A stretch of DNA of 64,000 nt. It comes from Spirochaetota bacterium. GTDB lineage: Bacteria > Spirochaetota > UBA4802 > UB4802. The notes beneath the pieces are model-generated. The model made no database searches and was not told the origin of the DNA. It saw only the letters and a program-made list of their open reading frames with translations. This document shows positions 1 through 64,000 of the stretch, in pieces (the first letter of the stretch is position 1; each line of letters begins with the position of its first letter). The translations under genes and the position numbers were made by a program. Location of the stretch: positions 3,448 through 67,447 of the forward strand of contig JARYLT010000003.1 in assembly GCA_029907515.1 (NCBI GenBank), in the 5' to 3' direction.

Positions 1-94
1 ACATAAAAGGATAGATGGGTCTATTGCGATTTGTATATACCTGGAGCAAACCAATGACCGCAGAACGCTGCTGAAATTTTTTTTGTTTCATCAT
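1..94 (-). CDS. 5' end of an unidentified gene that continues beyond the window edge
   Basis: ATGATG at 89-94 on the minus strand opens a frame with no stop through position 1 (MMKQKKFQQRSAVIGLLQVY...). It lies 18 nt downstream of the trpD stop. No clear SD sequence. Confidence 0.25.
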   Translation of the reverse strand, partial: MMKQKKFQQRSAVIGLLQVYTNRNRPIYPFM

Positions 95-112
95 TGCAAG
101 TGAAAACATGGT

Positions 113-1117
113 TTAGCCTTCCTGAAGTTTGGTAAGTGTTTGTGCAACGCTACCGCTATGGATGACGTCAAGCGCTATCGTGTAATTATCTTCTATGGAT
201 GAATCGTCATCCAGTACAAAAAGTGCCAGTGCTGTATTCAGTGCTAAAAGTTTGCTAAGTGGGGTGAGTGTAGTATTGTTTATCGTTTCAATAAACAGTG
301 TTGCATTTTCCTGCGGTGATAAATCTTTAGGGATAGCATTGGCTTCATCGTTACTTAAAAATTTTTCTGGATTAATGGTGAATGTGCTGATCTTGTTATT
401 ACAAATTTCAACTACATGGGTTGGATGTAGTGGTGATACCTCATCCATGCCATTTGCAGAAGAATAAAGTATCAGGCGCTCATATCCTAAAGGCAATGCA
501 GCCTGTGCATAAACTTCTAAAAATGAAGGGTGAAAAACCCCAATCATCTGACGTTTTGGTTGTAATGGATTGGTAAGCGGCCCTAAATAATTGAATATGG
601 TGCGCACGCCCAATTGTTTGCGTACCGGTGCTGCATGTTTCATGGCAGGATGGTAATTGGGTGCAAACAAAAATATAAATTTATATTTGTTAAAATAGCG
701 CACTGCATCCTGCCCTGAAAGGTTTACCGGTATATTCAGGGCTTCATAAAAATCAGCCGAGCCGCTTTTGCTGGTAACCGAACGGTTGCCATGTTTTGCA
801 ATTGGGTAGCCCATGGCGTTAAGAATAATGGCAACAGCGCTTGATATATTGAATGAATGTGAGTGATCGCCACCGGTGCCGCAGGTGTCAAAGACGCTTT
901 CAGTGATGGGAAGGCTTACTGCAAATTTCCGCATTGATTTAATGGCACCGCTGATTTCCTCGGGTTTTTCCCTGCGTACTTTCATTGCAGCAAGCACTGC
1001 CGCTAGTTCAATCTGTGATATCCTGCCATCAAAGATGGAATCAAACAGATATTCGGATTGTTCCATGGATAATGTGTTGCCTTCAATTGTTTGCGTTATA
1101 AGCTGTTCTGTATTCAT
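113..1117 (-). CDS. trpD: anthranilate phosphoribosyltransferase
   Basis: 334-aa ORF with the DTCGTGGD phosphoribosyltransferase motif and overall TrpD-like sequence. It overlaps the trpG 3' end, consistent with an operon. Confidence 0.9.
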   Translation of the reverse strand: MNTEQLITQTIEGNTLSMEQSEYLFDSIFDGRISQIELAAVLAAMKVRREKPEEISGAIKSMRKFAVSLPITESVFDTCGTGGDHSHSFNISSAVAIILNAMGYPIAKHGNRSVTSKSGSADFYEALNIPVNLSGQDAVRYFNKYKFIFLFAPNYHPAMKHAAPVRKQLGVRTIFNYLGPLTNPLQPKRQMIGVFHPSFLEVYAQAALPLGYERLILYSSANGMDEVSPLHPTHVVEICNNKISTFTINPEKFLSNDEANAIPKDLSPQENATLFIETINNTTLTPLSKLLALNTALALFVLDDDSSIEDNYTIALDVIHSGSVAQTLTKLQEG

Positions 1118-1676
1118 AAGATCCTCCTGTAAAATTTTTTAAAATCTGTAATCCGTACTCTGATGCGTACGATTCGGGGTGAAACTGTACACCCCATATA
1201 AATTTTGTTTTATGTTTTAAAGCCATGATTTCGCCATCGCTTGAACGGGCTTCAATGCTAAGGCAGTTGGGGAAGTTAGTTTCACTTACCACCAGTGAAT
1301 GGTAACGGGCAGCGGTAAATTGTTGTGGAATGTTATGAAACAGTTTTCCGCCATAATGTTGAATTATATCAGTTTTACCGTGCATGATTTTTTTTGCATG
1401 AACTATTCTACCACCATATACATACCCAATTGCCTGCATGCCCAGGCACACACCCAGAATGGGTATATCATGAATGTTTTGAATGACGGTTACTGTAATG
1501 CCTGAATGCGCTGGGGATGAAGGGCCAGGTGATAAAATGATACCGGTGTAGTCGTGGAAATTAATTGACTCAAAATCCGCATTGTTGCGGTAAACATCCA
1601 CATCTTCTCCCAGTATGCGCATGTACTCAACCAGATTATAGGTAAATGAGTCATAGTTATCAATTATACAGAACAT
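1083..1676 (-). CDS. trpG: anthranilate synthase component II (glutamine amidotransferase)
   Basis: 197-aa class-I glutamine amidotransferase with the GVCLGMQ catalytic-Cys motif and HPES. Its start overlaps the trpE stop (TAATG). Confidence 0.85.
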   Translation of the reverse strand: MFCIIDNYDSFTYNLVEYMRILGEDVDVYRNNADFESINFHDYTGIILSPGPSSPAHSGITVTVIQNIHDIPILGVCLGMQAIGYVYGGRIVHAKKIMHGKTDIIQHYGGKLFHNIPQQFTAARYHSLVVSETNFPNCLSIEARSSDGEIMALKHKTKFIWGVQFHPESYASEYGLQILKNFTGGSYEYRTAYNANN

Positions 1677-3169
1677 TACACAATCTCCTTTACCATAGTT
1701 TTTGATTTTGCAAACGGCAGGCTTACCGAAAGCGCTTTAAGTTTATGTACTATTTCATTAAATTCATTCTCCGGAATACTATCGTACACAATGCCAGCAC
1801 CCGCCTGTAAAAATGACCCTTGAGGCGAAAAAACAGCTGTCCTGATGGTAATACAGGTATCCATGGTATTGTTAAATCCAATGTAGCCCACACACCCGGC
1901 GTAAATGCCACGGGGATGCGGTTCAAGCTGGTCAATAATTTCAATAGCGCGCACCTTGGGGGCTCCGGTTACTGTGCCAGCAGGAAAGGTATGGCGCAGT
2001 ACATCGCTTAAACTAATCCTGTCATTGAGTGTAGCAGTAACGTTTGAAACCAGGTGAATAACGTGCGAATAATCTTCCGGTTGCATAAACTGAGTTACCT
2101 GCACGCTTCCCGGCTTTGCAATGATACTTAAGTCATTGCGTGCTAAATCAACAAGCATCAGGTGTTCTGCGCGTTCTTTTTCATTGTTAAGCAAAATCTC
2201 TTTGTTTTTTTTATTCTGAGCCTTTGTTTTTCCCTGGGCGATAGTTCCTGCAATTGGCCTTAACGTTGCAATAGTGTCCTGTACTTTAACGTGAATCTCC
2301 GGCGAGCTTCCGGCAACAGTAAGATCGCCGTGTTTCATGTAAAACATGTATGGAGATGGGTTAACCTGCCTCAGTTTGAGATAAAAACGATATGGGTCAA
2401 CAGGTTCATTGATATATGCACGCATACTTAAAACAATCTGCAATGCCTCGCCATCTTCAATTAAGGCTTTTGCCTGTGCCACTGAATCCATGAATTCGTC
2501 GGGTGAACTGCTAAAATCAAGGTGTATTGATTCAGAGTATGCAGGCAGGTATGGCAGCGAAGTTGAGGATAGTGTATTGATAATGGTATCTTCATAGGTA
2601 TGAAGGCGTTGTATTGCCTGGTTATAGGCTGATTCAATGCTACCATCATGTGTATAGATACATGTAGCAATGTAGTATGTGTTGTATTTATTGTCATAGC
2701 AGATGAAGTCATCAATATGGTGCAGCACCATTAATGGATGCAGTGTATCCTGGTGTATGAATTGTCGCAAATGACCGGTGTAGTTAACCAGGTCATATGC
2801 AAAATAACCTGATAGGCCTCCGTTATATGAACCAAAGCGTTTAAAAGACGGTGAGCGATATTGAGCAATATATTTGTCAATATAATCAAATGGATCAGAA
2901 CAGGGGATTGTCGTAGTTTTGGAGCTATCACCTGTCATTATATACGGTGGGCTAAAGTAAAGCGTTTGTACCGGATTAAAACCCAGAAAAGAATATCTGC
3001 TTTGTTTTTTGTTTTGCCTGGCGCTTTCAAAAAATATACAATCGCCATTATTGATGAACGATTTCAGTAAAAGCAGTAAACCGGGATGAGAAATATTAAG
3101 CTGCTTATAGATAGGGATGCGATTATATGTGCTGCTTAAATGTTTGCATTGCTGTAATGTTGGATACAT
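1676..3169 (-). CDS. trpE: anthranilate synthase component I
   Basis: Chorismate-binding enzyme signature (GAPKVRAIEIIDQLE, GIYAGCVGY). Start is placed at the internal Met (MYPTLQQ), which has a GGAG SD 7 nt upstream. The longer ORF-track start would run through the two terminator hairpins. Confidence 0.9.
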   Translation of the reverse strand: MYPTLQQCKHLSSTYNRIPIYKQLNISHPGLLLLLKSFINNGDCIFFESARQNKKQSRYSFLGFNPVQTLYFSPPYIMTGDSSKTTTIPCSDPFDYIDKYIAQYRSPSFKRFGSYNGGLSGYFAYDLVNYTGHLRQFIHQDTLHPLMVLHHIDDFICYDNKYNTYYIATCIYTHDGSIESAYNQAIQRLHTYEDTIINTLSSTSLPYLPAYSESIHLDFSSSPDEFMDSVAQAKALIEDGEALQIVLSMRAYINEPVDPYRFYLKLRQVNPSPYMFYMKHGDLTVAGSSPEIHVKVQDTIATLRPIAGTIAQGKTKAQNKKNKEILLNNEKERAEHLMLVDLARNDLSIIAKPGSVQVTQFMQPEDYSHVIHLVSNVTATLNDRISLSDVLRHTFPAGTVTGAPKVRAIEIIDQLEPHPRGIYAGCVGYIGFNNTMDTCITIRTAVFSPQGSFLQAGAGIVYDSIPENEFNEIVHKLKALSVSLPFAKSKTMVKEIV

Positions 3170-3189
3170 TGTATTACTCCTTGCTGTAA

Positions 3190-3226
3190 AATAAAAAAGC
3201 CGTGGATTTGAACTAAACCCACGGCC
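3190..3226 (-). terminator. intrinsic terminator hairpin B, second of a tandem pair in the trp leader
   Basis: On the minus strand, GCCGTGG..CCACGGC forms a 7-8 bp stem followed by TTTTTTATTTT. It sits 15-20 nt upstream of the trpE SD. Confidence 0.5.
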
Positions 3227-3238
3227 TGATGCGTGTAC

Positions 3239-3275
3239 AAAAAAAGCCGTGGGTTTGATGTCCACCCACGGCTTT
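3239..3275 (-). terminator. attenuator terminator hairpin A of the trp leader
   Basis: On the minus strand, AGCCGTGGGT-GGACATCAA-ACCCACGGCT forms a 9-10 bp GC-rich stem followed by T7. Its left arm and loop contain GGTGGACATC, which is complementary to the end of the leader ORF. Confidence 0.6.
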
Positions 3276-3304
3276 GCCATTTTCATTTATACAATAATAG
3301 CCCT

Positions 3305-3376
3305 TCAGGTGGACATCATGTTTGTCCACCACCACCAGCTATTGTTAACTGCAAATGTTACCAGTGTTATCTTCAT
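3305..3376 (-). CDS. trpL: trp operon leader peptide with four consecutive Trp codons
   Basis: Minus strand reads ATG AAG ATA ACA CTG GTA ACA TTT GCA GTT AAC AAT AGC TGG TGG TGG TGG ACA AAC ATG ATG TCC ACC TGA, which is MKITLVTFAVNNSWWWWTNMMST. The Trp codons and the stop overlap the hairpin GGTGGACA/TGTCCACC. It is directly upstream of terminator A and trpE. Confidence 0.65.
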   Translation of the reverse strand: MKITLVTFAVNNSWWWWTNMMST

Positions 3377-3527
3377 TGCTGTGTTACGTTTAATGCCTTT
3401 AAAATTATATCGTTAAATGACATAAAAACTAGAAATAAAAAATGTCAACAATTTTTTATTTTTTAATATTTACATCATCTGTCTGATGTTTATCTATGCT
3501 CTGTTCCACAGGGCATGATTGCGAAAG

Positions 3528-3617
3528 TCAGGTACGAATACCAAGCTTTGGAAATACATAAATATTCAAAGCAAACCACAGTGCCATAAGGATCAAAAAC
3601 CATATTGCTTCTTTCAT
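3528..3617 (-). CDS. small hydrophobic peptide (29 aa), hypothetical
   Basis: MKEAIWFLILMALWFALNIYVFPKLGIRT, with a single predicted TM helix. Lies between the selenoprotein gene and the trp leader. Weak SD. Below the ORF-track size cutoff. Confidence 0.2.
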   Translation of the reverse strand: MKEAIWFLILMALWFALNIYVFPKLGIRT

Positions 3618-3635
3618 ACGTGTACCTTTTACATT

Positions 3636-3941
3636 TTATCCACAGGATGAACCTGTATCAACCATAAAACCAGCACCATACGGTGTGTCCACAAAATCTA
3701 TGGTAATGTTGGTTCCAGCATCCATAAACCTTGCAATATCGCTGTCATACATTACGGGGATTTCGTTTGCAATTACTACTGTATCTTTTGTGTTTTCTGA
3801 CTCATCCAGAGCCAGTCCCAGACGGGGGCCGCCTCATCCAATACCGGCAAAAACAAGTCTTAATCCAGGCTGCTTAAATTCAACATCTTTGGCAGCTTCA
3901 ATAATTTTTTGTTTAGCTGAATCTGTAATAGTTATGTTCAT
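3636..3941 (-). CDS. HesB/IscA-like iron-sulfur cluster insertion protein with an in-frame UGA at the conserved Cys position (candidate selenoprotein)
   Basis: Minus-strand translation is MNITITDSAKQKIIEAAKDVEFKQPGLRLVFAGIG-[TGA]-GGPRLGLALDESENTKDTVVIANEIPVMYDSDIARFMDAGTNITIDFVDTPYGAGFMVDTGSSCG. The TGA at 3834-3836 is in frame and aligns with the Cys of the A-type carrier G-C-x-G motif. The C-terminal SSCG is retained. It is absent from the ORF track because of the TGA. Confidence 0.6.
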
Positions 3942-4167
3942 AATAAAACCTTTACAAGAAATTTATATAATAATAAAATACTAACATTTTTGGGATTTTC
4001 AAGTATTTTTTTGTTTATATGGCACTAATTATTGCTTTTTTCCAATATTGTTGACAGGCAATCATGTATTTTGTATAGTTTGAATACGTGATGTAAAAGG
4101 TAAAGCATATATGTTAACAGTTGAAATAGAAGCCTTAAAGCCTGTTAACAGTAACTATCGCTCATAC

Positions 4168-6543
4168 TTAATACACTATATCCAACACTTCCTCAAAATA
4201 GCTTACAAAGCGCGCATCAATGCCTTTCTTGATATGTTCGGGTAATTCATCAAAATCTTTTTTATTCTCGGCAGGGTAAATGATGGTTTTAACCTTTGCT
4301 CGTTTAGCTGCAAGGGTCTTTTCTTTTACTCCTCCAATAGGAAGCACTCTTCCGGTAATGGTCAGCTCGCCGGTCATTGCCACACTTTTTTTAATGGGCT
4401 TATTTTTAGCAAGTGAGTACAGTGCCGTAGCCATAGTAATACCGGCTGAAGGACCATCCTTGGGGGTAGCGCCTGCTGGTACATGCAGGTGTATAAAATG
4501 ATTTTCAAAGAAATTGGGATCAATGCCAAACTGCTTAACTTTGGAGCGAATATATGAATAGGCAATTTCCGTTGATTCTTTCATAACATTGCCAAGCTGT
4601 CCTGTTTGTGTAAAACCCTTTGTTTTTGATGGTATTGCGGTTGCTTCAATATACAGCGTTGCACCACCCAGGCTTGTCCAGGCAAGCCCCATGACCACCC
4701 CCGGAATTGGCTTTTTATAAAGCGATTCATCGGTAAAACGGGGTTTGCCCAATAACTCTTCTAAATTTTGTGTTGTGACAGTAACTGTTGATGTTGTCCC
4801 TTCAATAATTTGTCGGGTGGCTTTTCGCATAATCTTTTTTATGTTATTTTCCAAACTTCGAACACCTGCTTCACGCGCATAGCCTTCTATAATATTTTTT
4901 AGAGCTGCTGTATCTATCTTAACCTCGTTTTTATGCAGCCCATGTTCTTTCATTTGCTTGGGGATTAGGTATCGCTTTGCTATCTCTAATTTTTCTTCCA
5001 GTATATAGCCGGACAGATGCATGATTTCCATACGGTCCATTAAAGGCAGGGGAATAGTGTCCAATTGATTGGCAGTTGCAATGAAAAGGATATTTGATAA
5101 ATCATAGCGTACATCTAAATAGTGATCAAGGAACTGTGAATTCTGTTCAGGATCAAGTACTTCCAGTAATGCTGATGCAGGATCGCCCTGAAAGCTTGCA
5201 CCTATCTTATCAATTTCATCAAGCATGATGACCGGATTTGATGTCTCTACCACCTTAAGACTCTGGATAATTTTCCCGGGCATTGCCCCAATGTATGTGC
5301 GACGGTGACCTTTGATTTCGGCTTCATCACGCATGCCACCAAGTGAAAAACGATAAAATTTTCGGTTCAATGCTGCAGCCACTGATTTGCCAATAGATGT
5401 TTTACCAACACCGGGAGGTCCAACAAAACAAATTATTGAACCGGTAATACTGCCCTTCTTTTTACCAGCGCTGATAAATTCTAAAATGCGGTCTTTTATA
5501 TCCTGTAGTCCATAGTGATCACGGTCCAGAATTTTTTTTGCTTTGTTAATATCGTAATTATCTTCTGAATAGATGCCCCATGGCAAGGATGTAAGCCAGT
5601 CTAAGTAATTGCGGCTTACTCCATATTCTGCTGAATGTGGCTCAAGAACTTTTAATTTTTCCAATTCTTCGTTAAAGCGCTTTAATGCCTCTTCGCTTAA
5701 TTTAAGTTTTTTTACACGTTCCTCAAACTTTTCAATTTCAGAAGTTTTTTCATCTTTTTCAAGTCCCAGCTCTTTTTTGATTTCCTTAAGCTGTTCCCGT
5801 AAAAAGAATTCCTTCTGGTTTTTGGCAATGCGTTCTTCTATTTGCTGTGAAATTTTTTTCTGTAGTTTTGATAATTCTAATTCTTTCTTTAAAAGCAGCA
5901 AAACCTTCTCAACACGTGCTTTAACATCAAATGTTTCAAGGATGTCCTGCACCTCTGCTGGTTCTGCTGAGGTAAGTGATGCAACAAAATCAGCTAATTT
6001 TCCTGGGTCTTCTAAACTAAAGCGGTTAAGGAAAAGTTTAAGCTCTTCTTGAAACAGGGAATTTGATTTAATTAATTCCTTAACGGAAGAAAGAATTGCT
6101 GCAGAATATGCTTTCATCTCATCGGTTGGTTCAAGCTCGGGTTCGTAATAGTGGTCCACTTTCCAGCGAATAATGGGTTGATCGGTTACTATCTGCTGTA
6201 AGGTGAAGCGCTTTAATGCATTCACCATTACCTGTATGGTGTTTTCATCAATAGGTGCTATCTTCAATACTTTAATGGTAACTCCCACCTTGTAAAGGTC
6301 ATCAGATGTAACCATGCCTTCACGCTGATTCTGGATTAACACTACACCGCCAATTTTGTGGTCCGATTCGGCAATGGCACGCGCAGTATTCAGCATAGTA
6401 TCACCGGTAAGAACCAGTGGTACCATCATGCCAGGGAATATCGGCCTGTGGGATATGGGTATAATGGGGATAATTTCGGGCAAAATTTCAGATGGCAGAA
6501 TCAGGTGTTTTGACTCAACAGCATGGCTTGAATCATCCGGCAT
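4168..6543 (-). CDS. lon: ATP-dependent Lon protease
   Basis: 791 aa with an N-terminal LON domain, AAA+ Walker A (GPPGVGKTS) and a C-terminal Ser protease domain (PKDGPSAG). AGAGGTGA SD. Confidence 0.95.
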   Translation of the reverse strand: MPDDSSHAVESKHLILPSEILPEIIPIIPISHRPIFPGMMVPLVLTGDTMLNTARAIAESDHKIGGVVLIQNQREGMVTSDDLYKVGVTIKVLKIAPIDENTIQVMVNALKRFTLQQIVTDQPIIRWKVDHYYEPELEPTDEMKAYSAAILSSVKELIKSNSLFQEELKLFLNRFSLEDPGKLADFVASLTSAEPAEVQDILETFDVKARVEKVLLLLKKELELSKLQKKISQQIEERIAKNQKEFFLREQLKEIKKELGLEKDEKTSEIEKFEERVKKLKLSEEALKRFNEELEKLKVLEPHSAEYGVSRNYLDWLTSLPWGIYSEDNYDINKAKKILDRDHYGLQDIKDRILEFISAGKKKGSITGSIICFVGPPGVGKTSIGKSVAAALNRKFYRFSLGGMRDEAEIKGHRRTYIGAMPGKIIQSLKVVETSNPVIMLDEIDKIGASFQGDPASALLEVLDPEQNSQFLDHYLDVRYDLSNILFIATANQLDTIPLPLMDRMEIMHLSGYILEEKLEIAKRYLIPKQMKEHGLHKNEVKIDTAALKNIIEGYAREAGVRSLENNIKKIMRKATRQIIEGTTSTVTVTTQNLEELLGKPRFTDESLYKKPIPGVVMGLAWTSLGGATLYIEATAIPSKTKGFTQTGQLGNVMKESTEIAYSYIRSKVKQFGIDPNFFENHFIHLHVPAGATPKDGPSAGITMATALYSLAKNKPIKKSVAMTGELTITGRVLPIGGVKEKTLAAKRAKVKTIIYPAENKKDFDELPEHIKKGIDARFVSYFEEVLDIVY

Positions 6544-6656
6544 AGGGTTTCACCTCTTGTGATCTGTTTTTTAGTTATAATGTAGCATTGCAGGTTTAAA
6601 AATCAAGATAATTTCTTTATAGCTGGTTCTCTTTGGAAGCAGGCAAACATACTGGG

Positions 6657-6678
6657 TTTTAGTCCCATAGGACTAAAA
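6657..6678. promoter_or_regulatory. perfect 9-bp inverted repeat TTTTAGTCC-CATA-GGACTAAAA in the lon/FecR divergent promoter region
   Basis: Seen directly in the sequence, about 115 bp upstream of the lon start. Candidate operator. It does not match the CIRCE consensus. Confidence 0.3.
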
Positions 6679-6783
6679 ATTTTGAAAAAAAGACTTTACA
6701 TATTAATTGAACAAAATAATATAACAAAAGCGAGAAGTACATTATATTATCATTAAAACTACATAGTTCCGTGGAGTTTAACA

Positions 6784-7776
6784 ATGAAGCTAAAACACTA
6801 CTCCATTCCTTTTTTAATAGCTTTTGTAGCATGCTGTATACATGCCTGTAAAGGGCAGCAGAAAACACTTTCTGGTGTTATAATTTTTGCACAAGGTGAT
6901 GTGACTATTATTCAGAATGATGTCAATAAACCAGCAGGTATAGGAACCAATGTTAATCCCAATGATATCATTGCAACCGGCAATCAATCTATTGCTGTTG
7001 TTCAGATAGCAGAAAGAGCAATTGCCCATATTGGCAGTAACAGTAGGGTTGTTGTACAATCGCTGCTTGATACATCAGTGACACTGTATCTTGAAAAAGG
7101 TGAGGTTATATCTAAAGTAGAGCGTCTTCAAAAAGGGCAGGAGTATTCAGTTAAAGCACGTTCTGTAGTTGCCAGTGTTCGCGGTACACAATTTTTGGTG
7201 AAAGCTGATGAAAAGATTGGCAAGGTAGCTGTTCATACGGGCAGTGTCAGTGTAAAGCCAGTTATAGAAGCTGAAGAGGTAGAAGTAGCAGAAATCAAGG
7301 AAACAATAGTGGAAGGGGGCAAGGAGGCGATAGTAACTGTTGAAGGAGAGAAAGCTGCTGAAGAGGTGCCGGTTGAAGTAAAGGAAATTTCTGTAAAAGA
7401 TAAAGTGAAAATAGAAACTGCTGCAAAAATAGAAGTTGTACCACAGGAAGTTTTAACAAAACCAGAATCGCTTGAAAAGGTTCAGGAAACCATAAAACAG
7501 AATGTGGAAAAAATAGAAAAGATTGAGACGTTAAGTGAAAGTGAAATTAAACAGCAGATAAAGAAAGAACGAATAGAACGCTTGATGCAGCAAAAAACGC
7601 GTACACTGGAAGAGATTAAAGAAGCATGTGAACGTATAGATGTTGTAAAACTGTATTCGGGCAAGACAATACAGGGAGCAATAATAGATAGATCTAATGA
7701 TTACAAGATATTAACTACAACAGGCGTTGTTGAGGTGCCAAAGAAAAGTGTGCGTTCAGTTAGTGTATTGCGGTAA
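6784..7776 (+). CDS. FecR-domain lipoprotein
   Basis: Signal peptide with cysteines (LIAFVACCIHAC), a FecR-like beta-rich N-terminal domain (GDVTII...VHTGSVSV) and a Glu/Lys-rich coiled middle region. GGAG SD. Confidence 0.7.
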   Translation: MKLKHYSIPFLIAFVACCIHACKGQQKTLSGVIIFAQGDVTIIQNDVNKPAGIGTNVNPNDIIATGNQSIAVVQIAERAIAHIGSNSRVVVQSLLDTSVTLYLEKGEVISKVERLQKGQEYSVKARSVVASVRGTQFLVKADEKIGKVAVHTGSVSVKPVIEAEEVEVAEIKETIVEGGKEAIVTVEGEKAAEEVPVEVKEISVKDKVKIETAAKIEVVPQEVLTKPESLEKVQETIKQNVEKIEKIETLSESEIKQQIKKERIERLMQQKTRTLEEIKEACERIDVVKLYSGKTIQGAIIDRSNDYKILTTTGVVEVPKKSVRSVSVLR

Positions 7777-7799
7777 TGTTTGGAAGTTTATTTAATTTC

Positions 7800-8190
7800 T
7801 CATTTTGACACTGTACATGTATCCGTTGCTATTTTGACGTCGAACATTAATGCTTTGTCATTTTGTTGATTAATAATTATACAATGTCATTTCGGCAACG
7901 AACATGTCTACTTTGTCATTTCGACGAACTCAGTGAGGAGAAATCTTAATACAAATTTATACACATGGAGGGTAGCAATAGTAATAACAGCACCGTAATA
8001 GCAATCCCCAGATGAGCGTGGCAATCACAATGTGTGGCTGCCATCCTGAGTGAAGTAAATCATCGTGGGGAGTTCCGATTTTATCGGGACACCAAAGGAT
8101 ATTGTCGTTAATGGCTTAAAAGATTCTTCGTCCCGACTTCATCGGGACTTAGAATGATGGTATCTTTACGTCATTGCAAGTTCTAAAGCA
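7800..8190. repeat. intergenic repeat block: about 5 degenerate tandem units (period ~29 bp) of TGTCATTTCGACGAAC, then GTGAGGAGAAATCT and short GC hairpins (CCGATTTTATCGG, GTCCCGACTTCATCGGGAC)
   Basis: Unit starts near 7801, 7830, 7857, 7886 and 7915. The terminal copy GTCATTTCGACGAACTCAGTGAGGAGAAATCT recurs in inverted orientation at 17161-17200. Non-coding. Confidence 0.6.
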
Positions 8191-8274
8191 GCGGGGCAAT
8201 CTCATTAATTAGTATAAATGTATTATATCAATTAGTCTTATGATGAAATACATTATATTTTATAGGAGGGTATT

Positions 8275-9378
8275 ATGAAAAATAAATGTAATATTAACTC
8301 CTTAGCGCAGTCAGTTATTGTATGTGTCATGCTTGGCATGGGGTTTATGTCAAATTCTGCTTTTGCAGAATCCGTATTTTTGAAGGATGGAAGTATCATT
8401 GAAGGTGATATAGTCAAGGAGACCGATAAAGCTACGACAGTAAAGACAAGGGAAGGGAAGACCGTAACGATACAGCGGAAGGATATTTTGAGGACGCTGG
8501 TAAATGAAAGCTATAAGACACGGATGTATATTATGAAAAGTAACAAGGAGGTATTAGGGGTATACATTGTAGAAGAGGATAATGAGAGCTATACGTACAG
8601 GACAGAGTTGCAATCAGCGGAGGAATATAAGATAAATAAGGACGATGTATTATTTGTTTCAAAGATACCGCCCAAGGATTTTATAGATGAGGAGGTACAG
8701 AAGAAAGCAGCGGAATTAGGGATAAAGAAGAAGTATACACGGGAAGAGAACCTGAAATGGCGCGCACCGTTTATACGGGTGGCGTATTCAAATTATGTGC
8801 AATATGATGATGAACTGGAATATTTATTTCCAGAACCAGCGCCAGCTTTACTATTAGATATTTTTTTCTGGCGTTTTAGAGATGAAAAGGGTAATGGATT
8901 TGATATAATGGGAAGGTTACGTAATCATGGAAGAAAGGCTGATTTGAATGGTGGTGATCCAAGAACTTCAAAATATTCACAATTATATAATATAACAATA
9001 TCACCTACACTTCCATATAGTACTGATTTCTTTTTGAATTCAATCTCAGGAGGGTTACGATATGCATATGGGTGGTATGTTGGATATGTAATGGTACAGC
9101 CGTATATATTTGCATTATATCAATATGGGATGATTAATTCAATGATTTCTTATAATGATGGTGTAAGTGATAAAACAAAAGATATAAATATGAACACACA
9201 TGGTTATCAGGCGGGAGCAGGTGTTGATGTAGGGCTTTTTTCCTACTTTGGAATATTTATTGAAGTAAGCTACGGGTATGCAAAAGCCAAATTCGCTAAT
9301 GGTGAAGCTTATAATTTTGATGGCATTTCAGTATATTATGGAGTAAGCTGGTGCACATCGTTTGGTTTGATTGAGTGA
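8275..9378 (+). CDS. secreted hypothetical protein, paralog A (possible outer-membrane beta-barrel C-terminus)
   Basis: GGAGGG SD. Signal peptide with cleavage at SAFA-ES. Residues from about 30 to 167 are identical to the downstream paralog. The C-terminal half is rich in Tyr/Gly/aromatic alternation and ends ...GVSWCTSFGLIE. Confidence 0.8.
   Translation: MKNKCNINSLAQSVIVCVMLGMGFMSNSAFAESVFLKDGSIIEGDIVKETDKATTVKTREGKTVTIQRKDILRTLVNESYKTRMYIMKSNKEVLGVYIVEEDNESYTYRTELQSAEEYKINKDDVLFVSKIPPKDFIDEEVQKKAAELGIKKKYTREENLKWRAPFIRVAYSNYVQYDDELEYLFPEPAPALLLDIFFWRFRDEKGNGFDIMGRLRNHGRKADLNGGDPRTSKYSQLYNITISPTLPYSTDFFLNSISGGLRYAYGWYVGYVMVQPYIFALYQYGMINSMISYNDGVSDKTKDINMNTHGYQAGAGVDVGLFSYFGIFIEVSYGYAKAKFANGEAYNFDGISVYYGVSWCTSFGLIE
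8362..8773 (+). repeat. 412-bp segment identical to 9631-10042 (shared 5' coding module of the tandem paralogs)
   Basis: Base-for-base identity on direct comparison of the two stretches, with sharp divergence on both flanks. Confidence 0.85.
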
Positions 9379-9543
9379 ATTTGATTTAATTACTAATGAT
9401 TTTGTTTTGTATCTCTTAATAATTTTATATAAAGAATGGTCAGTTAAAAACAGTGATATGCATGCAGGGTATATAAAATAACTAATGAATAATAATAGCC
9501 TGGGACATTGAAATAGGTAGATAATTTGTATAGGAGAGCTTTC

Positions 9544-10647
9544 ATGAAGAAGATAGCAAGAGACTTTTTTTTAGCACACATACTTATAGTTAGTTGTGTT
9601 ATTGTATGGTTTATGTTTTCAGGGAATGTATTTGCAGAATCCGTATTTTTGAAGGATGGAAGTATCATTGAAGGTGATATAGTCAAGGAGACCGATAAAG
9701 CTACGACAGTAAAGACAAGGGAAGGGAAGACCGTAACGATACAGCGGAAGGATATTTTGAGGACGCTGGTAAATGAAAGCTATAAGACACGGATGTATAT
9801 TATGAAAAGTAACAAGGAGGTATTAGGGGTATACATTGTAGAAGAGGATAATGAGAGCTATACGTACAGGACAGAGTTGCAATCAGCGGAGGAATATAAG
9901 ATAAATAAGGACGATGTATTATTTGTTTCAAAGATACCGCCCAAGGATTTTATAGATGAGGAGGTACAGAAGAAAGCAGCGGAATTAGGGATAAAGAAGA
10001 AGTATACACGGGAAGAGAACCTGAAATGGCGCGCACCGTTTATGCGCTTTGGGTATTCAAACTTTGGAGTTTATATAGATTCTGATATTAATGATGCATA
10101 TTCCGAGAGCCGTAACATTAATGCTTTCATTGATATATTCCCCTGGCGGTTTAGAAATGAAAGTGGGAATGGATTTGATGCCATGATAAGAGCACGTTTT
10201 GTAGGCAATTTTGATGAAATTAATCCCACTGATCCAAGAACACAAACATTTTTAAAATTATATCAAGTTACTATAGACGAAAGCTATGAATCCAAACTCA
10301 ACATTGGTCAGATTTGTGGTGGAGTCAGATATGCCTACAGCATGTATTATGGTGTTTTGATACAACCCTATGTGTATGGATTATTGCAATTGTTTGTATT
10401 TCATGATGAAATAAAAATTGAATCTCTTAATTCAAATGCTATTGATGAACAGGTGTCATCGTCAAAATTGGGATACCAGTTTGGTGCAGGAGTTGATTTT
10501 GGAATAACCTCATACGTTGGTTTGTTTATTGAAGGAATGTATAGCTACATTGGCGCAAAATTTAAAGATGGAAAGACAAGAAATGTTGATGGTTACTATA
10601 TTTACTATGGAGTAACCTGGCGTACATCGTATGGTTTGATTGAGTGA
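9544..10647 (+). CDS. secreted hypothetical protein, paralog B
   Basis: ATG at 9544 has a TAGGAGAG SD; the ORF-track TTG start at 9526 is less likely. Signal peptide cleaved at NVFA-ES. The next ~137 aa are identical to paralog A, and the C-terminal half is diverged (ends GVTWRTSYGLIE). Confidence 0.8.
   Translation: MKKIARDFFLAHILIVSCVIVWFMFSGNVFAESVFLKDGSIIEGDIVKETDKATTVKTREGKTVTIQRKDILRTLVNESYKTRMYIMKSNKEVLGVYIVEEDNESYTYRTELQSAEEYKINKDDVLFVSKIPPKDFIDEEVQKKAAELGIKKKYTREENLKWRAPFMRFGYSNFGVYIDSDINDAYSESRNINAFIDIFPWRFRNESGNGFDAMIRARFVGNFDEINPTDPRTQTFLKLYQVTIDESYESKLNIGQICGGVRYAYSMYYGVLIQPYVYGLLQLFVFHDEIKIESLNSNAIDEQVSSSKLGYQFGAGVDFGITSYVGLFIEGMYSYIGAKFKDGKTRNVDGYYIYYGVTWRTSYGLIE
9631..10042 (+). 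repeat. second copy of the identical 412-bp module
   Basis: Identical to 8362-8773. Confidence 0.85.
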
Positions 10648-10831
10648 TAGGGATATATATTTATGAAGAATTGGTACAGTTATGGTATTTAATATAAACT
10701 TCAATTCAACTTCGTATTATCCGAACTTTAATTAAATAATATCCTTGACAGAATTTTTAAATACATTTAAATTAAATAAACATATTATTGGTTTATATAA
10801 TTATTTATTATTGAAATTTAAAAATAAACGG

Positions 10832-11656
10832 ATGTGGATTGAGCGAGAAATATCAAAAACATTAAGAGCATTTGCCCAAAAAAGGCCGGCAATTTTAGTA
10901 ACTGGCTGCAGACAATCAGGAAAAACCAGCTTGCTTAAACATGAATATCCTGAATTGTCCTATGTAACACTTGATGTTCCGTTATATGCTGAGGAAGCTA
11001 ACATAGCAGGTGATGTTTTTTTTAAAAAGATTCAAAAAGCCTTTAATCATAGATGAAATTCAATATGCACCACAGTTATTGCGTCATATAAAAGTTGAAA
11101 TTGATATTAACAGAAAAAACAACGGACAATTTTTTATAACAGGATCACAAAAATTTACACTCATGGAAGGTGTTTCCGAAAGCCTGGCAGGACGAGTGGG
11201 CATTCTTACATTACATACGCTTTCACTTAAGGAAATTCAAACAAAATATTTTTTCTTGATACCGGGCTTTTGTTATATCTTCTAGGAATAAAATCAGAAA
11301 AAGAATTGCTGAATAGTCCTTTGTTGGGAAATATTTTTGAAAGGTTGTGTTTGGGGCAAATAATACGTTATTATACCAATCAGGGTATTAATCCCACTAT
11401 ATATTTTTTTCAAGATGCATATGGTCATGAAATTGATTTTGTTATTCCTTCAGGAGAAAAACTTACCCTTATTGAGTGTAAATGGTTATTCCCTTTAGAT
11501 AAACGAAAAGAAATTGTTTCTAAGATTAAACAGATCATTCCAAAGGAAAAAATAAAAAAAATTGTGATTGTGAGTTCACAAAATGAAGAAGCTGCATTAG
11601 AAGATAAGCTTTTCCTTTATGGGTGTCATGATCCTGATAGATTTTTACGTGATTGA
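10832..11656 (+). pseudogene. DUF4143-type AAA ATPase, disrupted by two frameshifts in T-homopolymers
   Basis: Three consecutive ORF fragments together read like one ATPase (Walker A GCRQSGKTS, then PLIIDEIQ, then LAGRVGIL...LDTGLL...). Reading frame is restored by T8 to T7 at 11016-11023 and T6 to T7 at 11249-11254. Confidence 0.6.
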
Positions 11657-11731
11657 TAAAAAACTAATTGCCAAAATAATTTCTCTATGCAAATATAAAC
11701 GTACAATGTGGATTCCATTAGCAGGTATGGC

Positions 11732-12151
11732 ATGTCTACCGTTGAGCTAAAAATTAAAGGATATCATTTGGACCTTTTTGGTCGTGTAAGCAATCAGCGT
11801 TTTCTGGACTTTTTGGAAGATGCACGCTGGAGCTATTTAGATACTATTGGCCTTAACTATGATGAATTTGCAAAACGTGGCGTATTCCTTGCAGTGGTTA
11901 ATATAAATGTTAATTTCCGTGCGCCTTCATTTCTGGGTGATGTGCTCGTCATTGAAACAATGGTAGATAGGATTGGCAACCGCAGTATAACAGTTAAGCA
12001 AAAGATGTACAATAAAAAAACCGAACAAATAATCCTGGATGCCGAAGTGGTATATGTCATAGTGGATCTGGCAACAGGTAAATCCATACCAATAGATAAT
12101 GAAATGCGGCAACTGTGGCTGGAGCTATCGAACAAAAAAAATACACATTAA
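11732..12151 (+). CDS. acyl-CoA thioesterase, hotdog fold (YbgC/4HBT family)
   Basis: About 140 aa with the typical YbgC-like N-terminus (ELKIKGYHLDLFGRVSNQRFLDFLEDARW). Start chosen at the second Met, which has an AGG upstream. Confidence 0.75.
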   Translation: MSTVELKIKGYHLDLFGRVSNQRFLDFLEDARWSYLDTIGLNYDEFAKRGVFLAVVNINVNFRAPSFLGDVLVIETMVDRIGNRSITVKQKMYNKKTEQIILDAEVVYVIVDLATGKSIPIDNEMRQLWLELSNKKNTH

Positions 12152-12229
12152 AAAATTTTGATTGCGATGCATACCACTTTACTGTATTATATTCCGCAAG
12201 GTTGAGTATCCATTATGGAAGAGGACATA

Positions 12230-12778
12230 ATGAGAAAATATATCCGTTATGATAAGCTTTCCGCAGAGATTAAAGATGCAATATACCAATATTGGGAAGC
12301 AGCAAAACAAAATAAACCTGATATTGCATTAGATGATGCTATGGAGGACTGGTTTTTGCATCAGTTTGATGCATTTATGATTGCCAAATATCACACTCAG
12401 GGCGATAACATGCGCAAGCATTTTCGCCTGGATGTTGAAATACCTATACGGGTGGTGGAGCTTCTCATTGAATCTTCAAAAGATGAAGCCGAAGCACTGG
12501 AACTAATAGGCACAATAGTGAATATCAGCAAGGGTGGGCTTTATTTTATATCGGACATTCCGCTTGAGCTTTCTTCAATCATTAGGGTGGTTATTGATTT
12601 CAGGGCGGTTGATAATGAGCTAACTGATATTGAGGCACTGGCAATGGTAGTGCGCCATGACAGGCGAGAAGATAATCGATACGGTATTGGCGTTATGTTC
12701 AGCAGTATTTATGATAACGGCAAGCGCAACCTCAATATATTTATTTTAAAAAATCTTTCGTATTATCTTTATTCCTGA
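12230..12778 (+). CDS. PilZ domain protein (putative c-di-GMP receptor)
   Basis: RxxxR (RKHFR) and N/DxSxGG (NISKGG) PilZ motifs. Start at ATG 12230 with a GGAAGAGGA SD; an alternative ATG lies at 12215. Confidence 0.7.
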   Translation: MRKYIRYDKLSAEIKDAIYQYWEAAKQNKPDIALDDAMEDWFLHQFDAFMIAKYHTQGDNMRKHFRLDVEIPIRVVELLIESSKDEAEALELIGTIVNISKGGLYFISDIPLELSSIIRVVIDFRAVDNELTDIEALAMVVRHDRREDNRYGIGVMFSSIYDNGKRNLNIFILKNLSYYLYS

Positions 12779-13219
12779 TTATTTCCCCAGTGTGTCAATC
12801 TCTGCTTTAAGCCCGCTTTTTGTAATATCATAGTAATAACAATACCGCGTAGTACATGTTGAATCCCTTTTTTTCAAAGTGCCATACCCCGTAATGGTTG
12901 TCATAAGGTAATTATGCATTTTTGAATCAAAAACATTATTTCGAGAAATAATATAATTTTTTAAAGAAACAAATGCACGTTCCTGGCCTTTTTGCTGTAT
13001 TGATAGCTCATCATAGTGCTCTTCAGCAGGAATTATTACGATAACCCTGAATGTGTTGTTGTCAATAAATCCTTCTTTTTCATACTCAAAAAGAAGAGCA
13101 TTGTTTTCTTGGGGTTGTATGTTGGTAACTGTTTTTTTGGAGGCACATGAAGATATATAACAAATCATGGGCAGATACAAAAGCAGACTATAAAAAATTA
13201 ATCGTATATAAGAAATCAT
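12779..13219 (-). CDS. hypothetical lipoprotein
   Basis: Signal peptide followed by a Cys (LPMICYISSCAS). Adjacent to and co-oriented with the next lipoprotein gene. Confidence 0.5.
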   Translation of the reverse strand: MISYIRLIFYSLLLYLPMICYISSCASKKTVTNIQPQENNALLFEYEKEGFIDNNTFRVIVIIPAEEHYDELSIQQKGQERAFVSLKNYIISRNNVFDSKMHNYLMTTITGYGTLKKRDSTCTTRYCYYYDITKSGLKAEIDTLGK

Positions 13220-13239
13220 ATTTACCCCAATTATCCTTG

Positions 13240-13728
13240 TTATTTGCACTGCATGGTTGCCAGTTTTTGCTGTAACCCCTTTTCGTATATCCGCACAACA
13301 GCAGTTTCACTGAAATCTTCATTATAATAGGTAACTACAATGACTTTATTATCAATACACTGTTTTAGTTGTTGTAGCAGGCATTGTTGGAAGCTATCGG
13401 TAACAGATATACCCTGTAATTGTGCGGTAACATTAATAAGGGTATCATAACATTGCTTTTCAAGTGATTGCATTAAATTAATATGTGCACTTTCTCTGGA
13501 TGCAACCAATCCTTCAATGCCAGGATCGGGTTTTGCGGTAATGATACACTGGTAACAGTTGTCGTTAAGAAAACCCTGGGTGGTAATATCATTACTTAAT
13601 GATTTAATGTATGATTGATTATGTGTGCATGATTGAAGGATTATCAAAAGCAAGAAAGCAATAATGGTAACAGTTTTAGGAACATTCATAAAAGGTGGTT
13701 GGACATTTGAAAATAAGCATTTAAGCAT
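13240..13728 (-). CDS. hypothetical lipoprotein
   Basis: Lipobox LLIILQSC after a hydrophobic h-region. Start uncertain (13728 or 13689). Confidence 0.5.
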   Translation of the reverse strand: MLKCLFSNVQPPFMNVPKTVTIIAFLLLIILQSCTHNQSYIKSLSNDITTQGFLNDNCYQCIITAKPDPGIEGLVASRESAHINLMQSLEKQCYDTLINVTAQLQGISVTDSFQQCLLQQLKQCIDNKVIVVTYYNEDFSETAVVRIYEKGLQQKLATMQCK

Positions 13729-13810
13729 TGGTTTACCATTAATATAGTATCATCAATATAATATACAAAAATATAACAAATCGTTATATGTCAAATAAAA
13801 AATGGTATTT

Positions 13811-16195
13811 TTACTGTTTCTTCAACATTGCAATAATATCGCGTATCTGGTCAGCTTTTGGGTGATTTGGCTTCATTGATAAAAGCTTTTCAAAATGATA
13901 GATAGCTTTTTCATTGTTTTTAAGCTTACGGTAATAGATCATGCCAAGCTCTTCATGTGCATCAGATAGTGAACTGTTTATCTGCAGTGAACGTTCAAAT
14001 TCTTTTACAGCCTGTTCAAAAACGCCCTTTTCCTTATAGGCAATACCTAAAAAGAAATGTGCCTGATCATTCATTGGTGAAAGATCAATAGCAGTTTTAT
14101 ATTCTTCAATAGCTTCATCATTCATGTTAGCAGATAAGTATGCATTTGCTAAGTTATAGTGAGCCTCAAAGGATTTGGGGTCATTAATAGTAGCCTGTTT
14201 GAATTGCTCTATGGCCTTGTCATGCAGTTTGTTCTTTTTATACAGGTTGCCTAAGTTGATGTAAGCTTTAGTATAGTTTGGGTTTTTAGTGATAGCTAAT
14301 GAATAATATTCAATTGCCTTATTATCATCACCAAGCCCCTCATATGCCTTACCTAATTCATACAGCGTTGGTGGATCATCATTCTTAATTGATAATGCTT
14401 TGGTGTAGAATGAAATAGCCTGTGCATAATTCTGCTTTGTGGCTGCAATAAGACCAAAGTTGAAAAGTGCCTGGAAGTATTCAGGGTCAGCTTCAAGTGT
14501 TTTGTTATAGAATGTTTCAGCGTTTGAATACGATTTCATTTCATGATAGGTTTCGGCTATCTTGAACAATGTGTCAGGATTATTGGGCCTTAATTCCCTG
14601 TCTTTGGTAAAATAATCAAGTGCCACCTTATAATTCTTCTGTTTAAGATAGATATCACCTAAATTAAAATATGCCCTATCTAAGTTTGGATCCTGTTCTA
14701 TAGATTGTTTTAAGTCTTTAATAGCTGCCTGCAGATTATTCATTTTATACTGTGCAAGGCCTCGTGCATAGTATGCCTTTGCAAATACGGGTTTTTCTTC
14801 TATGGCTTTTGTAAATTCATTAACTGCAGGGCTGTATTTACCTTCAGAATAATAGATAAGCCCTAAATGATAGTGGGAATCAGCATTTTTGGGGTTAGCA
14901 ATAATTGCATTCTGGAATGATTTTTTTGCTTCATCATCCATCTGGTTATGATAATAGATACGTCCCATCCAGTAATGCGAATGGTCGTCGGTTTTATCAA
15001 GCTGTGTTGCTTTGGCGTATGCCTTCAGCGCTTCATCGTATTTTTTTTCTGCACGATATTTATCGCCAAGTTCGCGCCATTTGAGTGCCGAATCATTGAC
15101 AGGATTTGCCGGTGTTGTTTGAGGTGTTGGTTCTGATAAATCTTTTGAATCTTTATCTCTGCTAATTACCTGTTGTGCTGAGGGTTCTGTTGTTTCTTTT
15201 GTTGCTACTGCAAGCTGTTGTGTATCAGACCCACCAATAATAGAAGGTTTTTGTAATTTTGAAAGGGCATGTGCATATTTGTTTTTTAGATTTTCGTCAT
15301 TACTGTTATAGCTTAAAGCCTGTTTGTAATAATCGGCTGCTTTAGCCCAGTTGCCCTGTGAAGCATAGATGTCGCCTAATCTCTCGGCAGATAATGCATC
15401 GCCAGGATCTTTTGACAGCGCTGTAGAATATGCACCAACAGCTTCAGGTATTTTATTCTGGGCAAGGTATGCATTGCCTAATGCACGGTAATATTTACCT
15501 GTGCCCGGTGAAAGAGTTATTGCTTTCTGGTATTGAGGGATAGCTTTAGCGTACTGCTTTTTATGCATATACAGATTGCCTAAGTTGTAGTATCCTTCGG
15601 GATCAGAAGGATTGGCTTTAATGCCTTTTTTCAGGATTTCTTCTGCACCTTTATAGTCACCTTTTTTCATTCGTTGTTGCGCTATGTTCCAGTAGCTTTC
15701 CTGATACTGGGGAGCAACGGCAATAGCGCTTTTATATTCTTTAAGGGCTTTGTCTAATTTTTCCTGTGTATCATATACATTTCCCAATTTATTATAGGCT
15801 TGGGGATATTTAGGGAAGTACTTTTTGGCAAGTTCCAGTGTTTTAATGGCATTTTCATAATCGCCTTTGAGGGCATAGGCATGTCCCAATTCGTTTAATG
15901 CATTGTAATTATCAGGTTGCAGTGCCAGTGCTTTTTTATAGTAGTCAATTGCTTTGTCCAGATTACCTGTTTCTTTATAAAGATTTCCTAATTTTATAAG
16001 GGTATCAACATCATTGGGATTTGTTTCCAGAATCTTTTCATATAATTCAATTTGCTTAAGCCGTATATCAACGATATCCTTTAGAGCATCCTTGGGTCGA
16101 GAAAGAAAATAATATCCGCCAAATAGCAGTAATAGTATTACTGCAACAACACCTGCAATTTTCAGATTGCGGTAACGGTCATAATAGTATGCCAT
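13811..16195 (-). CDS. tetratricopeptide-repeat protein with N-terminal membrane anchor
   Basis: 794 aa with an N-terminal TM (IAGVVAVILLLLFGGYYFL) and more than 15 TPR units (recurring AxxYxxLGxxY pattern). Confidence 0.85.
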   Translation of the reverse strand: MAYYYDRYRNLKIAGVVAVILLLLFGGYYFLSRPKDALKDIVDIRLKQIELYEKILETNPNDVDTLIKLGNLYKETGNLDKAIDYYKKALALQPDNYNALNELGHAYALKGDYENAIKTLELAKKYFPKYPQAYNKLGNVYDTQEKLDKALKEYKSAIAVAPQYQESYWNIAQQRMKKGDYKGAEEILKKGIKANPSDPEGYYNLGNLYMHKKQYAKAIPQYQKAITLSPGTGKYYRALGNAYLAQNKIPEAVGAYSTALSKDPGDALSAERLGDIYASQGNWAKAADYYKQALSYNSNDENLKNKYAHALSKLQKPSIIGGSDTQQLAVATKETTEPSAQQVISRDKDSKDLSEPTPQTTPANPVNDSALKWRELGDKYRAEKKYDEALKAYAKATQLDKTDDHSHYWMGRIYYHNQMDDEAKKSFQNAIIANPKNADSHYHLGLIYYSEGKYSPAVNEFTKAIEEKPVFAKAYYARGLAQYKMNNLQAAIKDLKQSIEQDPNLDRAYFNLGDIYLKQKNYKVALDYFTKDRELRPNNPDTLFKIAETYHEMKSYSNAETFYNKTLEADPEYFQALFNFGLIAATKQNYAQAISFYTKALSIKNDDPPTLYELGKAYEGLGDDNKAIEYYSLAITKNPNYTKAYINLGNLYKKNKLHDKAIEQFKQATINDPKSFEAHYNLANAYLSANMNDEAIEEYKTAIDLSPMNDQAHFFLGIAYKEKGVFEQAVKEFERSLQINSSLSDAHEELGMIYYRKLKNNEKAIYHFEKLLSMKPNHPKADQIRDIIAMLKKQ

Positions 16196-16223
16196 ATTGG
16201 TACCTCTGGTATGTTAAATTATC

Positions 16224-16937
16224 TTATAATTCATCGTCACGATAAATTTCTTCAAGCTTGTTCTTTGTCTTCTTTGTTTCGTGCCCGGCCTTTTTATCCT
16301 GTGCTTCACGCTGGACATCGTCAAGTATTATTCCACCTAAATGCAATGCTTCTTCAATGGATACATCGCTTCCTGGTGGTGGTAACACAAATTTTGGGTC
16401 TTTTAATAATTCAATAACCCTTTTTATTTTTTCATATTGAGGGTCTTCTGGAGCTATCGCCAAAAATTTTTCCCATGACTCAATGGTTCTTTCTTTATCT
16501 CTGAGCAGCATTAAATACGTCAGGCCAATATGGTAGTAAGCAAATTTAAGCTGTGGATTAAGGCTGAATGCTTTTTTAAAATATGCAAGTGCTTCTTCCG
16601 GCTGCTTTTTATAATAATATACCTGTCCTATTCTGAATGCATCTTCGGCGCTTTTTGGATTCAATTCCAGAGCTTTAATATACAGCTGCAATGCACCGTC
16701 ATAGCGTTTTTTATATAAAAAAATATCACCCAGGTATGAATACGCCATGGCATTTTCAGGATTGTTTTTCAACTCTTCCTGAAATAAGAGTTCGGCTATC
16801 TCAAATTTTTGCTGATAGAAATATTTAACACCCTTTTTAAAAGGGGTATCATCATCCTTTTTTGCAGCAAAGGATATGGTATATGCGATAGTTACTGATA
16901 AAAGGGTTATCAGACAAAATAAAACTATTTTCTTCAT
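16224..16937 (-). CDS. TPR-repeat protein with signal peptide
   Basis: Start at MKKIVLFCLITLLSV (GGAAA SD). Contains TPR units (AYSYLGDIFLYKK.., AYYHIGLTYL). The ORF-track extension to 17075 lies in the repeat/promoter region and is rejected. Confidence 0.7.
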   Translation of the reverse strand: MKKIVLFCLITLLSVTIAYTISFAAKKDDDTPFKKGVKYFYQQKFEIAELLFQEELKNNPENAMAYSYLGDIFLYKKRYDGALQLYIKALELNPKSAEDAFRIGQVYYYKKQPEEALAYFKKAFSLNPQLKFAYYHIGLTYLMLLRDKERTIESWEKFLAIAPEDPQYEKIKRVIELLKDPKFVLPPPGSDVSIEEALHLGGIILDDVQREAQDKKAGHETKKTKNKLEEIYRDDEL

Positions 16938-17120
16938 AGAAGTATTTCCAGTATTATTATCGGTTATATGACGATAACAGAATACATAAAAACAGTATAC
17001 GAACATCAGCATGTAAAAACTGTAACAAAAAAGAACAGCATCATTGTACAAAAAGCTACTATAAACCGTTTCCACTCAAAATTCATGTAGACCTCCATTG
17101 AAAATAATATTTATTCTCTA

Positions 17121-17290
17121 TGTCATTTCGAATCCCGATTTTATCGGGATGCTGTTGTAAAATAAGATTTCTCCTCACTGCGTTCGTCGAAATGACAGTA
17201 TGAAAACATTCGTCGAAATGACAGTATAAAAACATTCGTCAAAATGACAGTGTGAAAATGTTCGTCGAAATGACAACGTATAAAACATTA
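17121..17290. repeat. second locus of the same repeat family: hairpin ATCCCGATTTTATCGGGAT, then AGATTTCTCCTCACTGCGTTCGTCGAAATGAC, then 4 tandem ~27-bp units (CGTCGAAATGACAGTATAAAAACATT)
   Basis: Reverse complement of the motif at 7912-7952. Unit starts near 17176, 17201, 17228 and 17255. Confidence 0.6.
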
Positions 17291-17378
17291 ATAACCACAT
17301 TGTTTCCATGGGCAACTCTTTAAAAATAATGAATAAAATACACCCTGTCAAGCAACACAAAAATAAAAAAATATACTG

Positions 17379-17407
17379 TTGACATTTTAAAGATATTGTT
17401 CTACATT
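17379..17407 (+). promoter_or_regulatory. candidate sigma70-type promoter (TTGACA-17 nt-TACATT) for the DHH phosphoesterase gene
   Basis: Consensus -35 hexamer and a 4/6 match in the -10, about 27 nt upstream of ATG 17434. Confidence 0.3.
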
Positions 17408-17433
17408 TACTGCCAACGTAACTGGAAATTCCC

Positions 17434-18588
17434 ATGCCTAAAGAAGGATTTAAAACAGCAAAACAAAAAAATGACTGTATTGAAGCAATAATTCAGGAAT
17501 TGGTGAACCGCAATGGTTTTCTTATTGTAGGACATACTAATCCTGATGAAGATTGTGTTGCTTCTATGATAGCATTTTCCCTGCTTGCAAAGAAATTTGA
17601 TAAGCAGGTAAAAATTTTTTCGTCAAAAAAAATACAGGAAAACTTCAAGTACCTTGTTGATATTGCCATGTATAACCGCATAGACGTTGTCACAGCAATA
17701 CCCCGCTCATTTGCCGTTGACACAATTGTTATTTGTGATACTGCCAAACCTTCCATGATTGATGCCAACAGAACTATATTGCAGATGCTTAAAAAAAGCA
17801 CTATTAGAAAAATAGAAATAGACCATCATATTGGAGCCGATAGTGACTATGCTGGTGATCCTGGGTACAGGCTGGTAACCGAGGCATCAAGTGCAAGTGA
17901 GCTTGTTGGGCAGATTGCGCTGAAACTGAGGGCAAAGAAAGAAATCTTAAAAAAATATGTTATTCTGGATCCACTGTCCCGAAACCTGGTGCTTGCAATT
18001 TTAACAGGCATTATTGGTGATTCACAGATGGGACGTTATTTGAAATCATCACGAGAAAAGCGGATGTACAGGATATTCAGTACACTGTTTAATGATATAT
18101 TAAGTACATCCACAATAAAAGAATCAAATATCACCAATATGAATCAGATCTTTGAACAGTTGAAACAGGCATCTGAAAAAGAAAAACATTGTTTCCAGTT
18201 TATAAAGAAAAAAAGCAAGGTGTATAAATCAGTTGGATATGCAATGCTGACTGAAGATGACATGCGCTATCTCTATGAAAATTTTGATGATGATGATATT
18301 ATTTCAACTACACGAACGTTGGCTGACATGCTTGCTGAAGATTCCGGGAAGGTGGGGCTGGTATCATACTATGACATTCCTGAAAAATCAAATCTGGTGC
18401 AATTTCGTATGCGCCGCAGCCAGAATTATAAAAACTATGATTTACGTGAATTCCTTACTACAATGGGCATTGAAAACGGTGGAGGGCATGAAGGAGCAAT
18501 TGGCTTCAGGTTGCCAAAACATGCTGTGGATGATTATCCAAAATTTGTAACGTCATTGGTAAAAAAGATAAATGTCCTTTTGCCATGA
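17434..18588 (+). CDS. DHH/DHHA1 phosphoesterase (NrnA-like nanoRNase/pAp phosphatase)
   Basis: DHH motifs (GHTNPDEDCVAS, DHH at IDHHIGAD) and a DHHA1 GGGH motif (ENGGGHEGAIGF). Confidence 0.85.
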   Translation: MPKEGFKTAKQKNDCIEAIIQELVNRNGFLIVGHTNPDEDCVASMIAFSLLAKKFDKQVKIFSSKKIQENFKYLVDIAMYNRIDVVTAIPRSFAVDTIVICDTAKPSMIDANRTILQMLKKSTIRKIEIDHHIGADSDYAGDPGYRLVTEASSASELVGQIALKLRAKKEILKKYVILDPLSRNLVLAILTGIIGDSQMGRYLKSSREKRMYRIFSTLFNDILSTSTIKESNITNMNQIFEQLKQASEKEKHCFQFIKKKSKVYKSVGYAMLTEDDMRYLYENFDDDDIISTTRTLADMLAEDSGKVGLVSYYDIPEKSNLVQFRMRRSQNYKNYDLREFLTTMGIENGGGHEGAIGFRLPKHAVDDYPKFVTSLVKKINVLLP

Positions 18589-18721
18589 AGACAACAGGTT
18601 TACTTTGTGGGTTTCTAAATATTTTTCATTACGGAACAATACAGAATAAAGGTAAATTTCTATAGTTCATCGTGATTGATATGATTTTCCAGCCACATCA
18701 CATATTTTCCGGAGGAATAGT

Positions 18722-20566
18722 ATGAAAAGAATTCTTATGGTATCATGCTATATGATTTTATCAGTTTCAGTGGCAATGTTTTCATTGCAGTGTGCAGGTA
18801 AAGCAGTTAAACAGGCAGAGCCGGTAAGCACTGATGAGGTTCCACGTGACACTGCATTAAAAGAAGATGATAGTGATACAACATATTCAAAAGGGTTAAA
18901 GCTTGAAAAAGAAGAATCATTTGCAACAAAAGAATCAGCAAAAACAAAGGCGCTTGCACCAAAAAAAATGGATGGATCAAAAACAGCTTCAGGATTAAAA
19001 GCTGGTTTTGCTGACGATAATAAACAGTTCAATTATTTTGTAAATTTTATTAAGGATTACAAAGATAAAGTCCAGCATTACCCCATCAATATATCTGAAA
19101 GGATTATTTTCTACTGTAAAGATATAGCAGGCAAATCAATACCCAATGCTAAGGTTAATGTTTTTAGTGGTAAAAAACTTCTTGAAACAGGTAAAACGTA
19201 TGCTGATGGATCGTTCATGTTTTACCCTTCAGAATATGATGCTAAATATACTACCTACGTGCTTACATTTGAAGCGTTAAACACAAAGGCACAAATTACG
19301 GTAGACCGACAGGGGAAGCGTGAACATACGGTAACATTGAATACACAGCGACCACAATATAAAAATGTACCGCTTGATATACTCTTTGTGTTTGACACAA
19401 CAGGCAGTATGAATGAGGAAATTGCACGCCTCAAAAAAACAATTGAGATTATTAACCTTAATATTGCATCTTTAAGTACCAAGCCTGATGTTCGTTTTGG
19501 CATGGTGCTGTATAAGGATAAGGGTGATGAATATGTTACTAAAATTATTCCACTGACAGGTAACCTTGAAAAATTTCAAAAAGAACTTTCATTGGTCACT
19601 GCAGGAGGTGGTGGTGATGGCCCTGAGGATTTGCAATCAGCACTGGCGGATGCAGTTAAGAAAATACAATGGAATACCGGTGGCATTAGACTTGCGTTTA
19701 TTATAACTGATGCCGAAGCTCATTTAGATTATGGACAACAATATACCTATGTGGATGCAGCACATGATGCAAAAAAAGAAGCAATTAAATTTTATTCCCT
19801 GGGCACCGGCGGTCTGCCATTGATGGGTGAATTTATACTGCGGCAGATTTCCCAGTATACACAGGGCAGATACATATTTTTAACGTATGGTGAACGTGGT
19901 GAAAGCGAAGGCGGCAAAGAGGGCAGTGTGAGCCATCATACCGGAGCGAATTTCCAGACTGATAAATTAGAATCAATTATAATACGCTTTGCAAAGGAAG
20001 AATTAGCATATCTTACTGACCAGCCACTTGAAGAAGACGAAGCGTACTTTGATGCTAAAAAAGTAGAAGATGAAACAAATGAGCAAACCCTGCAAAAGCT
20101 TTTTGATATGGCGATAGCTCAATTAATTGACTATTCGGCAATAAATATACAGAAAGGCGAGCCAACTGCAGTATTGCCCATAAAATCAAGTGATGCTGCA
20201 CTATCAACAAATGCTGAATATTTTACTGAACAGCTTTCAATGGCACTGGGCAAAAACAAGGTATTTACGCAGGTGGAGCGTAAAAATATGCAGCAGATAT
20301 TACATGAAATAGGTCTTGGCCAGACCGGCATTGTGGATGAAGCCAGTGCTGCAAAAGCAGGGAAGATGTTAGGAGCAAAGATGTTGATTACCGGCACATT
20401 GTATCCAAAAAATGCAAATTATGAAATCTTCCTGAAACTTATCAGGGTTGAAAGTGCCGAAGTACTGTCAGCAACAAAAGCAATTGTTGATAAAAATCTT
20501 GGTGTTGCTGAAGGAGTAAAAAAGCCACAACCAAAACAGCCGGTGAAGAAGAAACAAGCAAAGTGA
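18722..20566 (+). CDS. von Willebrand factor A domain lipoprotein with C-terminal CsgG/LpoB-like domain
   Basis: GGAGG SD. Lipobox (MFSLQCAG). vWA MIDAS motif (DILFVFDTTGSM...ITDAEAH). C-terminal stretch (QQILHEIGLGQTGIVDEASAAKAGKMLGAKMLITGTLY...FLKLIRVESAEVL) resembles the CsgG/LpoB periplasmic fold. Confidence 0.8.
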   Translation: MKRILMVSCYMILSVSVAMFSLQCAGKAVKQAEPVSTDEVPRDTALKEDDSDTTYSKGLKLEKEESFATKESAKTKALAPKKMDGSKTASGLKAGFADDNKQFNYFVNFIKDYKDKVQHYPINISERIIFYCKDIAGKSIPNAKVNVFSGKKLLETGKTYADGSFMFYPSEYDAKYTTYVLTFEALNTKAQITVDRQGKREHTVTLNTQRPQYKNVPLDILFVFDTTGSMNEEIARLKKTIEIINLNIASLSTKPDVRFGMVLYKDKGDEYVTKIIPLTGNLEKFQKELSLVTAGGGGDGPEDLQSALADAVKKIQWNTGGIRLAFIITDAEAHLDYGQQYTYVDAAHDAKKEAIKFYSLGTGGLPLMGEFILRQISQYTQGRYIFLTYGERGESEGGKEGSVSHHTGANFQTDKLESIIIRFAKEELAYLTDQPLEEDEAYFDAKKVEDETNEQTLQKLFDMAIAQLIDYSAINIQKGEPTAVLPIKSSDAALSTNAEYFTEQLSMALGKNKVFTQVERKNMQQILHEIGLGQTGIVDEASAAKAGKMLGAKMLITGTLYPKNANYEIFLKLIRVESAEVLSATKAIVDKNLGVAEGVKKPQPKQPVKKKQAK

Positions 20567-20769
20567 GGTGATTATATAAGTACCTTACAGTGATTTTTTA
20601 TTGATGCGTTATTAGTACGTTCGTACAGTGATTGAACATACAAATGGATGAAAATAAATTTTGTATGCCATTACAATTGAATTATTAAAAAGCAGTGGCA
20701 ACGAAGTATGCCCATAGTTATATCGTTGTGCAATAATGGGAAAGTGGATTTATTTTCGGAGGTTTGTAG

Positions 20770-21570
20770 ATGAAAAGATATAGTTTCTTTTTACATGTAA
20801 TACTCATTTTTATAATAACAGGTACCATCCATGCTGCAGTCCAGAACAGGACGTACGAATTCAAAGATTGTATAAGCTGGAATTTCCAGGATAAACCCAC
20901 ACCGCAAACGTACTGGACACCGTATTTGCCAATGCCAACCCAGCAAATTTTCAGGATGAAAATGGGTTTCAGGTTTTCCACAGGAACTATCGCCATAAAA
21001 AATGGTGTTAAGGTAAACTTTAGCTGGGATGATAGTGAAGCAGTTGCATTTAAGACATTAAAGCTAAAAATTAAACCTTCCCTTAATAATGAAAACTATA
21101 ATGTGTTTGAAAGCTCTTTTGGATTGTACCTTCCCAATACCATTGAGGTAGGGTTTGTTAGCATAAGTGGAGTTCCTGATATCTTGCCGTGGTTTGAATT
21201 GCCGTATGATTTTTGGGACATTGTTTCGTATATTCCAAAGGTTGGTGGTTATATTGCCAGTGCACAGGACCAGATTGGTGTAAATATGAGCTCAAAAAGT
21301 AAATTGCCACTGGGAGGTGCAGCTGAATATCACGATACAAGAGACCTTATCAGCTTAAGTTTGGCAGATTTTTTAACAGATACCAAAAAAGATCAGCTTG
21401 TGTCAAAAATATATAATAAAATACCTGCCAGTTCCAGGACAACTCTTATAACTGCTATTAAGGCTGCAAAAAAAACTCAACGATGCAGGAGCAGAACAAT
21501 TTGCAAAAAAATTGATTGGCGATGGCTTAGAAAAATTGGGCAATATGGCCTCTGTGACAGTGAAAGGTGA
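20770..21570 (+). CDS. N-terminal fragment (signal peptide plus first domain) of a large secreted repeat protein; the frame is lost at the A8 tract
   Basis: Signal peptide LHVILIFIITGTIHA. Natural-looking sequence runs up to ...LITAIKAAKK at 21467. After the A8 run (21468-21475) this frame reads QRCRSRTICKKIDWRWLRK, which is implausible, while the +1 frame continues LNDAGAEQFAKKLIGDG.... Confidence 0.5.
   Translation: MKRYSFFLHVILIFIITGTIHAAVQNRTYEFKDCISWNFQDKPTPQTYWTPYLPMPTQQIFRMKMGFRFSTGTIAIKNGVKVNFSWDDSEAVAFKTLKLKIKPSLNNENYNVFESSFGLYLPNTIEVGFVSISGVPDILPWFELPYDFWDIVSYIPKVGGYIASAQDQIGVNMSSKSKLPLGGAAEYHDTRDLISLSLADFLTDTKKDQLVSKIYNKIPASSRTTLITAIKAAKKTQRCRSRTICKKIDWRWLRKIGQYGLCDSER
21468..21475 (+). 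other. A8 homopolymer at the frame junction of the split large-protein gene
   Basis: A9 would fuse the two frames as ...AIKAAKKKLNDAGAEQF.... Candidate slipped-strand phase-variation tract or homopolymer sequencing error. Confidence 0.5.
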
Positions 21571-24500
21571 TCCCAGCTATAAAATTAAGGGGCATTCAAT
21601 GGTTGTTTTGGTAAGGTACTGGATACCTGGCAAGATGAGCGGAACCTATCCCATTACATTCACCAGACCTGATGAAGAGTTTACATTAAATATCAAGCTT
21701 CCTCCATTTATTCAGGATGGTGAGGCATTGCATATGACCGTTGATAGTATTACGTATAATTTTACTCTTGAGCAAAATCTTAAGTTTAAATTAGCGTTTG
21801 GCACTATCCCGCTTGTTCCTTCACCTGAATGTGATGTGGTTGATTCTCATAAGGTGGTAACGTATGCACAGGTGAACAAACAATTGGGTACCAGTGATTG
21901 TCTGTTACAAATACCTGTTGCAAAAAGTACTGAAAAGATACTTGATTACAAGGTAAAGGCAGGTGTTTCTTCAGCTACCGTGTGGTGGGCATCACCAAAT
22001 GTACTGCTTAAAGGAACCGTAAAAGTATATAACAATAATCAATTAATTGCACAAAAGACAGAACCATCATTTACAACGTCGCATCAGATACCGTTTACAG
22101 GGCTTACCGGGAATACAAAATACAGATTTGTTATGACCAGCATTGATAGCCAGGGAAATATTACGCCCGAGATGGTTGCTGAAGCAACGACATTAAAGGA
22201 AGCCAGGCATAGTTTTGAAAACATTACAAAACTCACCTATAATTGGGGTACATTCACGCTCACTCCTCCTGTTGTAACTACCGATACTACCTCGGCTACA
22301 TTAACCTGGTCAACTAATGTTCCTGCCAGTACTGAAGTGTTTTTGGGTTTATCATCTGATTTTGCATATAACTATGTAAATAATGTAAAAAAGGGAGTTC
22401 GTAATCCTGATGGTAGCTATTCAAATATCACAATTGCCAAAGGCTATATTGATTCTACAGATAAATCGGTTAGCAGAGTTTTTGAAACAAATCATTCCAT
22501 TACACTAACAGAGTTAGAACCAGGAACAACATACTATTATAGGGCAACGTCATACTTGTACTATAATGAAAATAATAAACAAATAATATCAAGCGATACT
22601 GCAGGTTCTTTTCTCGGTTCGTTACAGTATGTGGGAACATTTACTACAAAACAGGCTCCCCTTTTACATATACGGTGTGTTAAAGCAGCCAATAACCAGT
22701 CAGCTAAAAATGTTCCCGTGTTAATTGGGAAACAGGGTGAGGCAGGGCAGGTCTATTATACTGATAGCAATGGGTATATTCCACAGATTGTGGCGGAACG
22801 TGGGAAGGTATATACAATTGCAGTAAAGGATAATCCATATTATAAAGATAATTCAACAACATTTTCGGTTACTGCTGATCAGAGTGGTTTACTACCTTTA
22901 CTAACATTAGGATTGCAGTATAAAACTACTCCTGGGGGATATGTGTACGATAGTCGCGGGAATCCTGTAGCAGGTGCAACAATAACTGCAGCAAAAGGTA
23001 CACAAACAAAAACGGCAACAACTGATGCTACTGGATTTTTTACATTTGATGGTGATTGGCTTGGACAGGGAAGCTATACGCTTACGGTGCAGAAAGACGG
23101 ATATAAAACAGGGACGTTGCAAGCAGTGGTTGATGCTGGTGGTATCTTTACTGCAAAACCTGCAGCATTAAAATCAACTTCAATTGTCTTTAATATCACA
23201 GCTAGAAGCTATAATAATCAACCATTGAAAAATGCTTCTGTTAAAATTAAAGAAGGTAATATAACAAAATATACAGGTCAAACGAATGCATCAGGTAATG
23301 CCACTGCAGTGCTTGGCGGATACACTGATACAAATGCTCATGCCTTCACAATTGAGGTTATCCCAGCAGATAAAAATTCCCATTTAAATCCACTCTATTT
23401 GCCATCGGTTATAACCATGACATCCTTTGCAGATGATGTAAATACATTACGTGTGGTATGCCAGGCAAATACAAATCCACCTGTTGTAAGCAATGCTCAG
23501 GTTATGCGAGTGATAAATTCACTTGAAGTATATTGTGAATTTGATATAGTAGGTACACAGTATTACATTAAACATACTAAACCTGATGGGACTTCAACAA
23601 CAACACCTTTTGCAACTGCTTTGCTTAACAGTAATAATAAACCACATGCCAGGAAAACGTTTGATATGACAGGACAGGCATATGGTGTGCATACATTTAC
23701 CATTTATGCCAAGGATATGTACAATACAACGACGTATGAAGTCTATACTCTTCAAAAAGACTGGCAAAAATTAAATATTGCCAGTGGTCCAGTTATCTGG
23801 CCAAAGGTTGAACCAGGAATAGGATTTATAACCATATCGTGGCCGGCGTGGTATAAAGAAGCAGAATTTGGCAAATATGTTATACAGATGGAAAAGCCAG
23901 TAAAGACCATTGAGGTTACTGAGTATACTACCACAAGCTACAAATTAACTGGATTAACTCCTGGCGATACGTATAGCGGAACATTTAAGGTGTATGATAA
24001 AGCTGGAAATATAATTTACAGCATGCAAAATCCATCTCGATTTTTTGGACACGTGGGTTCAATTGCTCCAACAATTAGCAATGTATCAATTACTCCAAAT
24101 CCTGCTGGAACAAATCAGGAGATACGGTTCCTGGCAACAGTAAGTGATCCTGATACTAATCTAACTCATGTTAATTTAGTGTTACAGGAGTATGTAGAAA
24201 CTACTGATTCAAAAGGCAATCTCATCACAAAGATGGGAAAAACCACTACCTTAATAGATACCGATGTGTACAATACTAAGACGTACCAGGTGAGTCATAG
24301 GTTTATTTGCAGTGAACCTGGTAAACATAAACTTATATTGAAAGCTAATGGAGCATCTCCTAATGAATTTACTCAGGCAGAATATAGTGTTATTGTACAG
24401 CAAGGGCTTGATCCATCAACGCCAAAGATTTCAATTGAAGGACCAAATGCCTCGTTAAAACAGATACTTACTGATGGCTATCTGTTAAAGATTAATATAG

Positions 24501-24778
24501 TATCAGTTGATGCTGAATCAGAAAATATTAAGGCTGTTATAGATTGGGGTGATGGCACCGTTAAAAGCGAGATGATTGAACGAGAAAGTTTAAGTGTTTC
24601 AACCACTGGCAAAGAAGGTCATCCTGATTTCCGCAGGATATTATCAGGCTCAGTATCTACTAAATACTATTATCAAAAACCAGGTGTATATATAATAACT
24701 GGGTATATTCAATCAGAGTTACAAGGCAAAAAGCTACAATCACAACCTGTACGATTAGAAATAAGAGTAACCGAATAA
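21512..24778 (+). CDS. large secreted protein with Ig/FN3-like and carboxypeptidase-regulatory-like beta-sandwich repeats (C-terminal ~1100 aa of the split gene)
   Basis: 1088 aa, Thr/Ser/Asn-rich, with several ~90-aa beta-sandwich repeats (e.g. GATITAAKGTQTKTATTDATGFFTF...YTLTVQKDGYKTG). The open frame extends upstream to 21452, directly after the A8 tract. Confidence 0.75.
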   Translation: MIGDGLEKLGNMASVTVKGDPSYKIKGHSMVVLVRYWIPGKMSGTYPITFTRPDEEFTLNIKLPPFIQDGEALHMTVDSITYNFTLEQNLKFKLAFGTIPLVPSPECDVVDSHKVVTYAQVNKQLGTSDCLLQIPVAKSTEKILDYKVKAGVSSATVWWASPNVLLKGTVKVYNNNQLIAQKTEPSFTTSHQIPFTGLTGNTKYRFVMTSIDSQGNITPEMVAEATTLKEARHSFENITKLTYNWGTFTLTPPVVTTDTTSATLTWSTNVPASTEVFLGLSSDFAYNYVNNVKKGVRNPDGSYSNITIAKGYIDSTDKSVSRVFETNHSITLTELEPGTTYYYRATSYLYYNENNKQIISSDTAGSFLGSLQYVGTFTTKQAPLLHIRCVKAANNQSAKNVPVLIGKQGEAGQVYYTDSNGYIPQIVAERGKVYTIAVKDNPYYKDNSTTFSVTADQSGLLPLLTLGLQYKTTPGGYVYDSRGNPVAGATITAAKGTQTKTATTDATGFFTFDGDWLGQGSYTLTVQKDGYKTGTLQAVVDAGGIFTAKPAALKSTSIVFNITARSYNNQPLKNASVKIKEGNITKYTGQTNASGNATAVLGGYTDTNAHAFTIEVIPADKNSHLNPLYLPSVITMTSFADDVNTLRVVCQANTNPPVVSNAQVMRVINSLEVYCEFDIVGTQYYIKHTKPDGTSTTTPFATALLNSNNKPHARKTFDMTGQAYGVHTFTIYAKDMYNTTTYEVYTLQKDWQKLNIASGPVIWPKVEPGIGFITISWPAWYKEAEFGKYVIQMEKPVKTIEVTEYTTTSYKLTGLTPGDTYSGTFKVYDKAGNIIYSMQNPSRFFGHVGSIAPTISNVSITPNPAGTNQEIRFLATVSDPDTNLTHVNLVLQEYVETTDSKGNLITKMGKTTTLIDTDVYNTKTYQVSHRFICSEPGKHKLILKANGASPNEFTQAEYSVIVQQGLDPSTPKISIEGPNASLKQILTDGYLLKINIVSVDAESENIKAVIDWGDGTVKSEMIERESLSVSTTGKEGHPDFRRILSGSVSTKYYYQKPGVYIITGYIQSELQGKKLQSQPVRLEIRVTE

Positions 24779-24804
24779 TAAGTTGTATAAAAATACCGTA
24801 TTAA

Positions 24805-24838
24805 GCCCATCTCATACAACAAGAGGTGGGCTTTTAAT
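24805..24838 (+). terminator. intrinsic terminator after the large secreted protein gene
   Basis: GCCCATCTC-atacaacaa-GAGGTGGGC forms a 9-bp stem with one G-U pair, followed by TTTTAATTTT. Confidence 0.6.
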
Positions 24839-24950
24839 TTTATGTAAATAACCTCCATGAAGGAATAGCCCACATTGAAGGATGAGAAAGCTGGTATAAA
24901 CGTTCACCACGGTAGATGATGAGGCCACCAGGGAATTTTTTATTTTCTCC

Positions 24951-24989
24951 TTGACAGTAGTACTACATATCCGTATAGTTATTTTTATG
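24951..24989 (+). promoter_or_regulatory. dinB promoter TTGACA-17 nt-TATAGT ending 7 nt before the ATG (apparently leaderless); the spacer contains the palindrome GTAGTACTAC
   Basis: -35 at 24951-24956, -10 at 24974-24979, ATG at 24987. No SD is possible. The perfect 10-bp palindrome at 24957-24966 is a candidate SOS-type operator. Confidence 0.45.
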
Positions 24990-26165
24990 AAAGATCGAAT
25001 AATTCTTCATGTGGACATGGATGCCTTCTTTACTTCGGTTGAGCAGGTGGATAATCCTTCGTTAAAGGGGAAGCCTGTTGTGGTTGGAGCTGATCCTAAA
25101 GGTGGAAGGGGCCGCGGTGTAGTTTCGGCTGCAAGCTATGAGGCACGTAGGTTCGGCATTCATTCAGGAATGCCTATTTCACAGGCGTATAAACTATGCC
25201 CAGGGGCGGTCTTTTTGCCCCCACGGTTTGACCGATACGTTGAACTATCGCACATAATTATGAAAATTTTTGAGCGCTATTCCCCCTGTATTGAACAGAT
25301 AAGCATTGACGAAGCATTTTTAGATTGTACAGGGACACTGAAACTGTTTGGGAATGTGGAAAACATTGCACGTAATATTAAAACTGATGTTTTTACACAA
25401 ACAGGGCTTACCTGCAGCATTGGGATTGCGTCAAATAAGTTGGTTGCCAAGATTGCGTCAGATTTGCAAAAGCCTGATGGGCTCACAATATGTCCCTGTG
25501 GAATGGAAAAAGATTTTCTGGCACCACTGAGCATTGCAAAATTATATGGTGTTGGCATAAAAACACAGAAATATTTAGAGTCATTAGGATACAACACCAT
25601 TGGGGATATTCAGCGTGTTGATGAAAACTTTTTGCAAAGCCTGCTTGGGAAATGGGGTATAGTGTTACATCAGTTTGCACTGGGTATTGATAGTCGTCCT
25701 GTTGAGCCATACTCTCAGGCAAAGTCAGTGAGTGAAGAAACAACCTTTGATGTTGATACTGATGATGAAGATAGTATTATTTTTACACTGGTTGAACTGT
25801 GTGATCGTGTTATACGAAGGGTCAGAGCCGCTGAATTTTCTTTTAAGACAGTGACGTTAAAAATACGATTGGAAGGTTTTGAAACATATACACGCAGTAA
25901 AACACTACAGCAACATGCCCGTGATATGGCAACACTGCAAAAGGAAATTATGCGGTTATACATTTCATTTGGTCGAGGGAAAAGGAAAGTGCGGCTTTTA
26001 GGGGTTAAGGTTTCAAATTTGCTGTGTAATGCTGATGTGCAGATGAACCTTTTTGAAAACCAACAAAAGGTTGAAAAAATTGAGGAAGTTATTGATAGTA
26101 TTCATAATAAGGGACTTAATGTGTTACGAGCTTCGGTGATAAAACCGCCAAAAAAGAAGGGATAG
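24987..26165 (+). CDS. dinB: DNA polymerase IV (Y-family translesion polymerase)
   Basis: ILHVDMDAFFTSVE, SIDEAFLD and the overall DinB-like sequence. Start at ATG 24987; the ORF-track TTG at 24951 is the -35 hexamer. Confidence 0.9.
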   Translation: MKDRIILHVDMDAFFTSVEQVDNPSLKGKPVVVGADPKGGRGRGVVSAASYEARRFGIHSGMPISQAYKLCPGAVFLPPRFDRYVELSHIIMKIFERYSPCIEQISIDEAFLDCTGTLKLFGNVENIARNIKTDVFTQTGLTCSIGIASNKLVAKIASDLQKPDGLTICPCGMEKDFLAPLSIAKLYGVGIKTQKYLESLGYNTIGDIQRVDENFLQSLLGKWGIVLHQFALGIDSRPVEPYSQAKSVSEETTFDVDTDDEDSIIFTLVELCDRVIRRVRAAEFSFKTVTLKIRLEGFETYTRSKTLQQHARDMATLQKEIMRLYISFGRGKRKVRLLGVKVSNLLCNADVQMNLFENQQKVEKIEEVIDSIHNKGLNVLRASVIKPPKKKG

Positions 26166-26168
26166 AGT

Positions 26169-26393
26169 ATGCCAAAGCTTTTACGTGATTTTGTCAACAG
26201 TATGATTGAAGAGTGGGGTGAGGATAATCCATTTTATGGATTGAAGAATAACGGACAGCTTGTGGAACAATGGACAAACCTGGATGGGTTGGAGATATTC
26301 TATAGTTATGTGCGCAATAGCAAATGGGTTACCGTGACGGTGTTACCTACTGAAACAGGCATACATCCTGTAAGCAATAGTGTTTATAAATGA
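26169..26393 (+). CDS. hypothetical small protein, translationally coupled to dinB
   Basis: 74-aa ORF starting 4 nt after the dinB stop. The same frame stays open after its TGA for another 62 codons (see findings). Confidence 0.4.
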   Translation: MPKLLRDFVNSMIEEWGEDNPFYGLKNNGQLVEQWTNLDGLEIFYSYVRNSKWVTVTVLPTETGIHPVSNSVYK

Positions 26394-26589
26394 AAAGGAT
26401 ATATAAATGAATACATTGCTGAAACTGCTGTGTGGTGGGCATTTGAACTGCTGACTGAAATGGAAGCAAAAAAATTCATGATTCAACATAAACCTGAGGT
26501 AAAGTTTACTTTTATACGGTTGGGACATCCCTATGAATTGGTTGTAAAATTTGACGGTTATTATTGGGTTGTTGAAGATTGATACAATT

Positions 26590-27174
26590 CTATGATTCTT
26601 TTCTATATCGTGCTGCACGTGAAAGTGTGGGAAGAAATATTGGAGCACTTAAAAGAAAAAACAGAAATTCAAAGATTACATTACTTTTATGTGCAGGTTT
26701 GCCTTTTAAACGGCTGAGAAATGCATCAAAGGTGTTGCCGCTGAGATTACCAAAATAAATTAACCGGATAGCTATGATAATATGCCTGGCTGTTTTTTTG
26801 CCATAGTATTCGTAAAAATTTTTAGTCAATAATTCATCGGGGTTGCTATTGGTTTCAGCAAAGTGCTGTGCATACAGCAGCGCGAGTGTTTCATAATCAT
26901 CCGGTTGTGCAGAAAATTGCAGTGCAAGGAGAGAAATAATCTCTTCTTTTGATAATCCTGTTTGTAGAGCCTTTTTTGCATGAAACCATGCACAGTAAGG
27001 GCAGCTGTTTACTGCTGTCACAACCAGCATGATCTTTTCAATAAATGACCTGGTAATGTTACTATCTATCAGTAATCCAATGATTGAAGGAATATGGAAT
27101 ATAAGATATGCACTATCTTTACAAAGCAGTGAACAATTATAGATTCGTCTATCAAAGTTATGTTTCATTGTCAA
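26590..27174 (-). CDS. carboxymuconolactone decarboxylase family (AhpD-like) protein
   Basis: AhpD-core motif VNSCPYCAWFH. Exact start uncertain. Confidence 0.7.
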   Translation of the reverse strand: MTMKHNFDRRIYNCSLLCKDSAYLIFHIPSIIGLLIDSNITRSFIEKIMLVVTAVNSCPYCAWFHAKKALQTGLSKEEIISLLALQFSAQPDDYETLALLYAQHFAETNSNPDELLTKNFYEYYGKKTARHIIIAIRLIYFGNLSGNTFDAFLSRLKGKPAHKSNVIFEFLFFLLSAPIFLPTLSRAARYRKES

Positions 27175-27312
27175 ATGTCATTAAAGAAGAATGATGCTGT
27201 AAATGTAGCACATATAGACAGACAAAAAATTTATTTTAAAAACGATTTATTATCAAGCCAAAATTTATTAAAAAAATAGTAGAATGGGGGGCTAAGCCCC
27301 CCATTCTGATTA

Positions 27313-28734
27313 TTATACGGGAATCTGTTTGTTAGTTCGTGTCCATATCTTCATCTTTTCTGCCTGTTTTACCAGGTCATCCTGAAATTTTGGATGTGCT
27401 ATGCTTATAAGCTTTTCGGCACGCATCCAGGTTGGGCAGGCAATAAGTTTAACGGCACCAAATTCAGTCACAATGTAGTCAACCATCTGGCGGGGGATAG
27501 TAACTGTTGAAGCAAGTGGAAGCTGAGGGACTATTCGTGACTGAAGCTCACCTTTGGAATCAGTGTATGTTGATGACAGACATATAAAGCTTTTGCCGCG
27601 ATTTGACCACTGCGAACCAAGGACAAAATCCCACATGCCACCGTTACCACTAACCTGTCCTGAACCAAGGCTTTCAGCATTTACCTGTGAAAACAGGTCA
27701 ACCTGTATTGCATTGCATATACTTACCATGTCATCATTCTGGGCTATGATGCGCGGGTCATTGGTATAATCAACAGGATACGAAGCCAATGCCTGATTGT
27801 TGTGCATAAAATCGTACATGCGCTGTGATCCTATTGCAAATGTATATACACATTTGAATTTATCGATGTTTTTCTTAGCACCATTCATTCGCCCTGATTC
27901 AATCATGTCAACGTAGGCATCAACAAACATCTCTGTGTGGCCACCTAAATTCTTTAAATCAGACTGAGCAATGAGTTTTCCTACCATATTGGGCATACCG
28001 CCAATGCCTAACTGTATGCAACATCCATCATAGAGAAATTTCAATACATGTTCTGCTATTTTTTTATCGGTTTCGGTTGGTGGGACATCGGGTGCTGCAA
28101 AAAGCATCTGGTTTTCAGGAGCTTCTACAATGAAATCAACACGAGAGATGTGAATTGCTTCTTCTGATCCACCTAAACAGCGTGGCATATTTTTATTCAC
28201 TTCAACAAGCACATAATCAGCGCCATCAACTTTTGCCGACGTTTCGGAATTCTGTGGTCCTATATTAAAAAATCCCTGATCATCCATTGGGCCAACCTGC
28301 AGCATGGCAATCCATTTTACATGTTTACTCTTTTCAGGACGGTTGTAGTAGAACGAACGATATCCTGGATCAATGTTTTCATGCGGATCCTGATTTAATA
28401 GATAGCGATAATAGAATGGTGCCCTGTGGTACAGTATTGGGCAATAATAAGCAGCTTCAACCTGTGTGTGAAGCAGACGAGTTAGTTTGCTCCATTGCCA
28501 GTCAATATACGTAAAACTTTCCGGGTGTTTGATGACCTCTGGAACTGGAGGCAATGTAACTGCAGTATAGATTAATACATCCTTTAATTCCGGGGCTCTA
28601 CGTGCCAGTGCCTGATCAAGAACAACAGGTTTGCCATTGAAAAAACCATAATCAACAACATCACCACATTCAACAACTTTGACTGCATCATCGGGTGTTG
28701 TTAATTTAGCTTTGTATTCATTCCAGTAATTCAT
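27313..28734 (-). CDS. acetyl-CoA hydrolase/transferase family protein (4-hydroxybutyrate/succinyl-CoA:acetate CoA-transferase-like)
   Basis: Start at MNYWNEYKAKL with a GGAGG SD. Family-typical motifs (GGxxD-like GIGGMPN). The 61-aa N-terminal extension in the ORF track lies in 85% AT intergenic DNA and is rejected. Confidence 0.85.
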   Translation of the reverse strand: MNYWNEYKAKLTTPDDAVKVVECGDVVDYGFFNGKPVVLDQALARRAPELKDVLIYTAVTLPPVPEVIKHPESFTYIDWQWSKLTRLLHTQVEAAYYCPILYHRAPFYYRYLLNQDPHENIDPGYRSFYYNRPEKSKHVKWIAMLQVGPMDDQGFFNIGPQNSETSAKVDGADYVLVEVNKNMPRCLGGSEEAIHISRVDFIVEAPENQMLFAAPDVPPTETDKKIAEHVLKFLYDGCCIQLGIGGMPNMVGKLIAQSDLKNLGGHTEMFVDAYVDMIESGRMNGAKKNIDKFKCVYTFAIGSQRMYDFMHNNQALASYPVDYTNDPRIIAQNDDMVSICNAIQVDLFSQVNAESLGSGQVSGNGGMWDFVLGSQWSNRGKSFICLSSTYTDSKGELQSRIVPQLPLASTVTIPRQMVDYIVTEFGAVKLIACPTWMRAEKLISIAHPKFQDDLVKQAEKMKIWTRTNKQIPV

Positions 28735-29134
28735 AAGTTTCCTCCATGATAGAAAAATAATCTCATTAAAAATATTATAATAATACAATCTTATAATGTC
28801 AATAAAAATATTTATTATAATTAATATTTTTTTTAGATAGTTAATAATATATATACATATTATAAATAATGTAATATCAGAACAAAATAATGAGAGGTAT
28901 TGAGTGGTGAAGTTCAATATTTATACTATATGATAGGGGTAATTTATAACTTTACTTTCTTATTTATATATATTACATGATTTATGTGTTGTTATTCATT
29001 TACTGATTACGTTACCATTTATATAAGCATAAAGAGTTGTTATTATGTATAGAAGCGTTGTAATCATTGAGAACATTGTAGAAATGGCATTGAAGTGATA
29101 CAATGATTAACTATTGTTTTCAGAGGAGGTGGCC

Positions 29135-32100
29135 ATGACGCCTACAATACAAAAAGGCTTTATAGCTGTTATGATTGTTCTGGTGATTTGTTTTGGTATA
29201 ACAACAGCATATGTTTTAAATACCAATGAGATTAAGCTTACCATAGATTACGATAACAACACGCCATATACCGAACTATCATTGCAATTTTCCAGAGATA
29301 TATTTATAGTTTCAGATATTGATGCAATGAAAAATGATATAGCTCAAAAGCTCACTGTATCATTTAATCCTGAGCTTGAATATATATTAAAACCTTTGGA
29401 TTCACGTAATTGCATTCTTGAAATATATAATCCCAAACCAGCACATGAATACCAGTTTACCATTATTGTAAAAAATATTGATACCAATGGGTTATATGTA
29501 ACAGCAAATAATAAAGAAATTGAGTTAGGGAAAACCTACTTTTTCAGAACTCCAGTGCTGCGGGTTTATCATTGTTCCAAAGAAAGCAAAATGATAAACA
29601 GCCCAATTGTGCTGCAATTTAATTTCCCTGTTTCACTCAATGTTCTCAAGCAAAAAATGTCAATACGACCGGATGTTCAGTATACACTGGAATACGATAG
29701 TAATGATACCAGCCATAGAACAGTAATAGTGAAGCCCATCAATGAAAAGAAAGCACAAAAATATTCATTGACCATTGATAAAACCATGGTGCCAGCCAGT
29801 GGTGTCATTGGTATGGATACTTCCTATACATTTACCTATACAACCTATTTCCCGTTTGAGCTAACCGATATACAATCATCATACAGTCGTTACTATGATG
29901 ATTCATCATATTATCCTGATTATCCTGTTGAATTTACTTTCAACAATGAAATTGCTCTTCCTCAGGGGAAAAGTGTTAGCGAATTTGTAACTGTGACACC
30001 TGATCCAGGTGGTTTGCAGGTGAATATGTATGGTAACACAATTGCGGTGAGTGGAAATTTTACTGGCAAAAAAACATACACAGTTACTATCGCACAAACA
30101 TTACAGGATATCTATGGACAAACATTACAGGAACCTGTTGAAACGGAAATTGAATTTGAGCATGCATTTTCATATTTTTCATGTCCAACAGGATATATGC
30201 TGCTGGAGAACTATCTTGAGAAGATTATTCCTTTACGCATGGTCAATGTTTCATCATTTGAATGCAGGTATCTATCGCTTGTAAATGAAAACGATATTAA
30301 AGCGTACTTTGAAAGCCCAAAAGAATATTTCAATAAACATGCAAAAACAAAAACGTATACACTAAACTGGACATGGGATGTGTATAAAACTGTTAAGTTT
30401 GATTATTCAAAACTGCATCAGGGAGATAATGGGATTTTTGTTTATGAGCTAAAGCCAGTTATGGAACATCCGTATGAAAATAATCATGATGTCTTTCGTG
30501 GTATGATGCAACTTTCAGATATTGGTGTGACCGTAAAAAAAACAAAAAATGATATATTAGTACATGTCAGAGATTTATTGAACAACAAGGCATTAGCCGG
30601 TGCGTCATTATTCTGTACAGGGGCGGAAGTGTCGCTGGGACAAACAGATGCTAAAGGTGTTTTGATTGTTAAAAATAATGGATGTTCGCTGTTTACGATA
30701 AAACATGGCAAAAGCATTTTTTATTACTCAATGCAGCGCGATAATGGCTATAGCGATGAAGATGAACGTGCCAAAATTAATCTTCCAGAAAAATATTATG
30801 GCAGTGATTATTACATACTAAAGCCTCAGGTGCATCTTTTTACCGACAGATATTTATACAGGCCAGGTGAAATAGTTCATATCAAAGGAATACTCAGGTA
30901 CAGGAATAATGATCAGTGGAGTATTAAACCACCGCTGTCAGTAATAAAAAATGTTATGCTCACCGTCATTAATTCGCGTGATGAGGAGATTGCTTCTTCT
31001 GCCAGGTCAGTGTCAGCAACCGGTGGCATTGAGTGGGATATAGCACTTAAAGAAGACTATCCTACCGGGTACTATCGCATAACTGTTAGTTCCAGTAATA
31101 AAGATTATGATCTTTATCAAAGTATTGATTTCCAGGTTGAGGAGTTTAAACCGGCAAAAGCTGAAATGAAAATTATTCCATCAAAGCTTACGTTTTTGTG
31201 GGGGGAAATTCTTTCGGTTGACCTGTTTGGATGGTATTTATTTGGTGCCCCGGTAAATAACGATGTGGAATATACGGTTACATTGCAGCCGGTAACCTAT
31301 CGCAGTAGCGTATTTGCTGATTATTCATTTTCAACACAGCTTAATTATTATGATGAATATGATGAGTATAGTCCACCATCAACGGTTGTTGCCAGTGGCA
31401 AAGCAAAAGTAAATGAAAAAGGCATTGCAAAGGTGCATGTTCCGCTTAAAGCTATTGCCAATGTGCCCAATGCAGAAATATTGATTACTGGACGGACGTA
31501 TCTTTCAGATGATTCGCCAGTATTTGGTGCAAAGAGTGGACTTACGGTGGCAGAACCAGTTCATGTTGGCATAAAGGTTCCGCGCTACTTTAATTATACA
31601 AAAGAGCCTGTTACCATACAGCTTGTTGCCTGCAACAATGATGATACTGTTGTTGAAGGTACTCCAATAAAATTAGTTATAAAAAAGCATGAATGGAAAT
31701 CATTTCAGATAGCGGGAGTAAATGGAAGATTGCAATGGGAATACAAAAAAATAGAAACCGAAGTCAATGTACAGAATCATACTATTGGGAAAAAAGATGT
31801 AATAGCAACCATTAATGATCCCGGGTACTATACAGCAGAAGCATATGACAGCCAGGGAAAAAGAAAATATGCAGTGTGTGATTTTTACGTTCTGGGCAAA
31901 GGCGAAGCAGGGTGGCGTGTGAACGATGATGAAACTGTTGATGTTGAAACTGATAAAAAAAGCTACAATGTTGGTGAAACAGCAATGCTTCTGGTTAAGA
32001 ATCCTTTTACCAAAGCTCAGGCATTTGTTAGTATTGAAAGAGAAAAATTTTATGATTACTTTGAAGTGCCTGCAACATCAAGTGTTGTTATGATTCCGGT

Positions 32101-34696
32101 CAAAATAACACAAGAGCATATTCCAAATATTTATGTAAGTGTTATGCTGTATTCTGGAAGAACAGGGTTTAATGCCTTGAAAGATGGGGAGGATAGAGCA
32201 AAACCACGCTGTCTAATTGGATACGTCAATATTAAAGTTACACCAAAAGAAAAGAAATTATCTGTTCAGGTTAAACCAGATAAAAAGCAATATGAGCCGG
32301 GTGGCTATACAACGGTGGAATTGCTGGTAAAAGATTATAAAGGACAACCGGTGGATGGAGAGGCAACAATATCTATTGCTGATAGAGGTGTATTAAATCT
32401 TGTCAATTATACATTACCTGATCCCTATGAATACTTTTATGCCCCGCGACAACTTGCGATTACTACATTTGATGTACATCAGATTATTCTTGGGCAGCGG
32501 TACCTTAAAGAAAAGGGCGAACTGGTAGGTGGTGATGGTGGCATTGCTTCAATGGGTATGATTGTCCCGCGGGCTGATATACGGTTCAGTGCATATTATA
32601 AGGCAACAGTTGTGGTAAAACAGGGAAAAGCAAAGGTGCAATGTAAGCTGCCTGATAACCTCACCAGCTTCAAATCGATGGTTGTTGTTCACACAGAAGA
32701 TTCAAAATTTGGATATGGTGAAGCAACCTTTGAGGTTAAAAAACCTTTAATGCTATTGCCAACCTTCCCGCGCTTTGTTCGTGTTGGTGATACGTTTAAT
32801 GCTGGTGCTCTTGTTTTCAATTATACTGGCAAAAAGGAAAACGTTACACTAGGCCTGGAATTGAAAAATGGCTTGAAGCTTAAAGATGGTTCCACGGTTG
32901 CTGTAAAAGAGCTTATTCTTAACAATGGGCAATCTCAGGAAGTAACCTTCCCGGTTACAGTAACTGGACAGGCAGGTATGGCAGGTTTTACGGTCAAAGC
33001 ACAGGCAGGAACCTATACAGATGGCATTACAGATACCATACCTATCAAAGCTCCTAATATATTTGAAACAGTGGCACAGTATGGAAGGATTACAACTCCA
33101 CAGGCCAGAGAAGTACAGGAGATAACCATAACCAGAAATATTATACCTGAAGTCTCCTCGATTAATATTTTTACTTCTCCATCGGCATTTGTGGATCTTA
33201 AAGGTTGCCTTGATTATTTAGTTGACTATCCCTATGGATGTTTTGAACAAAAGGCTTCTAAAATTTTACCACTCATTTTAGGTGAGGAAATCATTGTTCA
33301 AAAAGGGCTTTTAAAAACAAAGTCAAAAAATGATCTCAGAAAAGTAGTTACTGATGTTTTGAAAGAATTTCCTGCTTACTACAAAAATGGAGGATTTGCA
33401 TACTGGAAAGATGGTTCGCTTCCCAGTAGCTATCTCACAGTATATGCTGCATTTATTATGACCATGGCCAAAAAAAGAGGCTATGATGTTGATAATGCTG
33501 TCTATAATGATACCATTAAGGTGATAAAACAGTTTATAAAAAAAGGTAACATATTTAGCCATGAGGGAAGGAACTCATCCTGGTATACCTATACTACACT
33601 TGCTTTTGCTCATTATGTTGCAGCATTACAAGGCTTTATCAGTGAAAATGAATTAAAGCTTGTATACAGTACAATAACCAAAAAATATGATGATTGCATT
33701 GCCGCATATGCTTATCTACTGAAAGCCCTTGCATTATATCCTGATTCAACATTAAAGAAAACACTGGTAAAAGAAATTGCTGAAAAATTCTTTTCCCGCA
33801 TGCGGACTGAGTCGGGATATGTGTATTTTACTGATACATCGCAATGGGGATATTTTTATTATGATACGGTCCTGTCAACTGCTCTCATTTTACAGGCTCT
33901 ACTGGAAGCCAGTATCCCCTTTAATAATGATTACAAGGTTGTGCAGTATTTGCTGAAACAGCGCAAAGGGTATGCATGGCTCAATACCCATCAGAATGCA
34001 GTAGTATGGTGGGCTCTCAATAGCTATCTTGTACGCTATGAAAAAGATAAACCTGATTATTCACTTCAGGTGCTTGTTGATACAAAGGAATTGCTGAATG
34101 CAATTGTTAATTACAGCAATGTGCATTTTGCAAAACAATATATCGTGACATCAGAAGATATTGGTGTAAAAAAAATAAGTTTTATCAAAAACGGACAGGG
34201 TACCTGTTACTTTACCATGCAATACAGATATATTCCTGTATACGAAGCAATGACGTCAAAAAATATGGGGTTTGATGTAAGCAAACTATTTAAAGATGTA
34301 AAAACAAAGGAAACTGTCAAAACATTCAAGAAAGGCTCAGAGTATATTGTTGAAATAACGGTATATACTCCTAAGGATCGTGGGATTACTGTGCTTGAAG
34401 ACCAGTTGCCGTCAGGATTTGAACCTGTCAATGTTACATTTGCTACTGAAGAAAAGGTGGCAGTAGACAAAAAGAGTGATTACACAAACTGGGGTACGTT
34501 CAATCACTATGAGCAGTACAGTGACAGGATTATCTATTATGCTGATTTTATACAGCATGGAACACATAAAGTTATATTCAAGGTGAGAGCAACAAACTCT
34601 GGCACATTCAAACTCCCTGCCTGTAAGGTTGAAGAGATGTACAACCCTGAAGTGTTTGGTATCCTGTACTTCAGCAATACTGTTACTGTAGAGTAG
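29135..34696 (+). CDS. alpha-2-macroglobulin family protein (bacterial A2M with candidate thioester)
   Basis: About 1850 aa with an N-terminal TM anchor, MG-domain repeats and YGCFEQ at the thioester (CxEQ) position. Directly followed by pbpC (the conserved A2M-PBP1C pair). GGAGG SD before ATG 29135. Confidence 0.9.
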   Translation: MTPTIQKGFIAVMIVLVICFGITTAYVLNTNEIKLTIDYDNNTPYTELSLQFSRDIFIVSDIDAMKNDIAQKLTVSFNPELEYILKPLDSRNCILEIYNPKPAHEYQFTIIVKNIDTNGLYVTANNKEIELGKTYFFRTPVLRVYHCSKESKMINSPIVLQFNFPVSLNVLKQKMSIRPDVQYTLEYDSNDTSHRTVIVKPINEKKAQKYSLTIDKTMVPASGVIGMDTSYTFTYTTYFPFELTDIQSSYSRYYDDSSYYPDYPVEFTFNNEIALPQGKSVSEFVTVTPDPGGLQVNMYGNTIAVSGNFTGKKTYTVTIAQTLQDIYGQTLQEPVETEIEFEHAFSYFSCPTGYMLLENYLEKIIPLRMVNVSSFECRYLSLVNENDIKAYFESPKEYFNKHAKTKTYTLNWTWDVYKTVKFDYSKLHQGDNGIFVYELKPVMEHPYENNHDVFRGMMQLSDIGVTVKKTKNDILVHVRDLLNNKALAGASLFCTGAEVSLGQTDAKGVLIVKNNGCSLFTIKHGKSIFYYSMQRDNGYSDEDERAKINLPEKYYGSDYYILKPQVHLFTDRYLYRPGEIVHIKGILRYRNNDQWSIKPPLSVIKNVMLTVINSRDEEIASSARSVSATGGIEWDIALKEDYPTGYYRITVSSSNKDYDLYQSIDFQVEEFKPAKAEMKIIPSKLTFLWGEILSVDLFGWYLFGAPVNNDVEYTVTLQPVTYRSSVFADYSFSTQLNYYDEYDEYSPPSTVVASGKAKVNEKGIAKVHVPLKAIANVPNAEILITGRTYLSDDSPVFGAKSGLTVAEPVHVGIKVPRYFNYTKEPVTIQLVACNNDDTVVEGTPIKLVIKKHEWKSFQIAGVNGRLQWEYKKIETEVNVQNHTIGKKDVIATINDPGYYTAEAYDSQGKRKYAVCDFYVLGKGEAGWRVNDDETVDVETDKKSYNVGETAMLLVKNPFTKAQAFVSIEREKFYDYFEVPATSSVVMIPVKITQEHIPNIYVSVMLYSGRTGFNALKDGEDRAKPRCLIGYVNIKVTPKEKKLSVQVKPDKKQYEPGGYTTVELLVKDYKGQPVDGEATISIADRGVLNLVNYTLPDPYEYFYAPRQLAITTFDVHQIILGQRYLKEKGELVGGDGGIASMGMIVPRADIRFSAYYKATVVVKQGKAKVQCKLPDNLTSFKSMVVVHTEDSKFGYGEATFEVKKPLMLLPTFPRFVRVGDTFNAGALVFNYTGKKENVTLGLELKNGLKLKDGSTVAVKELILNNGQSQEVTFPVTVTGQAGMAGFTVKAQAGTYTDGITDTIPIKAPNIFETVAQYGRITTPQAREVQEITITRNIIPEVSSINIFTSPSAFVDLKGCLDYLVDYPYGCFEQKASKILPLILGEEIIVQKGLLKTKSKNDLRKVVTDVLKEFPAYYKNGGFAYWKDGSLPSSYLTVYAAFIMTMAKKRGYDVDNAVYNDTIKVIKQFIKKGNIFSHEGRNSSWYTYTTLAFAHYVAALQGFISENELKLVYSTITKKYDDCIAAYAYLLKALALYPDSTLKKTLVKEIAEKFFSRMRTESGYVYFTDTSQWGYFYYDTVLSTALILQALLEASIPFNNDYKVVQYLLKQRKGYAWLNTHQNAVVWWALNSYLVRYEKDKPDYSLQVLVDTKELLNAIVNYSNVHFAKQYIVTSEDIGVKKISFIKNGQGTCYFTMQYRYIPVYEAMTSKNMGFDVSKLFKDVKTKETVKTFKKGSEYIVEITVYTPKDRGITVLEDQLPSGFEPVNVTFATEEKVAVDKKSDYTNWGTFNHYEQYSDRIIYYADFIQHGTHKVIFKVRATNSGTFKLPACKVEEMYNPEVFGILYFSNTVTVE

Positions 34697-34698
34697 CT

Positions 34699-36978
34699 AT
34701 GAAGCGCTATAATTGGAAACATATTGACTGTACCAGCGCCAACGTTTTAAAAGCAAGTCTGGTTGTTTTTGTAGTGGCGATAGTTACCTATATAATATTT
34801 CCATACAAGGATGGATACCTTACCGCAAACAATAAATCTCCGATTACTATTTACGATAGACATGGCCTGGTTTTGATGGAAATTACTGATGGGAAGAAAG
34901 GACTATCTCAGTCTGTTAAAATACAGGAGGTCCCATCTGAATTTATAGATCTGCTGTTATTTTCTGAAGACAGAAATTTTTATGATCATTGGGGTATATC
35001 TTTAAAAGGGATTGCACGGGCGCTGTATCAAAATCTACAGGTTATGCACATAGTATCTGGTGGGTCAACCATTACCCAGCAGCTTGTTAAATCAAAAAAA
35101 GAGATTGTGCGCAACACTGCAGTAAGCAAGTTGGCAGAAATTATTGAAGCTATACGGTTAGAATGCCATTTTAGTAAGAAAGAAATATTACAGACATATA
35201 TTAATGAAGTTTACATGGGAAATAACATATATGGTTTTGAAAAAGCTGCACAGGTTTATTTTGACAAGCATTTATACCAGTGCGACCTTTTAGAACAGGC
35301 ATTTTTAATTTCTCTGGTTAAAGCTCCAGAATGGTATAATCCATATAAAAACCCTGAGACAATTGTCAAACGGGCACGAATGCTACTTGATAAAGCATCA
35401 CGCAATGTTATTAAACTTACTCCCCTACAGCAGGAAGCTTACAGGAATAAAAAGATTTACTTGCAGTATGATGAAAACACTATATGTGCACCTCTTTTCT
35501 GTTTATATGCATTATCAAAGGCTCGGGAATTATTCCCTGGTAAAGATATTACAAAAATATATACAACACTGGATGCAGCGCTATATAAAGACTTACTGGC
35601 TGTGGTACGCAACTCATTGAGCACATTGAAAGATAAAAATGCACTCCATGCTGCAATCGTCATGATTGACAATAAAACCATGGAAATCATGGCCATGATT
35701 GGCAGTGTGGATTTCTTTGATTATGGAAAGGGTCAGGTTGATGCAACACTGGTTAAAAAACAGGTGGCTTCAACCATGAAGCCATTTGCTTATGCATTGG
35801 CGCTGGATAAAGGGATATTCCATACATCAAGCATCTTGCCTGATGTATATACACAGTTTTATTCAAAGGTTGGTAATTATATCCCAAAAAATTTTAGCCA
35901 GAGTTATCATGGTCCAATTCGATTGGCTAAAGCTTTAGGATGTTCGTATAATATACCAGCAGTATATGTAATAAATACTGTAGGGATGGTACCTTTTTAT
36001 AATTTTATTCGTTCAATAGGTTTTGATTCAATTAACCGATCACCATCATTTTATGGTTTGGGGATAGTTTTAGGTAATGCTGAAGTTACATTGTTAGAAC
36101 TGGCAAATGCCTATACAATATTCCCACGAGAAGGTATATTTGAACATGCCAATTGTATACGTAAAATTGTTGACAGAGGAGGGAAAGAGTATGTGGTAAC
36201 ATCTGATAAAGGAATCAGAGTGTTACAACCATCAACATGTTACCTTATCAATCATATACTTTCAGAATATAAATACAAGGTTGAAGCGTTTGGATTGCAT
36301 TCAGCAATTCATTTTCCCTTTCCTTTTGCAGCAAAAACAGGTACATCAAAGGATTTTAAAGACAATTTTGTAGCTGGGTATAATAAAAACATCACCTGTG
36401 CTGTATGGGTTGGTAATTTGTATAATGAAACGCTGGATAATTTGCCTGCTGTATCTGGTGCTGGTATTGTACTAAAAAATATCCTTCTTCATTTGTGGAA
36501 TAGTGGCTTCCCCTTTGCAAAATTTACATTTCCCACAAAAGAAGTTCATGAAGTCAGGATATGTATGCTTTCGGGGTTGCCGGCAACCCCTTTTTGCCCT
36601 CAAACAGAATATGAGTTATATGCACATGCTGTACCCAAAGGTGTATGTACATGGCATTCCAGCGGTAAAACAACAGTCCCGGCAGAATATGTTCGGTGGG
36701 CTGCAGAAAAACATTATAGTGTTTTAAAAGATTCTGCTGTAAGGATTATTTTTCCAAAAAATGGGGCAACGTTCAAAATTGACAAAACTGTGCGAAAATC
36801 CCTGCAGGCAATCCCATTACAGGCGGCAGGTACTAAAAAAGAAATACAGTGGTTTGTTGATGGTCATTTTATTGGTAAGGGTAATGAAATAGTATGGCAG
36901 TTACAACAGGGAAATCATAGAATATGTGCCAGATCAGATAAAGTTGCAGAGTATGTTAATATAGTAGTATTAGAATAA
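34699..36978 (+). CDS. pbpC: penicillin-binding protein 1C (transglycosylase/transpeptidase)
   Basis: N-terminal TM, GT51 motifs (EDRNFYDHWGIS, GGSTITQQL), transpeptidase motifs SxxK (ASTMKPF) and KTGT (AAKTGTS). Confidence 0.9.
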   Translation: MKRYNWKHIDCTSANVLKASLVVFVVAIVTYIIFPYKDGYLTANNKSPITIYDRHGLVLMEITDGKKGLSQSVKIQEVPSEFIDLLLFSEDRNFYDHWGISLKGIARALYQNLQVMHIVSGGSTITQQLVKSKKEIVRNTAVSKLAEIIEAIRLECHFSKKEILQTYINEVYMGNNIYGFEKAAQVYFDKHLYQCDLLEQAFLISLVKAPEWYNPYKNPETIVKRARMLLDKASRNVIKLTPLQQEAYRNKKIYLQYDENTICAPLFCLYALSKARELFPGKDITKIYTTLDAALYKDLLAVVRNSLSTLKDKNALHAAIVMIDNKTMEIMAMIGSVDFFDYGKGQVDATLVKKQVASTMKPFAYALALDKGIFHTSSILPDVYTQFYSKVGNYIPKNFSQSYHGPIRLAKALGCSYNIPAVYVINTVGMVPFYNFIRSIGFDSINRSPSFYGLGIVLGNAEVTLLELANAYTIFPREGIFEHANCIRKIVDRGGKEYVVTSDKGIRVLQPSTCYLINHILSEYKYKVEAFGLHSAIHFPFPFAAKTGTSKDFKDNFVAGYNKNITCAVWVGNLYNETLDNLPAVSGAGIVLKNILLHLWNSGFPFAKFTFPTKEVHEVRICMLSGLPATPFCPQTEYELYAHAVPKGVCTWHSSGKTTVPAEYVRWAAEKHYSVLKDSAVRIIFPKNGATFKIDKTVRKSLQAIPLQAAGTKKEIQWFVDGHFIGKGNEIVWQLQQGNHRICARSDKVAEYVNIVVLE

Positions 36979-37059
36979 AAAAATTATAAAATTAATTGTC
37001 ATTATTCAAATTGTCTACTATGGTGTAAAAAAAATTTAAAAACATAATGGAGTGATACT

Positions 37060-39153
37060 ATGATGCACAAGTTGTTTTATCCTGATTCAGTTGCTATTGT
37101 TGGATTATCTTCACGACAAAACAATATACCACGTCTTACACTTGAAAATATGCTGCGCTGGGGATATCGGGGACGCATTTTTGGCGTAAATCCAAAGAGT
37201 GAAGATGAACAGGTAGATGGCATACGTATGTATAAATCTATAGAAGCGTTGCCAGAAGTTCCCGATTTAGTTTATGCACTGGTACCGGCAAAGTTTGTTC
37301 CTGGAATTGTTGAAGAATGCGGTCAAAAGGGGGTTAAATGGATGGCAATCCCCAGCGGTGGTTTTTCGGAATACAGTGAAGAAGGGAAAAAATTAGCTCT
37401 CCAAACTGTTGCTACAGCAAAGAAATACGGCATACATTTTGTTGGGCCTAATGGATTAACAGTAGCCAATGTAGAAAATGGTTTGTGCTTGCCATTTGTT
37501 CCTTTACTTCGCCCTGAGTTTGGTGGAATGTCAATAATTTCGCAAAGTGGTGGTGTTGCCATCATGATGTGGAATATTATTATGGATGAAAATATTGGTA
37601 TAGCAAAGTTTGCAAGTATTGGTAACAAGCTAGATTTAGATGAGGTTGATTTTTTAGAATATTTAGGCAATGACCCTGCAACGTCAATTATCTGTATGTA
37701 TTTAGAAAGTGTGCCACGGGGAGCTGACTTAATAAAAGTTGCTGAAAAGATCAATAAACCTATTGTTGTATATAAATCCAATACCACACAGGCAGGGAAA
37801 AAGGCTGCCATGAGTCATACGGCTGCCATGAGCAATGATGAAGAAATACTCAATGCAGCATTTGAAAAGGCTGGAATTATCCGAATATACAATTATCATG
37901 ACTTCTTTGCTGTAGCAAAAGCATTCAAACTTCCACCTATGCGAGGCAAGCGCATAATGGTCATGAGTCCTGCCGGCGGTTTTGCTGTTATGACTGCCGA
38001 CCTGTGTGAACAGGCAGGTTTTGAATTTGCAGATCCTGGTGAAGAATTTTATCAAAGCCTTCAAAAATTTTCAAATGCAGGTGTAATCCACTTTTCAAAT
38101 CCACTGGATTTAGGTGACATCTATGATCCGGCATTTACTGCCCATGTTGTGTATTCAGTAATGCACAATCAAAATGTGGATGGCGCGGTGTATGTAAGCC
38201 AGCGTCCACAGATGCCTGATAGAGAAAGTGTTTTTTCACGAATGTTTTTAGCTGACCTTTCAAAGGAAACCTGGGGTGCCATTGTATCATCAGCTAAACC
38301 TCTGGGTATTTGTTTACTTGGTTTATCTCGCGTGATGGCACAGATAAAGCGTACAGTAAATTTCCCTATATTTAATTCGCCTGAAGAAATGGTGCGCGCA
38401 CTTGCATATCAGATGAAATTTTATACGCGACAACTCAACCAAAAGCAGGATGAATCATGCACTGTGTCGTTTGACGGTGCAATGCAGTGGATTAAACGCA
38501 ATACCGGTGAAATTGGTGAAGATGCAATGGAACTGCTTACAACAATTGATGTACCGGTACCGCCAGCTGGTATTGCCACAACGGAAAAAGAAGCAGTGGC
38601 GATAGCAACTCGTATTGGCTATCCGGTGGTATGTAAACTTGTATCAAAAGAGATATTGCACAAATCGGATGTTGGCGGTGTGATTGTTAATGTAACCAGT
38701 GATGATGCGGTGAAGCAGGCTTTTGCAACGATTCATGCAAATGTACTATCACACAAACCTGACGCAACAATTGAAGGAGTACGGATTTCAAAAATGGCTG
38801 CAAATGGTGTAGATATGTTTGTTGGCAGTAAATATGATGATTCGTTTGGCCAGGTGATACTGTATGGCTTTGGCGGAATCTATGTTGAAGTATTTAAGGA
38901 TGTTGCCTGCTCGTTGTGTCCAGCACCAAAAGATGAAATAAAGGAAAAGATTTCAAAGCTTAAATCGTATGCATTATTAAAAGGTGCTCGTGGCCAGGAA
39001 CCAAAGGACATTGATGCGTATGTGGATATAATCTGGAAACTTTCACATCTTCTGGCAAGGGCGCCACAAATAAAAGAAATGGACTTAAATCCAGTACGTG
39101 TATTTGATAATGGCTGTCAGGTGCTTGATATCAGGATAAAGATTGTGCAATAA
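37060..39153 (+). CDS. acetyl-CoA synthetase (ADP-forming), fused alpha/beta (CoA-binding plus ATP-grasp)
   Basis: N-terminal CoA-binding domain (SVAIVGLSSR..., FVGPNG) and C-terminal ATP-grasp ACD signature. Confidence 0.85.
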   Translation: MMHKLFYPDSVAIVGLSSRQNNIPRLTLENMLRWGYRGRIFGVNPKSEDEQVDGIRMYKSIEALPEVPDLVYALVPAKFVPGIVEECGQKGVKWMAIPSGGFSEYSEEGKKLALQTVATAKKYGIHFVGPNGLTVANVENGLCLPFVPLLRPEFGGMSIISQSGGVAIMMWNIIMDENIGIAKFASIGNKLDLDEVDFLEYLGNDPATSIICMYLESVPRGADLIKVAEKINKPIVVYKSNTTQAGKKAAMSHTAAMSNDEEILNAAFEKAGIIRIYNYHDFFAVAKAFKLPPMRGKRIMVMSPAGGFAVMTADLCEQAGFEFADPGEEFYQSLQKFSNAGVIHFSNPLDLGDIYDPAFTAHVVYSVMHNQNVDGAVYVSQRPQMPDRESVFSRMFLADLSKETWGAIVSSAKPLGICLLGLSRVMAQIKRTVNFPIFNSPEEMVRALAYQMKFYTRQLNQKQDESCTVSFDGAMQWIKRNTGEIGEDAMELLTTIDVPVPPAGIATTEKEAVAIATRIGYPVVCKLVSKEILHKSDVGGVIVNVTSDDAVKQAFATIHANVLSHKPDATIEGVRISKMAANGVDMFVGSKYDDSFGQVILYGFGGIYVEVFKDVACSLCPAPKDEIKEKISKLKSYALLKGARGQEPKDIDAYVDIIWKLSHLLARAPQIKEMDLNPVRVFDNGCQVLDIRIKIVQ

Positions 39154-39188
39154 TTGAAATAACCATTGTTTGGTGCTACGCTTTACGT

Positions 39189-40331
39189 ATGATTTATTTA
39201 GATAATGCTGCTACCAGTTACCCTAAACCTCAGTCTGTAATAAAAGCTGTAGCTGACTGTTTGCAGGATTATTGTGCAAATCCCGGGCGTTCAGGGCACA
39301 AACTTGCAATAGAGGCTGCACGAAAGGTGTTTGAAGCGCGGGAGACAGTTGCGCAGTTTTTTAATGTTACAGATTCCCGTAACGTTATTTTCACTTCAAA
39401 TGCAACCATGGCCATAAATTGTGCGTGTGCTGCAATTCTGGAAGATAGTGACCATGTAGTAGTTTCATCTATGGAACATAATGCGGTGATGCGACCATTG
39501 CGGTATCTGGAAAAAGAAGGAAAAATATCATTATCTTTTATTGAATCTGGTAGCAATGGAAAAATTACAGGTGATGTTACACAATTATTACAACCCAACA
39601 CCAGGCTTGTAGTCATAAATCATGCATCCAATGTCAATGGAGTAGTACAGGATATTGCTTCCATCACAGCAAAAATTAAAGCATATAATCATTCTATTAC
39701 GGTGCTTATTGATGCATCGCAGAGTGCCGGAGTACTGCCAATTGATATACAGAAGATTGGATGTGATTTTTTAGCGTTCACGGGGCACAAAGCTTTGTAT
39801 GGGCCACAGGGCATTGGCGGCTTAATTATTAATACAGATAGGCCATTAAAACCTTTTATTATGGGAGGCACAGGAAGCAAATCCGAAAGCCAGTATCAGC
39901 CTGAATTTTTGCCTGATAAATATGAAAGTGGTACAGTAAACCTTCCCGGTATTGTGGGATTGAAGGCAGGAATAGAATATGTTTGGCCACAAATGGAAAA
40001 GATACGTACTGAAGAAATGAAACATATCAAAAGAGTAATAGAGTGTTTGTCTGGAATTAAAGGTATAACTGTATATTGGAGTAATTCTTTTGAACATCAA
40101 ATTGGCGTTGTATCTTTTTCCCATGAATCAATTTCGTGCAGTGAAATAGGCCAGCGTCTTAATGATGAATATTCCATTTGTGTTCGTATTGGATTGCACT
40201 GTGCACCTCTTGCGCATGAAACTATAGGCAGTTATCCAGATGGCACCGTAAGGTTATCTGTTGGTGCATTTACAGAGGATAGCGATATCGATACATTTTG
40301 CAGGGCTATCGAACAAATAACAAAGGTATAA
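39189..40331 (+). CDS. cysteine desulfurase (class V aminotransferase; NifS/CsdA-like, possible selenocysteine lyase)
   Basis: PLP-lysine motif FTGHKALYGPQG and active-site Cys loop GLHCAP. Confidence 0.85.
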   Translation: MIYLDNAATSYPKPQSVIKAVADCLQDYCANPGRSGHKLAIEAARKVFEARETVAQFFNVTDSRNVIFTSNATMAINCACAAILEDSDHVVVSSMEHNAVMRPLRYLEKEGKISLSFIESGSNGKITGDVTQLLQPNTRLVVINHASNVNGVVQDIASITAKIKAYNHSITVLIDASQSAGVLPIDIQKIGCDFLAFTGHKALYGPQGIGGLIINTDRPLKPFIMGGTGSKSESQYQPEFLPDKYESGTVNLPGIVGLKAGIEYVWPQMEKIRTEEMKHIKRVIECLSGIKGITVYWSNSFEHQIGVVSFSHESISCSEIGQRLNDEYSICVRIGLHCAPLAHETIGSYPDGTVRLSVGAFTEDSDIDTFCRAIEQITKV

Positions 40332-40334
40332 AAA

Positions 40335-40586
40335 ATGAACTATTACCTGTTATTATTACCATCTGTACATGATGTGATGAAAGCTGAAAAGATTTTACTT
40401 AATGCAGGTGTTAATTTGAATGTAATAGCCACCCCACGAGAAATATCGCATAACTGTGGGGTGGTAATACGCTTTGAATCCAGTAATTTACATAAGCTGT
40501 TAGCCCTTCTTGAGGAACTACCTGTGGAAAAAAAGGTATTTAAAAAAGTTGATGATAATGTGTACGTTGAAGTTATTCAAGAGTAG
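40335..40586 (+). CDS. possible DUF3343 (putative Se/S carrier protein-like) small protein
   Basis: 83 aa. I tentatively match it to the DUF3343 pattern (small helical protein with conserved TPREIS..CG motif: ATPREISHNCG). Immediately downstream of the cysteine desulfurase. Confidence 0.55.
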   Translation: MNYYLLLLPSVHDVMKAEKILLNAGVNLNVIATPREISHNCGVVIRFESSNLHKLLALLEELPVEKKVFKKVDDNVYVEVIQE

Positions 40587-40719
40587 ATTCTAACTTTTTG
40601 ATGCTCTCATCAAGTATTTTGTATTCCTTGGAATTTTTTGGAAATGTACTCTGGTACTTTTTAAAGTACTTTATCTGTTCCAATTTCCAGCGCTTCATGT
40701 CAAAATTATTCTGGATCAT
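40573..40719 (-). CDS. hypothetical small basic protein (48 aa)
   Basis: GGAGGA SD 6 nt upstream of ATG 40719. MIQNNFDMKRWKLEQIKYFKKYQSTFPKNSKEYKILDESIKKLESTLE. Overlaps the DUF3343 3' end convergently by 14 nt. Below the ORF-track cutoff. Confidence 0.3.
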   Translation of the reverse strand: MIQNNFDMKRWKLEQIKYFKKYQSTFPKNSKEYKILDESIKKLESTLE

Positions 40720-41168
40720 ATTAATTCCTCCGTTTAATAAACTGTCGTACTATAATTTTCGTAAAAAATGTAAAATAATTTCATTATTTTATTGTTTGAA
40801 CTATTGTTATTTGCAAATTTAATGATCATTTAATATGTAACAATATATTAGAATATAATACATGTTATCGCCGGTAAGTTAGTATATATTACAATCAAGG
40901 AATTTGTTAGGTGAAGTAAATTTTTATGGAAGGTGCAGTTAGTCAATAGTATCTGCATTAGCTTGTAGATAGAAAGAGGTAAGAAAAAAAGTATGATATT
41001 TTATGTTCTCTTAAGATAACGGGTGATGGTAAGGTAATTGTAAAAAAGACGTGATGGAATGATAAATAAAAATTTGTTGATAATGGTTATATGTAATGAC
41101 GATAGTATAATGATAAGCTATAATAAAATTATTTAAGATTATTTTAAATTGGTACTTAGCAGGAAGCT

Positions 41169-42056
41169 ATGGTTAACAGAGATAGTATTGATATAAAAGA
41201 TTTACCAGTTTTTCCCCAGGTTGCAATTAAGATTTTACAGATACAGGAAGATAATATTGACATCAGCTTCAAGGAACTGGAAAGCATCATTTTACTTGAT
41301 CCAGCATTAACGGCCAAAATACTGAAAGTGGCCAATTCAGCACTCTATGCGCGTCAGCGAGAGATCACCAATTTGCAGCAGGCCTTGACGTTACTTGGTT
41401 TCAAAATGGTAAAAAGCCTTGTGTTACTGGTTTCAGCTTCAAATGTTTACAGTAAAAACGTAAAATCGCAGCAACAGACAACCGCTGCAACTGTTACCAA
41501 AACATCAACAGCAATGATCTGGCGGCATTCGGTTGTTACCGCATTCATTTCAAAATATGTGGCTACCCGCATTAAAAATGATGAAAAAAAAGAGGATGTA
41601 TTTGTTGCTGGCCTTCTTCATGATATTGGCAGGCTTATCATGATGATACACTTCAGGGATAAATATGAGCAATACATTGCATATCTTAATCAGATGCAGT
41701 ATAAGGATATACGCGAAGTAGAAGAAAAAATTTTCGAAATAAACCACCAGGATGTAGGGAAGATAGTTCTGGAGAAATGGAATTTCCCCAATGAACTGAT
41801 TGATGCTGTGGCACAGCATCATGTAATACAGGTTGACTCAAAATATAAGACCACTGTCCAGATAGTAGGGCTGGCAAATCTGTTTGCAAAAATTATTGAA
41901 AATGAAAATCTTTCAGAAAATGACAGGGAATTGCTTACTGCCTTCAGCAAGGCATTAGGTATCACCCAGGAAGATTATAACTATCTCACAGAAGAGATTG
42001 TCAATACACTGAAAAATGATGAATTATATAAAATGAGCACTTCACTGATTGGATAA
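41169..42056 (+). CDS. HDOD domain signal-transduction protein
   Basis: HDOD signature (LLHDIGRLIMM, N-terminal ...LDPALTAKILKVANSALY). AGGAAG SD. Confidence 0.8.
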   Translation: MVNRDSIDIKDLPVFPQVAIKILQIQEDNIDISFKELESIILLDPALTAKILKVANSALYARQREITNLQQALTLLGFKMVKSLVLLVSASNVYSKNVKSQQQTTAATVTKTSTAMIWRHSVVTAFISKYVATRIKNDEKKEDVFVAGLLHDIGRLIMMIHFRDKYEQYIAYLNQMQYKDIREVEEKIFEINHQDVGKIVLEKWNFPNELIDAVAQHHVIQVDSKYKTTVQIVGLANLFAKIIENENLSENDRELLTAFSKALGITQEDYNYLTEEIVNTLKNDELYKMSTSLIG

Positions 42057-42063
42057 ACATTTT

Positions 42064-43440
42064 TTATATCCTGCTAAAAATAATAAAATCAATTATAGGT
42101 GCTTTTTTATACAGATGATAGCCACAGTACAGTGTTGTTGCTACAGATGCCAGCATGTAGCTGGTGCCTGGAAGTAACGGGAAGTATAGTATTGAAAATA
42201 ACGTAGCTGCAATATTTAAAATAAGATACAGACATGCAGCCATTGCAGCTTCAAATTGCAATTCCATATACAAAAGATAAATCATAAGATTAAGCGTCAA
42301 CATATGAAAGAATACAGCTATAAGTAAAATTCTCATGATATGAATATTAATTGTATGTGAATACCCCAAAAAATCCAGTATCTCGGGTAGCTTGATTAAA
42401 ATACCAACAGTCCATATCGACTGGAAAAATATAATACCCTTAATGCCATTTTTGAGTGATAGTAGCATCTTTTGTTTTTTTAGCTGTATATAGCGGAATG
42501 GGTCTTCCAGTATTTGTGATATAAATTCAAAGAATTTTTTATGAAAATCTGTTTCAGCAATAATTAAAAAATACACCAGTCCGGGTATCATAGTCAGGTA
42601 TGCCAAAAACACCGGTATATCATAAGTGATGTAATAGTAATACAGTGTACCGGGAATATGCTGGCCCTTCAAAAACCAGTAAAGCATTTTATCCGACCAT
42701 ATGGCCATATTAAAGAAGCATCCCATTAAAAAAATCCGTTTATGTTCTTTAAAAGAAGCAATAAATTCTTTATTTACTACAAATTTCTTAAGGGGATATG
42801 CAAATTGGGAGATAGTTATTAAAAGCAGGACTATGACAGCCTGCCCAATTGTGTAACCACACAATGCACCTGCAACACCATACAATTTTCCTAAATAAAG
42901 CACTCCATAAATACTGGCGATAGTTCCTGCTAAATAGCTGAAGAAAATTTTGTAATATGCTTTGAGCAGGGCAATATATACCAGCATGATCCACAGGATG
43001 TTAATAACAACAAAAAGTGAAACTAACGATAGTATATAAAGAGTTTGAAATTGAATGAATGAGAAATCATTAAAACACACAAATGCAAGAGCAGGCAGTA
43101 TTGACAGTATGGTTATAATAATTATTGCGGTTAACAGGGCTGTGGGAATGGTTTCATAATTTTCAATATACAGTTGATCAGCAATATAGCGTGAGAATAC
43201 ATAATGAAAACCACCTGATAAAAATAGTGAAAAAGCATACACATACACTATCGAAACAGTAAATAGTGAAGGATTGTCAGCAATTGCCCCAAATGTATAT
43301 GTTTGAATAATATATATAGTAAGTACTGATAATATCCATGGTCCTGCAACAATGATCATGCCCAGAAAGAAAGCCTGTACAATTGATGACAACGTTCCTT
43401 TGTGTAAAATTTTATATAATTCAAATCCTATCCCGGCCAT
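42064..43440 (-). CDS. pelG: Pel exopolysaccharide export protein PelG (MATE-like, 12 TM)
   Basis: Starts MAGIGFEL as PelG homologs do. About 12 predicted TM helices. Last gene of a pelD-F-G-ordered cluster. Confidence 0.8.
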   Translation of the reverse strand: MAGIGFELYKILHKGTLSSIVQAFFLGMIIVAGPWILSVLTIYIIQTYTFGAIADNPSLFTVSIVYVYAFSLFLSGGFHYVFSRYIADQLYIENYETIPTALLTAIIIITILSILPALAFVCFNDFSFIQFQTLYILSLVSLFVVINILWIMLVYIALLKAYYKIFFSYLAGTIASIYGVLYLGKLYGVAGALCGYTIGQAVIVLLLITISQFAYPLKKFVVNKEFIASFKEHKRIFLMGCFFNMAIWSDKMLYWFLKGQHIPGTLYYYYITYDIPVFLAYLTMIPGLVYFLIIAETDFHKKFFEFISQILEDPFRYIQLKKQKMLLSLKNGIKGIIFFQSIWTVGILIKLPEILDFLGYSHTINIHIMRILLIAVFFHMLTLNLMIYLLYMELQFEAAMAACLYLILNIAATLFSILYFPLLPGTSYMLASVATTLYCGYHLYKKAPIIDFIIFSRI

Positions 43441-43446
43441 ACATCC

Positions 43447-44874
43447 TCATTGTGTATACATGCCAATATATTTTGCATAAAGATTGTCATATGTTGCAAT
43501 AAGGTCTTTTTTATTATAAAACTGTATAACCTTATTCCTGTTTGCAGCTATCAGTTTATTACGGTAATCAGGATTATTGTATAGATAAATAACACCCTGG
43601 GCTAATTTTTCTGAATCTTTGGGGTCGGCTAAAAGAATATCATTGTAATCAAGCATTTCAGGAACATTGCCCACGCGGGTTGAGACCACAGGTATTCCTG
43701 CTGCATAAGCTTCTAAGATAACCAGTGGTTGCGCTTCCCGGATACTGGAAAGTACCACCACATCTAAAAATTTGTAATACTGGCGCACATCAGCTTTACC
43801 GGTGAATACTACTTTATCCTGAATCTGGAAGTTTTCAACAAGCTTAACGCAATCTTCATAATAACTTTCGTCTTCATCAGTTGGGCCAATAATGTAAAAT
43901 TTAACATTAGGGATTGATTCTGCAACAATCTTTGCCATGATGATAAAATTTTTAACATCTTTTATGGGAACAACCCGTGCTATAATCCCAATACTGAATT
44001 CCTTGCAGGTTTCTGTTTTTAAATCTAAATATCGATCTATTTCAATGCCATTGGGTATAACAAGTGTTTTTTCCCGCTTTGCCCCCTGAGCAATCTGAAT
44101 ATTGCGATTAACCTCAAAAAGAGATATAACACAATCAGAGTATTCATACGTAATAGCGCTTAAATCATTAAAGATGTTAATCCACATATCTCGCTGGTAG
44201 CCTTTAACCCACGTTGCGCGTTTTATGTCTATCTCACGTTCTTTGTTGTATAAACCATGCTCAGTCAGGATTACAGGTTTATTGTATTTAATCTTTGCAC
44301 TGGCAGCACATAGTCCTGCATATCCTGTTGATATGGTATGGTACAGGTCAGCCGGTGGCAGGTCCCAGGTCATAATCTTCATCATGTATTCATGTGATGA
44401 TCGCCATGCCCAGTAATAGTCAGAAAAGGGATATAAGGGATTTCGTATTGCATTATACTGAGTTACAATGTTAAAACTTGTAATATGTCGCTGCAGAGAA
44501 GATGGATCGTATCGGTGCTTATTAATAAGCTTAAAAATTTCACTGAATCGAGAAAAATCTTTTTTTTGCATCATATCATTGTGAAAGGATTCAATATTGC
44601 TGAAAAACGATGACTGTATTGACTTTTTGGGTTTTTCAACTGGGGCTGTCAGTAGCCTGTTAACAAGTCCAATCACGTTGGGTGGAAATAAATATTTTGG
44701 TTCGTCCTCTTCTGCTGATATTGCAAATATGATAAAGTTATAGTTGGTAAGCCCTGTAATTATATCCTGTATCCAGGCTGATACCCCTCCTGTTATGTAT
44801 GGATATGACCCTTCTGCGATAATACATATTGTTTTTTTTGATGGATCAGGTTTATTGATTGCTACAAAATCCAT
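43447..44874 (-). CDS. pelF: GT4-family glycosyltransferase PelF
   Basis: GT4 EX7E-type motif region (EHGLYNKEREIDIK), of PelF size (475 aa), located between the pelE-position gene and pelG. Confidence 0.75.
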   Translation of the reverse strand: MDFVAINKPDPSKKTICIIAEGSYPYITGGVSAWIQDIITGLTNYNFIIFAISAEEDEPKYLFPPNVIGLVNRLLTAPVEKPKKSIQSSFFSNIESFHNDMMQKKDFSRFSEIFKLINKHRYDPSSLQRHITSFNIVTQYNAIRNPLYPFSDYYWAWRSSHEYMMKIMTWDLPPADLYHTISTGYAGLCAASAKIKYNKPVILTEHGLYNKEREIDIKRATWVKGYQRDMWINIFNDLSAITYEYSDCVISLFEVNRNIQIAQGAKREKTLVIPNGIEIDRYLDLKTETCKEFSIGIIARVVPIKDVKNFIIMAKIVAESIPNVKFYIIGPTDEDESYYEDCVKLVENFQIQDKVVFTGKADVRQYYKFLDVVVLSSIREAQPLVILEAYAAGIPVVSTRVGNVPEMLDYNDILLADPKDSEKLAQGVIYLYNNPDYRNKLIAANRNKVIQFYNKKDLIATYDNLYAKYIGMYTQ

Positions 44875-45701
44875 TGATAGATTAACACCTCGGCATATTC
44901 TATATCGCTTACATCGTACTGAGAAATAATCGAAGCAATTGTTTTAATCCTGTCATAATGTTTTAAATTATAATGGCATTGAACCATTTTGAGCAGGCAA
45001 TATACAGGTTTGTATTGTATAGAATAACAATAAGCATAGAGCGATAGTGCATATTCATAATTCTCATCCAGTAAATAACTTTCAGCCAGAGCTATTTTTA
45101 TCCTTTTGTTTTTTGGTCGTAATGTATACGCTTTTACAAGATTTTCAATTGCCTGCTTGATATAAAACTTCTGAATTAGCTTCTGGCTTTCTAAAAGTGT
45201 AGCAAATTGTGTATAAAGACAACCAAGAAGATAATGGTAAATAAAGATATTATGGGTAGCTTTTTCCAGCTTTTTCTTTATTTTCTCAATTTTTGTTAAA
45301 AATGAATTTTCAATTGTGTTTAATCCTTCAGCAGCATACAGGGCTATTTCTGGATTGGGATCTTTAATCATGGTTCGTAATATTTTTACTGAGTGAGAGT
45401 TAGGGCGCATGGCTAATTTCTGTTGCGAAAATAACCGTGTAATTTCGTCCAGGTCCTGGGCTTCATCAATTAATGGTCGTAATGAAGTGGCTGCCATAAG
45501 GTAATGTTCTATACCCAGTAAGCCTTCAGAAAAAGCCTTACGCAATTTATGCTGAGTTTTAACAATATAAGGATTTTCAACAACATCATGCCTGAAAAAA
45601 TCAAAAGGGTTTTCAAATGAAAATAGTTTAATACTATCTTGATCATCTTTAGATGGAGTATAGTCAAAAATAAAATCTTCTTGAGGAAGAATGGTGCTCA
45701 T
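44862..45701 (-). CDS. helical repeat protein at the pelE position (atypical, no N-terminal TM helices)
   Basis: 279 aa, all-alpha, TPR-like C-terminal half. Call is positional only. Confidence 0.4.
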   Translation of the reverse strand: MSTILPQEDFIFDYTPSKDDQDSIKLFSFENPFDFFRHDVVENPYIVKTQHKLRKAFSEGLLGIEHYLMAATSLRPLIDEAQDLDEITRLFSQQKLAMRPNSHSVKILRTMIKDPNPEIALYAAEGLNTIENSFLTKIEKIKKKLEKATHNIFIYHYLLGCLYTQFATLLESQKLIQKFYIKQAIENLVKAYTLRPKNKRIKIALAESYLLDENYEYALSLYAYCYSIQYKPVYCLLKMVQCHYNLKHYDRIKTIASIISQYDVSDIEYAEVLIYQWIL

Positions 45702-45709
45702 GCTCTCAC

Positions 45710-47152
45710 CTATATTTTCTGCATTAACAGTAGATTTTCGGCCAGTAGTATAAGGTCTTCTTCAGATTGATGGTTGGATCGCAACGTACTGTATCCAATA
45801 ACTATTTCAGGATTAACTATCTGGCCTTTTACATAATATGTTTTTTTGCTGTTTTGTTCAATTAGCGATAAACTGAACATTGCTGCACCATCAAAATCCA
45901 TGTTGGGTAAAATGGCTGCAAACTGGAATGTTTCCTTATATTGAAATAATAATACTTTTCCCTTTGCCAGTTGTTGAACTAACTGAGCTATCTCTTTTAA
46001 TACAAGGAGTGCATCCTTCATTGAAAACTTTTCAACTATTTCAGCGCTATTAGTACATTCAACTATCAGTAATGACAAATTCAATTTATTATGCTGAGCG
46101 TTAGCAAATTCTTCCTTTAATACCTCATAAAATTCACTGATTGAATTAAAACCGGTTACGGGGTCAACCTCTTTATGTACCAGTGAGCTATACCTGATAG
46201 CATTACGGATAATTGGAGCTGCCAGGTCAGCAATCATGAGCAGTAACTGTTCAGTATAGAGATTATATTTTATAAAAGGTATTTTTTCAATATTGAGCGC
46301 CCCCCATACCTGGTTATCAATAGTAATGGGAACAGTAATAATGGAATTGCCATTATCAAGTGCCTTCAAGTTTTGATATTTCTGGAGCATTTTAATGGAA
46401 AACATGGTATTGTTTCGTACCGACCAGCCAATAAGGTTTTCCGTATCAAGGTTTGAAGGGGTACTATCAATGATGTCCTGTGTCCACCCATTATGTGCAA
46501 GCAGATGAATAGAGTTATTATCACGGTCATATTGCCATAATGAGCATTGCTGAGAACCGGTAAATTGAACAACGGCATTCAAGATATTAGGGTAAATATT
46601 TTCTAAATGTAATGTATTTAAGGCTATGATGGTTGAATACAATGAGATAAGTGAATTCTGCTGGCCTAAAATACGGTCCTGATATTCCTGATTAACCATT
46701 GAAACGGCTTCAAGTTCTCTTTTAAGCTTGGCAGCCTGCTCATCAAGTTCTTTGATGATATTTTTCTGGTTTTGAATAATGCGGCCTAAATTGTCACGTA
46801 TTTCGCCAAGAATAATAATAGCAATAAGCGATAGAAATAATAATGACGATAGATGCTGGTAACTAACCGGTGTGGTGATAGTTGTATACAGTATGTCTGT
46901 TGAATAATACAGATCACTGATTATAATATATGATGCTATGATTATCGTTACTGTAAGGAATGTAATAAGACCTGATTTTTTGCCATAAAACGAAGTAAAG
47001 AAGATTATAATAAATAGATATGGATTGTAGTGTATAGAAAGAAAACCAATATCGTCAGGATATTTGAGAATATTGATGATGAATACTGCTGTTACAAGAA
47101 CAATGATTTCAAGTGGAAATATTTTTTTAAATATTTTTACTATGATATCCAT
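45710..47152 (-). CDS. pelD: PelD-like c-di-GMP receptor (4 TM, coiled coil, GAF, degenerate GGDEF)
   Basis: N-terminal ~110 aa with 4 TM helices, a coiled coil (KELDEQAAKLKRELEAV) and a GAF-like middle domain. Architecture and size as PelD. Confidence 0.6.
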   Translation of the reverse strand: MDIIVKIFKKIFPLEIIVLVTAVFIINILKYPDDIGFLSIHYNPYLFIIIFFTSFYGKKSGLITFLTVTIIIASYIIISDLYYSTDILYTTITTPVSYQHLSSLLFLSLIAIIILGEIRDNLGRIIQNQKNIIKELDEQAAKLKRELEAVSMVNQEYQDRILGQQNSLISLYSTIIALNTLHLENIYPNILNAVVQFTGSQQCSLWQYDRDNNSIHLLAHNGWTQDIIDSTPSNLDTENLIGWSVRNNTMFSIKMLQKYQNLKALDNGNSIITVPITIDNQVWGALNIEKIPFIKYNLYTEQLLLMIADLAAPIIRNAIRYSSLVHKEVDPVTGFNSISEFYEVLKEEFANAQHNKLNLSLLIVECTNSAEIVEKFSMKDALLVLKEIAQLVQQLAKGKVLLFQYKETFQFAAILPNMDFDGAAMFSLSLIEQNSKKTYYVKGQIVNPEIVIGYSTLRSNHQSEEDLILLAENLLLMQKI

Positions 47153-47261
47153 AAGAAACAGTATATTTGTGTTAAGTTATAATAAAGTGTATTGTTCAAT
47201 ACTAATAACAAAATTTAGTAAATGTCAAGGAAATTAGAAAGTATAAATTTTGTAAAGTAAT

Positions 47262-47296
47262 AAAAAAGGCCGTTCGTAACGAACAGCCTTTTTTAT
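47262..47296 (-). terminator. intrinsic terminator after the beta-oxidation operon (A-run/T-run flanked, potentially bidirectional)
   Basis: AAAAAAGGCCGTTCGTAACGAACAGCCTTTTTTATT forms a 10-bp interrupted stem with a tri-loop, with runs of A and T on the two sides. Confidence 0.6.
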
Positions 47297-47313
47297 TTAC
47301 ATGGTATTATATG

Positions 47314-48525
47314 TTACCACTTTTCAACTAATTCAAACAGTGCAGCAGCGCCCATACCGCCACCAATACACATTGACTCAACACCATATTTCACGCCTTT
47401 CTTAACCATCATGTTAACAAGCTGTGCAGCCAGTTTTGCGCCGGTGCATCCAAGTGGGTGTCCTAATGCAATTGCGCCACCGTTAACGTTGATGCGGCGA
47501 GTTTTGCTGTCAACCGTCCATTCTTTGGGATCAGCAATGCCTAACTGCTGTGCACAGTAAATTGCCTGTGAAGCAAAAGCTTCGTTGATCTCAAACAGGC
47601 CAATATCTTTCATATCTTTGCCTGTCATTTTTAGAAGTTTTGGAATTGCATAAGCAGGTCCAACACCCATTTCATCAGGTTCAACACCAGCAACTGTGTA
47701 AGCAACTATTTTTACCAGTGGTTTAACGCCGTATTTTCTGCAAGCTTCTTCGCTCATAATAAGAGCAGCAGCAGCACCATCAGTTGTCTGTGATGAGTTA
47801 CCAGCAGTAACTGAACCAAATGCTGCAAATGCTGGTTTTAGCTTTGCAAGTCCTTCTAAGGTTGTATCAGGTCTTACTCCGTCATCAAAGTCCTGGATAA
47901 ATTCTTCTTTTTTGAGTGTTCCATCTGGCTGTGGTACATACTTCACTGCCTTTGTTGGAACTATCTCATCAAACATCTTGTTTTTCTGTGCTTCAGCAGC
48001 TTTCATCTGTGAATGATAGCCAAACTCATCCTGCTGCTGACGGGTAATTTTATACCGGTTTGCTACATTCTCAGCAGTAATCCCCATTGAGATATATACA
48101 TCAGGTTTCTGCTTTGCCCAGTATGGGTGTGGACGTGGCATGTTCCCGCCCATTGGAACTATTGACATGGATTCCAATCCGCCTCCGATTGCAACATCTG
48201 CCCATCCAGCCTGAATTCGCATTGCCTGAATAGCTATTGCTTCCAATCCTGAAGAACAGAATCTATTAACTGTAGCACCACAGGTATCTATTGGGAATCC
48301 TGCCATCAATGCAGCAATTCGACCAACGTTTAAACCCTGCTCAGCTTCCGGGAATGCACAACCTACCATAACGTCTTCTACTACCTTCTTGTCAACTTTT
48401 GCTCTTTCCATTAAGCCCTGAAGAGCGGTTACTAGCAGGTCTTCAGGTCGGGTCTGAGCAAAAGCACCTTTGCCTCTACGGCACCCAGGTGTTCTGACAG
48501 CCTGTACAATATATGCATCTCTCAT
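47314..48525 (-). CDS. fadA: acetyl-CoA C-acyltransferase (3-ketoacyl-CoA thiolase)
   Basis: Thiolase active-site motifs (NRFCSSGLEA, GHPLGCTGA, CIGGGMG). Confidence 0.9.
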   Translation of the reverse strand: MRDAYIVQAVRTPGCRRGKGAFAQTRPEDLLVTALQGLMERAKVDKKVVEDVMVGCAFPEAEQGLNVGRIAALMAGFPIDTCGATVNRFCSSGLEAIAIQAMRIQAGWADVAIGGGLESMSIVPMGGNMPRPHPYWAKQKPDVYISMGITAENVANRYKITRQQQDEFGYHSQMKAAEAQKNKMFDEIVPTKAVKYVPQPDGTLKKEEFIQDFDDGVRPDTTLEGLAKLKPAFAAFGSVTAGNSSQTTDGAAAALIMSEEACRKYGVKPLVKIVAYTVAGVEPDEMGVGPAYAIPKLLKMTGKDMKDIGLFEINEAFASQAIYCAQQLGIADPKEWTVDSKTRRINVNGGAIALGHPLGCTGAKLAAQLVNMMVKKGVKYGVESMCIGGGMGAAALFELVEKW

Positions 48526-48560
48526 AATAATTTTCCTCCTGTTTGCGAAAGATTATATGA

Positions 48561-50966
48561 CTAAATAAATAATGGTTTACCAGTTTGTAAGATATGCGCT
48601 GCCATCTTCTGGGTATTTTCAGTCTGCCACAGTTCAACAAAGGCTTCACGCTCCTGTTTCATCCACTGTTCTTCGGTAATTTCAGTACCGCTTGGAACAT
48701 CGCCACCTGACATGACAAACGCAATCTTCTTGGCAATGAATTCCATATGAGGTGTAATGTACATACCTATCCTCATGTTGAGCATTTCAGCTTCTACCAT
48801 ACCCATAGCTTCACGGCCAATTACTACAAACTTTTCTTTTTTAGGTGGAGCATATCCTTCATCTATCATTCTGAGCACTTCTTTTTTAGCTTCACCAATC
48901 AACAGGTCTCTATTGAATACTACGCGATCTTTTGCAGTCAGGAAGCCTTTTTTCTGGGCTTCAAAAGCTGACATGGTTACCTGAGCCTGTGCAACTGCCA
49001 TGAAGCATGGCAGGAACAATCCTGCAAGGTCAGTTATCTTAGCAGCTTTTGGTACTGACTTGATATATTTCTTCCACAGGTTGAGCATACCTAAACCGCC
49101 AGGAAGTAATCCAGCACCTATTTCAACAAGACCCATGTACAGTTCAGAATGTGCTACAATACGGTCTGCATTCAAACATACTTCGCAACCACCACCCAAT
49201 GTCATGCCATAAGGAGCTGCAACAACAGGTATTGGAGCATATTTTGCTTTCATCAACCCGGCATGTACATTAGCAATAAACTTGTCAATTTCAGACCATT
49301 TCTTTTCTTTTGCAAGGCTACCCATATATGCTAAGTCGCCACCAGCTGAAAATGCACCTGGCATGCCACCAGCCTGGTTGCCTATAACAATACCGGCACC
49401 ATTTTTCAATACGAAGTCGGTAGCGTCGGCTATAAAGTCAACTATCTGCCCATTGATTGCGTTCATCTTGGTGTGGAATTCAATGCAGAATACATCATCA
49501 CCCAGGTCAATAAGTGATACTGATTCGTTCTTCTTGATTTCTTTTCCAGCACCTTTGAGGTTGAACAGAGAAATAGCTGCAGCGCTCTTCTTGATTTCTT
49601 TGTAGCCGCCATTTACCAAGTCATAGTAGAATTCTTTGCCATTTTCAACTTTGTAGAATGAAGTTGCGCCTGATGCCAGCATCTTCTTAACGTTTTCAGG
49701 AACCTTCATTCCTTCTTTTTCCATTCTTTCAACAGACTCTTTCACGCCAATAGCGTCCCATGCCTGGAATGGACCTAATTCTAAGTTGTAACCCCATGTC
49801 ATTGCATTGTCGATTTCAACTATTGAATCTGCTATTTCAGGAATGCGGTTGGCTGCATAGATTGCTCCTAATGCAGAAAGCTTCCATGCAAATTTTGCTG
49901 CTTTGTCATTGCCCCATACTATAGCTTTAATCTTCTCTGCGGCTGTTGGAAGCTTCTTTGCAGCTGATACAGATTCAAACTCTGGTTTTGCAGCTTCGCG
50001 ATATTCTAATTTAGCAGGGTCAAGTACTAATGAAAGTTTCTTGCCATCAGCAGTTTTTTCCTTCTTGTAAAAACCCTGTTTGGTCTTGTCGCCAAGCCAT
50101 TTGTTTTCAATCATCTTGTTGAACCATGCAGGAACCTTGTAAACATCACGGCGCTCGTCATTTTTGAGCAGTTCATAAGAGTTTTCTGCAAGGTGATGAA
50201 TTGTGTCAAGACCAACCATATCAGACAGTTTAAATACAGCAGTTTTTGGACGGCCCATTGCCGGTCCCATAATAGCATCAACTTCGTCAATGGTGATGCC
50301 TTCAGATTCTAACAGCTGCATAACTGTCATGATTTCGTGTACACCTATACGGTTACCAATAAAGTTTGGAGTATCCTTTGCCCAAACAATACCTTTACCT
50401 AATCGTTTTTCACCAAATTCTGCAATAAAATCAAGAACTTCCTTCTTGGTCTTTTCGCCAGGGATGAGCTCTAAAAGATGCATGTAGCGAACAGGGTTAA
50501 AGAAGTGAGTACCCATGAAATGTTCTTTGAATGCATCGCTGCAATTCTTTGACATTTCTTTTAAGGGTAATCCTGAAGTGTTTGATGTTACAACAGCGGT
50601 TGGTTTGCGAATCTTGTCAATCTTCTGGAATAATTCCTGTTTGATCTTAAGATTTTCAACAACAACTTCCACGATTAAATCACAGTCTTTTAACTTGTCA
50701 AAATCATCTTCAAGATTACAGAGACTGATTCGCGATGCATTGCTCTTATCCATAATAAGAGCTGGTTTAGCTTTCATCATGTTGTCAAAACCAGCCTGAA
50801 CAATGCGGTACCGTGCTTTGGGATCCTTCTTCTCTTCATCTGTTAAATTGAATGGAACGATGTCGAAGAGGAGAGTTTCCACACCTGCGTCAGCCAATAG
50901 AGCCGCGATACCACCACCCATGATACCGGAGCCTATGACGGCTGCCTTTTCGATTCTTCTAACCAT
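48561..50966 (-). CDS. fatty-acid oxidation complex alpha subunit: 3-hydroxyacyl-CoA dehydrogenase (N-terminal) fused to enoyl-CoA hydratase (C-terminal)
   Basis: Rossmann motif AVIGSGIMGGGIAALLADAG at the N-terminus and a crotonase fold at the C-terminus. 801 aa. Confidence 0.9.
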   Translation of the reverse strand: MVRRIEKAAVIGSGIMGGGIAALLADAGVETLLFDIVPFNLTDEEKKDPKARYRIVQAGFDNMMKAKPALIMDKSNASRISLCNLEDDFDKLKDCDLIVEVVVENLKIKQELFQKIDKIRKPTAVVTSNTSGLPLKEMSKNCSDAFKEHFMGTHFFNPVRYMHLLELIPGEKTKKEVLDFIAEFGEKRLGKGIVWAKDTPNFIGNRIGVHEIMTVMQLLESEGITIDEVDAIMGPAMGRPKTAVFKLSDMVGLDTIHHLAENSYELLKNDERRDVYKVPAWFNKMIENKWLGDKTKQGFYKKEKTADGKKLSLVLDPAKLEYREAAKPEFESVSAAKKLPTAAEKIKAIVWGNDKAAKFAWKLSALGAIYAANRIPEIADSIVEIDNAMTWGYNLELGPFQAWDAIGVKESVERMEKEGMKVPENVKKMLASGATSFYKVENGKEFYYDLVNGGYKEIKKSAAAISLFNLKGAGKEIKKNESVSLIDLGDDVFCIEFHTKMNAINGQIVDFIADATDFVLKNGAGIVIGNQAGGMPGAFSAGGDLAYMGSLAKEKKWSEIDKFIANVHAGLMKAKYAPIPVVAAPYGMTLGGGCEVCLNADRIVAHSELYMGLVEIGAGLLPGGLGMLNLWKKYIKSVPKAAKITDLAGLFLPCFMAVAQAQVTMSAFEAQKKGFLTAKDRVVFNRDLLIGEAKKEVLRMIDEGYAPPKKEKFVVIGREAMGMVEAEMLNMRIGMYITPHMEFIAKKIAFVMSGGDVPSGTEITEEQWMKQEREAFVELWQTENTQKMAAHILQTGKPLFI

Positions 50967-51360
50967 AAGAACCTCCTACTGAGATGTAATAATTAAATAA
51001 AAATTTGCATACTCCTGCATAAATACACAACTTAATACAATGATGAAATATCAGATTAAATTGTCAATATTTATTATTAAAAATCAGGGATTAATTTAAT
51101 ATTTTCAGTATATAAAATTTAATTTATTTTTATTAAAATGAACATAAATTGTAATATGTTAATACTGCATTTACCACCAGTTGTTCAGGTTATCTTGTTT
51201 TAATATTTTTATATAACGATAGCTTATGTTTTTTAAATGTTTTTTATTGCCATTTTAATGGTTATTTGAAAATCTTATTATTAGTGATGGACTAATTGAG
51301 AATACGATAGTTATTCTATTATGCATTTTGATGTAAAAATCTATATGAAAGGGGGGATAC

Positions 51361-52173
51361 ATGTCTGAGGCACATATCACACTTGAATTTAAGGATAAAA
51401 TTGCGATAGTTACCCTCAATCGGCCCGCGCGTTTGAATGCTTTTAATGATGAGATGTTCGACAAACTGGAACGTATTACTGCAGAATTGCTTAATGCATT
51501 GCCCCGTTCAGTCATTATCACTGGAAGCGGCGAGCGCTCTTTCAGTGCTGGCTTTGATGTGCAGCCCGACAACCCCATGGTGAAACGCATAGTTGATGCA
51601 GTCAGCACAAAGGATAAATCGCCTGCCAAGCAGGCGATTGCGCACATACGGCGCGTGGTTGACGCGTTTGTATCTATGCCAGTTCCCATAATCGCGGCGA
51701 TAAATGGCGATGCTTATGGAGGGGGTGCGGAGCTTGCAGTTCGCTGCGATCTCCGTGTAATGTCACGAGATGCAGTGTTCTGTTTTTCGGAAGCGAAACT
51801 AGGCCTCATGACCGACTGGGGAGGTGGGGCGACGCTTGTGCAATTGGTGGGAGCATCAAAAGCGGCTGATTTGCTCCTCACCGCGCGGAAAGTTTTCGCC
51901 GATGAAGCGCTTGGAATCGGCCTTGTAAATCGGGTGGTCGATAAAGATGCCGTAATGCCTGAAGCGATTGCCATTGCCGGACAGATTGCGGAAAACGGAC
52001 CGAACGCTGTGCGCCACATGCTTGCGCTGGTGAGAAACAGCAGAAACATTTCCCTGGATGCCTCGCTCCAGGAGGAAGCGGAGCGCGCGGTTTCGCTTAT
52101 TGTGTCAGGGGAGTGCTTTCACGGCGTTTCTGCATTTCTGGAAAGAAGAAAACCTGAGTTTCCCGATGTGTGA
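51361..52173 (+). CDS. enoyl-CoA hydratase/isomerase (crotonase) family protein
   Basis: Crotonase signature (AAINGDAYGGGAELAVRCDLRV). Confidence 0.85.
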   Translation: MSEAHITLEFKDKIAIVTLNRPARLNAFNDEMFDKLERITAELLNALPRSVIITGSGERSFSAGFDVQPDNPMVKRIVDAVSTKDKSPAKQAIAHIRRVVDAFVSMPVPIIAAINGDAYGGGAELAVRCDLRVMSRDAVFCFSEAKLGLMTDWGGGATLVQLVGASKAADLLLTARKVFADEALGIGLVNRVVDKDAVMPEAIAIAGQIAENGPNAVRHMLALVRNSRNISLDASLQEEAERAVSLIVSGECFHGVSAFLERRKPEFPDV

Positions 52174-52294
52174 TGTGGTGTGGGTGAACACGAAGAAAAA
52201 GTCAAACTCTTTAGAGGCAAAAAACAAAAATTTTCTGTTGACAATAAAAATGTGAATTTGTAGAGGTGAATGTGTATATTATGATACTATACAC

Positions 52295-52367
52295 GGCGCC
52301 GTACCCAAGTGGCTAAGGGAGAGGTCTGCAAAACCTTTATGCAGCGGTTCGAATCCGCTCGGCGCCT
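52295..52367 (+). tRNA. tRNA-Cys (GCA)
   Basis: Cloverleaf read by hand: acceptor GGCGCCG/CGGCGCC, anticodon loop CUGCAAA, T-arm AGCGG-TTCGAAT-CCGCT. Confidence 0.85.
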
Positions 52368-52371
52368 ATAT

Positions 52372-52457
52372 GCCCAAGTGGTGGAACAGGTAGACACAAG
52401 GGACTTAAAATCCCTTGGACTTTCAAGTCCGTGCCGGTTCAAGTCCGGCCTTGGGCA
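52372..52457 (+). tRNA. tRNA-Leu (TAA), type II with long variable arm
   Basis: Acceptor GCCCAAG/CTTGGGC, anticodon loop CUUAAAA, variable arm GGACTTTCAAGTCC, T-arm GCCGG-TTCAAGT-CCGGC. Confidence 0.85.
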
Positions 52458-52477
52458 CATTGTTTATCTTACAGTAA

Positions 52478-52819
52478 CTATCGCCCCATATCTTTTTTCC
52501 GTACCAGCACATATAAACAAAAAGGTACAATTACCATATCAAGTAGTACATGAAAAAAACTGAAAGGGTTTGTGTGCATATATATAAATCGTATTACACC
52601 CAGTATGCCTCCAATGAGTGGCAGTAATGTTGCAATCCATAAAACCCATTGTTTTTCAATGACAAGCAGTATGCCTATGACTAAATACGCCAGACCAAAT
52701 AATGAAGCAGCAATAACATGCCCATGATGCTGGTAAACCACCAGCTGGGTTAGATGTGTACATCCTGAAAGTATTAATAGTATTCCTGCAGTAAGGGTAA
52801 TTCGCTGATACAGTATCAT
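52478..52819 (-). CDS. small integral membrane protein (3-4 TM), hypothetical
   Basis: Hydrophobic 113 aa. Start at ATG 52819 with a GTGAGGT SD. Confidence 0.5.
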   Translation of the reverse strand: MILYQRITLTAGILLILSGCTHLTQLVVYQHHGHVIAASLFGLAYLVIGILLVIEKQWVLWIATLLPLIGGILGVIRFIYMHTNPFSFFHVLLDMVIVPFCLYVLVRKKDMGR

Positions 52820-53076
52820 GGTAAACCTCACTTATTGTATGAGATTATCTTTTTATAAATTGTATTTGCACAGTGATGAATTTTCAATCATTATTGTAAA
52901 ATTATTCAATCAATGGTATTATACCCTGCAGTATATTTTTTAAGGATTTTTCAGGAAATGATACTATGCAAAGATGTAATTGTATGTATGAATAATGAAA
53001 TAAAATGGAACGTTATGGTATTGTGTAGGGTCTAAAAATAAATATAAATATTTTTATATAACAATCAGAGGCCAGG

Positions 53077-53838
53077 ATGAATAAACGCAGGTATGTAGTG
53101 ATTAGTATAGTGGCACTTCTTGTTGTGATAAGTGGCGGTGTTATTTGCTCTCGTAATGAAAAAACCCTGAAGCCAAAAATTGGGCCAGTTGTAGAGGCTG
53201 TGTATGCATTGGGGATTGTAACACCGTATAAGGAGTTCAGCCTGCGTGTGGGGATGAGCACAAAAATTGAACGCCTCTTTGTATGGGAGGGTGATGCGGT
53301 AAGTGCAGGCAGCCCGCTGGTTCAGCTTGATGGCGGTATTATACTGCGGTCACCTTTTTCAGGAACTATCGCCAAATTAAACCGTAAAGAAAATGAGATA
53401 GTTACCGCACAGGAATCCATTATGACTATCGTTGACCCCAAAAAGATGTATGTTCGTCTTTCGCTTGATCAGGAATCCATCATCAATGTCAGGAAGAAAC
53501 AAAAAGCTCAGGTGAGTTTTGAAAATTTGCGTGGTACGATAATGACCGGTTATGTAAGCCGTATTTACCCTTCGGATGGCGAATTTGTAGTAACTGTTGA
53601 TGTGGATAGTTTCCCTGAAGGAGTGCTTCCCTATATGACCTGCGATGTGGCAATAGTAGTGAGGGAAAAGGACAGGGCGCTCTTTATACCTCAGAATGCA
53701 GTAATTAATAATATGGTTTATGTGATTAGAAACAGGAAAAAACTTATGGTAAAAGTAACGACGCGGAATTTTAAAGATGGCTGGCTTGAGGTGCTTGAAG
53801 GTGATGTAAAACCTGAAGACAGCATTGTTGTACGGTAA
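53077..53838 (+). CDS. efflux transporter periplasmic adaptor subunit (HlyD/MacA family)
   Basis: N-terminal TM, barrel-sandwich/lipoyl-like segments, first gene of an efflux operon. Confidence 0.85.
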   Translation: MNKRRYVVISIVALLVVISGGVICSRNEKTLKPKIGPVVEAVYALGIVTPYKEFSLRVGMSTKIERLFVWEGDAVSAGSPLVQLDGGIILRSPFSGTIAKLNRKENEIVTAQESIMTIVDPKKMYVRLSLDQESIINVRKKQKAQVSFENLRGTIMTGYVSRIYPSDGEFVVTVDVDSFPEGVLPYMTCDVAIVVREKDRALFIPQNAVINNMVYVIRNRKKLMVKVTTRNFKDGWLEVLEGDVKPEDSIVVR

Positions 53839-53846
53839 ATAATACC

Positions 53847-55073
53847 ATGTTTGAATTAGCCATTAAATATATTTTTTCCAGAAAGCTGCAATCATTACTC
53901 ATGCTTATTGGTGTGGCGTTTGGGTGTGGCGGGTATATTGTATTTACATCAATACAGACTGGCTTTCAGAATTTTTTGAAAGAGCGACTTATAGAAAATA
54001 ACGGGCACATAACAATAAGAAGCAGAGAGGATTACATAACAACCGATTCGCTTGCTGGTGTTTTTTTTCAAGGCAAGAACATTTACTGGATTACTGAACC
54101 TTCGGGAAAGCGTTCACATGATTATCTGCAGAGCGCATGGTACTGGCAAAAGCGCCTGGAAAAGCTACCCTACGTTGTGGCAAACACACGTCGAATAGAA
54201 GCAACAACAACCTGTAGCCGCGGATCGTTTTCTCGTTCAATTGCTTTACGGGGGATTGATCCTGTTAATGAACCAAAAGTAACAAATATTGCGGAGGATA
54301 TAATAGAAGGGAAATTGCAGATGCTTTCCAGTGGCAACAACATGGTCATTGTGGGAGTGGAATTGCTGAAGTTTTTAGGTGCAAAAGTTAATGATACTAT
54401 CAATATTATTAATCCTGATGGGCATGTGTATCCTGTAAAAATAGTTGGCATTTATTCTTCAGGTGACAGGCGAAATGATGAGTCGCTGGTGTTGGGTTCC
54501 ATTACCACGGTACAGAATATTTTAGAAAGCCCTGGTAAAATCACAAAGATAGTGGTTAAAACTGTAGACGCAAACAAAGCAGCATTATTTGCTCAGGAAC
54601 TATCACACTACAGTTATGACAGGGTTGAAAGCTGGGATCAGGTCAATGTCAATTTTTTAAGTATGACAAAGCAACAATCGTTAATACGGCAGATAACCAT
54701 GTTTACCTTCATACTTGTAGTGTCATTTGGCATATACAATGTCCTCAACATGATGGTTCACCAGAAGCAGCGTGAGATAGCAATACTGAGGTCTATTGGT
54801 TATACCAGTGCCGATACGGTGATTTTATTTTTATTGCAGGGAGCTTTAATAAGTATCGCGGGTGGTATTATTGGGCTTGTGATTGGGTATGTAGCGTGCA
54901 GTTACATTGAAACAATTAAGCTTCCTGGAAGGCCGATGATGGTTGTCTGGGATATAGCAATATACATGTGGGGTTTTATGCTGGTGGTAACTTCTGCGCT
55001 GCTTGCAAGCTTTTTACCGGCAAAGAATGCTGGCAAACTATCGCCTATTGAAATTATCAGGAGAACGGAATAA
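53847..55073 (+). CDS. ABC transporter permease (FtsX/MacB/LolC family)
   Basis: N-terminal TM, large periplasmic domain, then 3 C-terminal TM (FtsX fold). Confidence 0.85.
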   Translation: MFELAIKYIFSRKLQSLLMLIGVAFGCGGYIVFTSIQTGFQNFLKERLIENNGHITIRSREDYITTDSLAGVFFQGKNIYWITEPSGKRSHDYLQSAWYWQKRLEKLPYVVANTRRIEATTTCSRGSFSRSIALRGIDPVNEPKVTNIAEDIIEGKLQMLSSGNNMVIVGVELLKFLGAKVNDTINIINPDGHVYPVKIVGIYSSGDRRNDESLVLGSITTVQNILESPGKITKIVVKTVDANKAALFAQELSHYSYDRVESWDQVNVNFLSMTKQQSLIRQITMFTFILVVSFGIYNVLNMMVHQKQREIAILRSIGYTSADTVILFLLQGALISIAGGIIGLVIGYVACSYIETIKLPGRPMMVVWDIAIYMWGFMLVVTSALLASFLPAKNAGKLSPIEIIRRTE

Positions 55074-55747
55074 TGCTGGCAATAGAAGCTTCCAATGTGG
55101 TGAAGTCTTTTGGCGATTTTACTGCATTAAAGTCAATTAGCCTGAATATACGTAAAGGTGAATTTGTAGCCATAACGGGAAAATCAGGCTCAGGCAAATC
55201 TACGTTGTTTTATTCGCTCAGTGGCCTTGATGTCATTGACAGCGGGCATGTGCTGGTTCTTGGAAATAATATTCACAACCTGCCCCAGGAGGACCTTCAT
55301 GATTTCAGAAACACAAAAATGGGTTTTGTGTTTCAGTTTCATTATTTAGTCTCAGAGCTGACAGGGCTTGAAAATATCCTTTTGCCTGCTAAAAAGAAAA
55401 ACCTCCATAAAGAAAAACGTGAGTATGCTCTGTATCTATTAGATTATTTTGCGATAGCTCATTGTAAGGATAAATTGCCGTCACAGATGTCAGGTGGCGA
55501 GCGCCAGCGTGTTGCTGTTGCCCGATCACTTATCATGAACCCTGAAATAATCTTTGCTGATGAACCTACCGGTAATTTAGATTCCATCAACAGTGAAATA
55601 GTAATGAATATTTTCCGTGAGATAAATTTGAAGAATAAAACCACGGTGATTCTGATTACCCATGATGATGAGTATGCACATTTAGCCGACAAGGAAATTC
55701 GTTTAAAGGATGGAGAAATTGAATCAGACATATCTCATAAAAAGTAG
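55073..55747 (+). CDS. ABC transporter ATP-binding protein (MacB/LolD-like)
   Basis: Walker A GKSGSGKST, signature LSGGERQR, Walker B IIFADEPT. Confidence 0.9.
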   Translation: MLAIEASNVVKSFGDFTALKSISLNIRKGEFVAITGKSGSGKSTLFYSLSGLDVIDSGHVLVLGNNIHNLPQEDLHDFRNTKMGFVFQFHYLVSELTGLENILLPAKKKNLHKEKREYALYLLDYFAIAHCKDKLPSQMSGGERQRVAVARSLIMNPEIIFADEPTGNLDSINSEIVMNIFREINLKNKTTVILITHDDEYAHLADKEIRLKDGEIESDISHKK

Positions 55748-55813
55748 GCAGGAATAGCAATGAGCCCTCTATCGCAGAGTGATGTGTTTGATACTATTTG
55801 CAGGAGGTAATCT

Positions 55814-56305
55814 ATGCCAGACATATATTACGATCACGGGAAGATTCTGGGTAAGGATGTCTATCGCATAAGGCTAATACCATATTTTCTTATTACCATT
55901 AGTCTTATTTCATGTAATGCTGAAAAGGAATATAGCTATTATCTTGTAGTTGATTCCTATTATGCCAATTTTTACGGATACTACTATATTAATGGAAAAT
56001 ATGAAGATTCTTTTGATGGCAGGGAAGATTATACGGATGAATATGGAAATGCTCATTATTACTATGAGGAAGGACTTGATGTTGAAGGTGATGCAATTAC
56101 TTCAATTAAAGTGTATGCATATAAAGAAAATGAAATGGCTTCGGTTACGATATCACTATGGAAAGATAGCGTTGAACTAACTTCAGAAACAAGTGGTTCA
56201 TACGACGGATATAATGAGGATACTGGGAAATATTCCTTAACAGTTGGACCACTGTATTATGAATTTACTGAGGACGAGGATGAAGATGATGAAGAAAGTG
56301 AATAA
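55814..56305 (+). CDS. hypothetical lipoprotein with acidic C-terminus
   Basis: AGGAGG SD. Lipobox (TISLISCN). Tyr-rich with a DEDEDDEESE tail. Sits inside the efflux operon. Confidence 0.6.
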   Translation: MPDIYYDHGKILGKDVYRIRLIPYFLITISLISCNAEKEYSYYLVVDSYYANFYGYYYINGKYEDSFDGREDYTDEYGNAHYYYEEGLDVEGDAITSIKVYAYKENEMASVTISLWKDSVELTSETSGSYDGYNEDTGKYSLTVGPLYYEFTEDEDEDDEESE

Positions 56306-57776
56306 TGTTTTCAGGATAAACAAAATTGCTCTACAGAGGATGATTAGCGTTTTGTATAGCATTCTTGCCATACTATATTGTATTCCTTTATTGCCATATC
56401 CTATCATTGCACAGGAGAATGCTACTATCATTTCATACGAGCAATATATATCAGTAATTACTCAAAAGTTGCCACAGATTAAAAATAACGTTCTTCAGGT
56501 GGAAAAAGCCTACAATCAGGTGGAGAAAGCTAAAAGTGTGGATGACACAAACCTGATTGCAAAGGGGCAGTATGCACGGCAGAAGATGTACACAACTGGT
56601 AAAAGCCTTTATGAACCTGATTACAAACAATCGTATTACGGATATACGGGCATTGAGCAAACATTAGCTTCAACCGGAACACGTGTGTCCTTGGGACTTG
56701 AGTATAATGCTTCATCTATCACAGGTAATCTGACAATTCCTCCACAGGCTTATTCCGTTGATGAATACAGACCTTCTATAACGGCAACTATCACACAACC
56801 TCTTTTAAAAAATGCTTTTGGTATAATTGACCGGTATGTGAAAAATAGTGCAGCAATGAAATTAGAAATACAGAAACTTCAACAGTTACAGGATGATCAA
56901 TCGGTATTGAATTACTATAAAAAGCTTTATTTCAACTGGGTTTTGTATAGACAGGCGCTTGATATATGGCAGGAAAGTATTACAAATGCAAGGTCACTGG
57001 TGGATTCAGTACAGCGCAAAGCCAGGGCCGGGCTTGCTGAAAATGATGATGTTCAGCGAGCGGTATCATCACTTTTGAACTACGAGGCACAGTATAAACA
57101 ATATGAAATTGCCTATAAATCTCTTTGTGATGAATTATCGCTTTACTTTGATACGTCTATTACCCCGCACATTAATGATATGAATAGTATGTTTGATAAT
57201 GTAGTTTCAGCAGAATATACCGAGGTGCCGTTTGAAAAAACGCGTTCATGGCTTATTGTAAAAAAGAACATGGATGTTATGCAGTATACAATAAACGTTG
57301 CTGATAACAGCACTCTTCCGCAAATGAACCTTATTTTATCGGCATCTCGAAAAAATTATAGTGACCAGCAGAGAGAAGCTTTAAGCAAATTACCCGATAC
57401 AGACTATTCGGTTGGGGTTGAATTTAGTTATCCATTGGGTAACCATGATGCAGATGCGCAGCTTAAAGATTATGAGTTATCACTGAAAGAATTGGAACAT
57501 AATCTTTTAATAACACAGAATAGTTATTATAAGTCTTTACGGACAATTATGCAATATTTGAACGGCTATAAAGAGCTTATTGCAACACATAATAAAAATT
57601 TACAGGCTCTGATTTCACAACGACAGACAGAACGAAAGAAGTATGAACAGGCACGGCTTGATCTACAGTATTTGATTAATACTGAAAACAGCATTGCAAT
57701 GGAAAAGCTTACACTACTGCAACTGAAGGTAGGTTTGCTTGGTTATTATATTGACTATAAAGATTTAACTGAATAA
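56280..57776 (+). CDS. TolC-family outer-membrane efflux protein
   Basis: Signal peptide, two-repeat coiled-coil/beta architecture of the OEP family. Start at ATG 56280 overlaps the preceding gene. Confidence 0.8.
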   Translation: MKMMKKVNNVFRINKIALQRMISVLYSILAILYCIPLLPYPIIAQENATIISYEQYISVITQKLPQIKNNVLQVEKAYNQVEKAKSVDDTNLIAKGQYARQKMYTTGKSLYEPDYKQSYYGYTGIEQTLASTGTRVSLGLEYNASSITGNLTIPPQAYSVDEYRPSITATITQPLLKNAFGIIDRYVKNSAAMKLEIQKLQQLQDDQSVLNYYKKLYFNWVLYRQALDIWQESITNARSLVDSVQRKARAGLAENDDVQRAVSSLLNYEAQYKQYEIAYKSLCDELSLYFDTSITPHINDMNSMFDNVVSAEYTEVPFEKTRSWLIVKKNMDVMQYTINVADNSTLPQMNLILSASRKNYSDQQREALSKLPDTDYSVGVEFSYPLGNHDADAQLKDYELSLKELEHNLLITQNSYYKSLRTIMQYLNGYKELIATHNKNLQALISQRQTERKKYEQARLDLQYLINTENSIAMEKLTLLQLKVGLLGYYIDYKDLTE

Positions 57777-57849
57777 AATAAGTAAAAAGGATTTCCCTTG
57801 CATTCTGTAATTAAAACTCTTTTAATTTAATTTTTATAGGAGTTCACAT

Positions 57850-58731
57850 ATGTATACAATAACACCCACGTATTTTTACAGCAACAATTATAAATTAGAT
57901 GCAAGACTGTATCTTCCCGATACCGGTAAAAAAACTCCCGTTATCGTTATGGCACATGGCTTTGGTGCCCGTATGGATTGGGGTTTGCATCCATTTGCTG
58001 ATATCTTTGCACAGATGGGATGTGCCGTGTTGATGTTTGATTATCGTGGTTTTGGCAACAGTGAAGGCAATATTCGCCGACTGGTATATCATGTTCATCA
58101 TATTGAAGATTATCATATGGCTATTCAATATGCCAGGACAATTCCTGATATTGACAGCTCTAAAGTATTATTGTGGGGCACATCATTCAGCGGAGGGCAT
58201 GTATTGACTGTAGCATCACAGGATAGCTCTATAGCAGGGGTTATAGCTCAGGTGCCCTTTGTTGATGGTATTGCCACGGCTTTTCATTTACCTGTTAAAA
58301 ATATATTAAGCGGCCTGTGGTATGGCAGTCTGGATGTAGTGATGTCTTTAATAACGTCAAAACCAGTTACAATACCACTGGTATCCACCCCTGACACATT
58401 TGCTGCTATGAATACACCGGAATGTTATGATGGCTATATGAAACTGGTACCACCTGAAGCACGTGAGGAAAATTGGTGCCCTGCAAGAATCTGCTTAACA
58501 CTTCCATTATATAGGCCACTATCTTTGGTGGATAAAATATCATGCCCGGTATGTATTATTGGGGCGCAGTATGATTCGCTCATTCCAATCAAGGCAGTAG
58601 AAAAAACAGCAAAACGAATTAAGCATGTAGAATTTCACACATTACCCTGTGGCCACTTTGATCCGTATGAAGGGGAAATGTTTGATAACAACATACAGAT
58701 TCAGAAGCAATTTTTACAAAAAGTATTGTAA
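57850..58731 (+). CDS. alpha/beta-fold hydrolase
   Basis: Nucleophile elbow GTSFSGG, oxyanion HGFG. AGGAGT SD. Confidence 0.8.
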   Translation: MYTITPTYFYSNNYKLDARLYLPDTGKKTPVIVMAHGFGARMDWGLHPFADIFAQMGCAVLMFDYRGFGNSEGNIRRLVYHVHHIEDYHMAIQYARTIPDIDSSKVLLWGTSFSGGHVLTVASQDSSIAGVIAQVPFVDGIATAFHLPVKNILSGLWYGSLDVVMSLITSKPVTIPLVSTPDTFAAMNTPECYDGYMKLVPPEAREENWCPARICLTLPLYRPLSLVDKISCPVCIIGAQYDSLIPIKAVEKTAKRIKHVEFHTLPCGHFDPYEGEMFDNNIQIQKQFLQKVL

Positions 58732-59027
58732 CAGTATCAATACCTGCATTATGGATACGATTAAAAACACTAAACTGAGTAAAATACAGCAATAAAGTTT
58801 ATATTTCATCCAGATTGCAGTAACTTCTTTAAACCAAATGACATTGTTGATATTTCCATGAATAATAATTATTGTGATTATAATTTACAGAATATATGTT
58901 AATTAGAATATTCTAAATAAAATTAAAAATTTGATAACATAGTAGCAATAAACACTTGACAATATATGTTGTTATACTATAACTATCTCCACTTTTTTTC
59001 ATGATTTCATGTAATGTATACAATTAT

Positions 59028-59062
59028 ATATCATCTCGTTGCCTGAGGCGTTGAGATGATAT
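59028..59062. promoter_or_regulatory. perfect 10-bp inverted repeat ATATCATCTC-N15-GAGATGATAT upstream of the symporter operon
   Basis: Seen in the sequence, about 75 nt upstream of ATG 59136. No T-run, so it is not a terminator. Confidence 0.3.
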
Positions 59063-59135
59063 ACGTCGTTAATTATAACATTATTCTAAAGAATAATTAG
59101 TGAACTATTTTAGATAATTATTTAAGGAGGTTTGC

Positions 59136-59306
59136 ATGTTGGGATTAGGTGATGTATGGGTATTTATGGCTTACCTGTTGTGTATTGCAAGTGCAATTCT
59201 TTGTGCAGTATATGGGTTTGTAAAATGGAATGATGATGAAGAACCGTATACTGATGAGGCTAAACGCTGGGTACAGGAAGAAGCCGAAATAGAAAAAACA
59301 CTTTAA
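59136..59306 (+). CDS. small single-TM protein, putative accessory subunit of the downstream sodium:solute symporter
   Basis: AAGGAGG SD. 56 aa (MLGLGDVWVFMAYLLCIASAILCAVYGFVKWNDDEEPYTDEAKRWVQEEAEIEKTL). 16 nt upstream of the SSS transporter gene. Confidence 0.55.
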   Translation: MLGLGDVWVFMAYLLCIASAILCAVYGFVKWNDDEEPYTDEAKRWVQEEAEIEKTL

Positions 59307-59322
59307 ACTAACGAGGTGCGTC

Positions 59323-61092
59323 ATGACTATATTCTGGGTATTTGTATATCTTGTTATTGTTGCATTTTTAGGGTATTTGGGATACCGCCATACAAAAGGT
59401 GCTTCAGACTATCTTGTTGCAGGGCGCAAGGTACATCCTTTCATCATGGCACTATCGTACGGTGCTACATTTATCAGTACATCAGCAATCGTTGGATTTG
59501 GAGGTGCTGCTGGTGTTTTTGGTATGGGGTTACTGTACCTGACTTTCCTGAATATTTTTGTAGGGATATTTATTGCATTTATATTTTTTGGCAAACGAAC
59601 CCGCCGAATGGGATATCATTTAGATGCGCACACATTCCCTGAACTGTTAGGTAGACGATTCCAGTCACCGTTTGTTCAGAAATTTGCGGGGATTATAATA
59701 TTTTTATTTATGCCTCTGTATGCAGCTGTAGTTCTCATTGGTGCGGCAAAATACATTGAACAGCAGTTTGCAATAGATTATGCCACAGCGCTTCTGTTTT
59801 TTACATTAATTGTAGCAGTATATGTTATTATGGGTGGCCTGAAAGGAGTAATGTATACCGATGCCTTCCAGGGATCCATAATGGCTATTGGTATGTTAAC
59901 CCTTATTATCTTTACATACTACGATTTAGGTGGCATTATCAAATCACATGCTGATTTAACTGCCCTTACACCTCCGCCACCACTGGCTGCAAAAGGACAT
60001 ATGGGATGGACATCCATGCCAGCGTTAGGCTCTGATTTCTGGTGGACGCTGGTTTCAACTATCATAATGGGTGTAGGTATTGGAGTGCTTGCGCAGCCAC
60101 AGCTTGTTGTACGCTTTATGACAGTAAAGAGTAACCGTGAGCTGAACAGAGCGGTAGCAATAGGTGGAATCTTTATACTCCTTATGACGGGCGTTGCATT
60201 TACTTCTGGTGCACTTTCCAACGTATGGTTTACAAAGAATGAAAAAGGCGTCAAATACTGTGAAATCAGTGGGGCAATTTTAGAAGTTTGCCCGGGCAAG
60301 AAGGTTGTAAAAATTGATGAAAAGAATATTGAAAAGTTTAAAGCTCAATTCAAGGACATAAAACCAGGTGATGAGATTGACCTCCATAAAGGTATTCCTC
60401 ATAAAGAAACCACTAAGGGCTCGTTGGCAATAGTAGCTGCGGGTGGTGTGGTTGAAAACATTATTCCACAATTTGTGAAACACGCAATGCCACACTGGTT
60501 TTCCATTTTATTTATGTTAACTTTACTTGCAGCTGCAATGTCAACGCTGAGTTCACAGTTCCATGCAATGGGTACTGCAATAGGGCGGGACTTCTACATG
60601 CAGATATTGAAAGATAAAAAAGCTGCAGAAGAACGAAGTGTGTTTATCAACAAGATGGGTATTGGTGTCACTATTCTTGTTAGCTTAACGTTAGCTTATT
60701 TTCTGCCGGTAATATATTCTAAAGGGGAAGCCATTATAGCACGAGGTACTTCTATTTTCTTTGGGCTGTGTGCAGGGACATTCTTGCCGGCATATATAAG
60801 TGCTCTGTATTTAAAACGAATTACTAAAGCTGGTGTGGTTGCCGGGATGCTGTCAGGATTTACTGTTGCATTTTTCTGGCTGGTGTTTGTGCTTGAAAAA
60901 GAAGCTATAGCAATAGGCCTATGCCAGGCATTGTTTGGGAAACCCACACTGCTTTCGTCACCATGGACAATGGTTGATCCAATGTTTATTTCTTTCCCAA
61001 CGTCACTGGTTGTAACACTTGTTGTTTCATTGTTTACAAAGAAACTTTCTGAAGAACATGTTGCACATTGTTTTCAGGGCTTAGAAAAATAA
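59323..61092 (+). CDS. sodium:solute symporter (SSS) family transporter
   Basis: 589 aa with about 13-14 TM helices and SSS family sequence features. GAGGTG SD. Confidence 0.9.
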   Translation: MTIFWVFVYLVIVAFLGYLGYRHTKGASDYLVAGRKVHPFIMALSYGATFISTSAIVGFGGAAGVFGMGLLYLTFLNIFVGIFIAFIFFGKRTRRMGYHLDAHTFPELLGRRFQSPFVQKFAGIIIFLFMPLYAAVVLIGAAKYIEQQFAIDYATALLFFTLIVAVYVIMGGLKGVMYTDAFQGSIMAIGMLTLIIFTYYDLGGIIKSHADLTALTPPPPLAAKGHMGWTSMPALGSDFWWTLVSTIIMGVGIGVLAQPQLVVRFMTVKSNRELNRAVAIGGIFILLMTGVAFTSGALSNVWFTKNEKGVKYCEISGAILEVCPGKKVVKIDEKNIEKFKAQFKDIKPGDEIDLHKGIPHKETTKGSLAIVAAGGVVENIIPQFVKHAMPHWFSILFMLTLLAAAMSTLSSQFHAMGTAIGRDFYMQILKDKKAAEERSVFINKMGIGVTILVSLTLAYFLPVIYSKGEAIIARGTSIFFGLCAGTFLPAYISALYLKRITKAGVVAGMLSGFTVAFFWLVFVLEKEAIAIGLCQALFGKPTLLSSPWTMVDPMFISFPTSLVVTLVVSLFTKKLSEEHVAHCFQGLEK

Positions 61093-61207
61093 CTGTACCA
61101 CATAAGGATTTCATTATCATTGTTTTATTGTACAGGCGCTCATGAATGTGAGCGCCTGTGTATGTTATGGGTATTGCTATGCTAAGTGCTATTCAAAATA
61201 ATTCATA

Positions 61208-62284
61208 TTATGATTCTGGTAGCACGTCTATGTGCTTGCCGGTAAAACTTGCAATTTTGTCATTTATTTTTTCTACCTGCCTCTGGCTTCTTTCGTAGCT
61301 TGTCAGTGCATTACGAAGATGTTTCCCTGTTATACTGTATTCATCTTCAAAGTTTTTTAGTTGGTTTTGAACCGTTGCCAAGCCATTCAATATGTCTTTA
61401 GCTTTCTGTTCAATTTGGAGTCCTTTTAAACCATAGGCTATAGCCATTAAATATGCATAAAAACTATTAGGCGATACAGGTATAACTTTGCTTGCAAGGG
61501 CATAGTTGAAAATTTCATAGGCTTTATCGCTTACCGTATCATTGACAATTATTTCATAAAATACGTTTTCTGCAGGTATGTACATGAGTGCAAAATCATA
61601 CGTTCCTTCATCAGGGTTTATATATTTTTGACTGATTTCGTCAATACGCTGTTTTACCGCTCTTATAAACTCTTTTTTATACTGGTTTTTTTCATTATCT
61701 GATGTTGCTTTGATAATTCTCTGAAAACTTTCAAGAGGAAATTTGGAATCAACGGGAATAAGTTGACCACCAAGCTGAATAATTGCATCAACTTTAGTGC
61801 CATTTTTAAATGTATATTGCATATGGTAATTTTTTGCAGGCAAAAATTGCTTTAATAGTTCTTCAAGCAAGTACTCACCCAGGTTGCCGCGTAACTTTGG
61901 TGCAGCAAGTATATCCTGCAGTGAGGCAATATCATTGCCTATTTCCCGTATCTGGTGTGCTGTTTGTTCAAGGGAACCTAATTTGGTGTGTATATCGCTC
62001 ACAACTTTGTCGGTGTTGCTAAGTTGTTGGGTAATGTTTTTTTGTGTCGATGTAAGAATTTCGTTCACTGTAGAAATAAGCTGTGATAAGTTTCTTTGTT
62101 GATTTTCCAGTGCTGTATTGTACGCTTCAAGCTGTTTGGTTTTCAATTCAACAATCTGATTTTTTAAATCAATTAATTGAACGGCTAATTCACTGGAAGT
62201 ATCGCCTTTTGCAAAGAATAGTTTGAATGCAATTAACACAAGAAGTATTACTATAAACACCAGTGCAATGGTAGTGTATTCCAT
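61208..62284 (-). CDS. rmuC: DNA recombination protein RmuC
   Basis: N-terminal TM, long coiled coil and a C-terminal RmuC nuclease-like domain. Start at MEYTTIAL. Confidence 0.8.
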   Translation of the reverse strand: MEYTTIALVFIVILLVLIAFKLFFAKGDTSSELAVQLIDLKNQIVELKTKQLEAYNTALENQQRNLSQLISTVNEILTSTQKNITQQLSNTDKVVSDIHTKLGSLEQTAHQIREIGNDIASLQDILAAPKLRGNLGEYLLEELLKQFLPAKNYHMQYTFKNGTKVDAIIQLGGQLIPVDSKFPLESFQRIIKATSDNEKNQYKKEFIRAVKQRIDEISQKYINPDEGTYDFALMYIPAENVFYEIIVNDTVSDKAYEIFNYALASKVIPVSPNSFYAYLMAIAYGLKGLQIEQKAKDILNGLATVQNQLKNFEDEYSITGKHLRNALTSYERSQRQVEKINDKIASFTGKHIDVLPES

Positions 62285-62307
62285 AGTCAATCCCCAAAAA
62301 TTGATTT

Positions 62308-63894
62308 TCAATAATTACTATCGCCAGGCACTATACAATGACGCACCACACGCCATATATGGTAACCCAGCCTATCAATAAATCGTATTGCTTCAATAAA
62401 ATCCAGTGCGGTATGGGAATCAAGTTGACCTGTTGCAGTTTTTTTAAGAACTTCCACGCGCTCCAGTTTGCGAGAATTTGCCAGGTATTGCGATAGTTCC
62501 TGAATCTTTTCAACACTATCTATTGAACTTTCTGCCTTTAATGCTTTTTCAGATTCCACTAACTCAGTATTAAAATTCCATTTCATATCGGAAAAGTTTG
62601 TGCTGTTTTTTAAAAGAGAAACAATGTGTGCTTCCTGGCAGGCTTCAATAATGCTGTTTAAGTGATCAATGGCATGAAGTACTGAGATATGTTCATCATA
62701 AAGCTGTTTTTGCTGTGGTGGGGTTTTTACCTTGCTCATAAAATGTTTTGTTTCTTCAAGAGCTATTTGTGCTGTTTTAAGCCGGTGAGCTATATCGGTG
62801 CCGTTTTTCTGCAGCATGTCTTTGAGTATTTGAATAATATACAGCGCTATGTCCACCACCGTGCGTCGTGCTGTTTCAACCGCAATGGCTGGTGTTGTGG
62901 CTATGGCATCGTCTAAATGCTGTGTAAGATAAAACCTGGTATCGGCAAATAATGTTTTTAAAAAGCGCACAAACGGGGTAATGAATGGAAAAAACAGCAA
63001 CACGCCAATGACGTTAAAGAGTGTATGGAACACTGAAAGCTCTATTTCAGGAACTATCGCACCAAAAGCATTACATAAAGAAGAAAGTAGCGGCGATAGT
63101 TGTGGTAATAACACAAACAATACAAGTGCAGTCACTGTGTTAAAAAGAACATCAGCTACAATAATACGCCTGGTATCGGGAGTTGCTCCGATGGCGGCAA
63201 AAAGTATTGGTATAGACTTCCCTGCGTTCATGCCAATAACAAGAACCTGCCCCTGAAAAAGGCTGATAGTCCCGCTGCTCAATGCCACCAGTGCCAGCAC
63301 TACTGCAGCGCTTGATGATTGCATCAGGATTGTAAGTATGAAACCTATTGAAAATAGAAGCAGCCTGTCAGTAATTACATGTCCTGAGATGGCAGTAAAA
63401 TTAAATGACTGCGGCAACTGTGCCAGCCCCTGACGCATAATGGTAATACCAAAGAAAAGAAGGCCAAACCCGGCCAGCAATGAACCAATGTCAGATCGAT
63501 GGTCAGTATACAATATTTTTAATATGACACCGCAGGCAACAAAAAGAAGCGAAAATTGCCCAATGCTGTATTGAATGCCAAACATTGTTACAAGCCATGC
63601 TGTGGCAGTAGTGCCTACATTTGCCCCAAAGATGACTGCCAGTGCCTGTGGTATGGTGATGAGCCCTGCGCTTACAAATCCTATTGTTGCAATGGCTGTT
63701 GCACTGGATGCCTGGATGATCGTGGTTACCAGCATGCCGGTTAACAGTGCCTTAAACTTTCCACCAGTGAGGTTTGCAAGAATTTTTCTGAAACGAGGAC
63801 CTGCTAATTTCTGTATTGCTTCGGACATCAGGACAATGCCCAGAAGGAGTATCCCTATACCGCCAATTGCTGTAATTATATCTGAAATATTCAT
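62308..63894 (-). CDS. Na/Pi cotransporter family protein with C-terminal PhoU-like domain
   Basis: Two Na/Pi-cotransporter repeats (e.g. GANVGTTATAWLV and GMNAGKSI) plus a helical C-terminal domain. Confidence 0.85.
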   Translation of the reverse strand: MNISDIITAIGGIGILLLGIVLMSEAIQKLAGPRFRKILANLTGGKFKALLTGMLVTTIIQASSATAIATIGFVSAGLITIPQALAVIFGANVGTTATAWLVTMFGIQYSIGQFSLLFVACGVILKILYTDHRSDIGSLLAGFGLLFFGITIMRQGLAQLPQSFNFTAISGHVITDRLLLFSIGFILTILMQSSSAAVVLALVALSSGTISLFQGQVLVIGMNAGKSIPILFAAIGATPDTRRIIVADVLFNTVTALVLFVLLPQLSPLLSSLCNAFGAIVPEIELSVFHTLFNVIGVLLFFPFITPFVRFLKTLFADTRFYLTQHLDDAIATTPAIAVETARRTVVDIALYIIQILKDMLQKNGTDIAHRLKTAQIALEETKHFMSKVKTPPQQKQLYDEHISVLHAIDHLNSIIEACQEAHIVSLLKNSTNFSDMKWNFNTELVESEKALKAESSIDSVEKIQELSQYLANSRKLERVEVLKKTATGQLDSHTALDFIEAIRFIDRLGYHIWRVVRHCIVPGDSNY

Positions 63895-64000
63895 ACTGGT
63901 TTATCGTTATGATAATTATCGGCATTATGGTATGTAATCTTCCCGTACGGGGGAAAATACTTCAATTGCTATTGAGTCTTCCAGTACTTCTGCTCCGTGT

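What the first reader, a model, noticed from the sequence alone, without database searches (positions are those of the whole stretch)
3186..3376. Trp leader peptide (MKITLVTFAVNNSWWWWTNMMST) with a two-stage attenuator built from shared hairpin arms
A 23-codon ORF with four consecutive Trp codons lies directly upstream of trpE. Its last codons and stop (GGTGGACA...TGTCCACC TGA) form hairpin 1:2. Segment 2 (GATGTCCACC) is also perfectly complementary to GGTGGACATC, which lies inside the left arm and loop of terminator A (AGCCGTGGGTGGACATCAAACCCACGGCT + T7). That gives a 2:3 antiterminator and a 3:4 terminator, the classic ribosome-stalling design. The right arm of A (ACCCACGGC) is also perfectly complementary (9 bp) to the left arm of a second downstream hairpin B (GCCGTGGGT...CCACGGC + T6). 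B therefore forms only when A has formed. This chained arrangement is more elaborate than the textbook E. coli attenuator.
Basis: partly seen in the sequence, partly recalled or inferred. Interest (0 to 1): 0.6.

Follow-up and report, generated by a model that had tools for sequence, protein, structure and literature searches.

The report
Tryptophan leader attenuator with two terminators
This is a tryptophan-sensing leader peptide switch in front of the trpEGD genes of an uncultured spirochaete; it is the well-known attenuation mechanism, but built with two terminators in a row that one leader peptide probably controls through a chain of competing RNA hairpins.

Summary
These are a 23-codon ORF with four consecutive Trp codons, hairpin 1:2, the 10-bp 2:3 complementarity, and two terminator-like hairpins A and B whose arms cross-pair. 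They lie directly upstream of trpE-trpG-trpD.

The design is not chance. All 30 loci with TrpE 58-98% identical that included upstream DNA (Spirochaetota/Leptospiraceae MAGs and metagenomes) carry the same leader. Nine of 12 more distant loci (45-55%) carry a Trp-run leader, and seven of those nine have two terminators.

The 2:3 antiterminator pairs in 98.6-100% of cells, with compensatory changes. A change in segment 2 is compensated in both segment 1 and segment 3.

Masked folding shows that a ribosome on a Trp codon frees segment 2 to capture the left arm of A, whereas a ribosome at the stop codon does not. Once 2:3 exists, 4:5 is about as stable as B or more stable.

The main caveat is that the A-left:B-right pairing is conserved equally well. 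Comparative data therefore cannot single out 4:5, and the relay step is inferred.

No Rfam family matches and I found no paper describing it. The closest precedent for chained hairpins is the Salmonella his attenuator. Verdict: an undescribed variant of a known mechanism, of moderate interest.

The parts
3305..3376 (-). Leader peptide ORF (trpL-like), 23 codons, MKITLVTFAVNNSWWWWTNMMST*
   Evidence: An in-frame ORF with a Trp run is conserved in all 30 close loci and in 9 of 12 distant loci. The frame is kept across 3-nt indels (WWW versus WWWW).
3326..3337 (-). Four consecutive Trp codons (UGG x4), the sensor. GGUGG within them is also one register of segment 1.
   Evidence: unique in the window, 0.01 expected. 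RNAalifold pairs GGUGG with CCNCC of segment 2 in all 22 sequences.
3337..3343 (-). 5' arm (AAUAGCU) of an outer helix that encloses hairpin 1:2
   Evidence: MFE. 86.6% of cells paired, and 3 pairs changed on both sides (helix 1).
3323..3330 (-). Segment 1 (GGUGGACA)
   Evidence: Helix 2: 90.8% paired, with UA->CG and GC->AU double changes in the distant clade.
3305..3317 (-). Segment 2 (GAUGUCCACC plus the stop codon UGA). It pairs with segment 1 or with segment 3.
3296..3302 (-). Post-stop GGCUAUU. This is the 3' arm of the outer helix; alternatively its GGCU pairs with AGCC at the base of A, extending the antiterminator.
   Evidence: helix 1; helix 2, 92.1% paired, one double change; MFE with a stalled ribosome.
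3257..3273 (-). Segment 3: left arm of terminator A (AGCCGUGGGU, 3273..3264) plus loop. GGUGGACAUC (3266..3257) pairs with segment 2.
3239..3254 (-). Segment 4: right arm of terminator A (ACCCACGGCU, 3254..3245) and the U7 tract (3245..3239)
   Evidence: A: 10 bp, 9-nt loop, -18.9 kcal/mol, 100% of cells paired.
3215..3227 (-). Segment 5: left arm of terminator B (AGGCCGUGGGUUU). It is also complementary over 10 bp to segment 4.
3188..3209 (-). Segment 6: right arm of terminator B (AAAUCCACGGCUU, 3209..3197) and the U6-A-U4 tract
   Evidence: Found by the terminator scan. 94.6% of cells paired. -17.6 to -18.2 kcal/mol.
3177..3182 (-). Shine-Dalgarno AAGGAG of trpE
   Evidence: conserved in alignment A1.
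1676..3169 (-). trpE (anthranilate synthase component I), the regulated gene. The true start is the ATG at 3169, not the longer ORF that starts at 3286.
   Evidence: Pfam PF00425 + PF04715. Homologues of 497 aa cover it 100%.
1083..1676 (-). trpG (glutamine amidotransferase)
113..1117 (-). trpD (anthranilate phosphoribosyltransferase)
3404..3448 (-). Probable promoter region: TTGACA (3448..3443) and TATAAT (3409..3404), 33 nt apart. The transcription start is not determined.
   Evidence: Read. The spacing is conserved in L001-L003 and L019. The consensus scan found no canonical promoter here.

Best explanation
This is a ribosome-mediated transcription attenuator that senses charged tRNA-Trp and controls trpE-trpG-trpD. 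It is built from six RNA segments, and both even-numbered hairpins of the off state (3:4 = A, 5:6 = B) are intrinsic terminators.

Trp plentiful. The ribosome translates the 23-codon leader to its stop codon. There it covers segment 2 and the post-stop GGCU. After release, segment 2 is held by segment 1, including the Trp codons themselves. Segment 3 is therefore free, and terminator A (3:4) forms and stops RNA polymerase at its U7 tract. Any polymerase that leaks through A finds segment 4 locked inside A, so segment 5 pairs with segment 6. Terminator B then gives a second chance to stop.

Trp scarce. The ribosome stalls on the UGG run and masks segment 1. Segment 2, the stop codon and the post-stop GGCU pair with the left arm and loop of A (2:3, 13 bp plus 2-4 bp). 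A cannot form, and polymerase passes its U tract. Segment 4 emerges unpaired and captures segment 5 (4:5, 10-12 bp) before segment 6 is made. B is also suppressed, and trpEGD is transcribed.

What is shown here:
- the sequence elements;
- their conservation and covariation;
- their energies;
- the dependence of the predicted fold on ribosome position.

What is inferred:
- translation of the ORF;
- termination at A and B;
- kinetic precedence of 2:3 and 4:5.

My confidence that this is a Trp leader-peptide attenuator is about 0.85. My confidence that B is controlled through the 4:5 relay is about 0.6.
For: Anatomy.

Conservation:
- All 30 loci with TrpE 58-98% identical that included upstream DNA have the Trp-run ORF, the stop codon next to segment 2, and two U-tailed hairpins.
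- Of 12 loci at 45-55% identity, 9 have a Trp-run leader and 7 of those have two terminators.

Covariation:
- The off-state structure is 93.8% paired, with 9 pairs changed on both sides (0 of 500 shuffles reach this). Slid controls pair 36-47%.
- 2:3 is 100% paired in 19 sequences and 98.6% in 22. It shows C-G -> U-A, A-U -> U-A and A-U -> G-C changes.
- The CA -> UG change in segment 2 of the distant clade is matched in segment 1 (UG -> CA) and in segment 3 (G -> A).

Energies for the window, in kcal/mol:
- 1:2: -11.9
- extended 2:3: -20.4
- A: -18.9
- 4:5: -16.9
- B: -18.2

Masked folds:
- With a ribosome on Trp codon 1 or 2, the MFE of the window transcript up to A is the extended 2:3. With the ribosome on codon 1, the MFE of the transcript up to B is 2:3 + 4:5. 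With the ribosome on the last Trp codon or at the stop codon, the MFE up to A is terminator A; up to B it is A + B at the stop codon and the nested 3:6/4:5 long hairpin on the last Trp codon.
- In all 22 sequences, before arm 4 is made, 5-10 of the 10 nt of the A left arm are paired to the segment-2 region when the ribosome is on a Trp codon. With the ribosome at the stop codon the number is 0-1 in 17 of 22 and 4-5 in the other five, the window's own subclade and L042.

Relay:
- Given 2:3, the state 2:3 + 4:5 is within 0.8 kcal/mol of, or up to 7.5 kcal/mol better than, 2:3 + B.
- The direct-path barrier from 4:5 to B is 9-12 kcal/mol.

Terminators: both hairpins have 7-13 bp stems and 6-8 U in the next 9 nt in all 22 sequences.

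RNAalifold independently recovers 1:2, A and B.
Against: - No experiment exists. The organism is an uncultured MAG lineage.
- The window's leader ORF has no Shine-Dalgarno sequence at normal spacing. The distant clade does have AAGGA 4-5 nt upstream.
- At equilibrium, terminator A is still the MFE with a stalled ribosome in L003, L005, L008 and L011. Antitermination must therefore be kinetic, as it is in E. coli trp.
- The folding tools exclude pseudoknots. The base of A could in principle still close around the 2:3 helix.
- The A-left:B-right pairing (3:6), which has no role in the relay, is conserved as well as 4:5 (95.0% versus 94.7%). The comparative signal shows only that A and B stay alike, not that 4:5 is the selected pairing.
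- Two related lineages (L032, L037) manage with one terminator.
- The promoter and transcription start are not defined.
Confidence: 0.75

Rival explanations
1. This is an ordinary single-stage Trp attenuator (1:2 / 2:3 / 3:4) followed by a second terminator that is not regulated. B would be a leftover or fail-safe from a tandem duplication of A. The 4:5 complementarity would be a by-product of A and B being copies and would have no regulatory role.
For: The 3:6 pairing, which is useless for a relay, is conserved as well as 4:5. L032 and L037 have only one terminator. The A and B cores change together (CCGUGG/CCACGG to CCGCGG/CCGCGG in L033 and L039), as concerted evolution of duplicates would also produce.
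Against: B is a strong hairpin (-17.6 to -18.2 kcal/mol, U6-7). It is kept in at least 13 lineages, down to 52% TrpE identity, while its loop and the A-B spacer diverge freely. An unregulated efficient terminator in front of trpE would cap expression under starvation. Given the sequences, 4:5 is about as stable as B or more stable whenever segment 4 is free, and it is made first. Some coupling therefore seems physically hard to avoid.
Confidence: 0.17
2. The terminated leader transcripts, ending at A or at B, are the functional product. They would act as trans-acting small RNAs and/or a functional leader peptide, as with rnTrpL/peTrpL of Sinorhizobium. The strong sequence conservation of the arms would then reflect target pairing rather than, or in addition to, cis regulation.
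For: Sequence conservation of segments 2-6 is unusually high relative to TrpE divergence (alignments). A precedent exists in PMC6614838 and PMC7298713.
Against: No target was sought or found. Each conserved position is already explained by two or more alternative pairings. The N-terminal part of the peptide is not conserved.
Confidence: 0.05
3. Control is exerted by a protein or ligand (TRAP-like protein, T-box/tRNA, riboswitch or operator-bound repressor). The Trp-codon ORF would be incidental and untranslated.
For: The window's leader ORF lacks a clear Shine-Dalgarno sequence. Related loci carry a palindromic operator-like site at the trpE promoter.
Against: No Rfam T-box or riboswitch match appears even at E <= 10. 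The ORF, its frame, its Trp run and its stop position are conserved in 39 loci despite free variation of the N-terminal codons. The palindrome is absent from the window. Where the palindrome occurs without a leader (L043), the terminators are absent too.
Confidence: 0.03

Closest known systems
E. coli / enterobacterial trp operon leader (trpL attenuator; Rfam Trp_leader RF00513)
   Same: A short leader ORF with consecutive Trp codons lies upstream of trpE. Segments 1:2, 2:3 and 3:4 are mutually exclusive, and 3:4 is an intrinsic terminator. The position of the ribosome chooses the fold. The antiterminator is kinetically rather than thermodynamically favoured. (Established knowledge.)
   Different: There is no sequence or structure match to the Rfam model, even at E <= 10. 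The window has four Trp codons, not two. Segment 2 lies inside the ORF and abuts the stop codon. The Trp codons themselves form part of segment 1. A second terminator is coupled through 4:5. The host is a different phylum (Spirochaetota).
Salmonella / E. coli his operon attenuator (segments A-F)
   Same: Six segments pair alternately: A:B, C:D, E:F in the off state and B:C + D:E in the on state. A ribosome stalled at the 5' end propagates its effect through a chain of hairpins to a distal terminator (B:C, D:E and E:F from PMC4046918; C:D from my own knowledge).
   Different: In his, only the last hairpin (E:F) is a terminator. Here the middle hairpin (3:4) is also a full intrinsic terminator with a U7 tract, and A and B share the same stem sequence. 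The sensed codons are Trp, not His.
Rfam RF04312 trpB ncRNA motif
   Same: Two hairpins, the second a terminator with a U tract, sometimes upstream of trp genes. It was the best Rfam hit over hairpins A and B (33.5 bits).
   Different: The score is far below the gathering threshold (59). The family is a riboswitch candidate of Firmicutes and Fusobacteria, mostly upstream of an ABC transporter, with no leader ORF (PMC11109978). The match reflects only generic two-hairpin-plus-U-tract geometry.
Sinorhizobium meliloti trpL attenuator / rnTrpL
   Same: A leader-peptide attenuator upstream of trpE(G) in a genome whose trp genes are split into several operons (PMC6614838).
   Different: It has a single terminator and documented trans functions of the RNA and the peptide. 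Nothing of that kind is shown here.

Membership tests
Ribosome-mediated (leader-peptide) transcription attenuators of amino-acid biosynthetic operons | Short ORF enriched in codons for the pathway's end product, immediately upstream of the operon | tested here: met
   A 23-codon ORF with four consecutive UGG codons starts 207 nt upstream of the trpE start codon.
Ribosome-mediated (leader-peptide) transcription attenuators of amino-acid biosynthetic operons | Intrinsic terminator (GC-rich hairpin plus U tract) between the leader ORF and the first structural gene | tested here: met
   There are two. A: 10 bp, U7, -18.9 kcal/mol. B: 12-13 bp, U6, about -18 kcal/mol.
Ribosome-mediated (leader-peptide) transcription attenuators of amino-acid biosynthetic operons | An antiterminator pairing that excludes the terminator and is itself excluded by pairing with a segment that overlaps the regulatory codons | tested here: met
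   The 1:2, 2:3 and 3:4 pairings overlap. 2:3 is 98.6-100% paired, with compensatory changes also mirrored in 1:2. Masked folds switch with ribosome position.
Ribosome-mediated (leader-peptide) transcription attenuators of amino-acid biosynthetic operons | Read-through depends on translation of the leader and on the supply of the charged tRNA | not testable with these tools
   This needs reporter fusions, Term-seq or in vitro coupled transcription-translation.
Rfam Trp_leader (RF00513) | Match to the covariance model at or above its gathering score | tested here: not met
   No match even at E <= 10. Nothing at gathering score in the whole window except two tRNAs.
Rfam trpB motif (RF04312) | Match at or above the gathering score (59 bits); Firmicutes/Fusobacteria; no leader ORF | tested here: not met
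   33.5 bits, E = 0.014. The family description is in PMC11109978.
his-type six-segment attenuator | Six alternately pairing segments, with only the last hairpin acting as terminator | tested here: not met
   Six alternating segments are present. However, the middle hairpin is also a terminator with a U7 tract, and the codons are Trp. It works in a similar way but is not a member.
T-box leaders / riboswitches | Match to a curated RNA family with a specifier or aptamer domain | tested here: not met
   No such Rfam match at E <= 10 in 2800-3900.
TRAP-regulated trp leaders (Bacillus) | 9-11 (G/U)AG triplets spaced by 2-3 nt, overlapping the antiterminator | not tested
   Reading the sequence by eye shows no such triplet array. 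No formal scan was run.

The most novel reading that the evidence does not exclude
One leader peptide controls two intrinsic terminators in series through a relay of five overlapping helices (1:2, 2:3, 3:4, 4:5, 5:6). The first terminator's right arm doubles as the antiterminator of the second. Leak through terminator A is caught by B when Trp is plentiful, while both are switched off together under starvation. This would multiply the dynamic range without a second sensor. It would be a previously undescribed attenuator architecture, conserved across a large uncultured Spirochaetota (Leptospiraceae-related) lineage.
Probability: 0.55. Interest if true: 0.5.

Novelty: new variant of a known kind. 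Interest (0 to 1): 0.42.

Why it matters
Leader-peptide attenuation is a textbook mechanism. As far as the searchable literature and Rfam show, it has not been described for spirochaete trp operons.

If the relay works as inferred, it shows a simple evolutionary route to a tighter switch. Duplicating the terminator automatically makes the old right arm complementary to the new left arm, so the copy comes under the same sensor at no extra cost.

That idea is testable and could be useful for synthetic attenuator design.

In practice, the leader ORF and the two terminators should be annotated. The trpE start should also be set at 3169 rather than at the longer ORF starting at 3286.

Tried and rejected
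- Rfam scans found no family at gathering score. The sub-threshold trpB-motif hit was followed up in the literature and rejected as generic hairpin geometry. The RybB, miRNA and Phe_leader hits are noise.
- I tested whether the shared A/B stem is a dispersed repeat or REP-like element. It occurs only at the trpE leader in the window and, apart from one hit inside L038, in about 207 kb of related loci. Rejected.
- I tried to show selection on 4:5 specifically, using the 3:6 pairing as a control. 3:6 is conserved just as well, so this test does not discriminate. I report it as a caveat.
- Equilibrium folding with a stalled ribosome favours 2:3 in the window but not in several relatives. I therefore looked at the fold before arm 4 is made. 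The findpath barriers for 2:3 -> A (8-26 kcal/mol) are upper bounds from a pseudoknot-free model, and I do not rely on them.
- Literature searches for a spirochaete or Leptospira trp leader, or for leader-peptide attenuators with two or tandem terminators, returned nothing relevant. The Merino/Jensen/Yanofsky review could not be opened.
- The operator-like palindrome seen in relatives was searched for in the window and is absent.
- One pattern search and one repeat search failed on syntax. The pattern search was replaced by a script; the repeat search was not repeated.

Full report
**1. Observation**

- The leader ORF is 3376..3305 and encodes MKITLVTFAVNNSWWWWTNMMST*. Its four UGG codons lie at 3337..3326. 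This is the only TGGTGGTGGTGG in the 64 kb window; 0.01 are expected by chance.
- GGTGGACA (3330..3323) and TGTCCACC (3315..3308) form an 8-bp hairpin. It is followed directly by the stop codon TGA (3307..3305).
- GATGTCCACC (3317..3308) is the perfect complement of GGTGGACATC (3266..3257). That sequence spans the top of the left arm and the loop of hairpin A.
- Hairpin A is AGCCGTGGGT (3273..3264) paired with ACCCACGGCT (3254..3245), then T7.
- Hairpin B is 3227..3215 paired with 3209..3197, then T6-A-T4. The terminator scan found B.
- The right arm of A is a perfect 10-bp complement of the left arm of B.
- AAGGAG (3182..3177) and the ATG at 3169 begin trpE, followed by trpG and trpD (Pfam).
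- The 536-aa ORF listed from 3286 is an in-frame upstream extension. Homologues are 497 aa long and align over the full length from 3169.
- The region folds with a z-score of -5.4.

**2. It is a conserved element, not a chance arrangement or a repeat**

- A genome scan with TrpE returned 11 loci. All were Spirochaetota/Leptospiraceae MAGs with TrpE 58-91% identical.
- A metagenome scan returned 20 more loci.
- All 30 loci that include upstream DNA carry an in-frame Trp-run ORF ending next to segment 2, plus two U-tailed hairpins.
- Peptide N-termini vary freely, for example MKITLVTFAVNNS, MMSRLSTLTINSS, MNMYSISFTTNNN and MNMTLNTYIHTRTTT. The frame, the Trp run (WWWW, WWW or WHWWW) and the stop position are kept, including across 3-nt indels.
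- Twelve more distant loci (45-55% identity) were retrieved through a protein search. Nine of them have a Trp-run leader: L032-L034 and L037-L042. Seven of those have two terminators and two have one (L032, L037).
- L035 and L036 have a short ORF with a single Trp codon and one terminator. L043 has neither a leader nor a terminator.
- The stem motif occurs only at the trpE leader in the window and, apart from one hit inside L038, in about 207 kb of related DNA. A and B are therefore not copies of a dispersed element.

**3. Structure and covariation**

On a MAFFT alignment of 19 distinct sequences (A1):

- The off-state structure (outer helix, 1:2, A, B) is 93.8% paired, with 9 pairs changed on both sides. 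Slid controls pair 36-47%.
- The on-state structure (2:3, its GGCU/AGCC extension, and 4:5) is 97.6% paired, and 2:3 alone is 100% paired.

With six more distant sequences added (A2), 2:3 is 98.6% paired, with three pairs changed on both sides. Hairpin A is 100% paired and B 94.9%.

The clearest case is the distant clade L008-L011/L026. There segment 2 changed from GUCCACC to GUCUGCC. Segment 1 followed (GGUGG.. to GGCA..; UA->CG and GC->AU). Segment 3 also followed (GGUGGAC to GGUAGAC; C-G -> U-A).

One change compensated in two different partners is what a switch between two pairings predicts.

RNAalifold, run without my structures, recovers A, B and a 1:2 register. In that register GGUGG of the Trp codons pairs with CCNCC of segment 2 in all 22 sequences. 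The sensor codons are thus themselves the anti-antiterminator.

**4. Energetics and ribosome position**

Helix energies in the window, in kcal/mol:

| Helix | Energy |
|---|---|
| 1:2 | -11.9 |
| extended 2:3 | -20.4 |
| A (3:4) | -18.9 |
| 4:5 | -16.9 |
| B (5:6) | -18.2 |

I masked 28 nt around the A site to mimic a ribosome.

- A stall on Trp codon 1 or 2 makes the extended 2:3 the MFE of the transcript up to A. This is 13 bp running through the stop codon, plus GG/CC at the base of A.
- With the stall on codon 1, the MFE of the transcript up to B is 2:3 + 4:5.
- A ribosome on the last Trp codon or at the stop codon gives A in the transcript up to A. Up to B, the stop-codon mask gives A + B and the last-Trp mask gives the nested 3:6/4:5 long hairpin.
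- In several relatives A remains the equilibrium MFE even with a stall. The decision must therefore be kinetic. From established knowledge, the same is true of E. coli trp, whose terminator is also more stable than its antiterminator.

I then looked at the fold that exists before arm 4 is transcribed. In all 22 sequences, 5-10 of the 10 nt of the A left arm are already paired to the segment-2 region when the ribosome is on a Trp codon. With the ribosome at the stop codon the number is 0-1 in 17 of 22 sequences and 4-5 in the other five, which are the window's own subclade and L042.

Once 2:3 exists, 2:3 + 4:5 lies between 0.8 kcal/mol worse and 7.5 kcal/mol better than 2:3 + B in the five sequences tested. 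The direct-path barrier from 4:5 to B is 9-12 kcal/mol.

Both hairpins look like intrinsic terminators everywhere, with 7-13 bp stems and 6-8 U in the next 9 nt.

**5. Mechanism**

The best-supported reading is a Trp attenuator with two terminators in series under one sensor.

- **Trp plentiful:** the ribosome reaches the stop codon and covers segment 2. A forms and terminates. Transcripts that leak through A have segment 4 locked, so B forms and terminates.
- **Trp scarce:** the ribosome stalls on UGG. 2:3 forms and A is blocked. The free segment 4 takes segment 5 before segment 6 exists, so B is blocked and trpEGD is transcribed.

The anatomy, conservation, covariation and energetics are shown here. 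Translation of the ORF, actual termination at A and B, and the kinetic order are inferred.

**6. Weak points**

- The relay step is not uniquely supported by the comparative data. The control pairing 3:6 (A-left with B-right), which the relay does not need, is conserved equally well (95.0% versus 94.7%).
- All four arms change together. They are CCGUGG/CCACGG in the near clades and CCGCGG/CCGCGG in L033 and L039. L011 has A-U instead of G-C at the stem base in both hairpins. These changes amount to perhaps two or three independent events.
- This pattern fits a network of constraints (3:4, 4:5, 5:6). It equally fits concerted evolution of duplicates.
- L032 and L037 show that one terminator is sufficient for some lineages.
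- The window's leader ORF lacks an obvious Shine-Dalgarno sequence.
- The promoter is not canonical: TTGACA and TATAAT are 33 nt apart, and the scan found no promoter there.
- The folding tools ignore pseudoknots.

**7. Comparison with known systems**

- No Rfam leader, T-box or riboswitch family matches.
- The best sub-threshold hit, the trpB motif, is a Firmicutes/Fusobacteria riboswitch candidate without a leader ORF.
- In function, this element is a member of the class of leader-peptide attenuators.
- In layout, its closest relative is the his attenuator, whose six segments also relay the ribosome's position to a distal terminator. In his, however, only the last hairpin terminates.
- I found no description of a spirochaete trp leader, or of a leader-peptide attenuator with two coupled terminators, in the searchable library. 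That library lacks most subscription journals, so absence is not proof.

**8. Verdict**

This is a new variant of a known kind. It would not greatly surprise a specialist, but it is a clean, widely conserved and testable design. Interest is about 0.4.

Noticed in passing
L008-L011, L026 (about 25 nt upstream of TTGACA); L032, L035, L036, L037, L040 (two copies) and L043 (between the -35 element and the RBS), all just upstream of trpE: An 18-bp palindrome, GTTTCTAYNNRTAGAAAC, sits at or next to the trpE promoter in many related Spirochaetota loci. It looks like the operator of an unidentified repressor. L043 has the palindrome but no leader peptide or terminator. The window has no copy; there are only two 3-mismatch hits, at 29039 and 53716, which is chance level.
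   Followed up: partly
window 3404-3448 (minus strand): TTGACA (3448..3443) and TATAAT (3409..3404) are separated by 33 nt instead of 17. This spacing is conserved in L001-L003 and L019. An inverted repeat, TGACAT (3447..3442) / ATGTCA (3423..3418), lies between them; L005 has TGACAAA / TTTGTCA instead. The real promoter and any operator here are unresolved.
   Followed up: no
window 3490-3603 (minus strand): A conserved 37-aa hydrophobic ORF (MKEAIWFLILMALWFALNIYVFPKLGIRT) lies between lon (4168..6543) and the trp leader. It is also present upstream of the leader in L001, L002 and L005-L007. It has no Pfam match. It is probably a small membrane protein.
   Followed up: partly
window 3167-3286 (minus strand): The longest ORF for trpE starts at the ATG at 3286 and would read through both terminators. 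Homologues and the RBS show that the true start is 3169. Automatic annotation could therefore mis-call the start and hide the attenuator.
   Followed up: yes
window 8275-9378 and 9526-10647 (plus strand): Two adjacent paralogous ORFs (367 and 373 aa) share a near-identical segment of about 140 aa (ESVFLKDGSIIEGDIVKETDKATTVKTREGKTV...), followed by divergent C-terminal halves that look like beta-barrels. This appears to be a recent tandem duplication.
   Followed up: no
L035 and L036, about 100-170 nt upstream of trpE: At about 45% TrpE identity, the leader ORF has only a single Trp codon (for example MKHIQISNCGWRLITI*) and is followed by one terminator (AGCTGCGG..CCGCGGCT + T6). This may be a degenerate or minimal form of the same attenuator.
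   Followed up: no

Follow-up and report, generated by a model that had tools for sequence, protein, structure and literature searches.

Two adjacent genes with in-frame TGA codons

The 64-kb stretch of DNA analyzed here (the window) carries two neighboring minus-strand genes, each with an in-frame TGA codon followed by a hairpin. The first (3941 to 3636) is a HesB-like gene of 101 codons plus TAA (3638-3636), whose product is very probably a selenoprotein with Sec36 and Cys100. The second (3617 to 3456) begins 18 nt after the stop codon of the first and encodes a candidate small membrane selenoprotein. Conceptual translation of 3941 to 3636 gives MNITITDSAKQKIIEAAKDVEFKQPGLRLVFAGIG*GGPRLGLALDES...GFMVDTGSSCG*. 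The frame contains no frameshifts and only one internal stop, the TGA at 3836-3834 (minus strand), just as an earlier note on this DNA had stated. We read this codon as selenocysteine (U36) on the basis of its conservation and its alignment with a ligand Cys. It lies in the motif GIG-U-GGPRLGLALDE, which includes the UxGP motif of HesB-like selenoproteins. Cys100, encoded by 3644-3642, is the sole conserved C-terminal Cys and is invariant among the aligned homologs.

Domain matches and predicted fold

With U replaced by C, the HesB-like product matches the Pfam family PF01521 (Fe-S_biosyn) with 34.4 bits (gathering threshold 26.3; E 2.8e-8). The match spans residues 1-94 and thus both sides of the TGA. 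When the sequence was aligned with solved A-type carriers, HI1723 (GGGCSG), Aq_1857, and E. coli IscA all had their conserved first ligand Cys at the TGA codon, which bears out the proposal that this codon occupies the position of a cluster-ligand Cys. The cut-offs of the two NCBI models for HesB-like selenoproteins were not reached by the window protein, neither for TIGR01911 (HesB_rel_seleno; 43.3 versus 66.35 bits) nor for NF038090 (IscA_HesB_Se; 50.6 versus 85 bits). Nine other TGA-type members likewise stayed under both cut-offs, scoring 34-52 bits with TIGR01911, and among the representatives scored NF038090 was passed only by the Desulfomicrobium Cys form (98.4 bits). The general model TIGR00049 was also missed (44.7 versus 58.8 bits), as were the cut-offs of the IscA, SufA, and ErpA models. 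The three-ligand pattern C-x(n)-C-x-C is absent from the protein, which offers U36 and C100 only.

An AlphaFold (AF2) model of a natural Cys homolog (P0013; pLDDT 80) gave IscA, SufA, HI1723, Aq_1857, and DsrR as best structural matches. In the Foldseek comparison with A-type carriers, the probability was 1.0 and the TM score 0.64-0.73; PDB 1x0g was among the matches. We are therefore confident that the HesB-like protein adopts the fold of A-type Fe-S carriers, with the first ligand Cys replaced by Sec. It is not a canonical member of this group, since conservation is limited to Sec36 and Cys100, the third ligand Cys is absent, and the model cut-offs are missed. Two earlier statements have to be narrowed accordingly. 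A coherent product of 101 residues is supported by the PF01521 match across the TGA, but calling it an A-type carrier is too strong, given the missing third ligand Cys and the failure to reach the TIGR00049, IscA, SufA, and ErpA cut-offs. Similarly, the C-terminal SSCG is retained insofar as C100 is invariant, but with one Cys only it does not preserve the C-x-C pair of A-type carriers.

The TGA codon is conserved across many lineages

We collected 101 loci in two scans, one of genome contigs by full-length alignment and one of metagenome contigs with the peptide GGPRLGLAL, which excludes the Sec position. The codon preceding GGPRLG is TGA in 90 of these loci and TGC or TGT in the remaining 11. 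The TGA-type set comprises 54 distinct nucleotide versions from many samples, and the encoded proteins are 38-100% identical to the window protein. Cys forms were found in L007, L103, and the Desulfomicrobium loci. L103 is a close relative with TGC at the Sec site and an intact hairpin, whereas L007 has TGT and a degenerate C-terminus. The nearest named relatives of the HesB-like gene come from Spirochaetota, Leptospirales, and Leptospiraceae MAGs. Two proteins encoded in the window contain the NCBIfam domain Lepto_7_Nterm, which agrees with relatives of the Leptospirales type.

That the gene had been missed by ORF calling was borne out as well, since gene callers either split or mistranslate it. 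On the MAG contig L001, which is syntenic with the window (lon, the split gene, trpEGDCFBA), the HesB-like gene is called as two pieces of 35 and 59 amino acids. Such a split is what one would expect if a nonsense mutation, or a sequencing error, had truncated a former Cys-type HesB/IscA gene, and the TGC in the close relative L103 as well as the TGT and degenerate C-terminus of L007 point in the same direction. But the identical TGA occurs in 54 distinct sequences with both flanks under purifying selection, the frame is free of further stops and of frameshifts, the TGA is followed by a covarying hairpin, and the adjacent gene bears the same signature. Because the same TGA with intact flanks recurs across so many lineages, we consider a pseudogene or sequencing error ruled out for practical purposes.

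According to a second alternative, the TGA encodes a standard amino acid, because the genome uses code 4 or code 25 (Trp or Gly) or because near-cognate read-through takes place. Among the hits of our protein search, full-length metagenome homologs indeed had W at the site; there were also fragments that began right behind it and a small number of Cys forms. When the underlying DNA was fetched, however, the W at the Sec position proved to be TGA translated under code 4; under table 11, the gene did not translate to the query. These W calls are thus artefacts that arose when genes on short contigs were called with code 4. Moreover, TGA serves as a normal stop in the window, where it terminates 10 of the 42 long ORFs and is never found internally among their 18,758 codons, and several members of the HesB-like family carry TGA inside the gene and also end with it. 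For these reasons a code-4 or code-25 genome is ruled out. The homologous residue of the relatives is Cys and never Trp or Gly from a sense codon, which makes decoding as any standard amino acid very improbable.

We therefore favor the reading of the TGA at 3836-3834 as a Sec codon. To judge from the codon's conservation, the covariation of the hairpin described below, and the similarity to a published member, the gene very probably belongs to the HesB-like selenoprotein family, as had been suggested from the DNA alone, and we infer that Sec is inserted at this position.

A conserved hairpin follows the TGA of the HesB-like gene

Within the coding region, a hairpin of 7 bp (CUGGCUC-UGGAU-GAGUCAG; 3815 to 3797, minus strand) with the apical loop at 3808-3804 follows the TGA. 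Its stem begins 18 nt and its loop 25 nt after the UGA, and the hairpin alone has a folding energy of -9.1 kcal/mol. Bacterial SECIS elements (bSECIS) are defined by a loop of 3-9 nt, a stem of 4-16 bp, a distance of 16-37 nt from the UGA, and an MFE of -7.5 kcal/mol or lower; in addition, the loop should have a G in its first two positions, followed by G or U (PMC13188914). With a loop of 5 nt that has G at position 2 and then another G, 7 bp, 25 nt, and -9.1 kcal/mol, the hairpin falls within all of these limits.

RNAalifold analysis of the 54 TGA-type sequences yielded a single hairpin, in which columns 22-28 pair with columns 34-40, corresponding to 3815-3797 of the window. The fraction of paired cells in this hairpin was 97.1%, compared to 16-47% in controls in which the 3' arm was slid by 1-3 columns. 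Two pairs covary: pair 22-40 is CG in 30 cases, UA in 11, and UG in 7, and pair 24-38 is GC in 37, GU in 12, and UA in 2. Synonymous sites inside the hairpin are virtually frozen (GCT 54/54, CTG 53/54, GAT 49/54, GAG 54/54), whereas the GGN and CGN codons for Gly and Arg just upstream use all four third bases. The Cys forms mostly have GCC and GAC at the hairpin codons, a comparison confounded by codon bias, since these forms come mainly from the GC-rich Desulfomicrobium.

When the 66 nt following the UGA were folded as a single sequence, the result was no better than for shuffled sequences (z = -0.58), and no Rfam SECIS family matched the window, either at the gathering threshold or with E values up to 10. 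The case for a SECIS element is therefore a comparative one. The check proposed earlier, to look for a SECIS hairpin downstream of the UGA, came out in favor: a conserved and covarying hairpin is present, although the single-sequence fold is not significant. We suggest that the intragenic hairpin at 3815-3797 would act as a SECIS element as in other bacteria. The complex of SelB, GTP, and Sec-tRNA(Sec) would bind to it and deliver Sec when the UGA enters the ribosomal A site. The conservation of GGPRLGLALDE may then in part be due to the fact that its codons form the SECIS RNA.

A second candidate selenoprotein gene lies directly downstream

The small gene downstream (3617 to 3456, minus strand) starts with ATG at 3617 and comprises a hydrophobic ORF of 29 codons, MKEAIWFLILMALWFALNIYVFPKLGIRT, before an in-frame TGA at 3530-3528 (candidate U30). 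Past the TGA, the frame continues with LSQSCPVEQSIDKHQTDDVNIKK up to TAA at 3458-3456, so that the complete product reads MKEAIWFLILMALWFALNIYVFPKLGIRT-U-LSQSCPVEQSIDKHQTDDVNIKK. Related loci conserve the 29-residue peptide as a protein sequence. The full product has a T-U-x4-C motif behind a single predicted transmembrane helix at its N-terminus. The TGA, conserved across the small-gene loci, follows ...PK[LF]G[IV]xT in 42 loci (21 distinct) and is itself followed by a conserved in-frame [LMI]-[SA]-x-x-C. Upstream of the stem, the S/A codon shows synonymous variation. In one clade, an insertion of 3 nt leaves the reading frame intact, and in every lineage examined the frame remains open for 16-39 codons past the TGA.

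This TGA, too, is followed by a hairpin (UGCCCUG-UGGAA-CAGAGCA; 3515 to 3497, loop at 3508-3504). Its loop lies 19 nt after the UGA, 6 of its 7 bp are formed, and the extended hairpin has a folding energy of -9.1 kcal/mol, again within the bSECIS limits. Five stem haplotypes maintain the pairing (UGCCCUG/CAGAGCA, UGUUCGC/GCGAACA, UGUCCUG/CAGGACG, UGCUCUC/GAGAGAU, and UGCUCCC/GGGAGCA), and in all of them the loop starts with UGGA.

An exhaustive HMMER search added 14 more distant members, extending the family to P0016-P0030. Thirteen of the 14 have W at the site, and TGA was verified in the four with readable DNA (L105, L106, L107, and L108). In the distant TGA-type genes, the hairpin loops read AGGU, AGUU, or GGUC and lie 17-22 nt after the UGA. 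The only true Cys homolog found (P0027 in L104) has TGC at the site and shares the motif, but is not followed by a hairpin.

An alternative explanation is that the small gene simply ends at the TGA as an ORF of 29 codons and that the hairpin serves in regulation or as a terminator instead of a SECIS. The hydrophobic peptide of 29 amino acids is conserved by itself, the tails after the TGA are short, variable, and of low complexity, and there is only the one Cys homolog, all of which fit this view. Against it stand the 16-39 open codons and the conservation of [LMI]-[SA]-x-x-C in them, together with the synonymous wobble and the frame-keeping 3-nt indel. The hairpin lacks a U-tract and a terminator scan found none, while the distant members have a G-containing loop at 17-22 nt from the UGA. 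Finally, the TGC homolog runs through the same motif without any hairpin. We consequently regard a 29-codon ORF as improbable. Judged by these sequence features, 3617 to 3456 appears to encode a second selenoprotein of about 53 amino acids, membrane-anchored and equipped with its own SECIS element.

None of the Pfam and NCBIfam models, including NF045695, matched any of 15 variants of the small protein with E values up to 10, a range in which the HMMER filters may hide very weak matches. An inventory of 119 selenoprotein families (PMC13188914) contained no family whose Pfam or NCBIfam identifier matched the small protein. A literature search on small membrane selenoproteins found nothing relevant; the work of Haft & Tolstoy 2025 on TsoA was outside that search. 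The family thus appears to be uncatalogued; TsoA is the nearest lead.

Selenium-related genes in the window and related loci

No tRNA-Sec, selA, selB, or selD was detected in the 64-kb window by Pfam scans of 40 ORFs for SelA, SelB, and SelD and by RNA searches. In related loci amounting to about 680 kb, ARAGORN (60 loci) did not find a tRNA-Sec, and a tblastn search with an approximate E. coli sequence as query did not find SelD. Two adjacent genes with in-frame TGAs and UGGA-loop hairpins nevertheless indicate that the lineage very probably decodes Sec and therefore has a requirement for selenium; we infer that selABCD are present elsewhere in the genome.

In the window itself, a class-V aminotransferase of the TIGR01977 clade is encoded on the plus strand at 39189 to 40331 (449.6 versus a cut-off of 377 bits; Pfam Aminotran_5). 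Its second-best NCBIfam match is the selenocysteine lyase SclA (NF040779), with 348.8 bits, under the cut-off of 525. Four nt further downstream starts a gene for a putative Se/S carrier of the family PF11823 (DUF3343; 40335 to 40586, plus strand), matched with 64.1 bits (gathering threshold 25). Pairs of such aminotransferases and DUF3343 proteins have been linked to selenium use (Sec lyase, YedF), but the association is not specific (PMC5322559). The product of 39189 to 40331, a relative of SclA, is on this circumstantial basis a possible selenium-mobilizing enzyme. Of the role in selenium delivery that had been assigned to this pair, the identities as a desulfurase-family protein (TIGR01977) and a PF11823 protein could be confirmed, but the connection to selenium is non-specific in the literature (PMC5322559).

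Two scans for ORFs with TGA read-through revealed no further selenoproteins in the window beyond the locus of the HesB-like and small genes. One candidate read-through pair (498, 460) at 42064-44943 turned out to be two adjacent genes, encoding PelG and a DUF3492-containing glycosyltransferase. The CMD/AhpD-like protein encoded at 26590-27174 contains CPYC and is therefore a Cys form.

The two genes are a conserved pair with a possible redox function

L107, a distant locus, has the two genes in reverse order: the small gene comes first, directly followed by a HesB-like gene with QGFG-TGA-GGPRLGLVLDD. Adjacency in two different gene orders argues for a functional pair. Two other genes are frequently found beside the HesB-like gene, lon in 34 loci and trpE in 24. 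We set them aside as functional links and read them as synteny among related genomes. The neighbors of another HesB-like clade are a Pyr_redox_2 oxidoreductase, rubrerythrin, cytochrome bd, and a hexapeptide transferase, and the Cys homolog of the small protein is encoded 5 nt upstream of a gene with DsbD_TM and thioredoxin domains. DsrR has the IscA-type fold and is not known to bind a cluster.

From these sequence-based observations we tentatively propose, with slightly less than even confidence, that the HesB-like protein may function as a selenol/thiol redox or chalcogen-transfer carrier. The proposal derives from the presence of Sec36 and Cys100 only, the partner with U-x4-C at the membrane, the redox neighbors in other clades, and the cluster-free fold of DsrR. 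Sec36 and Cys100 would be the acting residues, and the protein would work together with the product of 3617 to 3456. Whether the two genes form a conserved two-selenoprotein module, in which the HesB-like protein and a single-pass membrane protein of about 50-60 amino acids with T-Sec-x4-Cys constitute a membrane-anchored selenol/thiol relay, we regard as evenly balanced.

The main functional rival to a redox or transfer role is a dimer-bridged Fe-S carrier. It accepts Sec at position 36, but holds that the protein is a true A-type carrier, whose homodimer would hold a [2Fe-2S] or [4Fe-4S] cluster via two Sec and two Cys and pass it on to apo-proteins; the small protein would then be unrelated. 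The PF01521 match, the IscA/SufA fold, and the position of Sec at a ligand site are in agreement with such a function, and IscA-type carriers are able to bind clusters across subunits (PDB 1x0g, among the structural matches). But the third ligand Cys of the C-x-C pair is missing, the TIGR00049, IscA, SufA, and ErpA cut-offs are not reached, and the gene does not have isc, suf, or nif genes as neighbors. The fold also exists in cluster-free form, as in DsrR, and in both gene orders the gene stays next to that of a T-U-x4-C membrane protein. Furthermore, a mutant of the M. maripaludis member had no nitrogen-fixation phenotype (PMC11097638). Taken together, we think a cluster carrier of this kind rather unlikely, though it is the alternative to be taken most seriously.

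Implications for annotation and function

The split or W-mistranslated public records of the HesB-like gene may result from the fact that this clade falls under the cut-offs of both NCBI models. Selenoproteome counts for MAGs of the Spirochaetota type are therefore likely to be too low, and a model built from the 54 collected sequences would mend the annotation of the clade. The HesB-like finding is modest by itself; its value is raised by the apparently uncatalogued partner and the conserved pairing. If the two-selenoprotein module is real, it would provide the first functional handle on HesB-like selenoproteins, since a conserved partner with a U-x4-C motif at the membrane turns their function into a testable hypothesis.

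Comparison with known selenoproteins and Fe-S carriers

The HesB-like selenoprotein family reportedly goes back to the work of Kryukov and Gladyshev in 2004. It was also included in the survey by Zhang et al. 2006 (PMC1794560), bearing out its description as an established family. Its motif is UxGP, and it is represented by TIGR01911 (PMC13188914). For the M. maripaludis member, the status as a selenoprotein was confirmed by 75Se labeling, and no phenotype is known for its mutant (PMC11097638). The G. sulfurreducens member reads ...GFGUGGPRLGLVLDEP... (supplement of PMC1794560). Its identity to the window protein is 36% across the whole length (E 1e-15), and both U and the C-terminal Cys fall into register. 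With a Desulfuromonas member, the window protein shares 46% identity over the N-terminal 72 residues (E 3e-17). The alignment with HesB-like selenoproteins and their Cys homologs suggested by the earlier note was thus carried out, and it placed the protein in the family described in the literature on account of the similarity to a published sequence, the aligned U and Cys, and the fold. The family is therefore already known, and the window gene is a further member, in a clade that the curated models miss.

With the known members, the window protein shares a length of about 95-105 amino acids, the PF01521 fold, Sec at the position of the first ligand Cys, the sequence U-G-G-P, the C-terminal Cys, and an intragenic SECIS. 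It differs from them by a single C-terminal Cys instead of a Cys-rich tail, by scores under the cut-offs of TIGR01911 and NF038090, and by the pairing of its gene with a candidate small membrane selenoprotein. Its relatives are Spirochaetota/Leptospirales MAGs, from a phylum not credited with the family in the 2006 survey (PMC1794560). Compared to IscA, SufA, and ErpA (TIGR00049; PDB 1r94, 1x0g, 2d2a, 2apn), the fold and the position of the first ligand are the same, but the window protein has Sec in place of Cys and retains a single C-terminal ligand Cys out of two, and the window provides no isc/suf context.

As in the bSECISearch model and its prototype, E. coli fdhF, both hairpins lie within the ORF and comply with the published limits (PMC13188914). 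Unlike that model, the two adjacent genes of the window have the loop UGGA(N) in common, and no Rfam SECIS model matches. L103, with its TGC codon and intact hairpin, resembles the Cys-form HesB-like gene of Desulfitobacterium, for which a 'remnant SECIS' is known (PMC1794560).

For the small protein, TsoA (NF045695, LULAXC), together with the other short-motif selenoproteins of Haft & Tolstoy 2025, is the closest lead, by description only. Both proteins are small and have Sec followed by Cys (U-L-A-x-C in TsoA, U-[LM]-[SA]-x-x-C in the small protein), but the spacing from U to C differs by one residue. TsoA has a neighbor family of the DsbD type, TsoB, which may be compared with the DsbD_TM and thioredoxin gene beside the Cys homolog of the small protein, found at one locus.

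A second gene with an in-frame TGA adjoins the HesB-like gene

A second gene with an in-frame TGA (window positions 3456-3617, minus strand; TGA at 3528-3530) lies 18 nt 3' of the HesB-like gene. Its product is predicted to be a single-pass membrane protein of about 53 amino acids with the motif T-U-x4-C, where U would be the selenocysteine (Sec) read from the TGA, and the SECIS hairpin of this gene (3497-3515) covaries. The small protein did not match any Pfam or NCBIfam model. We found one true Cys homolog, in the related locus L104. At a distant locus, L107, the small gene again adjoins a HesB-like TGA gene, with the gene order reversed.

In a close relative, L103 (Logan SRR20140229, positions 1180-1700), the small downstream gene retains its TGA, while TGC replaces the TGA of the HesB-like gene, whose SECIS-like hairpin is still intact. 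The same HesB-like gene also carries a frameshift. This reflects either a recent Sec-to-Cys conversion or an assembly error.

The metagenome loci L060-L080 belong to another clade of the TGA-type HesB-like family. Genes that recur within 3 kb of the HesB-like gene there encode a pyridine-nucleotide-disulfide oxidoreductase (divergently transcribed), rubrerythrin, subunits of cytochrome bd, and a hexapeptide transferase. This neighbourhood appears to be linked to oxygen or oxidative stress.

Repeats and other gene clusters in the window

Two tandem paralogs with the NCBIfam Lepto_7_Nterm (LA_0442/LA_0875) domain are located at 8275-9378 and 9526-10647. They share a 300-nt block of 100% identity (8362-8661 and 9631-9930) and are only 74-79% identical outside it, a pattern in their sequences that suggests recent gene conversion between them. 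A 26-nt unit, TTCGTCGAAATGACAGTATGAAAACA, occurs in about four tandem intergenic copies at 17.2 kb (17183-17284), and an inverted 35-nt copy with 97% complementarity is present at 7.9 kb (7914-7948), likewise intergenic. This looks like a dispersed intergenic repeat.

A Pel-like exopolysaccharide cluster (42064-47152, minus strand) encodes PelG, a DUF3492 and GT1 glycosyltransferase, and a 279-aa ORF without assignment. Its genes are followed by a GAF-GGDEF diguanylate cyclase, and an HDOD/HD-domain protein is encoded upstream (41169-42056).

Possibly selenium-linked genes elsewhere in the window

A gene of the TIGR01977 cysteine desulfurase family and a PF11823/DUF3343 gene resembling Se/S carriers are located at 39189-40586, the latter beginning 4 nt past the former. 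The next-best match of the TIGR01977-family gene is the selenocysteine lyase SclA, and directly upstream of it lies a gene for an ADP-forming acyl-CoA synthetase. The protein encoded at 26590-27174 (minus strand) belongs to the AhpD/CMD family and carries a CPYC motif; this copy is the Cys form, and its gene contains no in-frame TGA. AhpD-like proteins are among the selenoprotein families already known.

Follow-up and report, generated by a model that had tools for sequence, protein, structure and literature searches.

Hairpin repeats with tandem half-copies at two intergenic loci of a Spirochaetota genome, probable relatives of the targets of Ssn-type GIY-YIG nucleases

The window analysed here is a stretch of 64,000 nucleotides (G+C 37.5%) from a Spirochaetota bacterium, contig JARYLT010000003.1, and two of its intergenic regions carry the same short repeat. 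The 32-nt element, GTCATTTCGACGAAC[T/G]CAGTGAGGAGAAATCT, is found at 7915-7946 on the forward strand (locus 1) and at 17165-17196 on the reverse strand (locus 2). A repeat present at two loci in opposite orientation had been reported in a first-pass annotation and is borne out by an inverted match of 35 nt between 7914-7948 and 17163-17197, which is 97% complementary with a single loop difference (T vs G); the positions given there, 7915-7947 and 17161-17200, indicate the right sites and are slightly wide. The 15-nt core GTCATTTCGACGAAC, searched with up to 2 mismatches, gave 5 matches in the 64-kb window where 0.09 were expected, and all 5 are inside the two loci. A covariance model, R1, made from 30 distinct 32-nt family members, was significant in the 64 kb at the two full elements only (E ~1e-12), namely GTCATTTCGACGAACTCAGTGAGGAGAAATCT at 7915..7946 (+; 50.7 bits, E 5e-12) and GTCATTTCGACGAACGCAGTGAGGAGAAATCT at 17165..17196 (-; 53.6 bits, E 8e-13), while the other locus-1 elements scored at noise level (E 0.5-1.2). 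A loose regular expression, TCAT-www...w'w'w'-ATC, found 19 matches in the window against 15 in shuffles and was made tighter because these were no better than chance.

Both loci lie upstream of genes and in each the full element points the same way as the gene that follows, in keeping with the earlier placement of the repeats before secreted or TPR protein genes. The gene after locus 1 encodes a signal-peptide protein, some homologues of which have an OMP beta-barrel domain; its homologues are found in 'Spirochaetes/Spirochaetota bacterium' MAGs and one partial protein is 100% identical. The genome looks to be that of an uncultured member of the Spirochaetota and not of Bacteroidetes/Chlorobi. 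Locus 2 is followed by a small ORF and a TPR operon, and upstream of its repeat array the minus strand has a conserved TTGACA (17351).

The full element has an oriented hairpin structure, in the order (T)GTC tag, stem ATTTC/GAAAT, tandem G.A/A.G, inner helix, 3-nt loop and CT(T) tail, and is referred to here as GA-type. The outer stem is of 5 bp with an AT start, the inner helix (C-GA-AC/GT-GA-G) includes a second tandem G.A, and the TGTC tag and C(TT) tail are unpaired; in GTCATTTCGACGAACTCAGTGAGGAGAAATCT the corresponding parts are the TGTC tag, stem ATTTC/GAAAT, tandem G.A, inner helix and loop TCA. Covariation was analysed in the 30 distinct 32-mers, which come from many sources and whose inner pairs were not imposed by the search. 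Pair 11-23 covaries (GC in 13, CG in 10, AU in 6, GU in 1 and none unpaired) and pairs 14-20 and 15-19 each occur as four pair types. Overall 96% of positions pair, compared with 81% in shuffles (0 of 500 shuffles as good), and sliding the partner drops the pairing to 17-58%. By nearest-neighbour DNA folding the 32-mer alone has an energy of -1.0 to -1.7 kcal/mol, no better than shuffles; since the energy model treats G.A as an internal loop, the hairpin rests on the covariation and the G.A pairs. Covariation of this kind does not discriminate between RNA and single-stranded DNA.

In the window, 3-4 tandem copies of the 5' half lead up to each full element, and more hairpin elements come after it. 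The half-units always include the tag and, of the outer stem, the 5' strand; the 3' strand, with its C, is missing. At locus 1, two clear half-units with a period of 29 were identified from the sequence and the half-unit count at 7857-7885 (GTCATTTTGTTGA...) and 7886-7914 (GTCATTTCGGCAACGAAC...) on the plus strand; two degenerate ones, read from the sequence at ~7799-7829 (CTCATTTTGAC...) and 7830-7856 (TATTTTGACGTCGAAC...) on the same strand, have periods of 27-31 nt and are in register with the clearer units downstream. The tandem array of locus 2, reported by TRF at 17183-17289 as 26 bp x 4.1 with 84% matches, is resolved by TRF and core matches into three 26-nt half-units on the minus strand (17274->17249, 17248->17223 and 17222->17197), with an extra spacer-like copy beyond them at 17275-17286 (-). 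The locus-2 unit consists of GTCATTT[C/T]GACGAA[C/T] and an 11-nt A/T-rich spacer, and the full element comes after the third unit. Thus the arrays proposed in the first reading are real, whereas the unit length of ~27-29 bp given for them becomes 26 bp at locus 2 and 27-31 nt at locus 1, where two units are clear and two degenerate. A CRISPR array, for which the criterion used was repeats of 23-50 nt with unique spacers of similar length, was considered for this region and rejected, as the period is 26 nt and the 11-nt 'spacers' are near-identical to each other (ATTTTCACACT, GTTTTTATACT and GTTTTCATACT).

Downstream of the full element at locus 1 a degenerate family-like element with a GCC tag and stem ATCCT/AGGAT was tentatively read from the sequence at 8040..8102 (+). 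It has a CCGAT-TTT-ATCGG hairpin (8072-8090) within its loop, and its fold, an outer stem with an inner 8-bp hairpin (-7.0 kcal/mol, z -0.66), is not significant alone. It is followed by a reverse element, ATCATTCTAA-GTCCCGATGAAGTCGGGAC-GAAGAATCT, at 8121..8158 (-), identified by its DNA fold, with stem ATTCT/AGAAT and a 7-bp GC hairpin insert, GTCCCGA-CTTCA-TCGGGAC, at 8130-8148; the fold is stable (-9.9 kcal/mol, z -3.9, 0 of 200 shuffles as good) and the R1 match is weak (E 1.2). The last element at this locus, GTCATTGCAAG...GGGGCAATCTC (GTCATTGC...GCAATCTC), is at 8170..8203 (+), with stem ATTGC/GCAAT and a weak R1 match (E 0.48). At locus 2 a truncated element, at 17122..17150 (+), comprises GTCATTTCGA and the hairpin ATCCCGAT-TTT-ATCGGGAT (17132-17150) and has no 3' stem half. 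It opposes the full element at 17165-17196 (-) across a 14-nt spacer, and the two fold jointly into a single long hairpin (-17.1 kcal/mol, z -5.6). The other locus-1 elements have the same frame with different stems, and the 'CCCGAT hairpins' are therefore loop inserts of further family members and not separate features. Such hairpins, described initially as of the CCCGAT-TTTT-ATCGGG type, are present at both loci, with a 3-nt TTT loop in place of TTTT. The module type of 8121..8158 (-) recurs in IMG/VR elements and in elements of the GIY-YIG loci described below.

Homologous repeats exist in other taxa. Scanning one genome per GTDB species, a set that does not contain the source genome, for near-exact matches to a 31-mer gave 49 loci in 8 other phyla (Bacteroidota, Chloroflexota, Desulfobacterota, Hydrogenedentota, Caldisericota, Elusimicrobiota, Bdellovibrionota and Planctomycetota). 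The 31-mer, GTCATTTCGACGAACGCAGTGAGGAGAAATC, is the first 31 nt of the 17165-17196 (-) element, and in most of the 49 loci it is identical. Multiple copies were found in MAGs of Anaerolinea (11 loci), Desulfatirhabdium (14) and Hydrogenedentota (9); further hosts include Flavobacteriales, Bacteroidales, Lentimicrobiaceae, Flavipsychrobacter, Caldisericum, Elusimicrobiales, Bacteriovoracaceae, Planctomycetia and Smithella. The family is dispersed and intergenic, as had been supposed from the two window loci: 46 of 56 exact copies are outside ATG-initiated ORFs of at least 120 aa, though such ORFs account for 81% of the bases. The loci share an architecture in which any number of 5' half-units lead into a full element, a 10-25-nt spacer and a reverse partner, often with reverse 5' half-units beyond it. 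Scanning IMG/VR with GTCATTTCGA-N(8-25)-GAGAAATCT gave 53 loci, the interiors of which are short covarying helices or inserted hairpins, and in these viral contigs tandem pairs predominate among adjacent arrangements. The exact 31-mer had no match in IMG/VR or among the PLSDB plasmids, and a phage or plasmid vector of the identical sequence was rejected on this evidence. A literature text search for the literal element sequences returned no matches.

In 3 of the 49 genome loci, belonging to three phyla (L074, L071 and L083), the exact window 31-mer adjoins a gene for a 97-100-aa protein consisting of a GIY-YIG domain only (PF01541, E 1e-16 to 2e-17). The L074 gene has the exact 31-mer on one side and a reverse element on the other, and the element's GAGGAG is 7 nt upstream of the gene's TTG start. 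For the reverse test, an alignment of the three GIY-YIG proteins was used to collect 80 metagenome loci, of which 70 have family elements within 300 nt of the GIY-YIG gene. Element density is 4.9/kb near the gene and 0.23/kb more than 500 nt away, a 22-fold enrichment. Among the 67 loci with enough flank, a forward element is found within 150 nt upstream of the gene in 44, a reverse element within 150 nt downstream in 40, and both in 34. The family shows an association with GIY-YIG genes, which it typically flanks as an inverted pair. As in the genome loci, no adjacent arrangement is commoner in these GIY-YIG loci than the convergent pair, in which the 3' ends face each other across a spacer with a median of 22-25 nt.

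The GIY-YIG loci contain 244 elements, 185 GA-type and 59 with a perfect stem. T precedes GTC in 212 of the 244, all of which have C after the 3' stem by construction of the search. The resemblance previously remarked on between the window core and the widespread GTCATTCCGAGCGAAGCGAGGAATCT-type repeat is real kinship: GTCATTCCGAGCGAAGTGAGGAATCC and GTCATTCCGAACGAAGTGAGGAATCT, which are GTCATTCCGAGCGAAGCGAGGAATCT-type elements, are of the same family and occur beside these same GIY-YIG genes. Enzyme and motif type co-vary, the nearest-neighbour protein having the matching flank type (GA-type or perfect-stem) in 54 of 61 cases compared with 38 expected. The gene of locus L139, the product of which is 56% identical to the query, has TGTCATTCCCGCGAAAGCGGGAATCCAG on both sides, which agrees with the Neisseria NTS consensus at 27 of 28 positions; the GIY-YIG protein set is therefore tied to the Ssn family. 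This is a very large protein family: of 8,000 candidates scored, 7,999 reach E <= 1e-10. Most are 96-100 aa long, and they are annotated as 'GIY-YIG nuclease family protein' or 'putative endonuclease'. The proteins have only distant UPF0213 structures in the PDB (1ZG2 and 1YWL) and no specific NCBIfam model. No GIY-YIG or ssn gene is present in the 64-kb window.

The half-units of the window are an instance of a polarity seen throughout the family. Of the full elements, 34 of 145 in genome loci and 32 of 244 in GIY-YIG loci have tandem half-motifs directly upstream, and downstream orphan half-motifs number 0 and 2, respectively, giving 66 cases upstream and 2 downstream of a full element. The arrays have periods of 17-30 nt and at most 4 units, and they are found with perfect-stem types too (L162). 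An origin by nested insertion, of new elements into the loops of old ones, was rejected: the orphan 3' halves expected from it were not seen, and the far-side half-units of dimers are reverse-complemented 5' halves with a GAC tag, which also contradicts it.

The spacer segments that hold the clusters differ from one relative to another, a turnover to be expected of mobile or REP-like DNA: syntenic relatives have no elements or different ones in the same spacers. In the relative L185 (GCA_026414805.1) the order is Lon, FecR, spacer, homologue ... TPR, TPR, spacer, DHH; its two orthologous spacers have no elements, and the promoter-like boxes and the small ORF are conserved. In L184 (GCA_040756435.1) the locus-1 spacer contains three convergent TGC-stem dimers, and three elements lie between paralogues. 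The JGI contig L183, from a 78%-identical relative, begins inside the equivalent of the last locus-1 element (8170-8203).

Recognition of the Ssn family gives these findings a probable context and the repeats a candidate function, for which the first-pass annotation made no proposal. In Neisseria meningitidis, SsnA is a GIY-YIG protein of 94 aa with a single domain (cd10448) (Chenal et al., Nat Commun 2025, PMC11893778). It binds the NTS, CGTCATTCCCGCGMAVGCGGGAATCYRG, as single-stranded DNA only, with no binding of double-stranded DNA, RNA or the reverse strand, and cuts a few nucleotides upstream of the motif; the three bases before the palindrome have a bearing on cutting, and the C after it on binding (PMC11893778). 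In Neisseria the system restricts transformation by NTS-bearing DNA (PMC11893778). Ssn enzymes have been proposed as programmable cutters of single-stranded DNA. Cleavage has been demonstrated for four proteobacterial enzymes only, with perfect-stem motifs (PMC11893778). The single-strand specificity comes from NTS-type motifs and would apply to the window elements by analogy. The two loci are probably REP-like single-stranded-DNA hairpin repeats of the kind known as Ssn-related motifs (SRM), NTS, dRS3 or CGTC/TGTC-tagged REPs, non-autonomous and GA-type, with an Ssn GIY-YIG partner encoded elsewhere. GA-type elements such as ACTGTCATTTCGACGAACGCAGTGAGGAGAAATCTTAT, a candidate Ssn substrate, would then be cut as the NTS is, and the genome would be expected to have an ssn gene outside the window. 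The window elements may be exposed as single strands during replication, repair or uptake and cut by this enzyme, persisting as non-autonomous copies in fast-turning-over spacers between conserved promoter and gene sequences; in other genomes the family exists as an inverted pair around the GIY-YIG gene together with gene-less convergent dimers in intergenic DNA, the layout that has been described for Ssn nucleases. The half-units are probably by-products of nicking, repair or slippage at the 5' edge of the element, or could alternatively pair with the single 3' half.

Other explanations of the two loci were weighed against this one. The elements might act mainly as RNA, being 5' leaders that modulate transcription, mRNA stability or translation. 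The full elements are co-oriented with the downstream genes at both loci, the TTGACA upstream of the locus-2 array may place that array in a leader, the covariation fits RNA as well as single-stranded DNA, and REPs are known to act at the RNA level (PMC3733652). This explanation is nevertheless unlikely, as the family is found in either orientation and in convergent dimers, the genes and promoter-like boxes are present in L185 with no element beside them, and Ssn does not bind RNA (PMC11893778). Nor was there a match at the gathering score in Rfam 15 for either locus, which yielded noise only at E up to 10, or a terminator-like site (GC hairpin followed by a T-run) at either. The location in promoter-containing spacers, together with a conserved 14-15-nt core at a regular spacing of 26-29 bp, could also be read as a series of iteron- or operator-like double-stranded sites for a regulator or initiator at the adjacent promoters. 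We consider this highly improbable: the core belongs to a hairpin element with covarying stems that is found in many phyla beside unrelated genes, syntenic relatives lack the arrays, and these are strictly polar with respect to the full element (66 vs 2).

Mobilisation of REP- or MITE-like elements by a RAYT or IS transposase, with the GIY-YIG link incidental, or the persistence of dead relics, would agree with the lack of an ssn gene in the 64-kb window and with the finding that no dedicated transposase is known for CGTC REPs (PMC3733652) and that ~19% of SRM-rich genomes are without ssnA (PMC11893778). The 22-fold enrichment around GIY-YIG genes, the inverted-pair geometry and the co-variation of enzyme and motif type make such an origin improbable, and no transposase-like gene was seen beside the elements in the loci inspected in detail. 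That there are two strong copies only in 64 kb might suggest chance similarity or the ordinary segmental duplication that the first-pass annotation had itself raised. The likelihood of either is negligible, given the excess of core matches over expectation, the identical copies in 8 other phyla, and a similarity that stops at the element borders with unrelated flanks on either side. An Ssn-type target repeat thus remains the preferred identity of the two loci.

The hairpin-repeat/Ssn kind of system has already been described; what is new here is the GA-type sub-type and the tandem half-copies. In the main text of Chenal et al. natural half-motif arrays are absent and the word 'tandem' does not occur (PMC11893778). 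It is conceivable, and is put forward tentatively, that the arrays are a family-wide signature of Ssn-type processing, either nick-repair footprints or hemi-sites, and that the GA-type represents a separate Ssn specificity class. As footprints they would arise when repair or strand displacement starts at the Ssn cut site and stalls in the hairpin, repeatedly. As hemi-sites, each half-unit would pair with the single 3' half, giving a ladder of alternative cleavage positions in single-stranded DNA, an idea consistent with the finding that split half-motif and loop-extended NTS substrates are still cut (PMC11893778). If this were true, the footprints would give a first indication, at the level of sequence, of the way in which SRMs multiply, and a GA-type Ssn class would be conserved to the nucleotide in at least 9 phyla.

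The published SRM search string, HGTCWYN(0-2)YYVSBRHN(0-5)WNVSBRGN(0-2)RNCYNB, is an operational tool built from 29 genomes (PMC11893778). It has no match in the window, recognising 0 of its 5 elements, and near GIY-YIG genes it matches 0 of the 185 GA-type and 11 of the 59 perfect-stem elements. The string thus misses what is apparently the dominant sub-type near these genes (185 of 244 elements), and the prevalence of SRMs and of Ssn is for this reason probably underestimated. A motif scattered widely through environmental genomes, where it is often mistaken for tiny ORFs, would gain an identity, as the target of Ssn-type single-strand nucleases, and the half-motif arrays, together with a conservation between phyla that is perfect to the nucleotide, would provide handles on its spread and on enzyme specificity.

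Several known repeat systems resemble the elements described here. REP and REPIN-RAYT systems, reportedly described by Nunvar in 2010 and by Bertels & Rainey in 2011, have in common with them short hairpins, inverted doublets with a short spacer, a flanked small nuclease gene and BIME-like clusters. Unlike these, which have a GTAG tag and an HUH Y1 transposase, the present family has a TGTC tag and PF01541 GIY-YIG genes, and there is no sequence relationship. Closer in sequence are the 'CGTC-tagged REPs', which include dRS3, Rickettsia RPE-4/6 and others (Di Nocera, De Gregorio & Rocco, BMC Genomics 2013, PMC3733652). Their tag is CGTC or TGTC, their stems start with AT and their tail is of 3 nt; they form dimers and have been reported in Spirochaetes, Bacteroidetes and Chlorobi (PMC3733652). 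Shared with the window family are the unpaired TGTC tag, the AT-start stem, the short unpaired 3' tail, the predominance of inverted dimers and the intergenic location. The continuous 8-9-bp stem, 4-5-nt loop and CCA tail of the CGTC-tagged REPs are replaced in the window elements by a 5-bp outer stem, tandem G.A, an inner helix of 1+2 bp, a 3-nt or long loop and a CTT or CTC tail.

The SRM/NTS repeats differ from the window type in their stem, a perfect 8 bp as opposed to 5 bp followed by GA and an inner helix, while the polar tandem arrays of 5' half-motifs and the Spirochaetota host set the present elements apart. Like SRM/NTS, the elements are intergenic, multi-copy and clustered and tolerate loop insertions. 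They are also oriented hairpins with a (C/T)GTC tag 5' of an AT-start palindrome and a C directly 3' of it, and both full window copies, TGTC-ATTTC...GAAAT-C, have the SRM/NTS orientation. The Neisseria gene layout is NTS-ssnA-NTS, and SRMs are near 71% of ssnA homologues and on both sides of 42% (PMC11893778). The flanked gene is likewise found with the present sub-family in other genomes, where an inverted pair of elements surrounds ~95-100-aa GIY-YIG genes in 51% of loci.

The 31-mer that forms the first 31 nt of the full 32-nt element in the window (17165-17196, minus strand) was found as an identical sequence in eight phyla in addition to the Spirochaetota of the window (loci L054-L102), while the GIY-YIG proteins encoded adjacent to it share a mutual identity of only ~56%. 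Identity of the 31-mer across phyla reflects either very strict constraint or else recent transfer. Searches of IMG/VR and PLSDB revealed no copies of the 31-mer.

A 39-nt element of the family, GTCATTTCGAGTAAGTGCGCAGCACGCATCGAGAAATCT, is present in 5-7 copies in each of the 'viral' IMG/VR contigs that carry it (L020, positions 13585-14025, and L037). Three of the copies are exactly 201 nt apart, which points to a longer tandem repeat containing the element. In the syntenic Spirochaetota relative L184 (GCA_040756435.1), elements with a TGC stem occupy positions 78-421 and 1720-1903; the spacer orthologous to locus 1 contains three convergent dimers of them, with a conserved 16-nt spacer, AAGGTAGTAAACGACG, and the middle part of one dimer carries a 46-nt loop insert.

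Downstream of locus 1 lie tandem paralogous genes encoding putative outer-membrane proteins (window 8275-9378 and 9526-10647). The paralogs are ~62% identical overall by homolog comparison and share a 413-nt stretch of 100% identity (8362-8774 and 9631-10043), suggesting recent gene conversion between them. Elsewhere in the window, two adjacent GC-rich hairpins (AAAAGCCGTGGGTTT... and ...ACCCACGGCTTT; 3188-3283) form an imperfect inverted repeat of 38 nt, unrelated to the hairpin-repeat family, that looks like a bidirectional terminator. The only Rfam matches in the window are two adjacent tRNA genes (52295-52457, plus strand).

The locus 2 repeat cluster lies 36 nt from a hydrophobic small ORF of 26 residues, MNFEWKRFIVAFCTMMLFFFVTVFTC (17006-17086, minus strand), which has a GGAGG ribosome-binding site and was called as a gene by no tool. 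In L185 (GCA_026414805.1), a syntenic relative, the ORF is conserved as MDFEWKRFIVAFLAMMAFFFTTVFIC. The mechanical call for the TPR protein on the same strand (16224-17075) begins at a GTG at 17075, probably an over-extension, as the relative's gene call and sequence conservation favour the ATG at 16938 and a protein of ~238 residues.

In locus L074 (3871-3905, minus strand), an exact copy of the window 31-mer adjoins the TTG start of a GIY-YIG gene. The GAGGAG of the 31-mer is 7 nt upstream of this start, and the nuclease gene may take its ribosome-binding site from the repeat element.

Follow-up and report, generated by a model that had tools for sequence, protein, structure and literature searches.

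Two old tandem outer-membrane protein genes of a Spirochaetota bacterium with an identical N-terminal module, probably maintained by recurrent gene conversion

Two adjacent genes of a Spirochaetota bacterium, here called genes A and B, share a 413-nt block without a single difference, while the sequence on either side of the block has diverged to saturation between them. The block corresponds to the predicted mature N-terminal module of two bipartite outer-membrane proteins, and its identity is far above chance. The explanation preferred here, with a probability of about 0.8, is recurrent interlocus gene conversion between old tandem paralogs, in which the module serves as a homology arm. The exact 100% identity of the module could have been sharpened by the assembler.

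The tandem pair and its identical block

The window analysed here is a stretch of 64,000 nt from the Spirochaetota bacterium (UBA4802; UB4802) assembly GCA_029907515.1, contig JARYLT010000003.1, positions 3,448-67,447 of the forward strand. It contains two intact ORFs in tandem, both of 367 aa, with the following features (window coordinates):

8275..9378, + strand: gene A, signal peptide, N-terminal module and A-type 8-stranded barrel (ORF; pLDDT 87.4; NF047433; Foldseek)
9544..10647, + strand: gene B, signal peptide B, the same N-terminal module and B-type barrel (NF047433, 49.4 bits)
9379..9543, no strand: spacer between genes A and B, 165 nt, A+T-rich
8275..8367, + strand: signal peptide A, aa 1-31, with predicted cleavage AFA↓ES, read from the sequence
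8362..8774, + strand: identical block, copy 1, 413 nt, coding for the whole predicted mature N-terminal module; dS 0 vs copy 2
9631..10043, + strand: identical block, copy 2, 413 nt
8775..9378, + strand: A-type barrel half, strands within aa 163-362; 55% nt and 41% aa identity to the B-type half
10044..10647, + strand: B-type barrel half, orthologous to the single gene at the locus in the more distant relatives L003 and L005
9313..9378, + strand: 3'-terminal segment of gene A (last strand and tail), conserved; the shorter of the two homology arms
10582..10647, + strand: 3'-terminal segment of gene B, conserved; counterpart of 9313-9378

The start of gene B is placed at the ATG at 9544 on the basis of its homologues, among them the orthologue P0004 (GYA16_04480), which begins at the same ATG; the ORF list gives a TTG at 9526. 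Gene B is preceded by a GGAG ribosome-binding site of its own, and the regions upstream of the two genes are unrelated. In a promoter and terminator scan of 7700-10900, the predicted sites did not exceed those found in shuffled sequence, and none lay between genes A and B.

The exact direct repeat relates 8362-8774 to 9631-10043 at an offset of 1269 nt. A sequence-only reading of this DNA had described a 412-nt repeat; the repeat is real and its start coordinates are right, but base 8774/10043 also matches, and the first mismatch past the block is 8775 A vs 10044 G (codon ATA, Ile, vs ATG, Met). The first codons of the block, TTT GCA, specify the two residues ahead of the predicted signal-peptidase cut (-2 and -1; ..FA↓ESVFLKDG), and its last are those of ..WRAPF, plus 2 nt. 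The cleavage site is placed by the conserved xFA↓ES[VI]FLKDG of the homologue alignment. In 2000 permutations of the 302 differing columns, the longest identical run reached a maximum of 41 nt vs the 413 nt observed, and the chance of such a block at the mismatch rate of the flanks is P ~1e-94.

The divergence of the flanks that the same reading had reported is borne out, as are the protein ends that it gave (...GVSWCTSFGLIE and ...GVTWRTSYGLIE). The signal-peptide codons are 50% identical at the nucleotide level (7/29 aa), with the last two codons alike, and the C-terminal halves are 55% identical in nucleotides and ~41% in amino acids. Between genes A and B, dS is 0.000 in the module vs 2.5 (saturated) in the signal peptide and 1.27 in the barrel. 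Because the signal peptides and barrels are saturated (dS above 1), the gene duplication must be old. The two 3' ends, 9313-9378 and 10582-10647, are 79% identical.

As to further copies of the module, for which a wider search had been proposed, none was found elsewhere in the 64-kb window with 14-mers on both strands or with the motif ES[VIL]FLKDG. The other 367-aa ORF, at 61208-62311 on the - strand, is RmuC-like and unrelated. An Rfam scan of 6500-11800 (E<=1) returned no match, leaving the identity of the block unexplained by any RNA element, and distant-mode blastn against phage and plasmid collections returned none either, thus giving no sign of an origin from a mobile element. No recombinase or special initiating sequence was found adjoining genes A and B. 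An exact-sequence look-up of protein A in public assemblies gave no record.

A predicted two-domain module preceding a predicted OmpX/Ail-like barrel

In the predicted structure, the block encodes two small beta-barrels of SH3/Sm-like fold, one at aa 32-75 and one at aa 83-129, and a helical linker (helices at aa 133-147 and 156-161), so that on this model it is exactly the mature N-terminal module. The NCBIfam model NF047433 (cutoff 43 bits) matches the first SH3-like domain of both proteins, with 46.9 bits in gene A (aa 24-74) and 49.4 bits in gene B (aa 20-74). In protein sequence, no part of the family is better conserved than the module, whose amino acid identity to that of the window is ~60-95% in the closer full-length relatives and ~35-50% in distant ones. 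It heads 264 protein clusters (E<=1e-10), where it is joined to other C-terminal parts such as FN3 plus an OMP barrel or an FGE-sulfatase domain.

The sequence-only reading had proposed surface or outer-membrane proteins, and a confident barrel model supports the latter. In the AlphaFold model, aa 163-362 are predicted to form eight antiparallel strands, joined by short turns at one end of the barrel and by longer loops at the opposite end, and pLDDT is mostly above 90 in this region; the signal peptide A helix (aa 7-25) has low pLDDT. Foldseek searches detected Ail (3qrc, E 9.5e-6) and OmpX (1qj9, 2.7e-4), as well as OmpW, the OmpA transmembrane domain and NspA, all with a probability of 1.0. 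The Pfam family PF13505 (OMP_b-brl) scored 16.4 and 12.6 bits, below its gathering score of 28.7; a precomputed PF13505 match exists in two family members (P0009 and P0014), and a relative that also carries the N-terminal module (P0081) passed at 30.3 bits. The proteins end in ..WCTSFGLIE and ..WRTSYGLIE, with an aromatic residue five positions from the end, and distant homologues end in ..RTSYL or ..RTSFI. On the AlphaFold and Foldseek results, the divergent half is predicted to be a closed, eight-stranded OmpX/Ail-like barrel behind a signal peptide.

Both ends of an eight-stranded barrel lie on the periplasmic side, so the module is expected in the periplasm. This location is probable, and it and the putative anchoring role of the module are drawn entirely from barrel topology rules and the Tpr analogy described below. 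The A and B barrels differ most from each other at loop L1, predicted to point outward, and at the tips of strands 5 and 6. The identical segment is not the antigenic or variable part: it is the conserved module, expected to be periplasmic, and the variation sits in the barrels.

Related assemblies, trees and conversion tracts

The tandem pair was confirmed, at 96-97% module identity, in two independent assemblies, L025 and L001. In L025 the two module copies differ at 14/413 positions and their flanks are ~55% identical. Contig L001 differs from the window by 1/856 nt across barrel A, spacer and signal peptide B (0/165 in the spacer, 9379-9543), vs 14/413 in block B and 4/164 in block A; its own copies differ from each other at ~6/164 positions. 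Pairwise module identity is 95-97% in all A/B combinations. Between the window and L025, dS is 0.11-0.17 in the module and 0.10 in the barrel; between strains overall, module dS is 0.10-0.17, and between species (window vs L002) it is 1.2. Synonymous sites in the module diverge normally between strains, which argues that constraint is not the cause of the block identity.

The module and barrel trees disagree. In the barrel tree the A-type and B-type halves form separate clades, the A-type half of the window grouping with those of L025 and L070 and with more distant members. In the module tree both window copies, both L025 copies, the B copy of L001 and the module of L026 form one tight cluster, and this cluster is nested among B-type orthologues. 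Within the block, 21/36 informative site pairs fail the four-gamete test. Other conversion tracts were found in more distant pairs, in L002 (signal peptide plus the first ~300 nt) and in L008, and a mosaic is present in L003. The recent conversion or homogenisation that had been proposed from the window is therefore supported by the dS contrast (0 vs 1.3-2.5), by the disagreement of the trees, and by the pairs and tracts in related assemblies. No relative stands out as the donor of the last conversion: the distance of the window block is similar to each of them (19, 12, 14 and 17 nt from L025_A, L025_B, L001_B and L026, respectively).

Single-gene variants at the locus

Several contigs carry a single gene in place of the pair. 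In L026/L027, L039 and L071 this is a fusion of signal peptide A, module and barrel B, one repeat unit shorter, the product expected of a deletion between the two blocks. In L070, whose backbone is 99.1% identical to that of L026, only barrel A is present; this A-type gene turns B-type in its last ~66 nt, where it is 99% identical to L026. A single homologous deletion in the A+B pair would suffice to produce each single-gene variant. Metagenomes contain several strains of this organism side by side, their backbones sharing 94-99% identity, and on backbones that match at 97-99% the barrel A alleles share only 83% identity. Short-read metagenome assembly, in which mis-joins across the repeat are possible in principle, produced the fusion and A-only contigs, and these are taken here to represent real genomes. 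A cassette-like recombination substrate, as had been suggested, is thus only partly supported: the block appears to act as a homology arm, as the fusions in other samples suggest, but no sign of a programmed cassette was found.

Mechanism and alternative explanations

On the preferred reading, genes A and B are old tandem paralogs for bipartite outer-membrane proteins, in which the module may serve as a common periplasmic anchor or partner-binding part and the barrels would bear surface-exposed, fast-diverging loops. A recent RecA-type interlocus conversion between the module-coding segments (the pathway is suggested by the pattern) would have produced the 413-nt identity, and such conversion would recur in this lineage. 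Homology breaks down within the signal-peptide codons on one side and at the first strand of the barrel on the other, which would keep each tract within the module. The module repeat and the conserved 3' end would also provide the homology arms for deletions, yielding the single-gene haplotypes of close relatives, either signal peptide A plus module plus barrel B or barrel A only.

The identity could instead be a product of assembly, if the modules really differ by a few percent and an assembler or polisher merged the variants and threaded one consensus twice; concerted evolution would then stay real, but the very recent event would not. This is considered unlikely, although the copies within both independent pairs do differ, several strains of the organism share metagenomes, and L001 starts exactly 99 nt ahead of the first base that is specific to one copy, which fits a de Bruijn graph broken at this repeat. 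Repeat collapse normally ends in a broken contig or a single copy, whereas here two complete copies stand within a 64-kb contig; each is bordered by intact, in-frame sequence, and signs of mis-assembly such as Ns or frame errors are absent. Copies that differ every ~30 nt are moreover distinct graph paths, and they were kept apart in L025. Strong purifying selection or a very recent tandem duplication, without exchange, would fit the standing of the module as the best-conserved part of the family, but both are ruled out by the dS values and the trees, and their joint probability is negligible. Protein constraint leaves synonymous differences, as it does in this module between strains and species, and an overlapping function at the nucleotide level is contradicted by the variation of the block between strains, and Rfam gave no match. 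The tandem pair predates the split of the window and L025 lineages, yet the window copies are without differences, and the saturated barrels and signal peptides mark the duplication as old; neither process accounts for the incongruence of the module and barrel trees.

Programmed variation, in which the module is kept as a handle for frequent switching, fusing or discarding of surface barrels in antigenic or phage-receptor variation, is held to be very unlikely. Consistent with it are the three haplotypes (A+B, barrel-B fusion, A only) on near-identical backbones with junctions in two homology arms, the excess divergence of the barrel A alleles, and the concentration of A/B divergence mostly in predicted outward loops. 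However, neither silent or promoterless cassettes nor additional copies occur in the 64-kb window, both genes are complete, each having its own start codon, ribosome-binding site and signal peptide, and no recombinase or special initiating sequence adjoins them. Deletions are also one-way, the variants are seen between samples rather than within one clone, and the recombining segment is the conserved part.

Comparison with known systems

The 5' identity of LigA and LigB in pathogenic Leptospira has been attributed to gene conversion, favoured by their tandem arrangement (PMC7821625). Like genes A and B, these are tandem spirochaete surface or outer-membrane paralogs with identical or nearly identical 5' parts and unique 3' parts. 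The lig identity, however, spans -266 to +1890, including the promoter and signal sequence, whereas here the tract begins only at the cleavage site, behind upstream regions and signal peptides that have diverged. The Lig proteins are Big_2-repeat lipoproteins with a surface-exposed shared part, in contrast to the SH3-like, predicted periplasmic module that precedes a barrel here, and no Big_2 match was found in genes A and B with Pfam. The likeness to Lig is one of mechanism only.

In the Treponema Tpr proteins, TprD and TprD2 have identical N-terminal domains and highly divergent barrels, and gene conversion has been invoked for the Tpr family (PMC6016234). The Tpr/MOSP proteins (such as TprC/D/I) resemble those of genes A and B, as predicted here, in being bipartite OMPs whose N-terminal domain is periplasmic and whose C-terminal part is a membrane barrel. 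Their barrels are larger, trimeric and porin-like, whereas those of genes A and B are predicted to be small, eight-stranded and OmpX/Ail-like, and TprD and TprD2 occupy a single locus as alleles, in contrast to the neighbouring genes A and B. Pfam and NCBIfam gave no MOSP_N or MOSP_C match in genes A and B, and no sequence relationship to Tpr was found; the likeness is limited to the bipartite layout and the identical N-terminal domain with divergent barrel. In Helicobacter pylori, RecA-dependent intragenomic recombination between OMP paralogs of the bab group yields babA/B and babB/A chimeras and concerted segments (PMC5483490). The bab/sab/hop genes resemble the present pair as OMP paralogs with conserved ends and segment-wise concerted evolution, but the bab genes occupy dispersed loci in a host pathogen, have a divergent middle and belong to an unrelated family, whereas genes A and B are in tandem.

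The Leptospira NF047433 "Lepto_7_Nterm" domain (LA_0442/LA_0875) also heads paralogs with different C-terminal parts; its model covers ~55 residues, whereas here two small barrels and a linker are followed by an eight-stranded barrel. We know of no function described for the NF047433 domain, and a literature search on LA_0442, LA_0875, LA_3334 and LB_137 found nothing relevant. OmpX, Ail, OmpW, NspA and the OmpA transmembrane domain share the barrel fold but lack an N-terminal soluble module, and the periplasmic domain of OmpA is C-terminal. Systems of the vlsE, tprK, pilE/pilS and msp2 type consist of an expression site and silent donors, whereas only two copies, both complete, were found within the 64 kb. 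Programmed cassettes exchange a variable surface region; here the exchanged segment is the most conserved one and predicted to be periplasmic, and the variable barrel loops lie outside it.

Implications

A further proposal, regarded as distinctly unlikely, is that the module and 3' end are maintained as the arms of a "barrel-swap" locus, through which cells would often gain, fuse or drop surface barrels, giving A+B, barrel B behind the promoter and signal peptide of gene A, or A only. If true, this would be recombination-driven surface variation, for example to evade phages for which the barrels are receptors, in a free-living or bioreactor non-pathogen and in an uncharacterised OMP family.

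Under the preferred reading of recurrent gene conversion, genes A and B represent domain-precise partial concerted evolution, in which one module of old paralogs is kept identical and the rest diverges freely. Its kind is already known from LigA/LigB, Tpr and bab, to which genes A and B are a new addition, and a pattern of pathogenic spirochaetes, as in Lig and Tpr, would thereby extend to Leptospirales-like ones that are uncultured and apparently environmental. Among close strains, the variation in gene content at this locus is probably due to the module repeat, which also accounts for the break of at least one short-read assembly at this point (MAG contig L001). In practice the module is unfit for orthology or strain typing, and MAG gene counts at such loci are unreliable. 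The finding also points to a two-domain N-terminal module, as yet uncharacterised, at the head of hundreds of clusters of secreted or outer-membrane proteins.

The identical block and its two genes

Genes A and B are tandem paralogs that share an exact direct repeat:

8275–9378, + strand, gene A, intact ORF of 367 aa
8362–8774, + strand, identical block, copy 1, exact direct repeat of 413 nt
9544–10647, + strand, gene B, intact ORF of 367 aa
9631–10043, + strand, identical block, copy 2, exact direct repeat of 413 nt

The start of gene B was placed at the ATG at 9544, as in its homologues, and the two copies of the block are offset by 1269 nt. The sequence-only reading had proposed an internal identical block with diverged flanks in these paralogs; this holds for the block, an exact repeat in two intact ORFs whose length is one more than the 412 nt claimed, and for the flanks, with 50% nt identity (7/29 aa) in the signal-peptide codons and 55% nt (about 41% aa) identity in the C-terminal halves. 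Outside the block, genes A and B are old paralogs. The block opens with the two codons TTT GCA, with which the predicted signal peptide ends (..FA, followed by ESVFLKDG), and closes at ..WRAPF, at the onset of the first barrel strand; the first mismatch beyond it falls in codon 167, at the third base (ATA Ile vs ATG Met). Permuting the 302 differing columns 2000 times gave identical runs of at most 41 nt, compared to the observed 413 nt. No further copies of the block were found in the 64-kb window.

Protein architecture

An AlphaFold model of protein A, with 31 homologues as input, has a mean pLDDT of 87.4 and the following parts:

N-terminus, signal helix
aa 32–75 and 83–129, two small five-stranded beta domains
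aa 133–147 and 156–161, linker helices
aa 163–362, antiparallel 8-stranded barrel, pLDDT mostly above 90

Foldseek searches of the PDB with this model matched Ail (3qrc, E 9.5e-6), OmpX, OmpW, the OmpA transmembrane domain and NspA, all at probability 1.0; Pfam OMP_b-brl gave a sub-threshold match only. An exhaustive HMMER search detected 264 protein clusters at E<=1e-10. Among the best 24 of these (E<=1e-30), about half cover module and barrel jointly and most of the remaining matches are to the module alone (aa ~25–135); in the module-only matches sampled, the C-terminus differs and carries FN3 repeats, FN3 with an OMP barrel, or an FGE-sulfatase domain. The identical block therefore coincides precisely with a single mobile, reusable module of the protein, and the other, divergent half is the membrane barrel. 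As both ends of even-stranded outer-membrane barrels are generally periplasmic, the module is probably periplasmic. Divergence between A and B peaks in loop L1, predicted to face outward (2/14 identical), and towards the distal ends of strands 5 and 6. Homologue-bearing contigs with an informative label are assigned to Spirochaetota, Spirochaetes, Spirochaetia, Leptospirales or Leptospira, except for one Firmicutes-labelled MAG contig.

Neighbouring sequence

The product of the upstream gene (6784–7776) has a FecR domain and shows similarity, below NCBIfam cutoffs, to the Leptospira adhesins Lsa33 and Lsa19; its C-terminal ~45 residues (..GKTIQGAIIDRSNDYKILTTTGVVEVPKKSVRSVSV) look like a small SH3-like unit similar to the first domain of the module. 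The ~400 nt upstream of gene A (7798–8204) are missing in contigs L026 and L027 and present in L025. This region holds a 35-nt element (7914–7948, GTCATTTCGACGAACTCAGTGAGGAGAAATCT) with a 97% identical inverted copy at 17163–17197, which adjoins an array in which units of ~30 nt contain TTCGTCGAAATGACA (17190–17290), and related hairpin-forming sequences lie near both sites (CCGATTTTATCGGGA, about 8076–8090; TCCCGATTTTATCGGGA, about 17134–17150). The repeats at 7798–8204 and 17100–17290 look like MITE-like short repeats flanking a ~9-kb segment, and the ends of contig L070 fall within them. Downstream of gene B, an AAA_14/DUF4143 ATPase gene (10745–11656) is a probable pseudogene, as it is split into three overlapping ORFs (10745–11056, 11010–11285 and 11270–11656); its counterpart in L002 is intact at 393 aa. 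At 10646–11023, L025, L026 and L070 carry another stretch of ~870 nt, and L001, L002 and L003 the window version. About 720 nt of L025 (~605–1323), between the two stretches that align around window ~4137, have no match in the window; they lie between genes, directly 3' of the Lon protease gene (4168–6543, - strand), and are also found in L027.

Gene conversion versus constraint

Comparing A with B, the Nei-Gojobori method gives dS 0.000 for the module, 2.5 for the signal peptide and 1.27 for the barrel. L025 (JGI contig Ga0067045_1028068) also has this tandem pair, and its backbone is 94.5% identical to that of the window; between the window and L025, dS is 0.11–0.17 in the module and 0.10 in the barrels. 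Between the window and the species-level relative L002, module dS is 1.2. Synonymous sites in the module are therefore not frozen, and zero differences over about 95 of them has P below 1e-4, even with the last homogenisation placed at the window/L025 split. In the neighbour-joining barrel tree, the A-type clade holds win_A, L025_A, L070_A and more distant members, and the B-type clade holds win_B, L001_B, L025_B, L026, L071, L002_2, L003, L005 and L035. In the module tree, the window-lineage copies from both genes form one tight cluster within the B-type orthologues, so the A genes of this lineage carry a B-derived module. Constraint as the cause of identity is ruled out by the between-strain module dS and the tree conflict. 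The gene conversion or homogenisation suggested from sequence alone is borne out by the contrast in dS between module and flanks, the tree conflict and the tracts in other assemblies.

Across strains the block is 95–97% identical in all A/B combinations, a star-like pattern, and 21/36 informative site pairs in it fail the four-gamete test. L025 keeps its two copies distinct, with 14 differences and the same sharp borders. In the L002 pair the signal peptide and first ~300 nt are 83–98% identical, with about 60% beyond; in the L008 pair the module is 88–100% identical. No homogenisation was found in two distant tandem pairs (L015 and L046). The single gene of L003 is a mosaic, resembling L002 gene 1 from -70 to +330 and L002 gene 2 over the remainder. 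Because tandem pairs carry differing tracts and L003 is mosaic, conversion is recurrent in the family, with tract ends probably set where homology stops.

The 2618-nt contig L001 (GCA_012798545.1, a "Spirochaetes bacterium" MAG) aligns to window 8611–11233. It differs from the window at 1/856 nt over barrel A, spacer and signal B, at 14/413 in block B and at 4/164 in the contained part of block A; its internal copies differ at about 6/164 positions. From the contig start to the first copy-specific base is exactly 99 nt, and we infer a graph break due to the repeat. That the assembler merged copies 3% different and threaded the consensus twice, leaving the true identity below exactly 100%, is unlikely; if so, a very recent event would become ongoing homogenisation at 96–97%, and the gene-conversion conclusion would stand. 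Directly after block B, at 10053–10071, the window and L026 carry the allele SNFGVY and L001, L025, L039 and P0003 carry SNIGIY; these alleles account for 7/9 window/L001 differences across the entire barrel-B half, and a short patch at this edge of the tract seems to have recombined separately.

Haplotypes and mechanism

Three haplotypes occur on backbones 97–99% identical to the window. The window, L025 and L001 have A+B. L026, L027, L039 and L071/P0003 carry a fusion, a single gene with signal A, module and barrel B, shorter by exactly one repeat unit. L070 has a single A-type gene whose final ~66 nt and all downstream sequence are 99.1% identical to L026, the junction lying in a second, shorter conserved segment (9313–9378/10582–10647, 79% identical in the window); at L070 1–120 is a 35-nt tandem duplication (AGTCTTATGATGAAATACATTATATTTTATAGGAG, two copies) including the ribosome-binding region just upstream of this gene. 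The fusion and A-only forms are each the expected product of one homologous deletion from an A+B ancestor. All variant haplotypes are metagenome assemblies, in which a mis-join across the repeat is possible in principle; the long L026 and L027 contigs (45.8 and 19.5 kb), from different samples, cross the junction, which argues that the fusion contigs are real genomes. In the more distant species L003 and L005, the syntenic site holds a B-type gene only. Barrels are unusually diverse among strains, as barrel A of L070 is only 83% identical to that of the window on a backbone with 97.7% identity.

Old paralogs thus share a domain-precise identical tract that has lost its synonymous divergence, with incongruent trees; their copies are mosaic in shared variants across strains, and the haplotypes lie one repeat unit apart. 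Acting on the tandem copies, RecA-type homologous recombination would produce non-reciprocal conversion and, occasionally, unequal exchange or deletion, and the tract would be confined where the signal-peptide codons at one end and the barrel codons at the other have diverged. Both proteins may use the module, predicted to be periplasmic, for a common partner, and homogenisation would then be harmless or favoured; surface-directed selection may drive barrel divergence. There is no support for a programmed cassette system: silent copies are absent from the 64-kb window, each gene is complete and it is the conserved part that is exchanged. A locus for recombination-driven barrel swapping is unlikely.

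The closest mechanistic precedent is the tandem LigA/LigB pair of Leptospira, identical from -266 to +1890 and attributed to gene conversion (PMC7821625); in genes A and B, however, promoter and signal peptide lie outside the tract, and the proteins are not related to Lig. Nearest in architecture are the Treponema Tpr proteins, with a periplasmic N domain and C-terminal barrel, among them TprD and TprD2, whose N domains are identical and whose barrels diverge (PMC6016234), although they have no sequence relationship to proteins A and B. The bab genes of H. pylori undergo the same kind of chimera-forming recombination (PMC5483490). The locus is a case of partial concerted evolution of tandem outer-membrane paralogs, a known pattern, in an uncharacterised, Leptospirales-type family of uncultured spirochaetes. 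Overall it would not surprise a specialist; its useful details are the precision with which the tract follows the domain, the three haplotypes and an uncharacterised module that is widespread.
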